Shown piece by piece: positions 1-64,000 of a DNA stretch of 64,000 nucleotides. Both the position numbers and the translations under genes were made by a program. Numbering within the stretch: position 1 is the first letter of the stretch; each line of letters starts with the position of its first letter. A model generated the notes under the pieces. That model was not told the DNA's origin, did not search any database, and saw nothing but the letters and a program-made list of their open reading frames with translations. Source of the stretch: Lytechinus pictus (Eukaryota); the NCBI RefSeq assembly GCF_037042905.1, contig NC_087252.1, forward strand, positions 5,892,001 to 5,956,000. The letters run 5' to 3'.

Positions 1-732
1 TCCAATTCGATGGTCTCGATATTAGTTTTGCATGTAAGTATACGTTTCAGAGGTATTCTCAAGATTGCTATATGGTGACTTGTTTGAAGTTGTCGAAATT
101 GAGTCAGCAGATTACTGATTTCGAAATTGAAAGAAAATGTTTATAGATAAACCATGAACATTATTATTTAAGTTATTCAAATTAGTAACAATCTATTTAT
201 GCAGTAAACATGGTAAAAAAATAAGTTAGCAATAGAAAGTCTCAGCCTCCATTAAAGAGAGGGGGTCTCCAGACCCCCCCCCCCCCCCTCACCATCTCTC
301 TCCTTCTCTCTTTCTTTATTTCGGAACAAAAATGGAAAGAGAATTTATTCCTGAACACCTGTCTCGGATTTTAGAACGAAATCTTCGGGTATCTATGATT
401 CACGATGAATGTTCTTCAAGAGGAGTTTCATCTTAGAATTCAGATTCTGACAGTTCAAAACAGCATTGTCAGTAATATCAAATTGGAGAAGCATGTCTTT
501 TAATAAAAAAAAAATCAAAAGATCATATTTCGTTTAACGTTTCAATATCAAGTGAGATATAATACCTTCATTCTTTGAATGTCATATTTTAAAGAGATAT
601 GATTTAGTAATGAAGATTTTTGTTTTGCACAAGCCTTGGGTTTTTTTGGTCGATCGTTTTGTTGGGGTTCGTGTGCTGGAGAGAGAGAGGGGGGACAGAA
701 AGAGAGTATGAGAGAGACAGTCAGACAAATTC

Positions 733-736
<4 letters not shown>

Positions 737-826
<90 letters not shown>

Positions 827-842
827 ATAGAGAGAGAGAGAG
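737..842. repeat. (AGAT)n microsatellite followed by (AG)n
   Basis: About 22 perfect AGAT units at 737-824. Confidence 0.97.
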
Positions 843-1017
843 ATAAAAAAAATAAGGGAGAGAGAGAGATGGAGAAGAGGAAATAAGGGGGTGTCAACGT
901 CAACGAGTCGAGAAAGTGTTTTTTTATTTGGTATGTGAAATCCTGATAAACATAATAGTTTCATGTTTTTTCTTAAAGTTTTCTTAAGAGTTTTGTCTTT
1001 ATCATTCTTGTTTCCAG

Positions 1018-1110
1018 CCGTCTCTGATTCTGATAGAGGTCAATACCAATGTTCGGCAACCAACCCTTTTGGAACAGTCACCAGTCCGGTTACTATAATT
1101 AATATTCAAT
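1018..1110 (+). CDS. Gene 1 exon: C-terminal half of an Ig domain
   Basis: cag|..VSDSDRGQYQCSATNPFGTVTSPVTIINIQ|gtaagt, phase 1-1. Confidence 0.85.
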
Positions 1111-4100
1111 GTAAGTATAGGGGCGACCATCCCGGGCCCACCATTTCTTTCGTCATGTTCGTAGAATACGCTTCACTAGCAAACCATGCCGATTTCTGAG
1201 GTGTTCTTACACATGGTACATGAAAAAGGGTATTGATTCGTTTTATTTATCCGGACACAAATATAAATCTTAAATTCAAAGACGTATTGTCAATTTGCCA
1301 ATAAGATTGTCAGCAGTGCCGAGTAACGACTCATTTCCAGTTACTATTGTAAGAAACCATGGGCAGTGAGTCACAACTAATCATGAAATGATAAACTGTT
1401 CCGAAAAAAAAAAATCCGATAATGATTGCATGACATTTTCTGCGATGAAAATTTGCTTCGATGGAAAATCTGCACGTTAACCCAAACATAAAATCTAACC
1501 TCCAAAACTAAATTAACCTTAATCCTTATATTTACATTATTCTGAACCAAAAACTCGATTAGAATGCTAACTCTAACCTTGTGCCCTTTGAGATACGAGT
1601 AAATGTCACAGAAGCAAGTGTCGTGTCACCCCCATGACTCACTCGACAAAGAATGACCCCTAACGAGCGTAAATTTAAGTAATTAGAACTTTAATTCTGC
1701 TCTGCATTTTAGAATAGAAATTATGTTATGCAGGGGAGATCTTCAGACGTTATAATCATCATCATTATTATTATAATGATATTTTCTCACGGAGCAGGAC
1801 TGTGTATGATGTCTAAGGGGGTGTTGCAAGAAAATATTTACAATCAATCGCAAATATTATGTTGCACTTTTAACATGTATAATTTGATTTTAGCTGAAAT
1901 TTCTTGTCTTCCTATGTATTTTCCTTAAGCGCTTAGAGACATTCTTTGTGATAAGCGCTATATAAATTATGTTAATTATTATTATTATTATTAATTGATT
2001 GATCACTTTTAACTACAACAAATCAGATTACACTCCTTGTTTCATGGAGCAGATTAGCAATCAATCGCAAATTTGCAATTGATTGCACGGCCACTGGCGT
2101 AAATCCTTGGGTCACACCTATTGTTCAAGGGGGGATGATCTATTATTCCAACCCTTCCTGAACAATAGGGGTTACGCAAGGATTTACGCCAGTTTGCACG
2201 GCATATGCTTGATTCCGGTAACAAAAATTGACTTGCAAAGATCGCAAGCTTTTTGCAATGCCCCATAAGACTCAATAAAAGCGATTTTACTTAACCCGTT
2301 AGAGTCACATCTTTATACCTTGGTCACATTTGCTCTACGGCGGCCGTACGGCAAGTCGAAAACAGCTGTTTTAACATTTTTAGGGCATCAGCTACATAGA
2401 GGTGATTTGAAAAAAAAAGAATAAAACGGCTGTTTTCGACTCGCCGTACGGCCGCCGTAGAACAAATGTGACCGAGGTATTAATGAGACTGATATATTGA
2501 CCTAAAAGCAGAGTTGATATCCTTGTACAGTTAATTCCAATGTATCATTACTCCCTGGCTTGTAATCCATGTGTCCTTGTCAGAGCCTTGACCTTAAAGA
2601 AAACAAGTTTAGGTATACAAAGAATCGTAACAAGTATCAATCTAATCAAAATAAAGAAAAAACAAGCAAAAAAAATAATCGTTTTTAAAAAGGTTGCAAA
2701 ATCAAAGGAAGGTTAATAAAGGAATTCAAAAGAGCACTTTTTAAAAACAAAATATTATACATTAAGAGCATAACATCGCTTTCCTTACATTTTATTGGCA
2801 ATAATGATTTCCATTTTCTATCATTTCTATTGTTAAAATTGTCATTTTTAATTTATTTTCAATAGTATTGCAATTGCTATCATTATTGATGTCAGTGATT
2901 CAACAAATTTTTCGTATCATTATCAATAGAATAATGAATGTACACTTATATTTTATTGTTATAAGTATTATCAGCGTATTATCATATTCATGTTCATAGC
3001 ATAATACTTTACTTGCTTCGATAGTGGTTTTTTTTTTCATTATAACTATCATCATTAATATTGGTAGTACGAATGCAGTCAAATATAATTACAAGCTACA
3101 TTTCACAATTAACATGAATGACCGGAATTATTATGTTATTGTTATTGTTGTTTTTATTGTCCAACTTAATGAAAATTCATTTTTTTTACCTAATTTAATA
3201 ATTTAATTTTACAAAATACAACACAATCATAAAAAATATACATAAATCAAGGAGCAACAAATACAAAATGTCGACATGCACATAATGACATATTCATTCA
3301 TATAAATAAGTTAATTAGAAGTGTATTACATCTATTTTATTACAATACGAAGAACAAGTAATCAGTGTTATTAAGATTAAATTTTGGATCTGCAAAATGA
3401 ATAATAGAATATTATACATTAGGTATCATGATATATTTCTAGAACAATGTAACTCTAATCAAATTGTTTTAATTACTAGGGCCGTTGAGGTTTGTAGAGA
3501 TTCCTCCATCAGTATTGGATATGGCAGAAGGGCAGAATATATCGGTGCAATGCAACGTGACGGGCTTCCCTCACGCAAGGATACTGTGGTACAAGATAAA
3601 TGGATCGGTGAGTATTATTATGTCGGAATGCATTCGTTAACAAATATTTCTTTACAAAGTACACTACTGATTATGACTCTTTTGGGGCGTTGCAAGAAAG
3701 TTGCAGTCAATAACAAGTCACGTTTAGGTCAGAATAAATCACAATTCTGGCAATTAACTTAAAATTTACACTTGATTGCTAATTGTTTTAATTGAGCGTA
3801 ACAAATTATGCAACCCCTTAGTGTTATAGAGTTGGACACGCTTGCTGGCCTTTAAATATGAGAATTTGAGTGGCCAGCAATACACAGTTTAACGGATCAA
3901 AGTTAAAATCAAGAGTTATATTTCGCTTCACTATATAATTTGCTTATATAATACTTTATTCATAATATTTGAGGGATAATATACTGGCTTTAGAATGCAA
4001 ATCGTATTTCTCACTTTGTTATACCAAATACAAAGACTTTTAGGTTAGTACATTTTGACCTTCAAATCGCAGGCAAACACGCTAACCACAGACAGATGAT

Positions 4101-7100
4101 AAAGCTTTCTGAAGACAGCAAATTAAAGACTTAACGAAACTTATGCTTTTTGTGCTTCTTGGAACAGTCCATCAGCCATAATGCTCTTTTTTGCCAATTT
4201 AAACGAGAAGCTTTAATATGATTTGGATAATACAGATTTTCACAAGCCAAATACATGGATGAATCACAACTTATGTTATTCAGCGTACCGACGGGGGGGG
4301 GCAGACAGCCCCCCTAATAAAAATCACAATGAAGGGGGGGGCAGGGGAGAGAAAAGGAAAGAAAGATAAAGGAAATCCCGTAATAATGCTATGGCTGATC
4401 ACTTGTTTGTACAGCGGCGAAGAAATACTAATCATTATTCTTATGACTAATATTGACAACACTGCAAAGGGTTGCTCTTGTCGTGAGTGGGACATAGAAA
4501 TATGTGGGACCCGGTAGTTGCCTCAGAGCTCTCCTGTATGACTCCTCTTTGCTCGATTGTCATGAAAGCACCAAGGTACAGCCCCCATATCTCTGGCAGG
4601 AAAGACTCATTTTGTGTCTGGCCTATTTTGAGACCCTCCTGCAAATAGGAATTAAATTCATATTTGTCAGTTTAGAGAAATTGTTATGTGAATTCAAAAC
4701 TTTATACAAAGCAGTGTCAGTTAAAAATTTATTATATTTGTTGCTTATGGTGTGTGTTAATTATCTTGAACAATATTACGCTGGAACTGAATCATATTTT
4801 CAAGGTGCCCTGCTGAAAGCAGTGGCTTAACGAGCCAAAAGTTTTGAGGGAGCTAGACATGGCGTATCGCATGGAAGCGATAAATAAATAAATCTAAGTT
4901 TTTGATAGATAATTAATATAATATTTAGAAATAATATCATATATATCCCTCCTCTCTTTCCTTGACTTTTTTGTATTGGTCGTGACAAAATTTGGGCGGA
5001 CAAGAGTCAACCCAACCCCCCCCCCTCCTCCTCTGTACGCCACTGGATGGAAGACATCATTTTATGGCAATATTGTCATTTGATTTTTTTATGACAGAGT
5101 TTGGCCTAAGATACGCGGAAAGGCATTTATCCCAGGGTTCTTATCTAATATTTGTCGATATCTAATGTGTTGTATTGTTTTCTGGTCGTTTCCAAATCAT
5201 GGTACTCACCAATTTAATAATTCGTCAATGAAATATCAATTAATTGATTAAAGTCAAAAGTCTATATCTAAAGAAATGTTCACTTATCGCCTTCTAGCAG
5301 TGAACTCTTCATTTTAAGATAAAAACCTCAGAAGAGGTTTGCATGGATCTTCCTAGTATTATTTCAAGACCTTAAGACTTGTTGCATTTCCATTTCCTCT
5401 CATAAATAGCCAGATATGCATGTCTTCAATCTGTTCTCCTATAACTTTTTATAGATTAGAAATACAAATTGAAATTAGGAGACATGTGAAGGATGACATA
5501 TTCGGAATGGGGTTGAACTTTTCACCTTTTAACGCGCCACACTGTTATTGTGACGACTAAAACATCTTGAGGATAGGCTAAAATGTCAAGTTGGGAAAAC
5601 CACCTGATAATAAGTTCAATCATTTGAGATTTTTTGCATTTGATTGTAACTGACTATGCGTCTAGTCATCTAGGATTATTTAAAGCCTAACTTGTATTCG
5701 ACACAGCTGGAATACATACCCTTTTGGTTTATTTTATGGTTTCAAATGTCAGACTTGATTTTTCATTGTCATGATTGTGTCATGGTGGGGGGGGGCATTA
5801 AATGATAATGTTGAACATGCGGTTTTTTGAAGAGCGAATATTTTTTTAAAGATATATATCATTAGGACATATCTTAAGTATTGGTTATTTAAATAAATAC
5901 GATTCAACATTTTGACGTTAAGGGTGCAGTGGTTATAAGATACAATTAATCTGCTGTCTGTATCAGTAAGGTAATATAGCCCTTAAAATGATGGATAATC
6001 ACCGTCTATTATGAATATCAATTGAAGCCCCCAACCCCCCCCCCCCCATTCCCACTGTGCATTTAACAGCACATACATCATAAAATGTTTAAGTAAAACA
6101 TGCTCACATTATCCAAGATTTCACAAAAAAACCCGCAATATTAACTTCATATGTTTCTAATTTCACAGGATAGCGAGCAGATTTCAAACTCATCGCACAT
6201 GGTAATCACCAACATGTACTCAGAAAGGGTATCCTGGTCAAGACTTGATATTGACGCCCTCAACGTTAGTGATAACGGGATGTATCGGTGTGAGGCAACC
6301 AATGTCAATCAACAAATCAGCACAAACTTTGATCTTGTAGTGCACGGTAAGAACATAGCCATGTCACATAATACATACCATTACTTATACAAATCAAGTA
6401 TAACTTGATTTTATTCAAGGCAAATAATATTCAGATGAATAACAACATAAAATTCCGAATACATGTCTTTGATTTCTCGGATATCGGCGTACATTCAATA
6501 TTCATGATTGTTTCAATTTGATTTAATATTTGGCAAAAATAACATAATCAAGAAGTTACAAAGTAATAAAAAAGATACATGTAAGTGAATAAGGACCTCT
6601 TAAAATCAGCCTATGCTTGTGTTTGAGGACCTGAAGGTTGAATTGTTTTCATTTAGACAATACCTTAAATAGATTATCTTTGAGTGAGATGAAAGTTTAA
6701 TTGACTTGTGCAATATTTTTTAAGCTTCTACCAATCTTAACAAATACTTTGGACAAGTTATCATCCATTCCTCTGGAGTTATTTCAAGTCAAGCGATCAG
6801 TTGGACACTTCATTCAATGCTTCATTCATTTGTTGTAAAATTTATGGGAATACTCCTGTAAATAATGTTACTAGTGTCAAGGAATCAGCGCCTAACAATG
6901 CCTATTCGACTGTCCAAAATAAATGTTGTTTTTTATTTTTTTTTTCTTAGCCCCACCGAGAATAACTTCTGTACATCCTGCGATCAGAACTGTTCACGTG
7001 GGGATGGAAGTTGTCTTTGAATGTTCGGCCACAGGGTTCCCTCCACCAAAATTTACTTGGTTCATGAATGAAAGAGTAAGTTTTATTTCTTCACCAGATT

Positions 7101-10100
7101 AATCAAATCCACTTTGTATTATTCATATTTTTTTGGCGAATTTGATTAATTTGATTCCATCCTGCCAATACAGATAATCCCAAATACAAAGGAATTCAAA
7201 TTTAAATTTAAACGAACATCAAACGCTATGGTTAAGAAACCAATTCATTCATTGTTATTCATCATAAATGACCTGGAAGAAAGGGATTAGGTGCTTTATC
7301 AGAATAGTATGGATCACTGTTATGTAGTCTTGGTAGATCTCTGCAATTATAGATCACTCGAAACATGAACTCAAACAAAACAGAGAAAAATCTTTAGAAA
7401 CCGACTTAATAATTCTTCTCAATTTATTTTTCCTGAATCGAAGTAGGACGTGTACAAATATTTTGTTTCTTTCACGTACTATTAAAGCCCGGAATTAGAT
7501 ACACCAATAATTACACAGAAATATGATGCCAAAACATTATTGTTCGGTCTTGGTAGATTTATGAAATCAGAGATCTTTCGGAATAGGACGAAACAATTGA
7601 TTAGTCATTCTTTACTGTCTTGTCCCCGCATCAAATGCAGATGTGTAATAAGAATAATATTTCGTTCCATGTAATATAGTCCGACCAAACTTTATTACAG
7701 CAAGATGCTGCTAAATAATAATAATAATATGTCCATTTATATAGTGAAGTTACTATGTGCACAATTCTCCACTGCGCTTTGATACTTGTTCAAGGCAATC
7801 AAGCAAGTACAAAATAATGGACTAATGTAAATATACATTTACTTGATTTTTCTTAACAATTTATGTAAATGTTCACCCTATTATTTTCTTCATTGTTATG
7901 TTCTTTCTCAAATTGTTTTCTTTTGTTTTGTTTGTTTGTTTGTTCGTTTTGCAAGGCCATACCACGTATTGGCAACACACATTTCCATGAAGGTTGGGAT
8001 GGAATCCTTACAATCGACAGAGTTATAGAAGCTGATGCAGGCAACTACACCTGCCAAGCTTTTAATGATATTGGATATGAATACAGTGATACAACAAGAC
8101 TAGATGTATTTGGTAAGTCCGTCGTGTGAATAAGTTTCCATGAAATTTGCGAGAACGCACAGGCAAATATTATTCATTAATTTATTTATCGGGATAGGAT
8201 AATCCGTCGTCGTTTTACTTGAAGGGTTTGTTGTTGTTGTTTATTTATTTTTAGCGGGCATTTGGTGTTGTATTGTTTCGTTAAAATTACTGTTTGCTCT
8301 AAAATGTAATGTTAATTTAGCCCCCCCCCCCCTAAATTGTGCTTTCAAAACTGTTTCATTGATGATTAAAAGTAATGCTGTAAGCTACTGAAATGTTGCA
8401 ATCTCATTGGGTAAGGTCAAGGCACTTTGAGTTATATACATTAGCGTACCTACGGGGGGGCAGACTACCCCCTGACACAACCCATGCAAGGGACATATCC
8501 CTGCCCCCCCCCCCTGACGAGTCTTGAAGACCTTTTTTTTTTTTTTTTGCTTGTCAATTTTTTTTGGCGGAATTGGCCCCCCTGTGGAAAATCCTAGGTA
8601 CGCCACTGGTTACATAACATTAATAATTTAAATGCTACAGGGTCTGAGCTATATCATTATTTTGGGGGCCTAGCTTACGACTTAACATGGTATAAAATAT
8701 TCAAGAATTCATTTTCAACATTATCATTTGGGCAGTTCAATAAAGCATGAACATCCAACCCCTATTTCATGGGGCTTCTAAAAATGATGTGCCTTTGTTT
8801 CTGGTTCATCTAAAATGTTGCTTTGCTCTCGAATTATTATGGCTCATGATTTTAGCAGTTCGAAAAACAAAATGGCTTTTGAGGAAAGGGGCGGGGTGGA
8901 TGTACTGAAATAACTGTCTTTCTCGAAACCGTTGATGATTATCTTTCTGTTTCATATCAAGGTATATACTTCAGGGAAAGAGCGCCACCTGTAGTAGCAG
9001 TAGAAGAAGGCAACTCGACAGAGCTTGTGTGTGATGTTGGCGGTGCCGATTATGGTGTTCGAATTGAGTGGTTTAAAAATAGAACACCAATTCAGTCCCA
9101 GTGTACACCGCGTCAAGCTGATAGGTAAATATTTTTTGGCTCAAACGTTCAAGTTTTGTGATGCAAAGTAACCCGTAACCCCATATAGGGGCAGATACGC
9201 ATCTGAAAAAGGGCGGGGAATTAGAAGGAAAAAAGGGGGATTTTAGCCTCTCATTCGACAATTGTAGTGGAATATAATCCAGAACTATCATAATAACACT
9301 CGAATTTTGTAAAAGTGAAGAATACATCGGTTCCCTTTTCTCAGCTACTAGTTACTTGTCAAAATTTTAGTTGTGCTTTTTTTAATACATGAATTTTTTT
9401 TTTAATATTTACTTTTTATTTACAAAAAAGTGCAATGACAAATTATCTTACACATTAATCTTAGTGAAAGAATATCAGACAGATATGGTACCCTAAGAAT
9501 AACGGTTTACTCCATGCTTAAAAAGTGATAATTTATGTGGGTTTTTTTCATTGGGCCTATATGAAAACACTTTATTTGGATCTGGCATCTGATGTAACAT
9601 CGCCAACTTTTTTTTCCAGTAAATTAACTTTGATGTGATACCATCTACATCATAACTGTTTCATGGAATAAACTTTTATATAAACCAGTTAAAAATTAAA
9701 ACGAAAACACTTATTTGACAAAATATTGAATACGCTTTAAAAACTTTTTAGTTCATTTATATTGTAATATTGTTGATATTTTATCATTTTCATTATGTTC
9801 CCTTTTTTCTTCCGTTTGCACTAGTTTGCCAAGATGTAAATACATGATAATGAACAACACTCTTACTATTCTGAGGGTTAGTCAGCGAGATTTAGGGACT
9901 TACGTTTGCAGAGCTACGGAACAGGGAAAGGCTGATCCCGATGTTATACGAGCAGAAACCAAAGTGTTATTTGCAGGTCAGTATTTGTCAAACACTCTTG
10001 CTGTATACATGGTCCGATATAGAACAGACTTCACCCACGAGCTTGTAAGCAACGAGCATTTTTATTTGTCGTGTAATGGACTCGAGAATACTCTATTATT

Positions 10101-13100
10101 ATCCGTGGAGCCTTGACAAAAAGCCCCGCAATTTGTATTGACGAAATTGTGATGATGATTTGACAGAGTTTGATAATCATCTTTCCAATCATCACAATTG
10201 ATTTGATCAGCAGAATTCATGATTATTTCGATTATTACTATGTTTCGTACTGGTTGCTCTTTTGTTATCTCTTTGAATTTCTATATTTTGCTCACCATCC
10301 TTTTTTTGTCTTCCATATTATTTTGTTTGTAGCCCCCCCCCCCCTGCCCACACACACACACACACACGCACAATGAATTCGCCATTAAAATAGAGCGAAA
10401 ACACGCACTGCATAATTTTCAATGGCGCATAAGTGAGACATATTCATAATATAAAATATGTATTATTTTTGTTTAAAACATCTCAAGTGTTTGTTATATT
10501 TTCAGTAAAATATAATTTTTTTGTTTTTTCAATACTTATTAATTAAACAAAATTGATAGTGAACGTGAGAGGAATGTTTATTGTTTAACTTCTAACTTTG
10601 ATGAGTTCATATTTGCATTACAAATTACTTTTCAGCCGAATGTTTCAATACATGCCCACCCAGTGACCGACCGTGACCCGGAGGAGACAAAGCATTGGGG
10701 GGCACAGCATTGTTCACAAACAATAAAGTGCCCCTCCAATGCTTTGTCTCCTACGGGTTACGGTCCGCTACTGTGCCCACCCCACCAATCTGCTTCCCTT
10801 AAGAAAACAAATGTTGCCTGGTAGATTCTAACCTATAAGAACTTAGCAATTCTAAACAACTCGTATGACTTTTCCTTATTTTCTCTGATTCTACAGCTCC
10901 CGTTGTTATCTACCCAAGATTAAAAGATGTTCACACAGGGGATGCAGGCCAACCCTTAACGTTAGAATGTAAGGCAAAGGGAAGTCCGCCCCCTACTGTT
11001 GAGTGGCTGTACAGGGGACTTCATTTGCTCAACGACTCGCACAGATTGGTAAACTTTTCATCTTACGATTGGATTCACTTTATTAAAGCTTAGTAAATGT
11101 AGCGAAGTGTAATATATCATTAACAATAAATACAATTTATATGTCTATTTTAATCATAATCAAGATTATAATTAGCTGTAGCCAGTTTGATAAAAGAAAA
11201 TGAAATCCCATAGCCAAAGTGTTTAGGCTACTTAAACTACGCGGGGACTAGTTCTTTATGATTTAGGTAAGGGCAACATGTGACTAAATTGACTTTGATA
11301 ATTGGTTAATTGCTCATTTTGATGTGTCAATTTACAATCTGAGGGAGAAGTTAGCAACAGGCGTTGTAAAGTGCCATTGTTGAAGGTGTAACGTTCGGAA
11401 AATAATAAAAGTTGATATAAGAACTTCATGCGATCGAGGTTGGAATGACAATAGCCGCAAATTGACAAATTGTTTGACCATGTTTTAGATCTCGGGAGGG
11501 ACTATAAAGTTTCGACGGCTGATTGCAAGGGATAGCGGCCATTACCTGTGCGTAGCGAGCAATAACATCACAGAAGCCAGGCAAGATATCAGAATCAAGG
11601 TCAATAGTAAGTATCCGTTGGTTTTTTAATGATGATAATAAAAAAACAAAAATTACCTTTTAAATCATTTCTAGGCACTTCTGAAAGTAAAAAAATCCCG
11701 AAAGGATGTGTTAGTGAGTTAATTTTATTAATTTGAGGTACATTTGAATATACAAGTATATTTCAAGATTTGTTTTGAACATGTCTACTGTATTAAACGT
11801 GATAGTACTAGAAACATCACCGCAACATTTGATATTGTATGCTCTTCATTCAATATCTCTTTGATAGATATTCGTCAACCATATCATTGCCGTGTCATCT
11901 GCTTGATAAAGTTGATCTTGATTGTGTACAGAACAACTAATCAATCAAATGTCGTCCGTTTCATAACATTGCCATTATCGTGGGGAACGTTTTGAGGGGG
12001 ACATGATGAAATTACTTCAAGCATTCTCATCGAAAATTGGTTTTCATGCCCACTTTTTTTTACTAATATTAACTCGAAGTCCTGTGAACAAAAAATATAG
12101 TTGGATATTTTATATTCTGTTGGCATCCCCAAAACAGAAAATGACTAGTAACTTCAACTTCCATATGAGCTTCTTTTTTTTCTTTCATTCTCCCCTGCCA
12201 CCTCATTCCTCCTTTTCTCTCACCTCTCCCTTCTCTCCCTTTATCTCACTTTAGGTGCACCTCCAATGCTAAATCTTAAACTGAAGCACTCGGGTCGATC
12301 AGTGACATTGGACTGGAACGTCGTTGGTAATGGTGGCTACCCTGTGACGAGTTTCAAATACGAATACAGAATGATATCACCGAAGACCGGTAAATGGTCC
12401 AGAGACAAGCTCCCTCCGAACATGGTAGGCATTATGTATTATTATACTATGGTGATATGGATCCTGATAAAATGATTAACTGAAGCGAATCACGTGACCA
12501 GTCATTAATCTGAGCTTAATGGGAAGTGTGATATGATCGATACTAACTACCTAGCTCTACTGACTGATAATGGTTTTGAGATGGGGATTGTTAGTCGAAT
12601 TATAAGGGTCCACACTACGATCTTACACTGCAAAAACTCTGGTGTTGATTTAACACCAGCCCGGAATGTATTTATGTCCACACCAGAGATCTTGTTAACA
12701 CCAGTTTCGTTTTGGTCTAACACCAGATTATTATTAAAACAACATCGGTTTGATTCCGAACTGGTGTTGTTTAAATACTTCTCTGCAGGGTGTGGACATA
12801 TATACATTCCGGGCTGGTGTTAAATCGGGGACATCCCGATAGACCGCGGGTCCGATAGACCGCGGGTCCGTTAGACCGCGGGTCCGATAGACCGCGGGTC
12901 CGTTAGACCGCGGGTCCGATAGACCGCGGGTCCGATAGTCCGCGGGTCCGATAGACCGCGGGTCCGATAGTCCGCAGTGTGTGTAAAATTATGATCAGAT
13001 ATATCAAATGTCATCGAGAGGTCCAAAGGTCAAATGATACGAGGCCATGGGGTTCTATCAGGTGCGGATCCATGGAGGGCCGAGGGGGAACTGCCTCACC

Positions 13101-16100
13101 CCCCCCCCCCCCACCCCCAGCTCAAAAAAAAAGAGGGGGGAAGAGGGGAAAAGGGAGAGAATTAAAAAAGAAAGAGGAAGATGGGAAAAGAAGAGAATAG
13201 AAAAGAGAGTAAGAAGGAGAAAGGAAGAGAAGAAAAAGGGGAAAGGAAAGACAAAGAAAAGAAGGGAGAAGAAAAGGGGAAAGAAGAGGGAAAAAAGAGG
13301 AGGGAAAAGGAAGAGAAGAAAAGAAAGGAGAAAGGAAAAGGAGGAAAAAGAAGAAAAAAAAAGAATATTTAAATAGAAAGGAAGATGGGAAGAAAGATAA
13401 GAAAAAAGAGAGAGAGAGGAAGAGGGGAAAAGAAGAGAAGAAAGAGAGAGAGGGAGGAAGGGGAGAGAGAGAAGAAAAAAGATTAAAAGATAAAAAAGGG
13501 AGAAGGAAAGAAAAGGAAAAAGGGAGAAGTAAAGGGGAAAAGAGAAAAAAAGTGGAAGAGGGAAAAGAAAGAAAAGAAAAGAACGGAGTAAGGAAAAGGG
13601 GGAAAAGAAGAAGAAAAAAGAGAGAGAGTAAGTGGGAAGAGAGGAAAAACGAGAAAAGAGAGAGGGAAAGAAAAGACAGCAAAAAGAGAAGAAAAGGGGG
13701 AAAGAAAAGATGGGGGAAAGAGAAGAAAGGGGGGAAAAGAAGAGGGGGAAAGAAAGAGAAAGGAAGGAAGGGGAATGAGGATAAAAGAAAGAAAAAAAAA
13801 AGAAAAGGAGATGGGAAACGGAAGAGGGAGATGTTGACCTGGACGTCGATTTGATGGCGCCAAAATGACGTTCGAACTATGGGGCGCCGAATTGATGTTC
13901 GATCTAGCGGGGCACCAAATTGATGTTCGAACTAGGGGAGCGCTAATTTGAATTTTGACCATAATGCGACAAATACATGTTTCAGAGAGGGGAGGGAGGG
14001 CAAAGTTATATTTCACATGATGGGGGCGCCAAGTTTATGTTCAACCGAGGGCGCCAAATTGACCTTGAACTTAGAGGGCTTCATGCAAATTCATTTTCGA
14101 CCGGGGACGCAACATTGCCTGTTTATAGTAAAATATATGTCCTGCCAAAATACTTCAATTAATGCGGCTGAATTAAAATATCCCGTTTTTACGATAACAG
14201 AAAAAAAAATGTTTTCGAGTTTTAAGTCTGTTTAGCGAGATAGATACCCTGTTCAGGGTCACAAAAAAGGGTTATTATTAAATTCAGCTCGCGCTACGCG
14301 CTCGCAATATTTGATTAATGAGGTATGCATCCTCTGCTTCAATCCCACATGTAAGTGTTAGTGTTTTTCAAGTCAACATACATAGGTCGATCCAGGGGGC
14401 AAAGATTTTGCCCCCCCCCCCATGGTGGCGCAAAAAGGGGTAAGAAACAGAAAAAAGGAAGAGAAAAGGACAAGCAATTAGAATAGGAATTATACCTTAG
14501 TCCTTCTTAAGTCAGTATATAAATACAGCCAATAGGCTGATATGTAGTTTAAAATATCAAGTTTTGATATCAATATACAAAACATAATTCAGCTCGGACA
14601 TCGATCTTTCATTATTTTGTTTTATTTACCAATTTATGTTTTAAGTGCTCTGGAAAATGTCCGTTTTATGGTTTGAATCAACATTTTGTGCGCTCGCACT
14701 ATATGCCAAGTAGGCCTACGTATTGTCTTTTTATATTTCATATAAGATTCTCTAAATATACCTTTTCAGGTGTCTCGATTGTAAAAAAAAATAATAAAGG
14801 CCTATGAGCTAGCGCTGTGCGCTCGCGTTTTGATTGGTGAGTTATGTATACCTATATATTAATTTTATAACAAACTACTTAAATCCCCCCATTAAAAAAA
14901 ATCCGGATCGCGATTTGCGCTCGCATTATTTGCTAAAAATATATCAACCAATGAATCCTATTCATGATTACAAAAATACCTAAATATCCAGTTTTCAGGC
15001 CTCATGCACTGTCAACAAATTTCACACACTCATTAGGCTTAACAGATTAATAAATATGAAATAAAATTTGTATAAATTCATTTTAACTAAATTGTCCCTT
15101 TTTCAGAAATAAATGTTTAGGAAAAGAAAGAGAAGATAGTCATCATTCTTATATGATGACAAAATGTCCTTAGGCCTAAAATGTCTCGATCCTAGGTCAA
15201 ATAAATAATAAAATATCAGCTCGCGCTTCGCGCTCGCATTATTTATATAGTGCTATCAAATTTCCCTATATACACAGTGCTGTAAACAGTGCTTAAATTG
15301 ACCCTTTTTATATCGGAATTTCAAATATTATTTTCAGCTCGGGCTCTGCGCTCGCATTATTGATTTTTATGATGAAAAATGAAATGTATTCAGATTGCCA
15401 GGATTCTGTCTAACTCTAAAACACGCGCACGCATGTTTTTAGGATACAAAGCTTGATCTTATTCAAAACGTGCTAAAATTATCCAGTTTCGAATCAGAAT
15501 ATCAAAACATGTTCAGCTCGCGCTTCGCGCTCGCATTATTTAATCGTTGAAATATGTATCGTCTTAATGGCTAACTGCAAAACATCCTTAACATGTTCCT
15601 TTTCGACCAGGCCAGAACGAATATTTAACATTTCTGCTCGGCTTCGCGCTCGTGGTAATTATCTAGTTACATACGCTGTTCAGGTTCACAAACATTGCCC
15701 AAAATGTTCAATTTTCAGGACAAAATACATGAAATTTCATTTTTAGATTACATAGGGCTTAAGAGATTATTACACATTTATGTTGCTTATAAAGTAAAGC
15801 TAGGAAATGACTGTTAGGACATGGGTGTTTTGCCCCCCCCCCCAAAAAAAAGAGAGAATCAAGACTAAGAAAAAATAGAGAGAAAATGTAAGGGATTATG
15901 ATGAAATATAATATTATTTTCAAAATATTATGTCAAAATCTATCACAACCTTGTATTTTTGTAATAAAAATGTCAGCATATTTGCTTGCTCGCTTCGCTC
16001 ACTGGCAACTTCTTATTAATTTTATGCGATACACCATATCGAGCCCCCTCGAAATTGTTGGCTCATTACGGCACTGGGACAACCCCTTCAAAGAAACAAA

Positions 16101-19100
16101 AACAAAATCAACTTTGAGCGGCCGATCGGGGAAAATATGGGTGAAAAATGGCCCCTCACCCTAATGGCGGAAGCTGGGTCCGCCCCTGACTTAGGCTTTC
16201 AGGATATAATACATGATAAATCTATAAAAAAAAAAAAAATCAGATCGCGCTTCGCGTTCTCATTATTTATTTAGGCCTTGTGAGATACCTCAATTTGTTT
16301 TTAAGAATGAAATATCAGATTTTCTTTGACGTCTACCCCCCCCCCATTTCATTAATTTTTTTAACTTGGTGCCCTCGCCACCCACCCCCCCCCCCCCGTG
16401 CACCCATGCTGAATAAATACGCCACTGATGAGGAGAATTAGTCGATTGCTTCGAGATTGCATTATTCCCAAGAGGTTATCATTAATATTATTGAAGGGTA
16501 TTCTAACACAACAGTACAGAAACTACAGCTCCCGTTCACAGAATATTCTAGTAGGGCCTACTCTGGTAAAAATTGAACCCCCCCCCAAAAAAAAAAAAAA
16601 AAAAAAAAAAAATCGCTCGTGCTTTGCGCTCCCATTGATATTACATTTTATATTCGTGGATTTTTTTTTCAAGAACACATGAAAAAGTGGTCTTTGGTTT
16701 TTTTTTAAATGTGATTATAAGATAATTCAAAATCCATTTAAGGCACTTTAGTTAGCCTGGCCGGGAGGGAGTGGGCGCCATTTTTCGAAAAGTACACATT
16801 ATGGGCGCCAAAAATCAGGTCAAATTTGCCCCCCCCCCCTCCCTCTCCACGAAATCCTGGATCCGCGCCTGGGTTCTATAACAATAACCCAATTAGGGCA
16901 ATCACCCCCTGACAACTACTTCAAGGAAAATATGATCCCCATATTTTTACCGGCGGGGACTGATACCCCCCCCCCCCGGAAATTTACCCTCCAGATAATT
17001 ACCCCGGATAATTACCCCTAGTATGGAGCCTTGAAAATGCCATTAACGCGACGACATGGCGTGGTACTTTATCTTGCCATGTCTTAATTAATCATTGGCG
17101 GCGGAAGGCAAAACAATTTAGGGGGGTCCACCTGAAATTTGGGATGGACACAGGTAAAAAAAATTGACAAGCAAATCAACTAAAATTTATAGGAAGGACC
17201 ACCAATTTTGAAAAAAATTTGACAAGAAAAAAAGGTTATAAACCAAAATTAGGGGGACAAATAGATTTTAGGGGGGGTCCACCTCAATTTAGGGGGGGAC
17301 GTAGAAAACAAATTGACAAGCAAAAAAAAAGGTTCTCAACTAAAAATCTAGGGGGGACCGTCCCCCCACCTCAAATTTAGGAGGAAAGGTCCCCCCCCCC
17401 CCCGCTTCCGCCGCCTAAGTAATTAATACGCTTATTATTTCGACATAGCGATATATTCTATCTTGTCAAGTCGATATGTCCACATGGCGAGATATGAAGT
17501 GTACAAGTCCCGGCGAGAATCCCGATATATCGCTATGTTGACATGTAACTTATTTAAGTCGACTTGGCAAGATAAAATATCTCGCCATGTTGACATATAA
17601 CTTTTTATAAGTGGACTGACTTGGCAGGATAACGTATCGCGCCATTATTTAGTCGACATGGCAAGATAAAGTATCTCGCCATGTCGTCAAGTCGATGGCT
17701 CCGTATGGCGTCTAGAGGGTAAATTTCCGGGGGGGGGGTAACAGTCCCTGACGATAAAATATGGGGATAATATTTTCCTTGAAGTAGATGTCAGGGGGCG
17801 ATTGTCCTTTGGGTCATCGTTATATAACCCCAATGGACTCGTATCATTGGCCTTTTGACCTCTTGATGGCATTGGATCTCACTATATCCTGACCATAATT
17901 TTACACACACCGCGGGCTATCGGACCCGCGGTCTATCGGACCCGCGGTCTATCGGACCCGCGGACTATCGGACCCGCGGTCTATCGGACCCGCGGTCTAT
18001 CGGACCCGCGGGCTATCGGACCCGCGGTCTATCGGACCCGCGGTCTATCGGGCTGTAACCGTTAAATCAACACCGGAGTTTTTGCAGTGTGTAAGACCTA
18101 TAATAGATATCGCTTTCATTATGCTGATAATGGCGGTAGTCCTGGAAGGAGTGGTGTTGTTTGTGTCCATGGTTATCATTATATCAGATGAAATTAAGTT
18201 ATACATTATTATTAACGAACATTTGGGGATGGAGATGGTGGTTTCGATGGTGAATTGGGGGAATTGTGACGAGTACGATAACAGATGATATAAAGACATT
18301 GGTTCAACCAATGTGATAATGCTGATGGTGAAGATGTTAACTCTGGTCTTAATAAGGTCCTTACAAAGACCAAATGTGCAAGTTCAAATTCTTTTCTTAG
18401 CTTTGTACATTCAGTAAAAGCAATAAAACGATACATTTCTTGTATTTCCTTCCCTTCAGAGATCGCACACAATCAAAGGGCTGAGATCTAACGCTACCTA
18501 TGAGCTAAAGATGTGGGCAAGCAACAAACTTGGTCAGGGAACTATTCTAAGACAGGTGTTTTCAACCGACTCATATGGTGAAGGTGGTAAGTTGTTTTCT
18601 GTTTCTGTTGAGGTAACTATCTTAGGATCTCGGCAAAGCAGCTTTCCGCTGCATCAACGCCAATATAGAATATAACCAATTTTATGAAACGTTTTACGTC
18701 CAGGTTAATCAGTCATAGTGGCTGATCGATATAGACTACAAAAATACCATTGGGCCTTTTTTTTTTTAGTTGAAATAATAGCAGAGCTGTGATTTGGACT
18801 CACAATTTTCCAATGATGAGTCCAAAGCTCTAATTACTAGACCACACGACCCTGTTTAATGACCATTCGTACTCCGCCTTAAATATTGTAAAGGGGAATG
18901 AAGCCTTACTATCAAATTAGTAGCAAATTATATTTGTGAAAACAGAAAAGCCAAATAAAAGATCAATAAACAAATTTCATAATAGGTCACGCGATGTGAT
19001 ATTCATTAGGAGGGTATAAATTGAAAGTGGTTTTGGTGAGAAACCGTGAGAAGGTTCCAATTTCAGTTCTTCTTATTTGTTGAATTAGTACACGTTTATG

Positions 19101-22100
19101 TATTTAAAAAAAAAACCGAAGATGTTTTTTGACAGTTTTGATTAGACCCATATATTTTTTTTTTGATGGGGGATTATTTCGCTTTTTTTCTGAAAAGCAA
19201 AATGTTCTCCTTAATTTGAACTCCTATAGGTTAGAGAACTATTGAAGGTTTTTCATTGATACTTTTCTCCAATCAAGAACAGGATGTGCCTAATTAGTGT
19301 GACAAATTTGAAGTTAATCTAATGACCCCTTCTAGGATAATTAGAACGAGTTATAATCCTCCTTTTGTCACCTTGCATAACAGTGTGAGGGAAATGTGTG
19401 CTCTCATAGAATAGAGTCGGGTTCCGCCAATCTGACCCTAGAGTAAACGTATTCAGTTAAGGATAACATGTAACAGGATAACACCAAGCTATTATTATTT
19501 CACTTTTTATGTATTTTTTTGCCCAGGATTAGGTAACATGTTCAGCGGTCTGTCCGAGGATAACTAAGATCGATTATTACATCGTATCATTTCATTCTAC
19601 CTTTTTTCCGTCCAGGTCTCGGTAACATTTTAAGTGGTCTTTCCGATGATAATCTAAGATTGGTACACATCGGTGTAGAGGCTCAGTTTGTAGAGCCTCC
19701 GCCTCACAACCGGGAGGTCGGGAGTTCAAGCAAGGTCAATATGACGCTTCTCAGTGGCTGCCGGGGCCACGATTGATTGGGGAAAATATAATTACGGAGA
19801 ATTTCTGTTTCTGATTTTTATTTCGAACTTTTTCTGTAAGGCCTCAGTAACATTTTCAGCGGTCTGTCCGTGGTTAGCCTAAAATTGATATACATCGTAT
19901 CATTTCATTCTATTTCTTCGTTCAGGTCTCAGAAATTTTTTTTGCGGTCTGTCCGAGGATAATCTAAAATTGATATACATCGTATCATTTCATTCAACTT
20001 GTTTCGTCCTTGGGCCCGTTTTATATAAACATCTTTTTTTTTTCCTCAAAATCCATATTTTATTGTTCGAAATAGACACCAGAAATGAAATACTCTGAAA
20101 ATTTGTTTTTCCCCGTGGGCCTGGCAGCCGCTGTGCAGCGCCAGATCGACAAGGCTCTATCCCTTTAATTGTTGAACGCCAAACAGGGTAGCAGCAACTC
20201 CCATCCTTTAACGTCTTTTGATCTGACGCGGCCGGGGTTTGAACCCCGACTTCCCGGTTGTGAGACGGACGCTCTACCAACTGAGCCAACACACCACATA
20301 GGACTTGCAACTGTTGTAACTTTGCCACAGTAACAGCGTTCAGGGGCCAATCATAATCAAGTTTTCCATGGTAGTTGTCACAATAGCACAGTTGCAAGTC
20401 CTTTATGAAACGGGCCCCAGGTCTCGTTAACATTTTTCAGCGGCCTGTCCTAGGATAACCTAAAATTGATATGCCTCGTATTATTTCATTCTCATTTTTT
20501 TCGTTTCAAGTCTCGGTAACATTTTCAGTGGGTCTGTCTGACGACAAACTAAGATTGATATACATCGTATCATTTCATTTAACTTGTTTTCGTCAAAGTC
20601 TCAGTAACATTTTCAGTGGTCTATCCGAAGATAATATAAAATTGATATATATATCGGTGTATTGAGTCAGTTGTAGAGCTTCCGCCTCACAACCGCGAGG
20701 TGGGGAGTTCAAACTCCCGCCGTGCAAGACCCCAAAAATGGGAGTTGGTGATAATTCCTGGGCATTCAACGATTTAAGGCATAGATCAACGTCGCGACGT
20801 TGCTCTATGTCTCGTCGATCTGACGCTGCTCAGTGGCTGCCGGGGCCGCTTGATTGGGCAAAGTTAAATTTCGGAGGAATACTATATCTATTTCTGATCT
20901 TTATTTCGATATATTTTTCTTCAAGGCCTCAGTAACAACTTCAGTGATCTGTCCGAGGATAATTTAGAATTGATATAATTATACATCGTAATATTTCATT
21001 CAGCTTTTTTCATCCAGGTCTCAGTAACATTTTCAGCGGTCTGTCCGAGTAATTTAAGATTGATATATATCGTGTCGTTTTATTCTACTTTTTCGGCCAG
21101 GTCTTAGTAACATCTTCAGCGGTCTGTCCGAGGATAATCTAAGATTGATATTCATCGTGTCGTTTTATTCTACTTGTTCGTCTAGGTCTCAGTAACATCT
21201 TCAGCGGTCTGTCCGAGGATAATCTAAGATTGATATTCATCGTGTCGTTTTATTCTACTTTTTCGGCCAGGTCTTAGTAACATCTTCAGCGGTATGTCCG
21301 AGGATAATCTAAGATTGATCTATATCGGAGCGGGTGTGGCTGGTGGTCTGTTTCTTCTCATCCTGGTGGTGGTCTTTGCTATCGCTTGCAAACGTAAACC
21401 AGATCCAGCAGGAATCAGAAGTGAGTCAATTGGCAATGCGGTTCCCAGGGTTACAATTCAATACAAATCTTTCCCAAGTTTTCGCCAGACAGGTTAGAAT
21501 GTTGATGATAACAAGTGACGCATGCAAATGAGTAAACTAAATTTCCACCCATGCCGTCAGTCTATTATAAAAGAGATGATTAGTATGATAGGATGATAAA
21601 ATACCAAGCAGAAAGACAATTCTATGAGGATTTACTGTGCACTGTTGTCCCTATCTGTTACGGGATATTCTCTCCGAAATAAGAAACAAAAAATACCGAT
21701 GAGGTAAGTAAATGCATTACCATGATTACGGGGATAGACATTCTTTCAATCTTCGGAAACGTACTTGTCGGCCCCAATTAGGGTGAACATGACCAACTGC
21801 ATAGTAACTCCAGCTCCAGGAGGGGGGGGGGGGTGTCAACAAACTCGAGCTAAATATAAATGTCAAGAAATATTCGGCATGTTTCTGAAACTCCTTTGTG
21901 ATACTGTATTGGAAACATTATTTTGCTCTTATGTTTATTATCACTCTACTTATAGAACGAGCAGATGGTATAGAGGATGGCGAAGCCCTGGTCGACGGCT
22001 TCCACGAGTCGCCGTCCCACATTAATCCAGCTTACGGTGGATCAGACAATATTACAAGCGAGAATCTTGAACTACAGGATGTGAATCCCTCAGATAGCAA

Positions 22101-22179
22101 CGGAATCACTGATAAAAATGGAAAACCTATCGCCGGTACTTCCGACGCCAATGGAACAGCAAATGACTCTGGTCTATAA
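1018..22179 (+). CDS. Ig-superfamily type I membrane adhesion receptor (>=5 Ig, 1 FN3, TM, NPxY tail); 5' end lies upstream of the window
   Basis: 13 exons joined in frame by GT-AG introns: 1018-1110, 3480-3607, 6169-6346, 6951-7075, 7956-8112, 8962-9124, 9825-9976, 10897-11048, 11489-11606, 12255-12424, 18460-18586, 21271-21420, 21956-22179. Ig motifs (CxxxGxPxPxxxW; DxGxYxC), FN3 (VTLDW...YEY...IKGLRSNATYELKMWASNKLG), TM (LIYIGAGVAGGLFLLILVVVFAIAC), tail ends INPAY...DSGL*. Architecture resembles nephrin/echinoid/NCAM-like proteins; orthology not determinable by eye. Confidence 0.9.
1817..2264. mobile_element. MITE-like element containing a LINE/SINE 3' tail
   Basis: Ends ggggtgttgcaagaaa / tttttgcaatgcccc; related short copy at ~3683-3818; internal agcgcttagagac...gcgctatataaat(tat)n tail at 1928-1992. 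Confidence 0.5.
2316..2479. mobile_element. Palindromic MITE
   Basis: ~57-bp inverted repeats taccttggtcacatttgctctacggcggccgtacggc... / ...gccgtacggccgccgtagaacaaatgtgaccgaggta, flanked by ttta/ttaa. Confidence 0.85.
3480..3607 (+). CDS. Gene 1 exon: N-terminal half of an Ig domain
   Basis: tag|WPLRFVEIPPSVLDMAEGQNISVQCNVTGFPHARILWYKINGS|gtgagt. Confidence 0.85.
6169..6346 (+). CDS. Gene 1 exon: C-terminal half of an Ig domain
   Basis: cag|DSEQIS...LNVSDNGMYRCEATN...LVVH|gtaag. Confidence 0.88.
6951..7075 (+). CDS. Gene 1 exon: N-terminal half of an Ig domain
   Basis: tag|APPRITSVHPAIRTVHVGMEVVFECSATGFPPPKFTWFMNER|gtaagt. Confidence 0.88.
7956..8112 (+). CDS. Gene 1 exon: C-terminal half of an Ig domain
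   Basis: aag|AIPRIG...LTIDRVIEADAGNYTCQAFN...LDVF|gtaagt. Confidence 0.88.
8439..8608. mobile_element. hAT-type MITE
   Basis: TIR cattagcgtaccta / taggtacgccactg; 8-bp TSD gttatata/gttacata. Confidence 0.75.
8962..9124 (+). CDS. Gene 1 exon: N-terminal half of an Ig domain
   Basis: aag|GIYFRERAPPVVAVEEGNSTELVCDVGG...IEWFKNR...|gtaaat, phase 1-2. Confidence 0.8.
9825..9976 (+). CDS. Gene 1 exon: C-terminal half of an Ig domain
   Basis: tag|LPRCKYMIMNNTLTILRVSQRDLGTYVCRAT...VLFA|gtcagt. Confidence 0.85.
10661..10773. mobile_element. Palindromic hAT-type MITE
   Basis: CAG...CTG termini, near-perfect hairpin, exact 8-bp TSD tgcccacc (10653-10660, 10774-10781). Confidence 0.88.
10897..11048 (+). 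CDS. Gene 1 exon: N-terminal half of an Ig domain
   Basis: cag|APVVIYPRL...LTLECKAKGSPPPTVEWLYRG...HRL|gtaaac. Confidence 0.88.
11489..11606 (+). CDS. Gene 1 exon: C-terminal half of an Ig domain
   Basis: tag|ISGGTIKFRRLIARDSGHYLCVASNNITEARQDIRIKVN|gtaagt. Confidence 0.85.
12255..12424 (+). CDS. Gene 1 exon: N-terminal half of FN3 domain
   Basis: tag|SAPPMLNLKLKHSGRSVTLDWNVVGNGGYPVTSFKYEYR...PPNM|gtaggc. Confidence 0.87.
13059..16871. mobile_element. Non-autonomous hAT-like element nested in the foldback arm
   Basis: TIR caggtgcggatcca / tggatccgcgcctg; exact 8-bp TSD ggttctat (13051-13058, 16872-16879). Confidence 0.85.
13120..13832 (+). repeat. Polypurine (GA-rich) low-complexity tract
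   Basis: ~700 bp almost exclusively A/G on the + strand. Confidence 0.95.
17093..17419. mobile_element. hAT-type MITE nested in the foldback centre
   Basis: TIR cattggcggcggaag / cttccgccgcctaag; 8-bp TSD taattaat (17085-17092, 17420-17427). Confidence 0.82.
18460..18586 (+). CDS. Gene 1 exon: C-terminal half of FN3 domain
   Basis: cag|RSHTIKGLRSNATYELKMWASNKLGQGTILRQVFSTDSYGEG|gtaagt. Confidence 0.87.
19672..19827 (+). mobile_element. tRNA-derived SINE, internally deleted
   Basis: Box A-like ggctcagtttg, box B-like gagttcaag; same family as 20656 and 20295. Confidence 0.75.
20011..20418. mobile_element. MITE (gggcccgtttcataaag TIR family) containing a SINE
   Basis: Ends tgggcccgttttata / tttatgaaacgggcccc; inserted between the pyrimidine tract and the AG of array copy 5. 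Confidence 0.7.
20050..20295 (-). mobile_element. tRNA-derived SINE (tRNA-Val-like head)
   Basis: Reverse strand ggtgtgttggctcagttggtagagcgtccgtctcacaaccgggaagtcggggttcaaacccc followed by a non-tRNA body. Confidence 0.85.
20656..20910 (+). mobile_element. tRNA-derived SINE
   Basis: gagtcagttgtagagcttccgcctcacaaccgcgaggtggggagttcaaactc plus body homologous to 20050-20295. Confidence 0.8.
21271..21420 (+). CDS. Gene 1 transmembrane exon
   Basis: cag|GLSNIFSGMSEDNLRLIYIGAGVAGGLFLLILVVVFAIACKRKPDPAGIR|gtgagt, phase 1-1. Confidence 0.88.
21956..22179 (+). CDS. Gene 1 last coding exon (cytoplasmic tail)
   Basis: tag|KRADGIEDGEALVDGFHESPSHINPAYGGSD...NDSGL TAA. Confidence 0.82.
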
Positions 22180-22372
22180 TAATTTATAAAACCTATAAAG
22201 CTATTGACTATACGTGTTGAAAAAAGCACCTAGATAATGATCGGCTGTAAGCTTTTGGAAGAATGGGGGGGGGGGGGGGTAGCGTGTCCGTAGTGAGAAT
22301 TCACTCACCAATGATATGTATTTATAAGTGGGATATTTTGTTCAACTCTGTGCATTCAGATTTTCCGATACC

Positions 22373-22600
22373 GGGCATGATTGCTCAGGGGGTAGAACAC
22401 CCGCCTCATAAACGGGAGGTCGTGGGTTCGATCCCCAACCGAATCATAGGCCTACGCAAGACTAGAAAAAAAATGGGACCTTCTGTCTTCCAGTCAAGCG
22501 TATGCGAATGAGAAAGGGTAATATTAACATGTTGCGTTAATTGAGCAGTCTCCGCTGCGCGAACATCTTACAGCTGAAGTGGCCAACCTGGGTAAATATA
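22373..22600 (+). mobile_element. tRNA-derived SINE in gene 1 3' region
   Basis: ttgctcagggggtagaac...gggttcgatcccc head, diverged body. Confidence 0.7.
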
Positions 22601-25048
22601 GGTTCTTCTTATCCTCCTCCTAACTTTTCTCCTTCTTCTTCTTCTACTACTCATTCGTGTCATTACGCAAACGTCAAGTGCATGATTTCAAAACTCTTCT
22701 TGAATGCTGTTCGAATTTCCTTTTATTATTCTCATTCCGGCTGGTCCTGTTAGATGTGTGGTGTTTAGGCAACATGGGCCATGTGGTATAAAACGTTATC
22801 ATATGATTCTCCCTGAATACGTGCAATATGTCTGCATATTTGTTATTGTAAATTACATTTGAACATTTTAAGCGACCATCGAGATAATCTATGCATTTAT
22901 GTAAAGTATAATACCTTATTTATGAAGCTTTCATACCGTCAATGAGTCGCATGTATATACTTTCATTTGTTCATTTTAAATGAGTTAATAATGTTATTTT
23001 AATGCCTTGTTCATTATGTTTGTATCTTGTATTTATTTGTCTGTAATAATTGAAGTCATACGAAGTCGAAGCAATATCAAACTTCTTATTTCAATACATT
23101 ATTCGTGTTTTTTAATGATATTACATATTTTGTACAATGTGAATTAAGAAGGTTGAAGTCAAAGTAAACTTTCTATTAAAAGTCGTTATTTTTTTAAGTG
23201 GATGGTATATTTTTTTATGGCGAGGTATTCACAAGGACGAAACCGACCGCGTTATTTTATGGCAACATTTCAGATATTAAATTGTTTTTGCCTTTCCAAA
23301 GAGGTGTTTCAGCATTTTCAGATTTGTGTACATTGCTGCGAGGTATTCTTTCTTATCTGCTTATGGCCCACATTAGTTTTAGCCAGTTAAGATATCTATT
23401 AGGGGTAGACTTTTATCTGGCCAAAAATGTTTAAATAGATCGGTGAAACGATTCGAACAAACGTTATTATTTTAAACTAGAATCATTTAAAAAAAATTCA
23501 ACAAAATTAATATGTGTTAGGCCAAGAATATGTGATGTTCTCACTAGAAATTAAGTTGGAAATATATAGTAGTTTGCAATGATGAGAAGTTGATTTAAAG
23601 TGGAAACGAATGTGAATGAAGATATTTCTTGTATTACGAATATGAATTTAAGAAAAATAAATGAGATACTTTTACAGGAATTTAGCTCCGCTATTGTGGT
23701 GATTAGTTTTCTGTTTATTTTTATGTTGATATCAATTTGATCACTTTAACTACTTGGAATAAGTTGTAGAGGGGAGGGGGTCACGTGCCCGAAATTCCTT
23801 TTTCCAACAATGTTTTCCAATAAAGTTTTTGGCAATCGTCACGATGCAAAAATACTTTTCACTAGAAGACGGAATATACCGGTTTTACCTTTCAAGTACT
23901 ATCGAGGAATCTTCCCCCACCCCCACCAAATGCGTGTTTATTTTCATTAACTATTTTTAAGCCTTTGCACGCAAGTACAACCAAACTTGTCCATTGTATG
24001 TTTTAAAACATTATGTCGTCACTGAGCACGCGTCATCTTCCACTCTTTGGGATTTGCTTCCAATAAATATACTGTACTTGTGCTGAGAAGTGACAAGGAT
24101 GGAGACTTATAAAGGCATAACCCGTGTAAACGGGTGCTTGCTCTGTCACCTTCTTGGCTCGATTATATTATTTTTAACGTAAACAAAGAGTCAGGATTCC
24201 AGCCTGACACCTTTAACAATAACAAGGTAGGAAACTGAATAGTCGTTCGAGTCACGGCTGGTACTTTTATTGGAAGCGAAATCGACCCATATCTATTCAA
24301 GGCTTCTCTACACTCTTCCGACGCAGAACACAGAGCTTTATCCCAAAGCGAGTCTCGCATGTTATAACGCAGTACAAACTTCTCTTCAGTAATGTCAATA
24401 CCTAGAGTGAATCCTTTCATAAATATTACTGCAGGCTTTGTCAGTCAAATTGCCGCTTTGTACAAGAGTCCCTCTATCGTACGGCGTTATTGATTGGCGG
24501 TAAGTAACCTTGTTTATGCTTGATATCCAAGGGAACAGCCAATGAGCGCTGTGCTTTCAACCATGGCACGTGTGAGCGCAGACAAGTGGTTGAGCAAGCA
24601 TTCTCGATCTTAAGAAGATGACAATAGCGGTGCGGTGTAGATTGGTATCCCTTCTCGCACGCAAAGCCTTCCGCATTGTCGCGGTTTACTGAAGCACGGA
24701 GTAACAATGAAAGGGCCCCATTCGAGACCAACTCACAGTCAGCATACCATGGCGGGTTGTTTGGCTGGTTAACAACAGTTGCTACGGACTTGCTGTTTTC
24801 CTAAATCTCGTGAATAACACACAACAACATCGGTCAGGTATAATGCCTTATCAATCTAACTCGCACACTCATACAGTTGCATCGCGAGTTCACCTCGAGT
24901 AATTTTCTTGACCCCCTCCCACTCCACGAAGATCCACACATGGTATTGGAATACCATAACTTTCATTGGAATATACTATTAATGTGTTAAGAACGAATTA
25001 ACACTGTTGCAGTTTTTGCGGAAATACTTTATTGAAAATTATTTTTAG

Positions 25049-25179
25049 ATAATTTTTACCAGCGATATACTTTACATCATCGAGAGATACTTGGCCTCGT
25101 TTAACAGGCTTTCGTTGTAGGATTCATAACAAATTTATACACCAACCACTGACCAAGATCTATTTCATCGTGGTTTGAG
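25049..25179 (+). other. Possible 5' UTR exon of gene 2
   Basis: Strong donor gag|gtaagt at 25180 and candidate acceptor ttatttttag at 25048; no coding support. Confidence 0.3.
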
Positions 25180-28100
25180 GTAAGTGTTTCTTCGTCTTCG
25201 AATTATGTTTTCAATCTTAAATATCACTTTTTCTCCTGATTTGAACATAGTTTGATAAGAGTCTCATCTGTACATGTGGCTCTCAATTAGTTATACTATA
25301 AATGAAATCATTAAGGATGTTGCAACGCAAGGCCATGACTCAGTGGGCGTTACCCCTCTTCCTATGTTCTCATTCTCTTTCATTTATTTATCAGATTAAG
25401 AAATAATGTGATTTTCTCTTTAGTATTTATTAATTAATCATTGAAATTTTATAAGAACTATCGGTCAAGCTGCTTAATATTATTACATATTTTGTTACCA
25501 AGTAACTTTATCGAAACCAAATTAAAGTTTGTCTCGAGATTTGATCAAGGCACTTCCCCATAATCGTCGTCGTCATCACAATCGTACTTGCCATCATCTT
25601 CAACAGTAACTATTTCTCTAAATTAATGTGCGGAATACATATATATATATATATATATATACCATTTAAATTAATCTGCAACAACATGCATTGACGTAAA
25701 ACAAGACGAAAAATATATTTTGCTGTATTAATAAATCGAAATAAAAATGAGTGAAAATATCCAGCATTTGATTTATGTTATGATTTTCTTCATTTATGTT
25801 TTTCCTACATTTACTTTCATGTGATATTGTACTTTTGGATATTTTAAAATTAGGACATTTACTGAATGATCAGAGGCGTACATGTATGAGTGCACCTTTC
25901 TATCAATTTGTATTTTATGTATACAATGACCGTGTAGGTACGCGAGATGAAGTACGTGGTTAATGTACTAATATCACAATAATCACAAATATTTATAGTG
26001 GATCGAGATCAGCTGCAACAGTACATCAACACTTTTAATGTTTCCTTTTTTACCCACGTGTTGACAGCGAACTAGCTTTAAAACACGTAACAAAGCAGTG
26101 CTTAATACCACATCCCCATGCCGACTACTAGTAAACACCGATCTCGTACATTGTAAGGGCGTTTGACTCAAGCCCCTTATTCAACTCGTGTTTTGACTAG
26201 AGTGTTTTTTCTTCTAACGATAATCTCTCTAATACGTCCATACACTTGAATGTTCATGGCAAACCATCGACAGTGGGGTTCGTAACGATTACGATATTAA
26301 TATATTTGCATCAAGTGCCGTTAAAAAGAAATTATTTACCGATATTATTTAGATCTTAAATGGAATATAGGCCTACTCTAAGTGCAATTCAAAACTAAGC
26401 GTTACTTATGTATATTTGTCTTTGTTAATTTATTGTCTTTGTGGGGGTGGGTTGTCCATAACATTTGTCAAAAATGGACACACAAAGATGCAAGCATATA
26501 TCTTTTATATAACTAATTAGGATAACTTTGACCTCTGCCATGAGTGCACCCATCCATTGGAGTAGATCCGCCATATAAAAGAACCAACGCCCATTATGAC
26601 TCATTATCTTCGTTCTTAGTAAACTCATTATCATCAGATTCATTCAGTGGTATTAATCACTTGTATTAGGAACATTCATAATATGGGAATTTATTCGTTT
26701 GAAAATAATGCTAACGTCATGGCTATTGTATTTATGAATATCGATGGGGAAGTTATATGTATGTTTACTATGATCCTACTTTGAAAAAAAAAATGTAAAT
26801 GATGAAAATAAATGACGAAAAAATATACTGATGACGATAATGAATATGACGTGGGTGATTTTTTTTTCCGAAAAATGATTATGATTGCTTCTCGATTTCC
26901 TGCGCCACACACAGATACCGCGAATATGATCTGAACAATATATGATAAGCACAACTTACCTTCGATGTCCATTTGCTAAATTAATTGCACTACCATTATT
27001 CTAAAAGGCAACAATGCAATTAGCGTATTGGAACTCCGTGGATATAATTCACAACACTGACTTTTAACCGTATCGAATCGCCGGAGCATGGTCCATTATA
27101 TTATATTATATTATAGAATATCCCACCAGTCTTTCGAAATCCATCTTCATCGTGTCAATAAAAATAATATTGCAATAATTAAGTATCCATAATTTGAATA
27201 CAAATATTCCTTGATAATATATTCATTGAGTTCTGCTTTCGAGCGCAATGCCCCAAAACGGGTTTTATCGTGTATTGTTGATATGTCAGATAGATTAATT
27301 GACTCGTGTGGCAATAGCTGGCCGACTGGGACAGGTCCCTTTGTGTTAGACCTTCCATATTCCTCCGACGATCTCATTTACTTGTTGCTATGACAACCCA
27401 TTTTCCCAATCCTTTATCGATGAGAATGATATTGGCACGGGGATTACACCTCTCCATTGTATCTAAATATCGATAGAAAGGCCTTGAAATTGATTAAAAA
27501 ATAGGATGCAATTTGCACAATATTGGTTTGCACACATATCTACAATCGTACATGAGGAGTATTATTTAAATGAGACCTTTTTGGCTTCCTGAATTTAGCC
27601 CACTTTTTTCTCGTATACGTCATATATAAATCCACGTACAAAATTATGTACGAGTAGTTCATAAAGAAGCATAACGAAAGAATGATTAAAAATATATACT
27701 TGCATTCAAATCATACATACATGTACAAAACTTACATATTAGTAAGATATTTTCAACTCTTCAAAAAATGAAATGGAATGATAATAATTAAATAAATTAA
27801 ATTAAATAAATAAGTAAATAAATAAATAAATGAAAAAATATGAATAGACCGGGAAATGTATATATGAATAGATGAATAAGTATATAAAATAATAATACAA
27901 ACGCACAAAATACACAGGCCTTTTTGGTGCTAAGATATCAACAGTCAGTTTTAGGTTTTACCCTGAAACGCTTCTTTTAATTTGCTCACTTATTTTTTTT
28001 TATAAAATGAGTCGACAGAACAAAATCAAATAAGCCAAATGCTGGTCAGCAGATTTCATTCATCACTCTACAGCTGACCGAATAAACAACATTGTTTCTT

Positions 28101-28303
28101 AGTTCATTATCGACTGATTAAGTGCGGTTATCGATCAACAGATTCAGTGGTTTTCTTTATATATCAAACGGACCTAATATTTCAAATGAATGTTATGTAT
28201 AATGTTTTATTGATGTCAGTGAACGAGTGTTATCAGAAAACTCATGATTTTTGTATTTCATTTTCAGCTTTCTCATTGGATACTGCAGGCAGTACCGACA
28301 AAG

Positions 28304-28361
28304 ATGATTCGGTTACGATTGATAGTGGTGGTGTCCATGATGATGTACACAGCCAATCATT
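28304..28361 (+). CDS. Gene 2 signal-peptide exon (coding part)
   Basis: Acceptor ttttcag at 28267, ATG at 28304, hydrophobic leader, donor gtaagt; phase 1 joins 28846 to give ...ANHCNG|QQAF. Confidence 0.8.
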
Positions 28362-31300
28362 GTAAGTATAGCTCGACCCGATCTGTCTATAGTCGATAAT
28401 TGATTAATAGACGATGATTCGACACACCAAATGCTTCCCAAAAAGGCATTTTAAGATAGATATTACTTGCCGGATGCGAAAAGCGGCCTATGACCTTTAT
28501 GGCAAAATTTCCATGCATTCTTACTTACATGCATAACTATTTTTCATTTATGTCTCTACAAATCCATGCTATAGCGTAGCATTCCCAGTAAAAATATCGG
28601 ATATTTTTCTATGTCTATTAATTTCTATGCAATTAAACCTGAAATATTTAATATATTAGTGCATCAGTTAATTGTCAATGCATCAACAACATGGAACATG
28701 AAGAATTAGATTAAGTTTCATTTTTATAATCAGTCATTACAACTAACAGCTGAATATTATCCAAACTATTATTGAGGACAATTATGGACAGGGTAAGATT
28801 CTTAATCATATGTATTTCACTCGCCATCTTGTTATGTTAATCTAGGTAATGGGCAGCAGGCCTTTTCCATCCAGCCCGAAGCGACGTTTGACCTTAACAT
28901 CGGCGACTCTGTTTTAATGTTGTGCTCCGTAACGGACAAGGAAGGGGTTGTCACATGGGTCAAGGACGGAACCACGGCACTCTCCAACGAGCGAACCATC
29001 ATCAGTTCAGAGAATGAAGCTAGGTTTGCTGTCACAGGAGACGATCCCAGCGGGAGCTTCAATCTTCAAATAACGGATCTGGTTGAAAGCGACTCGGGGA
29101 TTTACCAATGTCGAGTATCAGCATCAGGCTCAAGCGAAGCCCTTACGTCGACGGATGCCCAGCTTACAGTCACACGTAAGTATTTGGTCCAATTTCGGCA
29201 CAAATTTTTAAGGGATTTCTAATGCAGTATGATTCATTTGGCTTTAGAGCTTCACAATATAGAACTCATAATCTAATCAAAATGCACGTGTGGTTTGCAT
29301 GGGGACTATCAATTTATTCTGATCGCCTTTAATTATTTTCTATAATTCATGTTGGCATTCTTAATATTCGTCTCCTCCTTCGCCACCACATTCCATATCG
29401 GAAGTTTCGCATCGTAATATCACACTCGTAATGTTTTTTTATTCCTTAATCACAGCGATTCCTGTCCAGACATTTACTTCACAACCCACTGAAGCACAGG
29501 GCATCATTGGTAATGCTGTCACACTACCATGCGTCGTCGAAAACAAGGAGGGCAACCTGGAGTGGCTTAAAGATGGCACCGCTATCAGCAACGACTCGGA
29601 GATTACAGACACGAGTCTCACTCGTTACAACATCGTCGGTTCTGCATCTGCTGGCGAGTACAACCTCCAGATTGTTACTCTTGAGAACGCTGACATGGGG
29701 ACGTACGTATGCCGCGTTGCTGCCGCCGGTAACAGTCCCGCTATCACGTCAACAGAAGCCGTTCTGACTATTCGGGATTCCAGCGAGATACAGAGTATTG
29801 TGATCCCACCCTCGGCTACTTCAGCTACTGTAGGTACATCAGCTTCCATGGTGTGTTACGTGTCAGCTAAAGCAGGGTCTGTGCTTTGGATCAAAGATGG
29901 TGTCCAGATCAGCAGGGACAGGGATCTAGTCAACGGGGATTCTAGGTAAGTTATCACTCAAAGGATAGCAAAAATGCACACACACATGCACATAAGCAAG
30001 AGTACTGATGTTAAAACATGAATATTGAATGGCCTTCACTCCGACATAAATTATTTAGTCCATAGTACGTAGCAGATAGGAATGATTTGTTTCTGTTCCC
30101 CCTCTCTAATAACGGCAACGTCTCCCTCTTTTCTATTTTGCAGCGGGCGCATTACCATTGCAGGAACCGACGAGGAGGGCTTGTATGAACTTCGATTTAG
30201 CACAGTTGAGGAGGACGACGAAGGTGTCTATTTCTGTGTTATCACAGCAGAGGGTGATCAAGCAGCCGTTTCATCATCTCCGGCTAGTTTCACTGTAACA
30301 GGTATGCATCGTGCTGTGTACAAAATAATAAATCATTAATTTTCCTACGTCTAGAGTAAGCTTTTGTTCAAGCGTTATGCTTTAACGCCTGATTTGCTTG
30401 ATTCAGTGTAACACATTTATCACTGCATTTCAGCCGGTTGATAAATTTGAGAACAGCTTAATGATTTCTATCTGCCCAAGGGAACACAACTCCCCTATCA
30501 CCCCATGAACATAAACGCCATAATGTTTTCCTAATTTGAATACGATTCTTCACTCCTTTCTTTAGCTGCTATTGAACCGAACACCGCCTCCCCAGAATGC
30601 TCCTTGACACCCGCAAGTATCCTCAGCGAGGGCGATGTGGTAACAATCAAATGCGAGTCCACAGGTGGTTCCCCTCAACCAACATTGACCTGGTCAAACG
30701 ATCTCGATCCTAACGCTTTCTCTGGAAACCAAACGGACGAGGAATCAAGTGCATCCAACTCGATCACCTTCTCGCTTACCAAGGAGCTAAGCGGTGTCGT
30801 ATATACCTGCAGATCCACGCATCCGGCGTATAGCGAACCAAAGGAATGTTCGCTGCCTGCACTCTCTTTTGACTGTAAGTTATCAACTGATCAACAGAGC
30901 GATCTCTCTCTGCACGTGACAACCATTCAGTCGTTTCAATGTTCTAGAAATCAATTTTCCTACCAATCAATCTATCAACCATTTGATTGTGTTTTTCTTG
31001 TTTTCTCACACAATGTAGAAATCAATGAGGCATTTAATTAACAATCGATATGATTATCATCAAATTTGTCCCAAAGTAACAGGAAATCAATTTAGTCAAT
31101 GAAGGCTTTTGTCAAGGAACTATTTAATTGAGCTTTGAAATATGTATATCAATTGAAAAGTCATCTTTCATTGTCAGTTCGCATTTTTGTGAATATTCAA
31201 CTTCAATAGTCTAATTTACGTTTGTTTGTGTCGTATGCAGTGATTGCAACAATCAATGTTACCGCCCAAACGACTCGACTGACCATCGAGGAGGATAAAC

Positions 31301-34256
31301 CTGGAGAAATCATATGCAGTGCTTCAGGAGACCCGGTTGTCCTAGGGTACAGATGGTATTACAATGGAGCTGAGATAGAGGCCACCGATGACAGGTAACA
31401 ATTCCTGCACTGACCTTGATCCATCATTATTTGCATCCTGGTATAATTTTCAAAATGTTGTTTGGATGATTCGGCGGAATCCTTCCATAGTTTCCCCGAG
31501 TACATGAAGAAGGGTTTGTTCCTTGTCTGAGTTCTGGTCCTTTAACTCCGCATTTGATCTTGCACACACAATGATAATAATAAAAAAGACATCGGCCAGT
31601 CTGTTTTAAATTAAAGTTGCTCCGGTTTCGAAAATAATCCATGACTATATAGTGACACTCATAATTTTTTTTTTAAAGTTTTTTTTTTGCACTTTATCAT
31701 TTCAATGTCTATTGCGTTAGAAGTTTAGAGTTAAACATCATGGGATTAGATATTGTGCAGTACTCCTTGTGTACCTACACTTCCAATCAGGGTATCCTTA
31801 AAAGAACCTATAAACAATTCCTAGTTGAAATACGGGTATAGGATAATGGGACATTGACATCGATGCCATAAATACTGGATTAAGGTTGGTATGGACGATA
31901 GGGCAATATTGAACAGCTAAGGCAGAGTAATACTATAATAATTATTCTGATTTGTTCTTTATCCAGGTTTGTAATTGAAACAACCAATGGCAAGGACGCT
32001 TCTACGCTGACCATATCAAGTGCCACTCTCAGCATGGACGATTCCACAGTACAGTGCGAGGCCTACAACCGTATTGACCAAAGGCGTACGAGTATTGTCC
32101 TGACTATCAAAGGTACGAGGCTTTTTTCGCAAGGTCCTTTCAACATTCCCTTCCCCCTCTCTCTCTTTCACAGAGATTATTAATCAGATAGGCTAGAGTT
32201 TGCATAGGCAGTTAAATGTATATATATTCTACATATAACACATATTCCGTGTTAATATCTTCCAGACGAATTTTAAGAGGAATATTCAATGATGATTTTT
32301 GTTTTACTTGTACAATTCATCGCGTACTGAACGTTGCGTTAGTTTATTATTCAACATGTTTAATCTACACATGATACTCGCGTGTTACCATACTCAATTT
32401 GGGTAATCTGGGATGTTGCTGTTGTGTTTAAACATCTTTAAGAAATATTTGTGTTTCTTATATCTTTCGTCCTGTCCGTTTAATCATGATATTTGGACGT
32501 ATATGACGTTTCACTGTCAACTATGATCACCGAATTGCTTCTTGATTTTTTTTCTGTAAATCGAATTAATTGTTTTTCTTGTTTGATTTTGAATAAAATG
32601 TTTCTCTACCAAACAGAAGTATGATCACCGGATTGAATATATTTCATTCATTTGTTTATCTCTTTATTTCACAGAGGATAACTTGACGACATACGTGCTT
32701 GCTGCCCTCGGTCTCATTGCAACGATCATCTTTGTGGCCATCGTTATCGGTTTTATTGTCTGGGTCTGTCACCGAATGAATAAGAAAAAACGAACAAGTA
32801 AGTTTCAACCAAGTGATTTTCCTTGCCACAATACCTTAATCAATAACAGGCGATTTTGGATAAACTTGCGAATTTTATTGTTGGATTTCGAGCAAAGCTT
32901 ACATTCATTAGAAGGTTGAAATACGTATTAGAGGAATAATCGTCACATTGGCTGGATATTGTGAGGTCCCCGCTGAACCCTCCCATGATACCAGCAAATG
33001 AAATTGATATTGGTATATGGTGGGGATTTAACGAAACTATTAATAAAAACTAGTGTTCTTCATGAAAAACCGTGTAATAATCAGAATTTACTTAAAAGGG
33101 TGATTATAATTTTGAAGGGATATCAGCAATGGCATTTAGGTTATGTCTACTTCAGACGAAATCAAAGTTGAATTGTGTACTAAGTATTTCTTTTTTCGTT
33201 TTCTTTCCAGTTCATCCAGATCCTGAAGCCGGTGGAATGACTAAAGGAATCCCCAACAGGAACTTCTTCATCGGAGCCACCCACATGGATGGCCTACCAA
33301 ACGGTGACATCAAAGCAGAAGTTACTGACGAAAAGAAGAAGCACAAGAAACACAGGAAGCACAAGAAGGACAAGAAAGACAAGAAGGATAAGAAGCACAA
33401 GAAGGACAAGTCAAAGGTCCTAGAGCACGACTCTACAAGGGCACCCAACCCGCTCAGTACACGAGATGGTGATCATGATGTCCTGCCAACCATTACTGGC
33501 TACAGGAGACCTGGTACAAATAGTCGTGACCCCGGTGTCTACCCGACATACCCTCCTATGTACCCAATCGATGGACACTCGCCACTTCCTCACTATCAAG
33601 ATGGCTACCCTGCGGCTGATCCTGACTCAGCTCCTAGGTCAAGTCGAAGAGATTCCAAGGACAAGTCGGGTCAAAATGGAAAGATCTCGCTGTCTCCAGG
33701 AGAGTACCAGAAGAGAGACGAATACGAGAGGAAATTAAGAGAACTTCAAGGGCTCAGGTCGGATCTAGCTGCGCCTGAGCCAGAGAAAAAGAAGAAGAAG
33801 CACAAGAAGCACAAGAAAGATGTAAATATTTCTTTTACGATTTCCTCACAATTGCGATAGGTTATCCGCCTGAATATCTGAATGACCTTTCATTCAAATA
33901 TAAGGAATATATCTAGGGAACATTTACAATCATTTTCTTTTTTTCTCTTATTCTTATAATGTGCTAATGATGTATGATATAATCATTATCACTACTATTA
34001 TAAGCATTATGTAAACGAATTAAGATTAGTATAGTAATAAATTGGTAGAGGAGTAGAGCTATAAGTCGTGATAAAGTCCTCTGGAATATAATATCCGATT
34101 AAAATTTAAATAAATTATACCAAATTATCCAACGTTACCCAATTTTACTTACGTTTTCATAACTGAAGTTTACCTTAAAAATGTCTTAATGAATTCAGAA
34201 ATAAATTATACTTAATTTCCTTTCTTTTCTTCCTTGATTCCTTTCAGAAATCTTAG
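28304..34256 (+). CDS. Kirre/Neph/nephrin-like 5-Ig type I membrane protein, ~795 aa
   Basis: 10 in-frame exons: 28304-28361 (signal peptide MIRLRLIVVVSMMMYTANH), 28846-29175, 29456-29945, 30144-30301, 30566-30874, 31241-31394, 31967-32112, 32675-32797 (TM), 33211-33821, 34248-34256 (KS*). Ig1-3 show CxVxxKxGxxxWxKDG...Y/FxL...DxGxYxC, typical of Kirre/nephrin domain 1. Confidence 0.9.
28846..29175 (+). CDS. Gene 2 exon: Ig1
   Basis: QQAFSIQPEATFDLNIGDSVLMLCSV...WVKDG...DSGIYQCRV. Confidence 0.9.
29456..29945 (+). CDS. Gene 2 exon: Ig2 and first half of Ig3
   Basis: ORF 29431-29949; VTLPCVVENKEGNLEWLKDG...DMGTYVCRV...MVCYVSAKAGSVLWIKDG. Confidence 0.9.
30144..30301 (+). CDS. Gene 2 exon: second half of Ig3
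   Basis: GRITIAG...YELRFSTVEEDDEGVYFCVI. Confidence 0.88.
30566..30874 (+). CDS. Gene 2 exon: Ig4 (C2/CD80-like)
   Basis: VTIKCESTGGSPQPTLTW...VVYTCRSTHPA. Confidence 0.9.
31241..31394 (+). CDS. Gene 2 exon: first half of Ig5
   Basis: LTIEEDKPGEIICSASGDPVVLGYRWYYNG. Confidence 0.87.
31967..32112 (+). CDS. Gene 2 exon: second half of Ig5
   Basis: FVIETTNGKDASTLTISSATLSMDDSTVQCEAYNRID. Confidence 0.87.
32675..32797 (+). CDS. Gene 2 transmembrane exon
   Basis: EDNLTTYVLAALGLIATIIFVAIVIGFIVWVCHRMNKKKRT. Confidence 0.9.
33211..33821 (+). CDS. Gene 2 cytoplasmic exon
   Basis: Strong acceptor ttctttccag; open frame with K/H/D tracts and Tyr/Pro-rich segment; donor gtaaat leads to final micro-exon 34248-34256 (AAA TCT TAG). 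Confidence 0.85.
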
Positions 34257-35666
34257 GAGGCATCAACATGAGCAGAGCAAATGAAAGCAACACATTTGCC
34301 GGGAGGTTCAAGGACCAAGTCACATTCTTGCCATGTTTGATATCAATCCGCAATCAAAGACTGGGACTGCTTTCTGAGTCGTGACGTCAAGGCAAACCAT
34401 CAGGCGAGTGAAAAGAGAGGACGGTATTGGATTCGTTAATGTCACCCGCCATTAAATGGATGGGTCGATGTTGAGACTGAACCAAGCGATACGAAGAGTT
34501 CTGGATCCAAAGTAGTCGAACATTTGTGGATTTTGGGTGTCCGCGGACTGTTTGAATGGCGGAGAGGACAAGCAATATAATGACATTAGCTACAAGCGTG
34601 CCTTATTGAGAAGTATTTCATAAGCCTGATAAAACCAATTGGACATCAGACAATAGAGGTCTATCACAATATCTGGCAACACTAATTTAATTTTAGCGGT
34701 TGTGTCAGATAAGTATTTTGACCATTGTCTTTTAATCATGTGCACACGCGATTGTACCTGTGTCGTTGTCATTTATTTGATGTAAGATATAAGAGCAGCG
34801 TGCTAGTTTATTAAATACAATGCTCATTGGCAGGATGTTCTGCCGGAATCAAACCCGGACATTTATCGGGTAGCCAATTGCCTTAGAAGTCGGCTACGTG
34901 CTTAATCATTGTAATATCTGGATTGACAACTGTGCCCGGCTCCACTCACTTGAACTTGGGACATTATCTGTTTTTTCTGTTATCGTACATCCTTTAAATG
35001 ACAACGTTTTAGGCATTGATAATAGTTTTCGCACATGGACGCAGGACGAATTTAAGAACACAGTAAATATATTGAAAATGCAAGTCAAATCACATGAACA
35101 TCTGGGGAGTCTTTGTCGTCAGTTGGTGAACCGGAACGGCAGTTTCGTTCCAAGTTTCGGAGCTAACGAAAAAAATTCAAATATGTCAATTGTTAAGAGT
35201 CCAGGATAAAACCGCTGTTTTGATTCGCCAATTTTCGGCAAAGACTTGTTGGTTGCTCGTTGGCATGAAGGAAATCTTACAAAACATTTTTTTAAATGTT
35301 CGTTAAAGCGTTCTGCGTGCATGTAAGTTTTAAACCAATAAGCTGTAGATAAGCTATTCAACTCGTCTCTTTTAAAATTGTTTCTTAGATGTCATATATT
35401 GGACATGACATATTGTACCATATTTCACGAGGGGCCAACTTAGGAGTTTGATTTTCAGAGTTTAGTTTGTTACCTTGGCAATACTTTTTTGTTAAATTCT
35501 ACAAAAAAGTGATGTTTCAAAGTTCAGTCTTTCGATTTTGTAATAATTTTTATATCAAATTTATGTTGGTTTCAACTCAGAACTTTTGCAGTTTTTGATG
35601 TTTGCATTTAACATGAATCACCTTGTGAAACTAATCTTTGATTGGGAAAAATATATAGATTTGCAT

Positions 35667-35948
35667 AATAATAATAATAATAATAATATAGGGTATTTAT
35701 ATTGCGCACATATCCACCTTGTTAGGTGCTCAAGGCGCTCCTATATTACCCGGCTAAGCTAGGCGTTCATAGCGCACACAGCTTTGTAAGGAATTACTTC
35801 CTACCGGTACCCATTTACCTCACCTGGGTTGAGTGCAGCACATTGTGGATCAGTTTCTTGCTGAAGGAAATTACGCCATGGCTGGGATTCGAACCCACGA
35901 CCTTCTGTTTCAAAGTCCGAAGACTAATCCACTGGGCCACAACGCTCC
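35667..35948 (-). mobile_element. tRNA-derived SINE with central core and (TAT)n tail
   Basis: Reverse strand ggagcgttgtggcccagtgg...gggttcgaatccc, core cagcaagaaactgatccacaatgtgctgcactcaacccagg...aaatgggtacc, tail gcgcaatataaat...(tat)n. Confidence 0.88.
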
Positions 35949-38900
35949 ATGTCTGAATATTCATAATTGAGGGGTGTTGAATTGATGATAAGACATATTT
36001 ATTGTAGAAATAATAGCACATCGGAGCAGGGGAATTTATCTAAAATAGAGGCTTTGATCTCTCTAAAAACCACCATGTTTTATATTGTTACTTATTATTT
36101 AGCTTTTATCTATTTCATCAACCAACTTTTTCAGTTTTATCATCTAAAATATAAATTCATTCAATTATGTTTTTGGAATTTTAATGAAATAAATATTGAG
36201 AAATCAATAGTTTTGTGATGTCAGCAATATACGAGTCTGGATATAAATGATCAAAATTGAAATATGTAAATTGATATTATGAAATGTGTTAATTAAATAT
36301 GAATGCAACTATTATAAATCATAAAGGACTGACTAAATATCTAAATATTTATGGTGCAGATAAAAGAACGAGGTGACGCGAGAAAGGGAGATCGATACAG
36401 CGGAGGAACTGAAACGAGAGAGGAAGAGAGAGGGAGAGAGATAGCAAAATGAACGGAATGAGAAGTGGGAGTGGCATATAATAATAATCCGCTTTTATAA
36501 AGCGCTTAATACATCGGAACGACGTGTCTGTAGGCGTTTTTACAGATATATAGATATGGAGAGCGAGCGGGGTATAGAGAAAAAAACATACAGAAAGAGA
36601 AAAAAGGGAGGGGGAGAGATGAGGAGGGGGGAGGGTGAATCGTTTAAGAATACACAAGGGTAGCGCAGGGATATTATGATAGGGGCGTATGAATTTCTCT
36701 TTAATACAGTTCTTATTACTCATCACGCCCTTTTTGGCTCATTACTTATCTTCCCTTTCTTTTTTTTCTCCCTCTTTCTCTCGTTATTCTTCTTGCTTTT
36801 ACTGCTTGACAACTCAAAGATGCAAACAGACACGAGGGGATTTCTCCCCCTTCATTCCCTTCCCATCTTGGAGCTTTCCAGCAGTCTAATCACCGTCCCC
36901 ATCCGTTTTGCCCTGCCCTCTCTCTCGGAATATAACTTGCACCAGAATTTCAATTTTGCTATCAGTCAGCACCTTAAACAGCAAATCAGTCCCACAAAAT
37001 ACATTTATAGATTTCCACACGAAGTCTTTCTTTATTGCTAGATCCAAACAAAAATTAGTAGGTGACTCGCGAATCTTCTTTTTTTTAATAAAAAAAAAAC
37101 ACAAAACCAGATCAGAACTGCTAAAAATAAAGTAAGTTGGCTATGCCACTATCAAAACAAAAGCTATCAAATAGATGAACGAATGATTTAAAGTAATATA
37201 TATGGAGTGAATTTATGGAATAAATTAGTTATGGATGGAGCGGAATAATAAAGTCATGTAGGCCTATATTTATGCGGAGGAATATCCAATCGTAACAGTG
37301 CATGCCATCTAATTAATCAATGCAATTAGAGGCATAAATTATTGAATTTGCATCACTGCTCAACAACAATGATTAGTTATTTGTAAACGAAAAGTATATG
37401 TATTTAATTTTTACTCCTCATGTGATATTTAAAATCACATGAATACAGGTAACGCACAAGAAAACATATACATCAATCTTAAACTATTTCAATTTTGAGA
37501 GAAGGTAAAGTAATTATCATTAGCACGTGATATTGTACATTCTTTATCATATATATTCACGAGGAAGGACATATTTTACCAGCTTTCACAATTATTACGT
37601 GTTTACACGCTGCCCGGCTTGCGGGTTTGACCCGCGAGTGGAGACAGCGTGCAAACGCGGTAATTGGAAAATATTCTCTTCTTTTGCTGTAAAAAGTATT
37701 TTTCTGTGAAATGTCTAAAAAAATCAATAAACAATACACATGCATAATCCAAGAATATAATTGATGAAAAGATCGAAATGTTTTCCCAGCTGTTTCTCCG
37801 ATTAGTTTAATGTCTGGATGTATGCACTTTGAAATTCTTAAATTAATGCTTAAATTTGAAGAGTATGTATATGTATACTGTTTATTTATAATGTCATTCA
37901 ATTATGTAAATTTCGATCCACATTTATGTCTCTAACTTTGGCAACTTTTTTGAGGACAATCAAAAATTCACTCTCTTTGCCATATTCCAACGGTCCCCAA
38001 TCTTTCCATTCTCTTAACCTTAACGAACGGGTCGACGTATACCTCCATAAAAAGGAAAATAATTAAAAACAAATCATAGAAACTACAGCTCACAGCAGAT
38101 CAAATCAAATCAAATCATGAACAGCTAATCAGACGTACAGGTTCAGCAAAAATAAATCTAAGCAACATTTTAGATAATTCATAGAACAATCATAATTTAC
38201 AAATGCAACCAAATTATATACATAATATGCATTTAAACCAAATATCTTACAATCGTTAAATCATATATATATTTTTTCTTGAACACAAGGGAAATTTAAA
38301 ACTCTGAAATGTCAGATATTTTCCAACGGAATTTCCTATAATTTTTTTAGCAAATAGGAGCATGTTTTACACAGATTTTCAGAGGGACTTGTGCTGCAGG
38401 TTGATAATGAATGTTTATGAAATAATATCAATTAAAGTCACGCTTTACTCTTTGTGAAACACATCTCAGATTATAATGTTGAAAGACAAAATATATAATG
38501 GAAATTGTAGTTTAAATCTATATCTTTTTTTATATATTTTCATTATTATTTTTTATCGGAAATTGTTAATAATTTAAATTTTAGTTACGTTCGTTATTAA
38601 GGCTATGTTGGTTAACGTTATCATGATTATTATTCTGTCATCATCACCGTTTCCTCACTATTATCATTAGTATCACCATCAGCATTTCCATTCACATTTT
38701 TATCTAAAAAACATAGAAGTATAAGTTTCATTATGACTTTTTTTTTCTTCTATTGTATGTCCAAGATCACGTAAAATAATAACTAAAAATGAAGGAAATG
38801 TGTTAATTGATGGGAGAAAAATCCTTGCTCCATAGTACAAGGAGGTGGGAGAGAAAAAAAAATTCCTCCGAGCCATAGGAAATGATTCTGAATATGCTAA

Positions 38901-41814
38901 CGACAAGTAAGCAAACCACATACTTTTTTCGAAGTATCATATCTTTGGTAAAGTATTGTTCACACCTATGCTTGCATTGACAAAGAAAACAATCGTGCAC
39001 ACATTGCAGCAAATATATGGACATGTATTCACCCAAATCCGGTACTCATTATAAGAGGGAATAGTTTCAATATAAGATTAGGCTAGGCAGAACATAATTT
39101 TCATGGAGACAAACGCAGTCATAGTATGATTTGAATTCTTAATCTAAAGGTATTTTTCGTTTGAGGTTAGGAAAGATACCAGCGGGAAGTTTACTGAATC
39201 ATGCAAAATTGAAGAGAACAGAATTAATGGACAATGGGAAAATTCGTTGTTTTGTTCTTGGCCGTTTGTTCTGTTAATCAGTCAACAATATTGTAGAAAA
39301 AAATAAAATATACAGCTGCGAATTGTTACTGTAATATCGAGCGCAGTTAACAAATTAAACTTTGGTATGCGCAATAAGGTGTGTCTTATCACAAAGCGGA
39401 GAAAGGTTCATTTTGTAATATGTGACAGACATAATTGTTTATATTACCTGCACAATTTAAATAAACAAAATACAAAGCAAAAAAATAAGGAAAAGAAATC
39501 GTATTTTTAAGAATTGTGACATTGCTTGCCCTTTTAAAAAAGAGTCAAATGACTTTACTCCGTGCAATTCGTTATCGGCTTATCATATTTAAACAGATGA
39601 TATAGAAAAAATGAAAAGTATGAAAGTGTCATTATAGTAGCGCGATCAATCTAGTAATTACAATTTCTAGCATTAACATGTTAACTCATAAGTTTGTAAT
39701 TGGACACAAGGAACGTTATACACACTTAGCATTATATTTGCATATTTAATGTCAGAAATACATTAAAGTCGGGGACTCGTTGCACTCTGCTTACGTTCTT
39801 TGAAACATAAACCCCATTATGAGATTATGAAATAGTTTATTCATTTGAGAAGAATGCAATTGGAAAAAAGACTTGTGTAATAATCTAAAATGTGAAAACA
39901 GAGATATTTCTATTAATTATCGATGACTGACTGCAAGCTTAAAACTTAAGCGCATGTAATCTGTAAACTTCAGTAAAAAAAGTTTCGTTTGTTTACACAC
40001 CAACCTTTATCGAATACAAATGTGATAATCGGCTCATCATTGTACACCCAAACATATTCTCGTTCTGGAGATACATATATACATATAATTCCTAATTCTA
40101 TTGAGAGATTACTCTTTGATATCATACATATTTACAAAATATATAAAATACAAAATGGGATTTGACATTCAATGGTAATTAATCTAACACATAATAAATT
40201 TTCTTTCACTTATAAAAAATCTGGAAGTATCTTTTCTTTCTAATGCGACGCCGTAAAATACCACAGCTACTTACAATATTTTTTCCTTGTTCACTCTTGC
40301 CCCTTTTGGTTGCATCTCTCTCTTTCTCTCTCCTCCTCTCTTCCTCCTTCACTCTCTATTTTTCTTCTCTCTTTCTCCTTCCCAAACTCTCTCATTTCCG
40401 TATCTCTCTTTCTCCTCCCTCTCTGTATATCTATCAAAATTATTCTATCGTTAGATTGTTTTCCTAACATTGCACAATTGATATTTCGGTCAAATTATAT
40501 AGCATGTTGTGCAGATGGAATTTGTTAATATGCGAGAAAATAAAATACACATTGTTTTTAAAAGGAAAGGGAGATTGTGTTTTGTAGTATCTTTAAGAAG
40601 CAAAGAAAACAAAATAACAGAATATTGGAATACAAACTTAGAGAAATGAAAGGTATAATAAAGTATGCGAAATAGTTCTGCAATTAATTATTATCTTTAC
40701 TGCATTATAAATTCGTTTTCACCTCTTTGAAATCTATATAAAAAAAATTGCAATGTGTCTTTCTTGACACTTAAATAGGAAGACGAAATATTTCATTAAT
40801 TTGGTTTAGAAATTAGTTTTGATTAAGACATGGATATAGTGGAAACTGAATGTAGTAAAATTTGACATGTTTTCTGGTCTTTCATCACTTAATCTTTCGT
40901 ATATTTAAATTTGTAGATTATGCTGTGGTTATTGTTAACTCCGTTTGAGAGGCATAAGTTAAACTTGTTTAAAGAATTGAGGGAAAATCGTTCAATTAGA
41001 TTATCCTCGTTCATGATTTACCTTTGAATATTTATTTCATTGCATGCTGATGCCCTTTTTATAATATTATAATTCTCAAAACAATGAATATAAAAAGATT
41101 TTCATCATAAACATGACAACCACAAAAATATAGATTTGTCCATAACTTTATGTTTGAGAGACTATAGTACAACCGAAACCGGACCCTTTATAAAATCCGA
41201 CTACCATGAAATAAGCAATTGTTCGACAGTCAACCGTCTTGATCAATGAAACCGGATCCAAACCGTCATTGCAAATAGATTGGTCGGTCTGGAATCGGTT
41301 TCGCAAGTGTAAAACATTAATCGTGGAGTAAATACTAGTATATAAATCAATTTTGTAGTTGAAAATTAGAATATTATGAAATCCCACCCATGGATAGGTA
41401 TAGACGTAGGCATTCTTCATATTCACTAACGACACAAACTCGGCTTAAGATCACGTGATGTATTCAACACGTGATGCGAGTTTTTCAAATTCCATTCTGT
41501 GATTGGTCCTCTCCAGCCAAAACCTCCATTCGTATTCCTTCCGGTGCACGCAAAGGAAACGAAGGATAATGCGTTGCGCATGTCCTGCCCACAGTGTAAG
41601 CGCTTGATTAAATATGTCTAGTCGCGCTTCAACAGCGTGGACAAAATGATTCAATGTGACTCATGTACGTACGTACTGATAATTATTGTTGCAGATTTAT
41701 ACTCCATGGATCGCCAGCCTGTTGTAACGTTGTATGGTACCCTTGTGGCAAATACGAGTATTAGAAACAAATAAGAAAACATGTACCATACGCATAAAGA
41801 ATGACTTCCGTTTG

Positions 41815-42866
41815 TTAGCAATACGTTGACGAAAGGACGGAGTCATCCTTTCTCCTTGAATCATCTGTTCGTTCTAGCCATATAACTTCATTGGTGTCTG
41901 TAGATAACCGGCCACTCACAGAAGGGGTAGACGAGGCAGACTGAAGATTGTGGCCAGACACAGAGCGATGTGCTGTAGAGACACGACCAGACGCGGAGCT
42001 TGGGCGAGGCGAACGCGTCGTCGGTCGCTTGTCTGATCGCGGAGATCGCGATTGCCGTTGTAATGTTTGCGTTTCCGCGAACGGCGTGCTTGGTTGTTCG
42101 CACTTCTTTACACGTGGCATAGTGTTAGAGGAATACATGGATTGTTGATGAGGCATTGAATGGGAATTTGATTCCGGTAGCAGGACTGGAACATCCACCG
42201 GTTGATCACCAGGAAACTGCTGGCTTAAGAGTCTATCGACATCGTGTAAATTGTTGGAAGTACCATTGTTTCCTGTTATAACAGATGCCATAGTGGCAGG
42301 GACACGGTTCGACACACTAGGAATTTGCTCATTGGTATTGGTGGACGGCATGATATTATGAAGTAAAGATTGGGCATCCTGTTGCATTGTCTGTGCAATC
42401 ACCGCCATTTCTTTCTGCTTTTGTTCTTTCAATAACACATCAATTATCTCATTCCTTTTTGCATCAAAACTTTTTTCGATGTTATCAAGCTGCAAGTATA
42501 GTTCATCTATCCTCTTATGCACTGCTTTATCACACACTAGTTTGTTCGCATCCACAATGTGCACCGCTGGTGGTGCAATTTGTCCTGTCGATGAACTAGT
42601 TGGGGCGCCCTCTGGCGTTCCTCTTATTCCCAACCCTGTTGATATACGCCCTCTCTGTCTTGTCTCAGTCAGCTGTGGCTCTGATATCGCCATGTGCTGA
42701 GTTTCTCTAAGAGGACTATGTGGAATGGGATCAAGTTTTTTGGGAGAGCGGGGGCTGCTGGTGTGTTTGGGGATCATGGGGGCATCTTCACCTTCGTCTT
42801 CCTCCTCATCCTCATCAGCGTTTAATCTATTCATCTCTATGTCGACCGTTGTACGTTTGGAAGAAT
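41815..42866 (-). CDS. KCNH last exon with coiled-coil
   Basis: ORF 42834-41815 extended to acceptor at 42867; heptad segment [31 protein letters not shown]; ends STYC*. Confidence 0.85.
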
Positions 42867-45800
42867 CTGTAAATGTAAGGCAGAGGAGAAAAATAAAGAG
42901 TTAAAGACATCCCTTTGGGCATAGCCGCGGAATTCCCGCCTCTTTGATGTTTTAGATATCAGTTACCAACAGTTCAAATACAGTTTGGTCTAAAGGATTC
43001 CCTCACAACCCCATCTGAACCCCACAGGCCTAGCGCTTAATAGAGTGGGGTTGAACATTGTTAATACAGTTTACTTCATTGTCCATTATGTACAATCAAG
43101 CGTAAACTTAACCGGTAATAAATTGTCACGTTTTGTCTTATAGGTCCGTGGTCTCTGTTCACACTCCTTCTTTTCAAAGTTCGATAGCCCTGAATTACGT
43201 TCATTTTGTATGTCCCTTTGTAGATTTGAATGGTTGTTTATAGTGTAATGGCTAATAAGGATAACACGTCTTCGAGATTTCTTTATTTTGGAACCCTTTC
43301 CGGATCTGGTGCCATTTTTTCTTTCTTTTTATAATAACGAACATTGACACATTGCCAGTATAATATGGCAATGTTTCGATGTTCTTTATTGTTAAAAGAA
43401 AAAAAAAATTACCAGATTTCGTGAAAAGCGTTTTATGAAAAGACTTGTTAGATGTTCATTTTGACAAACTCAATTTTATACGACAGTTGCCATCGTACAT
43501 AACTTTTCATCCAATCAACATAAAGGAAAGTTCTCAGATCTGACAACTTTCCTTGATTTGGATTGGATGACGACTTGATGACGAAAAAAGATAATGAAAT
43601 GCCTCGGTCACAATTGGTCGATAGGGTCGGTTTGCTTGGCAGCTACAATGAAAGCGGCAGGCCCCCATAACACAAAGATTAGCCATTATAATCGCAAAAT
43701 GAAATAGCGTTTCAACATTATATTTCCATGCACATGAATAGGAACCGATCAAAATCTTCTTTCAAATTGGCGAATAATTGTTCACCTTTGTTTCACAGGT
43801 CCCAAAGTTCAAGTCATTGTCCAGGAAAGTGGGGTTCAACACCCCCCCTTCCAAAAAAAAACCATTGGGGGTGCTGCATGTATTATTCTTCAAAGGCAGC
43901 ACCCCAGGTACTCTGGAAGTTGTGTAAAAAATGAAATTGTAACCAAAATGACCTTCATTTCATTTTGCAATGAAACCCTTTCTTTTACCTCCATTTTGTA
44001 TCAAAAACCTGTTCTTATTCCTTAGTACCAATGTGACATCCATTTTGGAGTAAAACCTTTTTTTTTTTTTTTTTTTTTGCTTTCCGAATTTACATCAGCA
44101 CCCCCAGTAAACTAAATCGTTCCAAGGGTAGAGGTTTTCATGAAACGGACCCTTTTCCGGTATGCTCACCTTGTGATTGTGACCTTGATTTCTCGCTCCG
44201 CTTTCTGAATCGTCTCCTAGTACTGGGTGATGTAGAACGATAGATAGTTTGGAGATTCTCTGAACTTTGCATAGGTGTAATGGTTAATCTAGTATTGCTG
44301 ACTGTCAGGTTGTTTCTAGAATTTGAAGTTTTCTTTTGCGGTGTCTTGTCAGCCTCAACGTCTTTCTCAGGAATCGCAGAAGGCCTTCTTTCAGAAGTAT
44401 CATACTGATATCATAAACAATAAAACCAATAGGAGATTAAGGTCTTGAAATATATATCTTGTCATATATTTCTGTACGGTTGTAATATGCCAACTGTATC
44501 CATTGTAAAATAACATCTGGAGCTGCTTTTAGAATATTTCACGCAAAAAAAGAAAACAAAACAAGGCTGGCTAAGGAAACTTGCTTGCCCGTCATAAACG
44601 TTGGCAGCTAAAAAGAACAAAAACAAAACAATATCTGTATCTGATTCAATAAACCCCTTCAAAGATTCTTTTTATTGGAGGTATCTCTTTACACGATGCG
44701 AGATATTTTATAGATATCGTTTTTGTTTTCTTCACTAGGGCCGGAAAAGGGACAGGTAGATTCGGTTGCTAGTTTCAAGTAGACGGGTAGATGGAAAGAC
44801 AACGAAACCTGGATCCATAATTAGGTCTTCTTTACGCTCAACGAACACATACATGTAGTAGTGGTTAAAACTAAAGCCTGTAGTAGCATTGCATGCCCAC
44901 ACTGCAGTGAACTTACATCTCTCATATCCATGGTGATTTCAACCCTCTCAGCAAAATGATCTTTGAAGTCTGGATATGACCTGATGACATCCATCAGATC
45001 TTCTCTTGTCAATGTCACCAGGTCACAGTAGGTCAACGCCCTCACAGTGCCTTTTGACCTCCCCACATCCTGGCACGTACAGAAATTTTCACCTACAACA
45101 TCATTCTTTCCTGCATTTTGAAACAGAAGAGAAGAACGAACATAAAGTTCCTGAACAATTATTATTGTGTGTATTAAACCTGGTTGAGGATACCATCTTC
45201 TTGAAATGCATATCAAAATAATCCCATTTAAAGAATAAGCCTACGTTATGGAGATAAGATATTTCGTCCCCGTAGAACTTCATAGATACCACTTAAAATA
45301 TACAATCATGACAATGAGAACTTATCAGATCAAATATCATAAATTCTTTCTTTGCAATAGAAAACAATACAACGTGATAGTAAAATGTTATATCTATTAT
45401 GAGCTCCGATCATATTACATTAAAATCATAACATAATTGAAAAGAGGGTATCTGCCACTTGTTTTTTGTTTATTCTGTAACCATGAATAAAGGTAACTGC
45501 AAGTAATATATTTTGTACTTTATATCCGAATTTATATGCGAATTGGGCGGGGGGGGGGGATATGAAAAAAACTATACTTACCTAAAATTGCTAGAACAAG
45601 ATTTCCCTGTAAAATTTCCAGGGATCCTCTCGATATAAAGTACATGACATTTAGTGAGTCGCCTTTGTGTATTAATATATCACCTGGAGCAGTGTGCGTC
45701 GTCTAATATAAAGAAGATATAAAGAAAAGTTAATGGAATTGTGAATTTAGCAATGTTTGGTTTCATTTACATCATGCAATATACAGTTTGATACTTTGAA

Positions 45801-48800
45801 ATTGGAGAGAATTTGAATAAGACAAGTGAAACACTAAATAAATCATTGAATCGGACGTAACACATTTTGTCAAATAATTACTAAGGGAAAAAGTGATCAG
45901 TTCCACAAAACAATTAAATGTACAACCTAGGGATAAACATTTAACTTGCACGATGTTGTGTAGTGTTTGAATGTATATGATTTCACACAATATAAAGACG
46001 CAATACAATAAAAGTGAGATGAAACATCAAAACTTTGTTATTCCTTTTTCAACTTGAAGAGTTTCCGTGTTTACTCTCCCCCTAATTGTATTGTGTCTGT
46101 TTAGGTCATATTTTTTTTTAGCCTGGAGTATAATATATTAACAATGTAATTTACATTATTTGACTGAATATTATGTGACCAATCACCAACAACTATACGT
46201 CTCCGGGAAAGGTTGTCTGTATATAGCTCAAAGAATAAGTTGGTCTTCAGAAATTACGCATTAGAAAATTATCTTATCTGAAAGGGAGACTCTTAAGGGA
46301 GACTACTTAATACTAACAGAATTTGAAGTTGTAAAATAAAAAGAGGAAGGAATTTTTCTGACATTTTATTTAACGGACTGCCTGGAAGTTCCATTAAGAT
46401 TACACAGTGATGACGTCCCATACTTGAGTGAACCTTGAGTTAGTAAACCTCGTTTTCACCTTATTTTTTCAAACACTTTCACTGAATTTTTTACGTTTAA
46501 TCAAATACTTGTGTTGATTATTGTAGAATACGTTTGACAACCATGTATCATTTTAAAGCTTAGGATGTGCATTTCTCAAGCTCAACGAAAATCTTAAACT
46601 TCATTTTGGCAAGTTATTGTTGGGTTGGGGATGACTGGCCACATATTCATTTTTTTTAATTTAATATGATAATACCTTGAATTTCATCGATAACGCTCGT
46701 AAACATCCATGATTGACACCTCGGAATGCATTAGATTCTTTGAGAAGATTACGATTTAAATGAAGTGATATATCAGCTTGAAGAAAATCAGGAAAGTCGG
46801 CCATAACCTATTGCATGAAGATAAAAAAAGACATAAGCCTATTAATATTCACAGAACGTACTTAGGCCGACATGTGATAATAATAACGGTTATTTATATG
46901 CGCTATCCACAAAAAGTATCACAGCGCTTGCGATAACAATGTCCATCTCATATACGATTTGAGGAAATGGGGACACACATATATTTCTACACACTTCCTC
47001 CTTCCCCCTCACTGAATGAAATTGTTCTTTTTTAAGGGGGGAATGCCATTCAGGCTATGTTTTACTAAATTATGAATACACATTAAAGAGTGAAAAGATA
47101 GAGTGTGCAGAAAGATTTAGTTGATTCAAACGAAGAGCAAAAACATATTGTTACATTATTCTCGTGTACGTCCTTTGCAGTATCCGTATGTTTGTTTAGA
47201 AGATGCCCCGAACAAGAGATGAATAAGTACTATTTGTAGACAAGGATAACCGATTGATGCCAGATTAAAGTATGTAAAATTCAATATTCCATAACAGGGC
47301 AAAATTAACAATAGGCCTAATAAACAATGAATAGGTAATAAGTGCGAAAATTGCTTACAATTTTGCTTGCACTTTTTATAACTATACACACGAATTAATC
47401 AATTGGTCTGGCATCACTATTTACCTTGGCTATATAGTATGACTATATCGAACTAATTATATCAATCAATTGTTGTTTTGCATCACATTATTGAACAGAA
47501 AGCAATAAAGGAACAGTAAATACAAAACATATACATTTTATACATTGATTTAGACAAAAGAAAATAGAGCCCTGGACACGGTCGCATTACTGACACAGGC
47601 AGGATATATCAAACATGAATATGCTGACTAAATCCACTTACTTCTGCGACTTCATGGAAGTCATTTCCATTCATATAGACCCAGGCATGCTTGAAGTATT
47701 CCTTCAACCGACTTTGTAAAGGATTTGGTACATTGTGAAACTTGACGAACTCTTTAACGAGGTTTAGCTGCTGCTGGTACCGGGATATACCGGCGTAAAG
47801 ACGCTCGATGATCGCCGTCATGTTACCGAAGATACAAGCAAACATGAGCGCTGAACGGAAAAAAAAAGAATAAAGAGAGTCAGTGATTGTATTATGTTGT
47901 CAGCACATATCCTATGGATTTGATATTGATGAATGAAAATAACCTCATTTAATATTTAGGCAAAATAATTATTCATGATTGGTAACAAATTTGAATAAGG
48001 GTAGACTTTGATTGAACGTAATATTTCCGACTTGGATAAACTGCTTTTTTGTATTATTGGGATGAAGACTTGTTGGTATTCCTTCGTGGTTAACCGTTTA
48101 ATCGTGTAATTTAAATGATTTCAAATTCGTCTCTGTACCTTCCAATCCGCTCACTCAACCCAACAGGGACAACGCAATATACATATACAACCAATCTTTG
48201 ATTCTATTTCTAGGGGTGACTTTGTCTAACAGACTGTCTTTCAAATTGTCTGTTAAAAAGAGTCAATTGAAGAAGTAAAATGAAGACACCATGTCAAAAA
48301 GTCTGCACTATGTATTTATAGAGCAGAAATCCCGATACAAAGGCGATATGCTGCCTTGCTTAATGACTTTCCTGCACCCCCTTTTGTCTATGATCCAAAA
48401 TTAGAATCGGTTATGAGAAGCCACGCAGCCCGCCACGCAGCTACATGTATGGTGACTTCTGGCAAGGTTCCGAATGCAAAGAAGACTTGTGTATAAACTA
48501 AATACAATAAATTCATCAGTTTAAGTGAATGCATTAAGAAAAAATGAAGGGTAGCTAAATATAAAGGAGCTACCGGTATACTCACATCCTATAAGCATCA
48601 TGCAGATGGCAAACAGTTTTTCTGCATCCGTTGATGGCGCTATATTTCCAAATCCCACTGTTGTTAAAGTTGTTAAAGTAAAATATAGTGATGACACGTA
48701 TTTATCTTTTAATGATGGACCACCTGTAGATGCATTCTGTAGAGAGGGCATAACAAATAAATAGAAAAAAAATACTTTAATAATGGTTGTTTGATAGAAT

Positions 48801-51800
48801 GTGGGAAATAAAGAGACGGATAGAGAGAAAAAAAGAGAGGGGATAGAAAGAGAGAGAAAGAGAGAGAGACAGAGATAAATTAAGATTGAAATGTATATTT
48901 AAAAAAAGACACAGGGAGATGGGAAGGGGGCTGCCTGACTGCCTTTTGTTACCATTACCCAACAATTACAACATACACACTTAAACAGAAAAGGAAATCA
49001 ATATACAAAATAAAACTCAAAAAATCAGACGAAAATTAAATCAAACATTGGATGTAATCTTCAAATAAAATTGTCATATACGAACATCAAAATATCCAAA
49101 TGGCACCCCCCTTCTTTTTAATAGGCCTAGCATCATTAACATATGGTAAAAATGCACCACGTGATCTATGCATTTGCCTTGAATTGTTAAAATATGTTTG
49201 GTACATTTCATCTTTTTTTTTTTTACAGAGATTGCGCACTCAATCTTTTTGCCTGCCAATATTTCTCTTGCCACGCTTGTGGCATTACATTCGAGACTAA
49301 TTCAATATCTTTTGGAAGCATCGGAATGGTGTAATGCTTCCCCTGGGGGTGAGATTAATCTTAATTCATAAACTTGTGAGGTGTAAGTGTTACCCTCCCA
49401 CGAGATACACTATTGGAAAGCTACAAATTGAAAGCCCCTGAGCCTCGGATGTGACAGGGTAGAAGGTAGAGAGAGGGAAAGAGAGAAATATGAGAGTAAA
49501 CAAGATTTAAAAGAGAGAGGGAGGTAGAGAGGGGTAATAAAACCTGCAGATAGATGAACGTGATAACATACGAGAAAGAATAACAATTGACAAATGTGGG
49601 AAAGAACATCAAAAAATTTTGGAAATAGTTGGCATAAATTGTTTACCAGTATAAGTAATTATTATATTAGCAGAATATATGGAATTTGCAACATTTGATA
49701 AAGCTTGAATATCAAAAGTTTACCTAAATTAAACGTCATTTGTGTGATTAAAAAATGATTATTTTCCATTTTTGTTTAAGTGATAGTAGCATTATATGTT
49801 TCATTTTGTTGTTCCTAATGTGTAGTCAATGTTATATCGTAACTCGACCGAAAGCTGAACGAAGTAGGGAGGGCAAGCAGAAGTGAATTCAACCCTTGAT
49901 AAATGCGCAAAAGTTGATTAATAAAATCACGTGTCGTTCAAGTGACCAATCAAGGGACAGCAGGTAACTAGTACCCTGGGAGGTGTTAGAATCTAATAAC
50001 TCCTTTACGCCTGAATCACTCCCCTTAGGCGTTATAAGGATTGACGTTATTACAGGCAGGTAAATCAGACATTCACACAGTCGCTGTCAACAGTGATTCG
50101 TGGTTTGACATACTCGTTATTTTGGCAGTCATGGCAAGCTGCCTTTTCCCTGTCATATTTCATCATCAAAATTCGTTATGTCTACAGCACATTGGAATTC
50201 GAAAGCTACCCTGAAATATAAAATGCAAAAAAAATGAGCTTGTCATGCAAGAAATTCAGCATTTATCAGGCTACTCGAAAATTGTCATCTGATGGACTCT
50301 TTTTAAGAGCTCTCTATTATTATCAAAATTATTTGCAAACCTTAAGACACTTCTCTGCATCGTTATCACTTTCAATTTTCATGAATACACATATAATACG
50401 TGAGAATTAATATTTCTTTATTATACTTCGATGCTTATGAAGTGTTATGTTGTCTGAAAACACTGTGTTTAATTGCATTGGCCATGCTGATTTTCTTTTC
50501 CAAAAAGGCATGTATTTTATTGTTTACCTGTTGGGGAGCCAACATCTGTGGGAATAATATATTCAAATTAAATATTAATGTGATGTTTTACTCACCGTGT
50601 ATGGAGTAAATAAATCTTGCGCTAGCATGTCTAGCCATCCATATTGTATCTCTGGTCTTTGTTGCTCCCCGATGGCGTACCATATACACGCCATCCAGTG
50701 AGAAACAAGAGTAAAGGCACACATGAGGAGGCACACAACGGCTGGAGCAAACTGAGAATACTGGTCTAAACGACGAGCAACACGTAGTAGTCTCAACAAT
50801 CGGGCTGTTTTTAACAAGCTCATTGCTGAGGTCGTTTTCTGCAAGTTGGGGAAAATGAATCAGATATTGGGAGGTGTTTAAATAAAATGGTATTTGAATC
50901 ATTTAGTACCAGTAATGATTAAAGAAATGACTGGTTTCAAATTGAGTCGATCTACCTTTACAAAAACAAATCACGTATTAAAATGATTATCATGATTAGC
51001 TTCATAGCTTTATTTCATTTACTGCTACTTTCGTTTAATATTCAATAATGATTTTTTTATCCATATGTAAGTTCCTGCATTGAAGTGTATCACTTCAAAA
51101 AATTACTCTTAGTATCATTGTTATGCGAATATAATATAATTTTCGCAATTAATTTCATTATTACGATTAAACCCCTTCTTGAATTGTCAAAGCCAGTAAG
51201 GGGGTGTTTCACAGAGGTTAGTGTTACTTATAGAGTCATGCTTAAATGCCGACGCGCACATGGTTATGTAACGCGCAATCTTATTGATTAATCGTGATTA
51301 ATATTCAGTAGTGAGCGTTCTTTTAGCATGATTTGACCAATTAAGTGATGCCTTTTTTACCGCACGCAATAGGAAATTTAAGTACGACTCTAAGTCGTAC
51401 TTATGAAAAACCACCTAGGAAAGACAAACCTCGTCTGCTGCAACAGAGAATAGAAGAAGATCAAAAGGGATGGCGGCGAGCACATCAATCACGAACCATC
51501 CCTTCAAGTAATGCTTGGCAATCTTGGCCGGGTTCGAGACGACCTCGCCGAGGGAGTCGTCGAGGAAGGTGGTTCTGAAGTTGATGAAGATATCGACAAT
51601 AAACATGACGTCGACCACCATGTCGATGAAGACCAATGGCTGGGTGTAGCTGGTGGAGAGACTGTCACCATCTCGGGTATCAGCATCTTTGTTAAGCTTT
51701 GCCTGATATAGCAGTGGAGAAGAAGAAACAGTATTTTAGAATTAAAAAAATAATGATATCAGGAAAATGAACAACATTACCATTTTAGCATAAAAAACAA

Positions 51801-54401
51801 CAAAGAAATTTGCGCAGATTTCCCCAATGAGTAGCCACTTCTCAGGACTTATAGCCATGAGTGGATTTGCGCCCTCTATCATGTCTCTATCAGTATATTT
51901 CCTAGCAAGTATGGCCGATAATAACCCGATTGCATTTCCATCACACCAAATTTTAACGAAAAGTATAAAAACGCACGCGCACCTTCACACCCGCCCAGCA
52001 GACACGCATGTACACAAAAGGTAGATGATAATTACGCTCTTCGATCATTTCTAACATATTACACTTGCTCACAGAAGGTAGATAACGATTTACTTGATTT
52101 ATTATGTTATTAATATATATATTATGCCTAAATCCTTGAGAAGGAGTTGACGACCTCTTATAGTGACACCACATTACAAATGAAGGTAATAATAATTATA
52201 AGCATACATAATAATATGTAATAGTTTTTATTTTTTCATATATATCTTACGGTTGAATCGACCTCAGGGCTTGCCCACATTTTGATTATCAGTTCGTGTA
52301 TTAAAGATAGACAATAGAAGTAGCATATTTGCTCTCCTCAATGCCACATTCCAGACACCACACCTTTTAAAGATCGTTTTCACTTGCCTTGGTCGCCAAA
52401 AATATGAAAAAAAATGAATAAAGTGCTAAATACGATTTAGCTGCCAAATCGTTTAATTGGAAACTTTTTTCCTAGATGATTTACAGAAATGTTATAAAGT
52501 TGCAAGATTCAAATGTTTTATTTCATTATACATTATACCAATTTCATATGCAGGCATGGGGGGGGGGGGGAACTGCGTATCACCTTACAACCACTCTTGC
52601 GTTATACTCCAATGAACTCACAGACAATTAATAAACAATGCCTACCTTGTTTTCATCATTTTTAAGTAGAAAAGCTGCTGAATATGGAGTAAAGATGGCT
52701 GTATAAACGACGAGGAGAAGTATAAACCAATCCCAAACTGCTTTGAAGGGTGAATAATGAAGGATAGTAAACTTGTGAAGCTGACGAACGCGAAGCTTCT
52801 TGTGGTTGATCTCATCTGATGTCAGTCGTAACACCTGGTGAAAGGATCATGAAGCAGAATACATTTAGGTTATAGTCACACCAACGAAACCGAATCCAAA
52901 CCGACCTACGACATGCAATTCGAAATAATGTAATAAACCTGTGGGCCGTTTCGTAAAGCTGTTCGTAAGTTAACACCGGTGATCCTTTCTTGTGGGAAAT
53001 GATATGTTCATTGGTTATTATTCAGTGCATAAGAAGGGTTCACCCGTCGTTCTTGAAGTCACTCTTAACTTAGGAACAGCTTTATGAAACACCCACCAGA
53101 TCCATCTCGAGTCCGTCTCGTTGGTGTGACCTTGGAATATCTAAATACTTAGGGGAAGGTGGGGTAAGTTGAGCATAGGGGCAAGTTGAGCCACCGCCCC
53201 CAGGCCAATAATGAATTTGTTAGACATTATGGTGGTGTCATGTATTGATGACCCATTACATAACCCTTAACCCCACCACATTGTTTTCAACTTTGAAACA
53301 AAAAGTACTTTTTTAGAGAGAAAAATACAAATTTCAGCCAAAAAAGTAAAAAAGGGTGTGAAATAGATAAGTGTTTTTTACACACACATATCTTTACATA
53401 TAATAAAGCATATGAACAACATTGTCAGTCCAAGTATGGATCTTCATTCTTGTCACAGTTTTTTACATGATGGATACATAAGAAATGTGTGGATGCGAAA
53501 TTATCGCATTAAGTTCGGACTGGGGTAAGTTGAGCCAGCAAACATGGGGCAAGTTGGGCCATGGTAATTCGTATGGTAATGTAAATGAAAACACAATCAA
53601 ACCTTAAAAAGCCATCGATATGCAGGCAGAAAAGAGCAAATTCACATGACAGTTCTTTTACTTTTAGAGAATGTTAGTATTTTTAGAGAATTAGCAAGTG
53701 AAAAGACTTTAAATAAAAAATTGACATGCTGGTTCTTCCCGCATACATTTTGTACATAGTTTTTGTGGCTCAACTTACCCTCGAAGGTGGCACAACTTAC
53801 CCCACAGATGGGGCAAGTTGTGCCACTTGACATCGTTTTTTTCAAAGGTCACAACGACTTTCAGTGTGGGGGTAGAAAGTTGAATATAGGTGAAAAAGAT
53901 TTCCCAATTATCATATTTAAAGGCAAGGTACTTATTTCTACAATATTATTAGTCATATCAATTCTATCATGCAAAATGCAAAAAGTGTCACAACTTACCC
54001 CGCCTTCCCCTACACGCTACATGAACATAGTCACAGACACACCATACTTGATTTTATATTTATTACTATTTATGAACAATTTTAGTTCACATGGTTTTGA
54101 AACTTTAGAACAATTGATTACAGAACAGGTTTTATTAATTCACATTTTCCACAGTATATAAATCAGATAAGACTTCCTAAATCGCAACAGTCAAAATTTT
54201 AACATGACCTACCCCTTATTGACATTGAGGTCTATTATGTTGATATCTCACTAATGACCAGCTTCAAAAATATACAAAATTATAGGTGTTATATGCAGCA
54301 GAATTTAGGTGTGGTTAAGTTCCAAACGATTGCTGAGCATGGTTTCCATAGCAACATCTTACCTCCGACTTATCGGTGGAGACATTTCTCTTTCGTCTCA
54401 T
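41815..54401 (-). CDS. KCNH2: Voltage-gated K+ channel, KCNH family, ERG subfamily (KCNH2/6/7-like), ~945 aa
   Basis: 10 in-frame exons plus start exon: 54401-54363, 52834-52646, 51702-51430, 50838-50596, 48736-48586, 47850-47642, 46807-46676, 45702-45582, 45110-44917, 44404-44170, 42866-41815. S1 [15 protein letters not shown]4 [16 protein letters not shown], pore TVGFGN, C-linker/[44 protein letters not shown]. The symbol denotes the ERG family; exact orthology is unresolved. Confidence 0.93.
44170..44404 (-). CDS. KCNH exon: C-terminal tail
   Basis: cag|[15 protein letters not shown]...[16 protein letters not shown]|gtgagc; phases 0-1 fit both neighbours. Confidence 0.8.
44917..45110 (-). 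CDS. KCNH exon: CNBHD part 2
   Basis: KNDVVGENF...VRALTYCDL...[20 protein letters not shown]. Confidence 0.92.
45582..45702 (-). CDS. KCNH exon: CNBHD part 1
   Basis: [41 protein letters not shown]. Confidence 0.92.
46676..46807 (-). CDS. KCNH exon: C-linker
   Basis: [44 protein letters not shown]. Confidence 0.92.
47642..47850 (-). CDS. KCNH exon: S6 and C-linker
   Basis: [19 protein letters not shown]...[24 protein letters not shown]. Confidence 0.92.
48586..48736 (-). CDS. KCNH exon: pore helix, filter, S6 start
   Basis: [46 protein letters not shown]. Confidence 0.94.
50596..50838 (-). CDS. KCNH exon: S4-S5-turret
   Basis: [23 protein letters not shown]...[11 protein letters not shown]...GWL. 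Confidence 0.93.
51200..51415. mobile_element. MITE
   Basis: Imperfect inverted ends ggggtgtttcacagag...acttatagagtc / gactctaagtcgtacttatgaaaaaccacc. Confidence 0.55.
51430..51702 (-). CDS. KCNH exon: S2-S3
   Basis: [24 protein letters not shown]...[20 protein letters not shown]. Confidence 0.93.
52646..52834 (-). CDS. KCNH exon: S1
   Basis: [57 protein letters not shown]. Confidence 0.92.
52876..53131. mobile_element. MITE with a second MITE (~52942-53096) nested inside
   Basis: Outer gtcacaccaacga / tcgttggtgtgac; inner gggccgtttcgtaaagctgttcgtaagttaa / ttaacttaggaacagctttatgaaacaccc. Confidence 0.65.
53152..54010. mobile_element. Non-autonomous DNA transposon with TA TSD
   Basis: TIR ggggaaggtggggtaagttg / caacttaccccgccttcccc flanked by TA; internal repeats of ggggYaagttgagcca in both orientations. 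Confidence 0.85.
54363..54401 (-). CDS. KCNH putative start exon (exon 54445-54363; ATG at 54401)
   Basis: Acceptor tcttgcag, donor gag|gtaag; [13 protein letters not shown] joins VLRLTSD in frame; in-frame TGA upstream of the ATG. Confidence 0.6.
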
Positions 54402-57400
54402 TGGGATAGATGTCCCGTCTCTCTTACCGCCAGAACATCAGAATTCTGCAAGAATAATATTAGCAAGAATTAAGTCAACTGAGCTAGGGTACTCGGCATA
54501 GAGAACATACTGGACAACAGGCATGATAAAGGGAATTCCTTGGTTATAATTGAGGTAAGCTAAAGGGGGTAAAATGGATGTTGGTTCACAAAAAAATTTT
54601 ACATATCTAATTTCGAGCATCTGACACTGACAACCCACCTCTATTCACATTTTGTGGTGGTGGCTTAGGTTTTATTTTTCAATTATCATTATTGAAAAGA
54701 AACATTAGTAAGAAACTAAAAGACCGAAGGACAAAGGTGCTGTAGACACCGTTCTCATTACGCTTTCTAAAACCTGGCAGCGACAAAATAATGTTTTTTT
54801 TTTTTAACAAATGGTACTAGACCACTGATTGGGGCTCGAATCCGGTCGCAGGATTGCTATTTTAACGGTTTACCAAATTAGTGCGCGCCTGTATTTAATA
54901 TTGCGGACATCTGATAATTTATTTCATATTTTATATAATTGTCATAACGAATTCGGGTAAATAAAAAATGAACTCCGGATTGAACGTGATGTAAATTTCT
55001 TATTTGTAGAAGATGATTCATTGTGTTACCAAAACTGTAAAAATGATGATTTGGAAAAAAACACAGGAATAATGGCACTTCAAAATGCACAAAGTAGCTA
55101 CTTAAATTCGGGGTTGAGTATGACTCTATAAAGTACTTGCGTGTTTGACATTGTATTGATAAACTACAGACATGACAGAGTCAACATTCTTGATCTACGC
55201 CAGGGCAAAAAAAGGCTATTAGGTTATTCAGAAACACTTGGTGAATCTTAAATTAGGAGAGAATCTGGTTCGGCAAAACACATATTCATATATTAATTTT
55301 AGAGGTGAACACCTGTTCTGATATTCTCAGGCTAAAATTATTGTTTTCATATTCGATGAATGAGTTTGAGCGATAGATGACGTCATTGGTTATGTTGGCA
55401 ATGGTTCAACGGCCTATTCGAATCATTAAACCGTGATCTGACAACATAGCTTGCACCTTCTTGACAACATTTCCCCACCGGCAAGGTGCACAGGAACAAC
55501 GATGAACAACATTCATCCATTATGTTGAACGGATTACACCAACACCTAACGTCGGTGACCTCATAATCCACCAGCTTGGTCACCTGCTCGACCGATCATT
55601 GTTGTTCTCTAGGCTGATTAACATTGCACTTTCCCTCTGCAAAGCCAAGAGAAGCAACCCGACGTACTCAAAGTATGCGCATCCTACTTGGCAAAACATG
55701 GACAATGATATTCCATAGGAAACACGTGTCGAGCACGATCTGAGTAAGAAATTAGGAGCACGCAGACACATCGCTGCTTTCAGGCTAACGCGGTCGCAAT
55801 GGTGACGCAAAGACAAGAGAAGCACACAACAAATGATTCCATACGTGTGCGGAAGTGTAAGTACGACCTGATCCGGCAAACCACCTACCACTTGCGAAAC
55901 GTACGAAAAAAAAAATAATAAAATAGGTTGTACAGCGGCCACAAAGAAGACTCAAACAGGTATCCGTATGGATGATATGTGACCACAACAACGCAAGCGT
56001 GCAAATCGCAGAAATATGCTCAGTATTGCAGTTTGCGATGCAAGTGCTTGCATATACGACCGATTGTGACCGCAAACTTGGACTTATCCATCTCACCCAG
56101 TCTAAGAATTTGTAAGCATCTAAAAAAAATTAGGAACACTCAATTCTAGTCCGTACAGCTAGGGCGTCTTTTCGAAAAAAAATATATATACATATAGATA
56201 TGCATGTATATATATATATTTGTATGATAAAGATTACATATTGTAAAGAATAGTTGACATCTGTCTGTCATAATTCATAAATGAAAAGCAATAATTGTCC
56301 AGAACAGTCACCTTTAGTATAGTAATATCCTTTTACAATATGAGTCCCTGATGACGTACGCATTAAAACAGGTATCTACTTCTAAATGTCCAATTTCAAA
56401 ATTCCAGCAACAAAAAACACATTCTAACAGCTAGAAAACAGCTAGAAAAAAACATATTGACTAAATTACAGTGCAAACCACCTTAATTCAATGAAGCTAG
56501 CCCTCGAATCAATTCAAACTACACATTTAAATTGTAGCTGCCAACATGCCCAAAATACATACAAGTCCATAAAGAGTACTTCGATGCACTATTGGTCGAA
56601 AGCTCGTCCTCAAGTTGCTAAAGAGGGAAACGCATCCGCTTCAAATTAAACTGAATTTGCAAACAATCCAATCAGCGCTATGTTTGGCACAAATTCATAG
56701 CAATTACAGCAACGCGCTGTACGATGTACGGTAGACTTGAGAAACAAAATGAAATTGAAGAATAACACAGGAAGCACTCATTGATTTGGGTGTTTGTGAC
56801 TACAGGTGTTGGCCAGATACTTGGGTTTTGTTCATCAAGAAACCCGTGGGAAATAAAATAACGAGTCGATTAGATGCGATCGTTATTGATAGAGATACAT
56901 TAGACATGCATATTGATCCGGCGTCTTAATTAGACGACTTTTTCAATATTTGGTTCGATTACATGACATTTTAATGGAAACGAACATAAGAGAGGTATGA
57001 ACGGGAGATTTTGCCAAATTTTAAAGACAGCACCTTGTAAGTTTCCCATTTTAGTTTTTTAATGTGATTCTTCATTTAACAGAACCCTATTTTAATTTCA
57101 CTTGTAATGCAAATGTATCACTAATGTGAGTATAAGAATGAATGATACAAGATGAAAACATATCGGAAATGAAACATTTGATTGGAATGAGTATGAGACG
57201 CCGTTTGCTTCGCAGCATAAATAATTCTGGTCAATATTTGCAATAAACTTTTATTTGTTAAGTATGTAGGAGGACCTGTTGAGAGATTTGTTTGCACGGC
57301 CAGCTAATTGAAGGTTTGTCACCAAACGTATTTTTTTCAGCATTATAAGTAACAATTGCTCTCATTCTTGGTAATCGTATAGGTAACTTGCCTGATTATT

Positions 57401-60400
57401 TAAGTTTATTAAATCAACTTCCATCACACTTTGCTTGCACTGTTCCACCTACTCCTTTAAAAATAGGTTGCATTCTGTGAAAATTATGCACATTCTTGTT
57501 GTCACCATGCGTGATAATAAGGGTCGCGTTTGAACACTTTTGCAAACGTTTAAAAATCTCTAGACCCTGATTGATGAATTGAACAATAACAGAATAACGA
57601 ATTATGAAGTTAATCAAGATATGTTATTCGGTTATAATTATATGAAATTGAAAAACTACATTTTGTTCCTCATAAAAAAAACATACATCATTTGCCAGGT
57701 ATTAGGTTAAGTAAAAAAGCCGCACATTGCCCAACTGTAAATTACATAATTATACTGCGGAAACTTAACGAAAAATAGGGATCAGCTGCAAATGTGCATA
57801 CATATTTGTTTTTAAGCCCACTCATACAAACTGATTAAGCAGAAGTAAATGAAAGATAACATACAGATTTTTTGAAAATTCCTTTTATCAAAATGTATTT
57901 TGTCTATTTTGGTGGCCGGTGTGTCATGTGACAATTACTAATTCGTGAGCTCGAGAAATAATTTTCTTCTTCATTTTGCATTCTGACTGAAGAGTGAATA
58001 CTGGTTTGCCAAAACATGAGCTAAAATTCGCATAATTTCCATTCTTATACACGTGTTGGACATTTCTCTAATTGTCCTACTGCTTTTGGGTGGACCTTCA
58101 ATTAAAGAGACACCTGAATTCCAATTACTGTTGTACTATCGACTTTCATTTTTGTTGTTAATATCCTCTCGACGAAAGAGAAAAATAAATTATTGCTTTA
58201 AGTTTCAAAGAAAATAGCCTGCTAACTTCAACTTTGAAGGTAGAAACGAACTATTACCATTCCCATGAAGTCTAAACAGACTGGTGTCGCTTACCTCCTC
58301 TCTGAACGGGCCTTATCTCGCTCATCTACCAGCGTTTATTTGCCAAGGCGATTCTATTTCTCGGGCTGAAAAGATTGATGACCAAACACCAGTCTTTCAC
58401 AGATTAAACCCTTCCAATTGGTGGCTTATTTCACTCGGGACTATCTATAGGTGTCCAAATGCATCCCTCTCATCTATCGCTCTAAACTAGTCTTCAGGTA
58501 AACAGACTTTTAGATTTGAACTTCATTTTCCATCGCAGTATCTTGAACCTAATTATTATTATTATTATTATTACAACTACTGTTACTGCTTCGCTTATGC
58601 ACTATCACAACTTCTACCATTTCATATATTACTGCAGGTAAACAAAAGCAGTGTCGCTGCTGCCACTAACAGCATTACTTACTTGGATTCTTCTACAACA
58701 AGAACTACTACTTCTAACAATGATGATAATAACAACAATAATGATAATAATATGTGGTAAAAATGAAAGAAGCGCCATCAGTTGTAAAGAGTGATTTAAA
58801 AAGTCATAAACGATAGGCAATTAATGAGATTAATACGAATACAAACTTCATACGCATATTACTAACTTTCGGCGGTATGAAAATAATATATATCTATTCC
58901 CTGCAAACATTTTCTAGCTTGAATAATTGTAGTTTTTTTTTATGGATAATGAAAGAGAGAGAGAAAGGGGGGGGTGGAAATTAAAAAATATTCTACGCAT
59001 GAACATACAAACGGTAAAGTCTGCACGAGTAGCCTAGAGGTTCTAACCAGGAAGCTGAAATGGATATGTCAGTAAGCAAACTAAGACTCCGTCCCCCTTC
59101 GCTCACGTAAATCGCCCAATTTACGAACACATGTGTCAACCAAGTCCTCCCCCATTTTCCCTTCGTCCCCCTGGAGGCCACTGTAGAATCCTGAGCTCCA
59201 GGCTTCGGACCGTTTACTTTCGTCATATAGTAGACTATCAACCCAGTCGTCACGTTTACTTTCCAAACATTATTTACGTTTCTGAATGCGAACGAGGAGT
59301 GTTCTGGTGGTATAAGAGGCTGGCAAACAATTAAATTTAGCATGTAGTATTTCATATCTAACGTAGATCGTTCTTATCAGTGAAATGCCACTGATTTCGA
59401 AAATCTCAGTCGTTTCCCCTCAACTTACTCTAACAATGCTTTCTTTCAGCATCCAAATGAGTCTCATTTCGTTTATATCTGCCTTATTCAGCTGACTGCC
59501 GTATATAAGCAATGATAAAATTAGCCTACTTTTCAAAAAGAGGGACAAATAGTACTCGAGACATACCACTATTCACGCATGAACGATATAAAGAAAATAA
59601 TTTTAATTTTAAGAAAAATATCAATAGAAATTACGAAAATGACGTAACATGTGGTTCCTACATCTTATTTTCAATTACAGAGGAAAAAACAAATTTGCAA
59701 CCTCACTAATAATGTAAAAGAATATGGTCATTCTATAACGAAGAGGAAAGGCCTTATATCAACATAAATACAAATAAAACTAATTTATGACAACAATGAT
59801 GAATAAAACAAACCCCATGTATGACATGTATGATGATAATGATATTATGTATAATTACTATGCGAATATCTGAGTTAGACAGTTAAAAAGTTCAAATATA
59901 TGTGTTTGCAAATGATTTCACGCTAGGGGCACACTATGTCACACGGTGCGTACATGAACTTTCCACTAGGGCTCATTCCCTTCTAAACTCCTTTGTTTTC
60001 TTTACGAATTGTTGTTTGTCCAGTTCCTTTCACATACAAAAAAATCGAAAAAATACTTTTTCTCTCGACCATTAGTGTCATCAGGCTTATTCCTTTGCCG
60101 AGCTCATTGTGATTTCTGAAATGGATGTTTAGCCCTCTTAGTAGACCATTTGGAGCACTTTGGACATAAAGTTAATTATACCTCGTATCCAAGAATTCGA
60201 AGTAAGGACCGATATCCGGTGGTGTATTATTCAAAATCTATTCTGACAATATTGGTCTTTTATCAAGGTTTTGGAATGGTTTGTATATGCCTGAATGGTC
60301 AAATGAGATGATGAGATTACCTTTTAATTTATCTATCTGTTTATTTATTTATTCAAACATCTTTCAACAGGATAAAACATTAATCGGCGCACAGGCTGCT

Positions 60401-63400
60401 TCACATTATGATCTTTTATAAAAAGGAAAACACACAAGCTAAAAAGTACGATTGCAAAATAGTAAATGAATATATACAACACAACAAAAGTTAAGAGAGT
60501 AAATACTTTAAAACATTTAGAACATCAGGAAGAAATGAAAAATATATAAAAAGAAATACAGTAAGATTTACCTTAGTGTGATATAAGATGTGAAGTGAAA
60601 AAAAAAGTTTTATACATCGACGTGAAATCAAGTTAAAATAGGAATTGACCTCAATTTGACGAAGTATATCAATATCAATATTAATAGGCAGTGAAGAGTA
60701 TGAGCGGGAGGAGGCGGTAAGAGGGTAATAAGTATATATACGAACAGGTAATAAATGATTAAAAAGGGAAAATAGAAAACGATGATATAATAACTTAAAT
60801 GATATTACGATTAAAAAAAGAAAATGGAATACAAATATACGATGAGGGGAGAAACGGGACATGGATATTGTTGAAGATAACCACAACAATCTTTTATGTA
60901 TTTTCGTATGCAACACACAAAAATGCATATGTTGTTGTATATTTTGCTATCTTCAACAAACTAATACTTTTGAAAATGTATGAAAACCAAACATGCACGG
61001 ATGCGGCAGTAGTCTTCCGATTAGCAGAAGTACATGTATATTACATCGGGTAGGTTGATTTATGAATTAAGTTGTTATTGGATCCTTTATCTTTTTAGTT
61101 CTCGGGGGGGGGGGGTGGTTACCTTCATTGTATTCAAAGTCATGCACATAAGATTGGTCAAAAGAAAACAGTTTGTTCATGGTCACACGTCAGATAGAAC
61201 AAGAACGCCCGAATTTTGAAAATACAATGATTGTAAAATCTAGCATTTTTGGGGTTGATCCTGCTTGTTGTTTACTTGGTCGAACACAAATTAACACACA
61301 TGAACACATTTGAACGTTGCAGTATCAATACATTTTTAATTTATCAACTAGATCTCACCATACAGGTTTTTAGTCATCGGAGTGCTAACTTCCGCATTCA
61401 TTAGCATTTCACACTTGCATTTGTGTCTTATCTTCTTTTATCTCCTCCAAACATTTGCGTGATGTTTGGTGACTTGTTAGTAAAGCAATCCGATGGATCA
61501 TTCCACTTCAGCTCATCCAAGAGGAATTCTCTTTTTTAACAAAGGACGGATGAGGAGGAGAAGGAGGAGGAGACATGCATTTCTGACACGACATAAATGA
61601 TAACATCGTGTGTCGACGGATGTTATTCCGCGCGGTTTTGCAAATACTACAACGCATTTAGAGCAAACATTTTACGCGAATGATTAATGTTGCTTCCGAC
61701 GAACGCTGCAAAGGATGAGAGTATGTTTAGCCATGGTAGCGACGCAGTGCGAACGCATCCCCATCTAATGGTGTGTGCGACGCATTTCGGAAGGAATGAA
61801 GAGTTATTGTGACAGGTTGATGCCGGTATCGAGCAAACAAATTCACACTCTTAATGAGCCGGTTATAACATAGCATGTTACTTAAACCGTCAATAAACCG
61901 ATTTGACAGGAGGTTGGGAGTGGATTGAACAATGTCGAGTGAGAGACTTTGAGATGTGTGAGTGAGGGAAACGAACAGCTCTCACGTTTAGTGATCAAGA
62001 TCAGACACAAAGCGATAACAAAAAAACTTTAAAATTGAATAGTAATTTCGTCATTATTATAGATAAAACGATTCATTCTAGACTAAGATTTTATAATTCA
62101 CGCGTTATACTATATAGCATAGTCATTCTAAAAAAAATTATAGCTCCACAAATTCTTAATAATAGCCCCAAGAGCCACCATTCACAGAAGCGTAAATGTA
62201 AGTTATATTAGATACGAAATTAATCCTTATACGCACCTATACGAATTCATAATTAGAGTACTATGAAAATGTTGCCTGATTAGGTAAATACCATTTTATT
62301 ATCGTTTTCATGTGTGTATTTACCATGTTGATTTGTAACACGGTCTTTTATGAACCAATTTCGATTGATGATTACACTGTAGTCATTCTAACAGACAAAT
62401 GGATTTGACGATACATCTTCATTGTATAGCTTGCTAAGTAGTCCTAATAACAACCCATTGAAATGAAGTAGTCTGATTGTGAATGCTTGCTATCACCCAC
62501 TTCAGACGTACGCTAACATGGAGGCAAACATTGATATCATCGACCCGATAGCAAATACTATCCCCTTGTCAAGATATTCACCGGGGAATAGTATTTGGTG
62601 GCAGGAGTGGGATGCTGGAGAGGCTATTGTCGTTGTCACGTAATGTTGTTTGAGGGGAACTCTATGAGGTGTTATTAAACGTGTCATATGAAAGGTAAAG
62701 GGATGTCCCGGCGGAGCAAAGCTGTCTAAACCTCATCACTATACCACAATGCAACTGATATCCGCCATGAGGAGGAATGGGCTTGAGACGCTCCACGGGG
62801 TGACGTATTGATGTTTTATGGGACAATTCGTCAGATATTTATTTTCATTTCAAAGGAGGACTGAGTGACGATGCATGTATACATTATTGACATATCGGGA
62901 ATGCGCCTCCAGACAACGTGGAAAAGGAACCGAAACCGGGTAGCCAAATTTCACTGAAGTGAAATAATGAATTATAGCCTGACGTAGGGTGGTGTTTTAT
63001 CCTACAAAGTTTATTTTATCAGACAGTAACCATAGCAACAATCAGACATCCATGTTTCTCAGCCAATTATAGTCAAGAGAAAGTGTCAGTAGTGACAACA
63101 ATGCTGTAAAGCACACTTCTCAAGTTCAAATAGCGTTAAGAAATATCTTATATGCATCCTGTATCCTATATCGATTAGACATTTATTTTTTAGATATTTT
63201 TTCATGAAGAGACGGGAATGGGTGCTAACGACATAGGACCAAAAGTTCCTCAAATATATTTTGTCGTAATAAAAGCTGTCATTAGACCGTATGTACTGCA
63301 CATGCCTCTTGGGGGCTTATCAACATAAGTATGTCGAGGTCATCATCATCATTTGTAATGAAAACGAAATAACAAAATAAAATATCGACCATCTATTTTG

Positions 63401-64000
63401 TTTTGATATTCTGAAACGGTACCCCCCCCCATGATAGAAGACGAAAACATTTCGTAGAGACAGAAATATAGAAAAAAGGGAAACATGATTCAAGTGCTCC
63501 TTTGCTCTTATCGTCATAGCATGAAGCTTGAAGCCAACTAAATCTCTCAAGAATTACATATCTCGCAAATAAGGCGATCATATGTCACCGGCAATCGGAA
63601 AATTATGCGTAACTTTACGTCAAACGACTGGAAGCCTTGGGCGGGAAACTATTAATAATTTCATTTTTTTGCAAGGAAGACTAATAGCATTGGCAAGGTA
63701 AAGATGGTACTCACTCACTCAAAGTTATTTACTTCCGATTGCTAAAGGCATTGAATTTTGCGTTCAAGAGAATTCTTAAAACACAGTGATCCTTTGGTTG
63801 ACTGTGTAGAGCCAACTTTGGAAAATAAAATCTTGATAAATCAGCAATAATATTGTGACAAAAAATTCAATTGTAATTTCTATTTGTTATGCGATGGTTT
63901 ATTTTTCATTTCATTGTATTAAGATTGGGATCGTTCTTGATATACAATTTTATTTGTATTTATATCATATAGTGCCATCAATTATCTATGAGTATATTTT

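Follow-up and report, generated by a model that had tools for sequence, protein, structure and literature searches.

A locus-specific array of 3' splice-site modules in the intron before the transmembrane exon of a sea-urchin DSCAM-like gene

Tandem exon duplication with mutually exclusive splicing is the defining arrangement of Dscam-type exon arrays. The closest described counterpart of the array considered here is a repeat at a single exon boundary: the 37-bp VNTR of human F7 IVS7 spans the exon 7/intron 7 boundary, and its identical pseudo-donors are silent, as established with minigenes (Borensztajn et al. 2006, PMC1557585). Intron gain and intron sliding by way of tandem duplication of an AGGT-containing segment are set out in another report (PMC2891723). 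A search of the literature, with subscription journals outside its coverage, brought up the donor-side F7 case and no acceptor-side array.

The intron that precedes the transmembrane (TM) exon of a Lytechinus pictus adhesion-protein gene carries an array on the acceptor side: 12 3' splice-site modules, specific to this locus. The mRNA seen joins the last of these, and the other 11 are probably neutral by-products. They would have arisen by repeated slippage or unequal-crossover duplications and would serve at most as weak decoy acceptors.

Host gene and architecture of the array

All coordinates are positions in the window, that is, the whole 64,000-nt stretch of DNA that was analysed, on its forward strand. 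The coding exons in the window match L. pictus model P0009, residues 188-832, letter for letter in a protein-to-genome mapping, and the host gene encodes an adhesion protein of Ig/FN3/TM type; the gene's products correspond to "DSCAM-like" models of Lytechinus pictus. Pfam finds Ig_3 (258 bits) and I-set (243 bits) in five stretches each; FN3 is sub-threshold (FN3_DSCAM-DSCAML_C 28.4 bits, cut-off 39; fn3 23.8 bits, cut-off 25), and the TM stretch, GAGVAGGLFLLILVVVFAIAC, is read from sequence. With five Ig stretches, a sub-threshold FN3 and the TM stretch, the predicted product fits the make-up of an Ig-superfamily cell adhesion molecule (five to six Ig domains, FN3, a single TM segment). The exons and the components of the array are as follows.

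18460 to 18586, + strand: last ectodomain (FN3) exon, ending in phase 1, with donor GTG/GTAAGT at 18586; placed by the P0009 mapping and by the joint 18585/6 to 21270/1 in reads and contigs
19490 to 20011, + strand: block A, with copies 1 and 2 (AG 19525, 19614), SINE 1, copies 3 and 4 (AG 19839, 19924) and a partial unit
19663 to 19826, + strand: SINE insertion 1, tRNA-derived, at the end of copy 2, at a unit position equal to that of SINE 3 in the alignment
20012 to 20417, - strand: composite insertion just 5' of the copy 5 AG, with ends GGGCCCGTTT and AAACGGGCCC (by eye)
20419 to 20480, + strand: copy 5 (AG 20419-20420), its pyrimidine tract displaced by the insertion
20480 to 21100, + strand: block B, with copies 6 and 7 (AG 20509, 20597), SINE 3 (about 20655-20913) and copies 8 and 9 (AG 20924, 21016)
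21069 to 21270, + strand: copies 10 and 11 (AG 21099-21100, 21184-21185; period 85) and ~35 nt of intron end belonging to unit 12, with the real AG at 21269-21270
21271 to 21420, + strand: real TM exon, 150 nt, encoding the stalk GLSNIFSGMSEDNLRLIYI, the TM helix and the stop-transfer KRK, with donor GAA/GTGAGT at 21420; placed by RNA joints
21421 to 21492, + strand: optional 72 nt that would lengthen the TM exon, as isoform X1 implies (24 more residues, SESIGNAVPRVTIQYKSFPSFRQT) in the isoform X1/X2 alignment; ORF 21234..21497
21956 to 22179, + strand: last coding exon (cytoplasmic tail and stop); placed by the mapping and the joint 21420/21956 in RNA

Among the joints listed in the RNA reads examined, none starts from 21492. 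The TM exon reads GLSNIFSGMSEDN in the assembly, with M where a previous reading made from the sequence alone had L; position 21294 is A in the assembly and polymorphic, A or C, in reads. The start motif of this exon has a single occurrence in the S. purpuratus and Diadema orthologues and is ancestral.

From 19490 to 21330 a unit of 85-89 bp occurs 12 times, always on the same strand. In each unit ~28-30 nt from the end of the intron, with branch-point-like motifs, the pyrimidine tract and the AG, are followed by ~55 nt from the start of the TM exon. The last unit, used as blastn query against the window, yields 12 + strand matches between 19505 and 21330, 77-95.5% identical to the last copy (E 5e-9 to 3e-37), and no match better than E 0.05 in the rest of the 64 kb. 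TRF reports a period of 85 (4.7 copies, 20914-21319) and one of 89 (2.6 copies, 20421-20649). These are head-to-tail tandem repeats within an intron, 12 collinear copies on the + strand, and the count of 12 acceptor/exon-start copies made from the sequence alone holds. Unit 12 (21236-21325) straddles the used junction 21270/21271, and homology of the TM exon to the repeat stops near 21325. When the unit was searched for in its own genome (812 Mb), all seven matches fell at C8:5911533-5913330; being confined to one locus, the unit was dropped as a dispersed repeat or transposon.

Superimposed on the unit is a higher-order repeat, in which copies 1, 2, SINE, 3, 4 resemble copies 6, 7, SINE, 8, 9 collinearly at 82% identity. 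The SINEs that break up the array are tRNA-derived. SINE insertion 1 has 1198 first-look candidates genome-wide. Within the composite insertion is a SINE of ~250 bp (20045-20296), young and abundant, whose tRNA-Val-like head (20223-20296) is recognized by ARAGORN and as Rfam tRNA (42 bits); this SINE has 3465 genome candidates, and the 39 full-length copies scored on other contigs show 90-93% identity. A plausible history is that the first duplication took in about 28-30 nt of intron end with about 55 nt of exon start, that subsequent events copied blocks of anything from one unit to about 1 kb, and that one block duplication followed the landing of a SINE in the array.

Comparison of blocks A and B bears on constraint. 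Identity between the two is 83.5% for the pseudo-exons (187/224), 83.0% for the co-duplicated SINE (112/135) and 75.4% for the intron ends (86/114); the older pseudo-exons, that is, diverge at the same rate as this SINE. There are also signs of decay: the insertion has cost copy 5 its pyrimidine tract (the region upstream of that copy has a Y fraction of 0.53 and three AGs within 36 nt), and in copies 6 and 7 the AG has moved by one base. Retention of an AG in all 12 copies, at the positions given above, despite about 20% divergence, is counted against a neutral reading.

Upstream acceptors and their predicted products

The older copies are 77-87% identical to the last copy. Copy 10 does not differ from the real acceptor (copy 12) between -32 and +23, a match over 56 nt that takes in branch-region motifs, pyrimidine tract and AG, and copy 11 differs from the real site at -3, -5, -10 and +5; the claim of decoys almost identical to the real site is thus borne out. 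Past the AG, the match between copies 10 and 12 runs for 23 nt, or for 49 nt where an animal carries C at 21294. Judged by local sequence, these two copies cannot be told apart.

What the upstream acceptors would encode was reproduced as previously given. The predicted product of copy 1 ends GLGNMFSGLSEDN, that of copy 9 GLSNIFSGLSE, that of copy 10 LIFIVSFYSTCSSRSQ and that of copy 11 LIFIVSFYSTFSARS, each followed by a stop; copy 12 alone reads through into the TM helix. All 11 upstream acceptors lead to an early stop, 143-1853 nt 5' of the 21420/21956 junction. With stops at least 143 nt before the last exon junction, upstream-acceptor transcripts are predicted NMD targets, as had been proposed. 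With copy 10 or 11 in use, 170 or 85 nt would be inserted and the frame changed; the resulting transcripts would be removed by NMD, and no stable soluble protein would be expected from them.

Several other roles for the units were considered and rejected. Polyadenylation inside the array, an earlier suggestion, fails on motif grounds: a motif scan found neither AATAAA nor ATTAAA between 18966 and 21420, array included, and the only AATAAA sites, at 18954 and 18965, are both upstream of it. A GPI-like or weakly anchored product had likewise been suggested; the X3-type tail consists of about 8 hydrophobic residues and then polar STCSSRSQ, and is therefore not GPI-signal-like. No credible donor-like site was found in the units, the best (TCG/GTGTAG and CGT/GTCGTT) being poor by comparison with the gene's own donors. 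The units carry a 3' splice site and no credible 5' splice site, and therefore are not decoy exons; mutually exclusive mini-exons are rejected for want of a donor in the units and on account of the 85 bp period, which is not divisible by 3. Seven of the 12 units have AG/GT at the junction (the other five are not GT), and the donor regenerated in those seven, GTG/GTCTYA, matches consensus at -1, +1 and +2 only; it is weak, and a recursive splice site (ratchet point) is therefore rejected.

Use of an upstream copy is represented among annotated isoforms, and isoform models of such annotations are normally built from RNA alignments. The C-terminus of L. pictus isoform X3 (P0005), LRLIFIVSFYSTCSSRSQ, is the exact product of the copy-10 acceptor, whose predicted protein end is VSFYSTCSSRSQ. 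L. variegatus isoform X3 (P0008) has an analogous C-terminus from upstream-copy read-through; the tails differ between the species, STCSSRSQ in L. pictus and STFFQVSVTSSPV in L. variegatus. Within L. pictus, isoform X3 occurs only in the newer annotation, whose proteins carry the M allele; the older one, with the L allele, has isoforms X1 and X2 only. Among the S. purpuratus and Diadema cluster members no X3-like form appears. When short proteins (30-405 aa) were searched for the X3 tail, two candidates came up and neither scored; the search therefore gave no independent transcript-derived ORF with that tail.

Splicing in RNA and the weighing of explanations

Junction use was followed in three raw runs (X21, X22 and X23), of each of which about 6% was read, for 5 junction reads in all, and in five contig runs (X1, X2, X3, X4 and X18). 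All five listed raw junction reads from the donor at 18586 go to 21271 (four in run X22, one in run X23, none in run X21), and the four from run X22 extend to 21332, past the repeated part. The joint 18586/21271 is present in contigs of all five contig runs (depth 11.7-52.1), and in three of these a single unbranched contig joins the FN3 exon, the TM exon and the last exon. Joints to copies 1-11 number zero among those listed in the three raw and five contig runs, a result of low power (copy 10 is the same as copy 12 from -32 to +23). Joints with fewer than three reads are absent from the listing, contigs drop rare forms, and NMD would hide isoforms with premature stops. The check proposed with the sequence-only reading, counting junctions from 18586 to each acceptor, gave 21271 alone among the joints listed. 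The pseudo-sites may be silent in normal mRNA; the canonical joint is the only one listed, at this low power, and the annotated X3 models use an upstream copy.

Raw reads have zero depth over 20846-21247 (copies 8-11) in all three raw runs, as against 0.69-2.87 over the exon bin. Contig-run intron stretches that lack cover were excluded as evidence. A few sense-strand raw reads do lie over copies 5-7 (depth 0.2-1.75), and in runs X1 and X2 array-continuous contigs enter the TM exon at a depth at least that of the spliced form; both observations are counted against an inert-decoy reading.

The sequence-only reading had taken the array for a possible membrane-versus-secreted switch: competing acceptors would be used in vivo and give an ectodomain that lacks the TM and is soluble or weakly anchored, the form to which isoform X3 would correspond, with array length setting the membrane:soluble ratio. 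Part of this stands. The copies are complete acceptor modules, with the AG kept throughout and a copy 10 that matches the real site; the X3 C-terminus in L. pictus is that of the copy-10 product, and in two Lytechinus species the X3 models have exactly the ends expected from use of an upstream copy. A regulated switch is nevertheless distinctly unlikely: the listed joints go to 21271 alone, the array has no poly(A) signal, and the X3 tails differ between L. pictus and L. variegatus. The predicted NMD, the SINE-like evolution of the older copies and the want of X3 in the older L. pictus annotation and among the S. purpuratus and Diadema cluster members also speak against it. The wider claim, that this is a heritable, copy-number-tunable bank of 3' splice sites, kept since before the L. 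pictus/L. variegatus split and diverting a set share of transcripts to the TM-less or NMD form (X3), is highly doubtful. The opposite position, that upstream copies are never used and that isoform X3 is an annotation artefact of short-overhang junction reads, is itself unlikely. It has in its favor the 23 (or 49) nt over which copies 10 and 12 are identical, the finding that 21294 reads C for A in all four run X22 reads (short-overhang reads of the C allele fit copy 10 better on the present reference, with its A), the occurrence of X3 in the newer (M) L. pictus annotation and not in the older (L) one, and the canonical junction as the only one seen in the RNA examined. Against it, L. variegatus also has an X3 model, and there the first 31 nt already distinguish the upstream copy from the exon (K for E). 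Some upstream-copy use may be real and common to the two species, given X3 models in both. Minor use of an upstream copy is possible, then; otherwise the X3 models would reflect an artefact of read mapping.

That the array holds up intron removal as a bank of decoy 3' splice sites, giving retained-intron or intron-initiated RNAs in a decoy-exon type of regulation, is very improbable. A decoy-exon model is published (PMC6097662 and PMC7373989), and the depths might be read its way: the TM exon contig stands at 42.7 in run X1 and 25.9 in run X2, the spliced-junction contig at 12.8 and 11.7, and array-continuous contigs that reach the exon at 14.2 (run X2, 21184-21293) and 13.5 (run X1, 20394-21098), contig depths being poor measures. 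Runs X3, X4 and X18, however, have no intron cover, the units have no credible donor and no conservation signal, and the FN3 exon seems to be missing from the extra RNA, a pattern better accounted for by an internal start or 3' fragments than by intron retention. That the array is an artefact of assembly, a doubt raised at the outset, is hardly credible. An 85 bp unit in near-identical copies makes assembly difficult, but independent contigs built from the RNA of other runs agree with 19667-19908, 20394-21098, 20734-21072 and 21184-21293 (copies 3, 5-9 and 11-12) with 0-1 mismatches; the L. variegatus annotation implies at least two copies, and the copies are diverged and interrupted by insertions. 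If the upstream units are by-products of duplication, as we prefer, the last copy would win as the only one that runs on into the exon body, and as the closest to the donor at 21420, in the manner of exon definition.

Significance and comparison with known systems

The locus amounts to a natural experiment in 3' splice-site choice: 11 pseudo-acceptors lie upstream, one of them (copy 10) set apart from the real site only by sequence at least 50 nt further downstream, and the mRNA seen still uses the last copy. It offers, in a tractable embryo, a test of exon definition (contiguity with the exon body, nearness of the downstream donor) against local strength and first-come-first-served choice. 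For donor sites the same question was served by the F7 minisatellite. There is also a warning for annotation, in that the junction reads behind the X3 models of two RefSeq annotations may be blind to repeat copy. Were the array a tunable bank after all, its length would set receptor dosage or the supply of a soluble ectodomain made without shedding, and it would be a functional acceptor-side counterpart of F7.

Decoy exons, as described in PMC6097662 and PMC7373989, resemble the array in being non-productive intronic splice sites that could engage the splicing machinery, and array-containing RNA is found in two of the five contig runs. They have both acceptor and donor and are conserved, whereas the sea-urchin units have no credible donor and no conservation beyond that of the neighbouring SINE. 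The likeness to the Dscam-type arrays is that exon sequence is copied in tandem in an adhesion gene of the Ig superfamily, one that is annotated DSCAM-like; unlike interchangeable exons, the units copy only the first ~55 nt, have no donor and repeat at 85 bp, not a multiple of 3. Duplication of AGGT segments (PMC2891723) is comparable in that 7 of the 12 units repeat an AG/GT junction in tandem, but no new intron has formed in the sea-urchin array and the regenerated donor is weak.

Most likely the array is a neutral boundary-spanning minisatellite, and it mirrors the F7 IVS7 VNTR (PMC1557585) at the opposite splice site. Both are minisatellites with a boundary unit spanning the splice junction, so that the authentic site is flanked within the intron by identical pseudo-sites, and the copy contiguous with the exon body is used in normal F7 mRNA and in the sea-urchin mRNA seen. 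In F7 it is the donor (5' splice site) that is repeated, downstream of the real site, whereas the sea-urchin array repeats an acceptor module upstream of it, with 85-89 bp units in 12 mostly diverged copies, higher-order blocks and SINE insertions; and pseudo-site silence was shown with minigenes in F7, whereas in the sea urchin it may be read from sparse RNA-seq.

Make-up of the acceptor/exon-start array

The tandem array of 12 acceptor/exon-start copies proposed in the sequence-only reading is confirmed by blastn (last unit as query, 12 matches) and by TRF. The copies, of an 85-89 bp unit, are all on the same strand, within 19490-21330, in the intron after the last FN3 exon (donor 18586) and, for the last copy, into the start of the TM exon (first base 21271). 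TRF finds two periods: 85 (20914-21319, 4.7 copies) and 89 (20421-20649, 2.6 copies).

Copies of the unit (blastn match start; identity to the last copy)
Copy 1: 19505; 82%
Copy 2: 19580; 79%
Copy 3: 19827; 80%
Copy 4: 19893; 80%
Copy 5: 20417; 81%
Copy 6: 20497; 77%
Copy 7: 20563; 79%
Copy 8: 20914; 80%
Copy 9: 21006; 87%
Copy 10: 21069; 95.5%
Copy 11: 21151; 91%
Copy 12 (last, real acceptor): 21236; 100%

Each unit consists of ~28-30 nt of intron end (yUnAy-like motifs, identified by eye, pyrimidine tract and AG) followed by ~55 nt from the start of the TM exon. Pyrimidine-tract Y fraction is 0.71-0.88 in 11 of the 12 copies, comparable on this measure with the 0.59-0.94 of the gene's 12 real acceptors. 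Copy 10 is the real site, base for base, from -32 to +23. Position +24 of the real acceptor (21294) is polymorphic A/C, and with the C allele the identity extends to +49; thus, choice of copy 12 over copy 10 is not explicable by local 3' splice site sequence. (The C, a Met to Leu change that returns to the letter present in the upstream copies, occurs together with 21329 A>G and 21332 G>A in 4/4 reads of raw run X22; contigs of run X1 have the reference A.)

The product is an Ig/FN3/TM adhesion protein, as judged from stop-to-stop ORFs and from the proteins matched by the TM exon, and is publicly named "cell adhesion molecule DSCAM-like" in Lytechinus pictus, "hemicentin-1-like" in L. variegatus, "hemicentin-1" in S. 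purpuratus and "protein turtle homolog B-like" in Diadema. Pfam detects five Ig_3/I-set stretches, with FN3 sub-threshold. L. pictus isoform X2 (P0009) maps to the window with 12 exact GT..AG introns, including 18586|21271 and 21420|21956, the latter joining the TM exon to the last coding exon. Isoform X1 implies a second TM-exon donor after 21492 (CAG|GTTAGA), beside 21420 (GAA|GTGAGT); the extension, 21421-21492, would lengthen the cytoplasmic juxtamembrane region by 24 aa (SESIGNAVPRVTIQYKSFPSFRQT). Donor 21420 is used by isoform X2 and every read and contig examined, and no joint from 21492 is listed.

Other elements seen in the window are:
17910-18051: 16-bp tandem repeat in an intron, 8.9 copies, 96% matches (TRF), open frames GLSDPRSIGPAVYRTR
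12734-12988 (-): related stretch in another intron of the gene; both are probably dispersed satellite or part of a transposon
13038-13931: low-complexity, purine-rich stretch (~0.9 kb) of the long intron, with long frames rich in K/E/R/G on the + strand and in S/F/L on the - strand
28806-32183 (+): second Ig-domain gene, starting ~6.6 kb downstream, with several Ig-like exon ORFs

History of the array

The array unit is confined to this locus (7/7 matches in a search of the species' own 812 Mb genome) and is thus a local duplication, not a dispersed repeat. The TM-exon stalk motif, G(L/I)(S/G)N(I/L)F.GLSE(D/E)NL(R/K)LIYIGAGVAGG, is found a single time in each of the proteins from S. purpuratus and Diadema, implying that the exon start is ancestral and gave rise to the array. 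The copies form a higher-order repeat, in which two blocks align collinearly at 82% identity:

19490-20011: block A (copies 1, 2, SINE, copies 3, 4)
20480-21100: block B (copies 6, 7, SINE, copies 8, 9)
20012-20417: second insertion, immediately before the copy 5 AG, holding a young SINE with a tRNA-Val-like head

The SINE occupies the same within-unit position in both blocks, and this collinearity suggests an order of events: a tRNA-derived SINE would have landed in a pre-existing array, and a block of about 0.5-1 kb would have been duplicated afterwards. The 85 bp copies 10-12 (mutual identity 91-98%) are presumably the youngest, or homogenised. The genome holds at least 1198 candidates for the SINE shared by blocks A and B and at least 3465 first-look candidates for the young SINE; among the latter, the 39 full-length copies that were scored on other contigs show 90-93% identity. 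Comparison of block A with block B gives identities of 83.5% (187/224) for pseudo-exons, 83.0% (112/135) for the co-duplicated SINE and 75.4% (86/114) for intron ends; to judge from these values, the old copies are conserved no better than a transposon relic.

The SINE heads at 19672-19722, 20245-20295 and 20673-20705 are inverted relative to one another, with complementarity of 86% over 51 nt and 85% over 33 nt, and their pairing in pre-mRNA could loop out copies 3-4 or 5-7.

Use of the upstream acceptors

As the sequence-only reading had anticipated, joining phase-1 donor 18586 to any upstream acceptor leads to a stop on translation (11/11). These stop codons precede the 21420|21956 junction by between 143 nt (copy 11) and 1853 nt (copy 1), so that, by the 50-nt rule for NMD, mRNAs using upstream acceptors would be NMD substrates. 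Polyadenylation within the array, also raised there, found no support: a motif scan detects neither AATAAA nor ATTAAA in it. Two AATAAA (18954 and 18965) lie ~370 nt downstream of the FN3-exon donor, at intronic positions with RNA cover of 0-3.6; read-through of donor 18586 would terminate the ORF after ...GEGGKLFSVSVEVTILGSRQSSFPLHQRQYRI, a conceivable array-independent route to a soluble form.

In ~6% samples of three rRNA-depleted raw runs bearing the same species label, all five listed junction reads from 18586 (X22, 4; X23, 1; X21, 0) go to 21271, and the four X22 reads reach beyond the repeated part. The 18586|21271 joint is present in 5/5 contig runs (X1, X2, X3, X4 and X18; depth 11.7-52.1), as is 21420|21956, and in X3, X4 and X18 a single unbranched contig spans all three exons. 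No joint to copies 1-11 is listed in the three raw and five contig runs, where listing requires at least 3 reads, rare forms are dropped from contigs, and NMD would deplete upstream-copy forms. Raw-read depth is 0 over 20846-21247 in 3/3 raw runs vs 0.69-2.87 over the exon bin; a few sense reads (depth 0.2-1.75) cover copies 5-7. In the same runs (3/3), ~40 nt of intron at 18686-18725 has very high, mostly antisense RNA depth with loose ends on both sides, and resembles a piece of some abundant RNA or repeat from another locus.

In 2/5 contig runs there is RNA that carries array copies, the TM exon and the last exon but apparently lacks the FN3 exon. TM-exon contig depth is 42.7 (run X1) and 25.9 (run X2), against 12.8 and 11.7 for the contig that joins the FN3 exon across the canonical junction. 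In run X2 an array-continuous contig reaching the exon (21184-21293) has depth 14.2 (11.7 + 14.2 = 25.9) and another, 20734-21072, has 6.2; run X1 has 20394-21098 at 13.5. This composition is deduced from the FN3-exon junction contig, unbroken and unbranched at the donor in both runs, and from the near-empty downstream intron in run X2 (cover of 0 in two bins and about 4 in the final one). The RNA could represent an internal start or a 3' fragment of unspliced pre-mRNA and, contig depths being poor measures, is treated as a lead only.

The newer L. pictus annotation contains an isoform X3 (P0005, 739 aa) whose C-terminus, ...GEGGLSNIFSGLSEDNLRLIFIVSFYSTCSSRSQ, equals the predicted copy-10 product in every letter. 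That of L. variegatus isoform X3 (P0008), ...GLSNIFAGLSKDNLRLIYIVSFYSTFFQVSVTSSPV, corresponds to an upstream copy reading through into the next unit, implying at least two units of the same boundary in that species. Upstream copies may be used at a low level, giving isoform X3. Alternatively, isoform X3 may come from short-overhang junction reads misplaced on copy 10: with the reference A at 21294, C-allele reads with 24-49 nt of overhang fit better at copy 10 than at the real site. In the older L. pictus annotation, with L-allele proteins, only isoforms X1 and X2 appear, and a search of short proteins found no short ORFs with the isoform X3 tail. The proposed membrane-vs-secreted switch between competing acceptors survives at best in part, favored by isoform X3 models in two species and opposed by the listed joints from 18586, all to 21271, and by the NMD-prone stops. 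The most likely reading, which we favor moderately, is that the array is a boundary-spanning minisatellite, neutral and in decay, with the real acceptor in its final unit; splicing to the units before it would be rare or absent, and would give transcripts prone to NMD.

Comparison with known systems

The array lacks defining features, among those tested here, of recursive splice sites, of Dscam-type exon arrays and of decoy exons. The closest known case found is a 37-bp VNTR in intron 7 of human F7, of which a literature search outside subscription journals found no acceptor-side equivalent. The first unit of the VNTR lies across the exon 7/intron 7 boundary, which places identical pseudo-donors downstream of the real donor, and these stay silent (PMC1557585). 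Compared with the VNTR, the urchin array is a mirror image at the acceptor side, and is larger, older and more structured.
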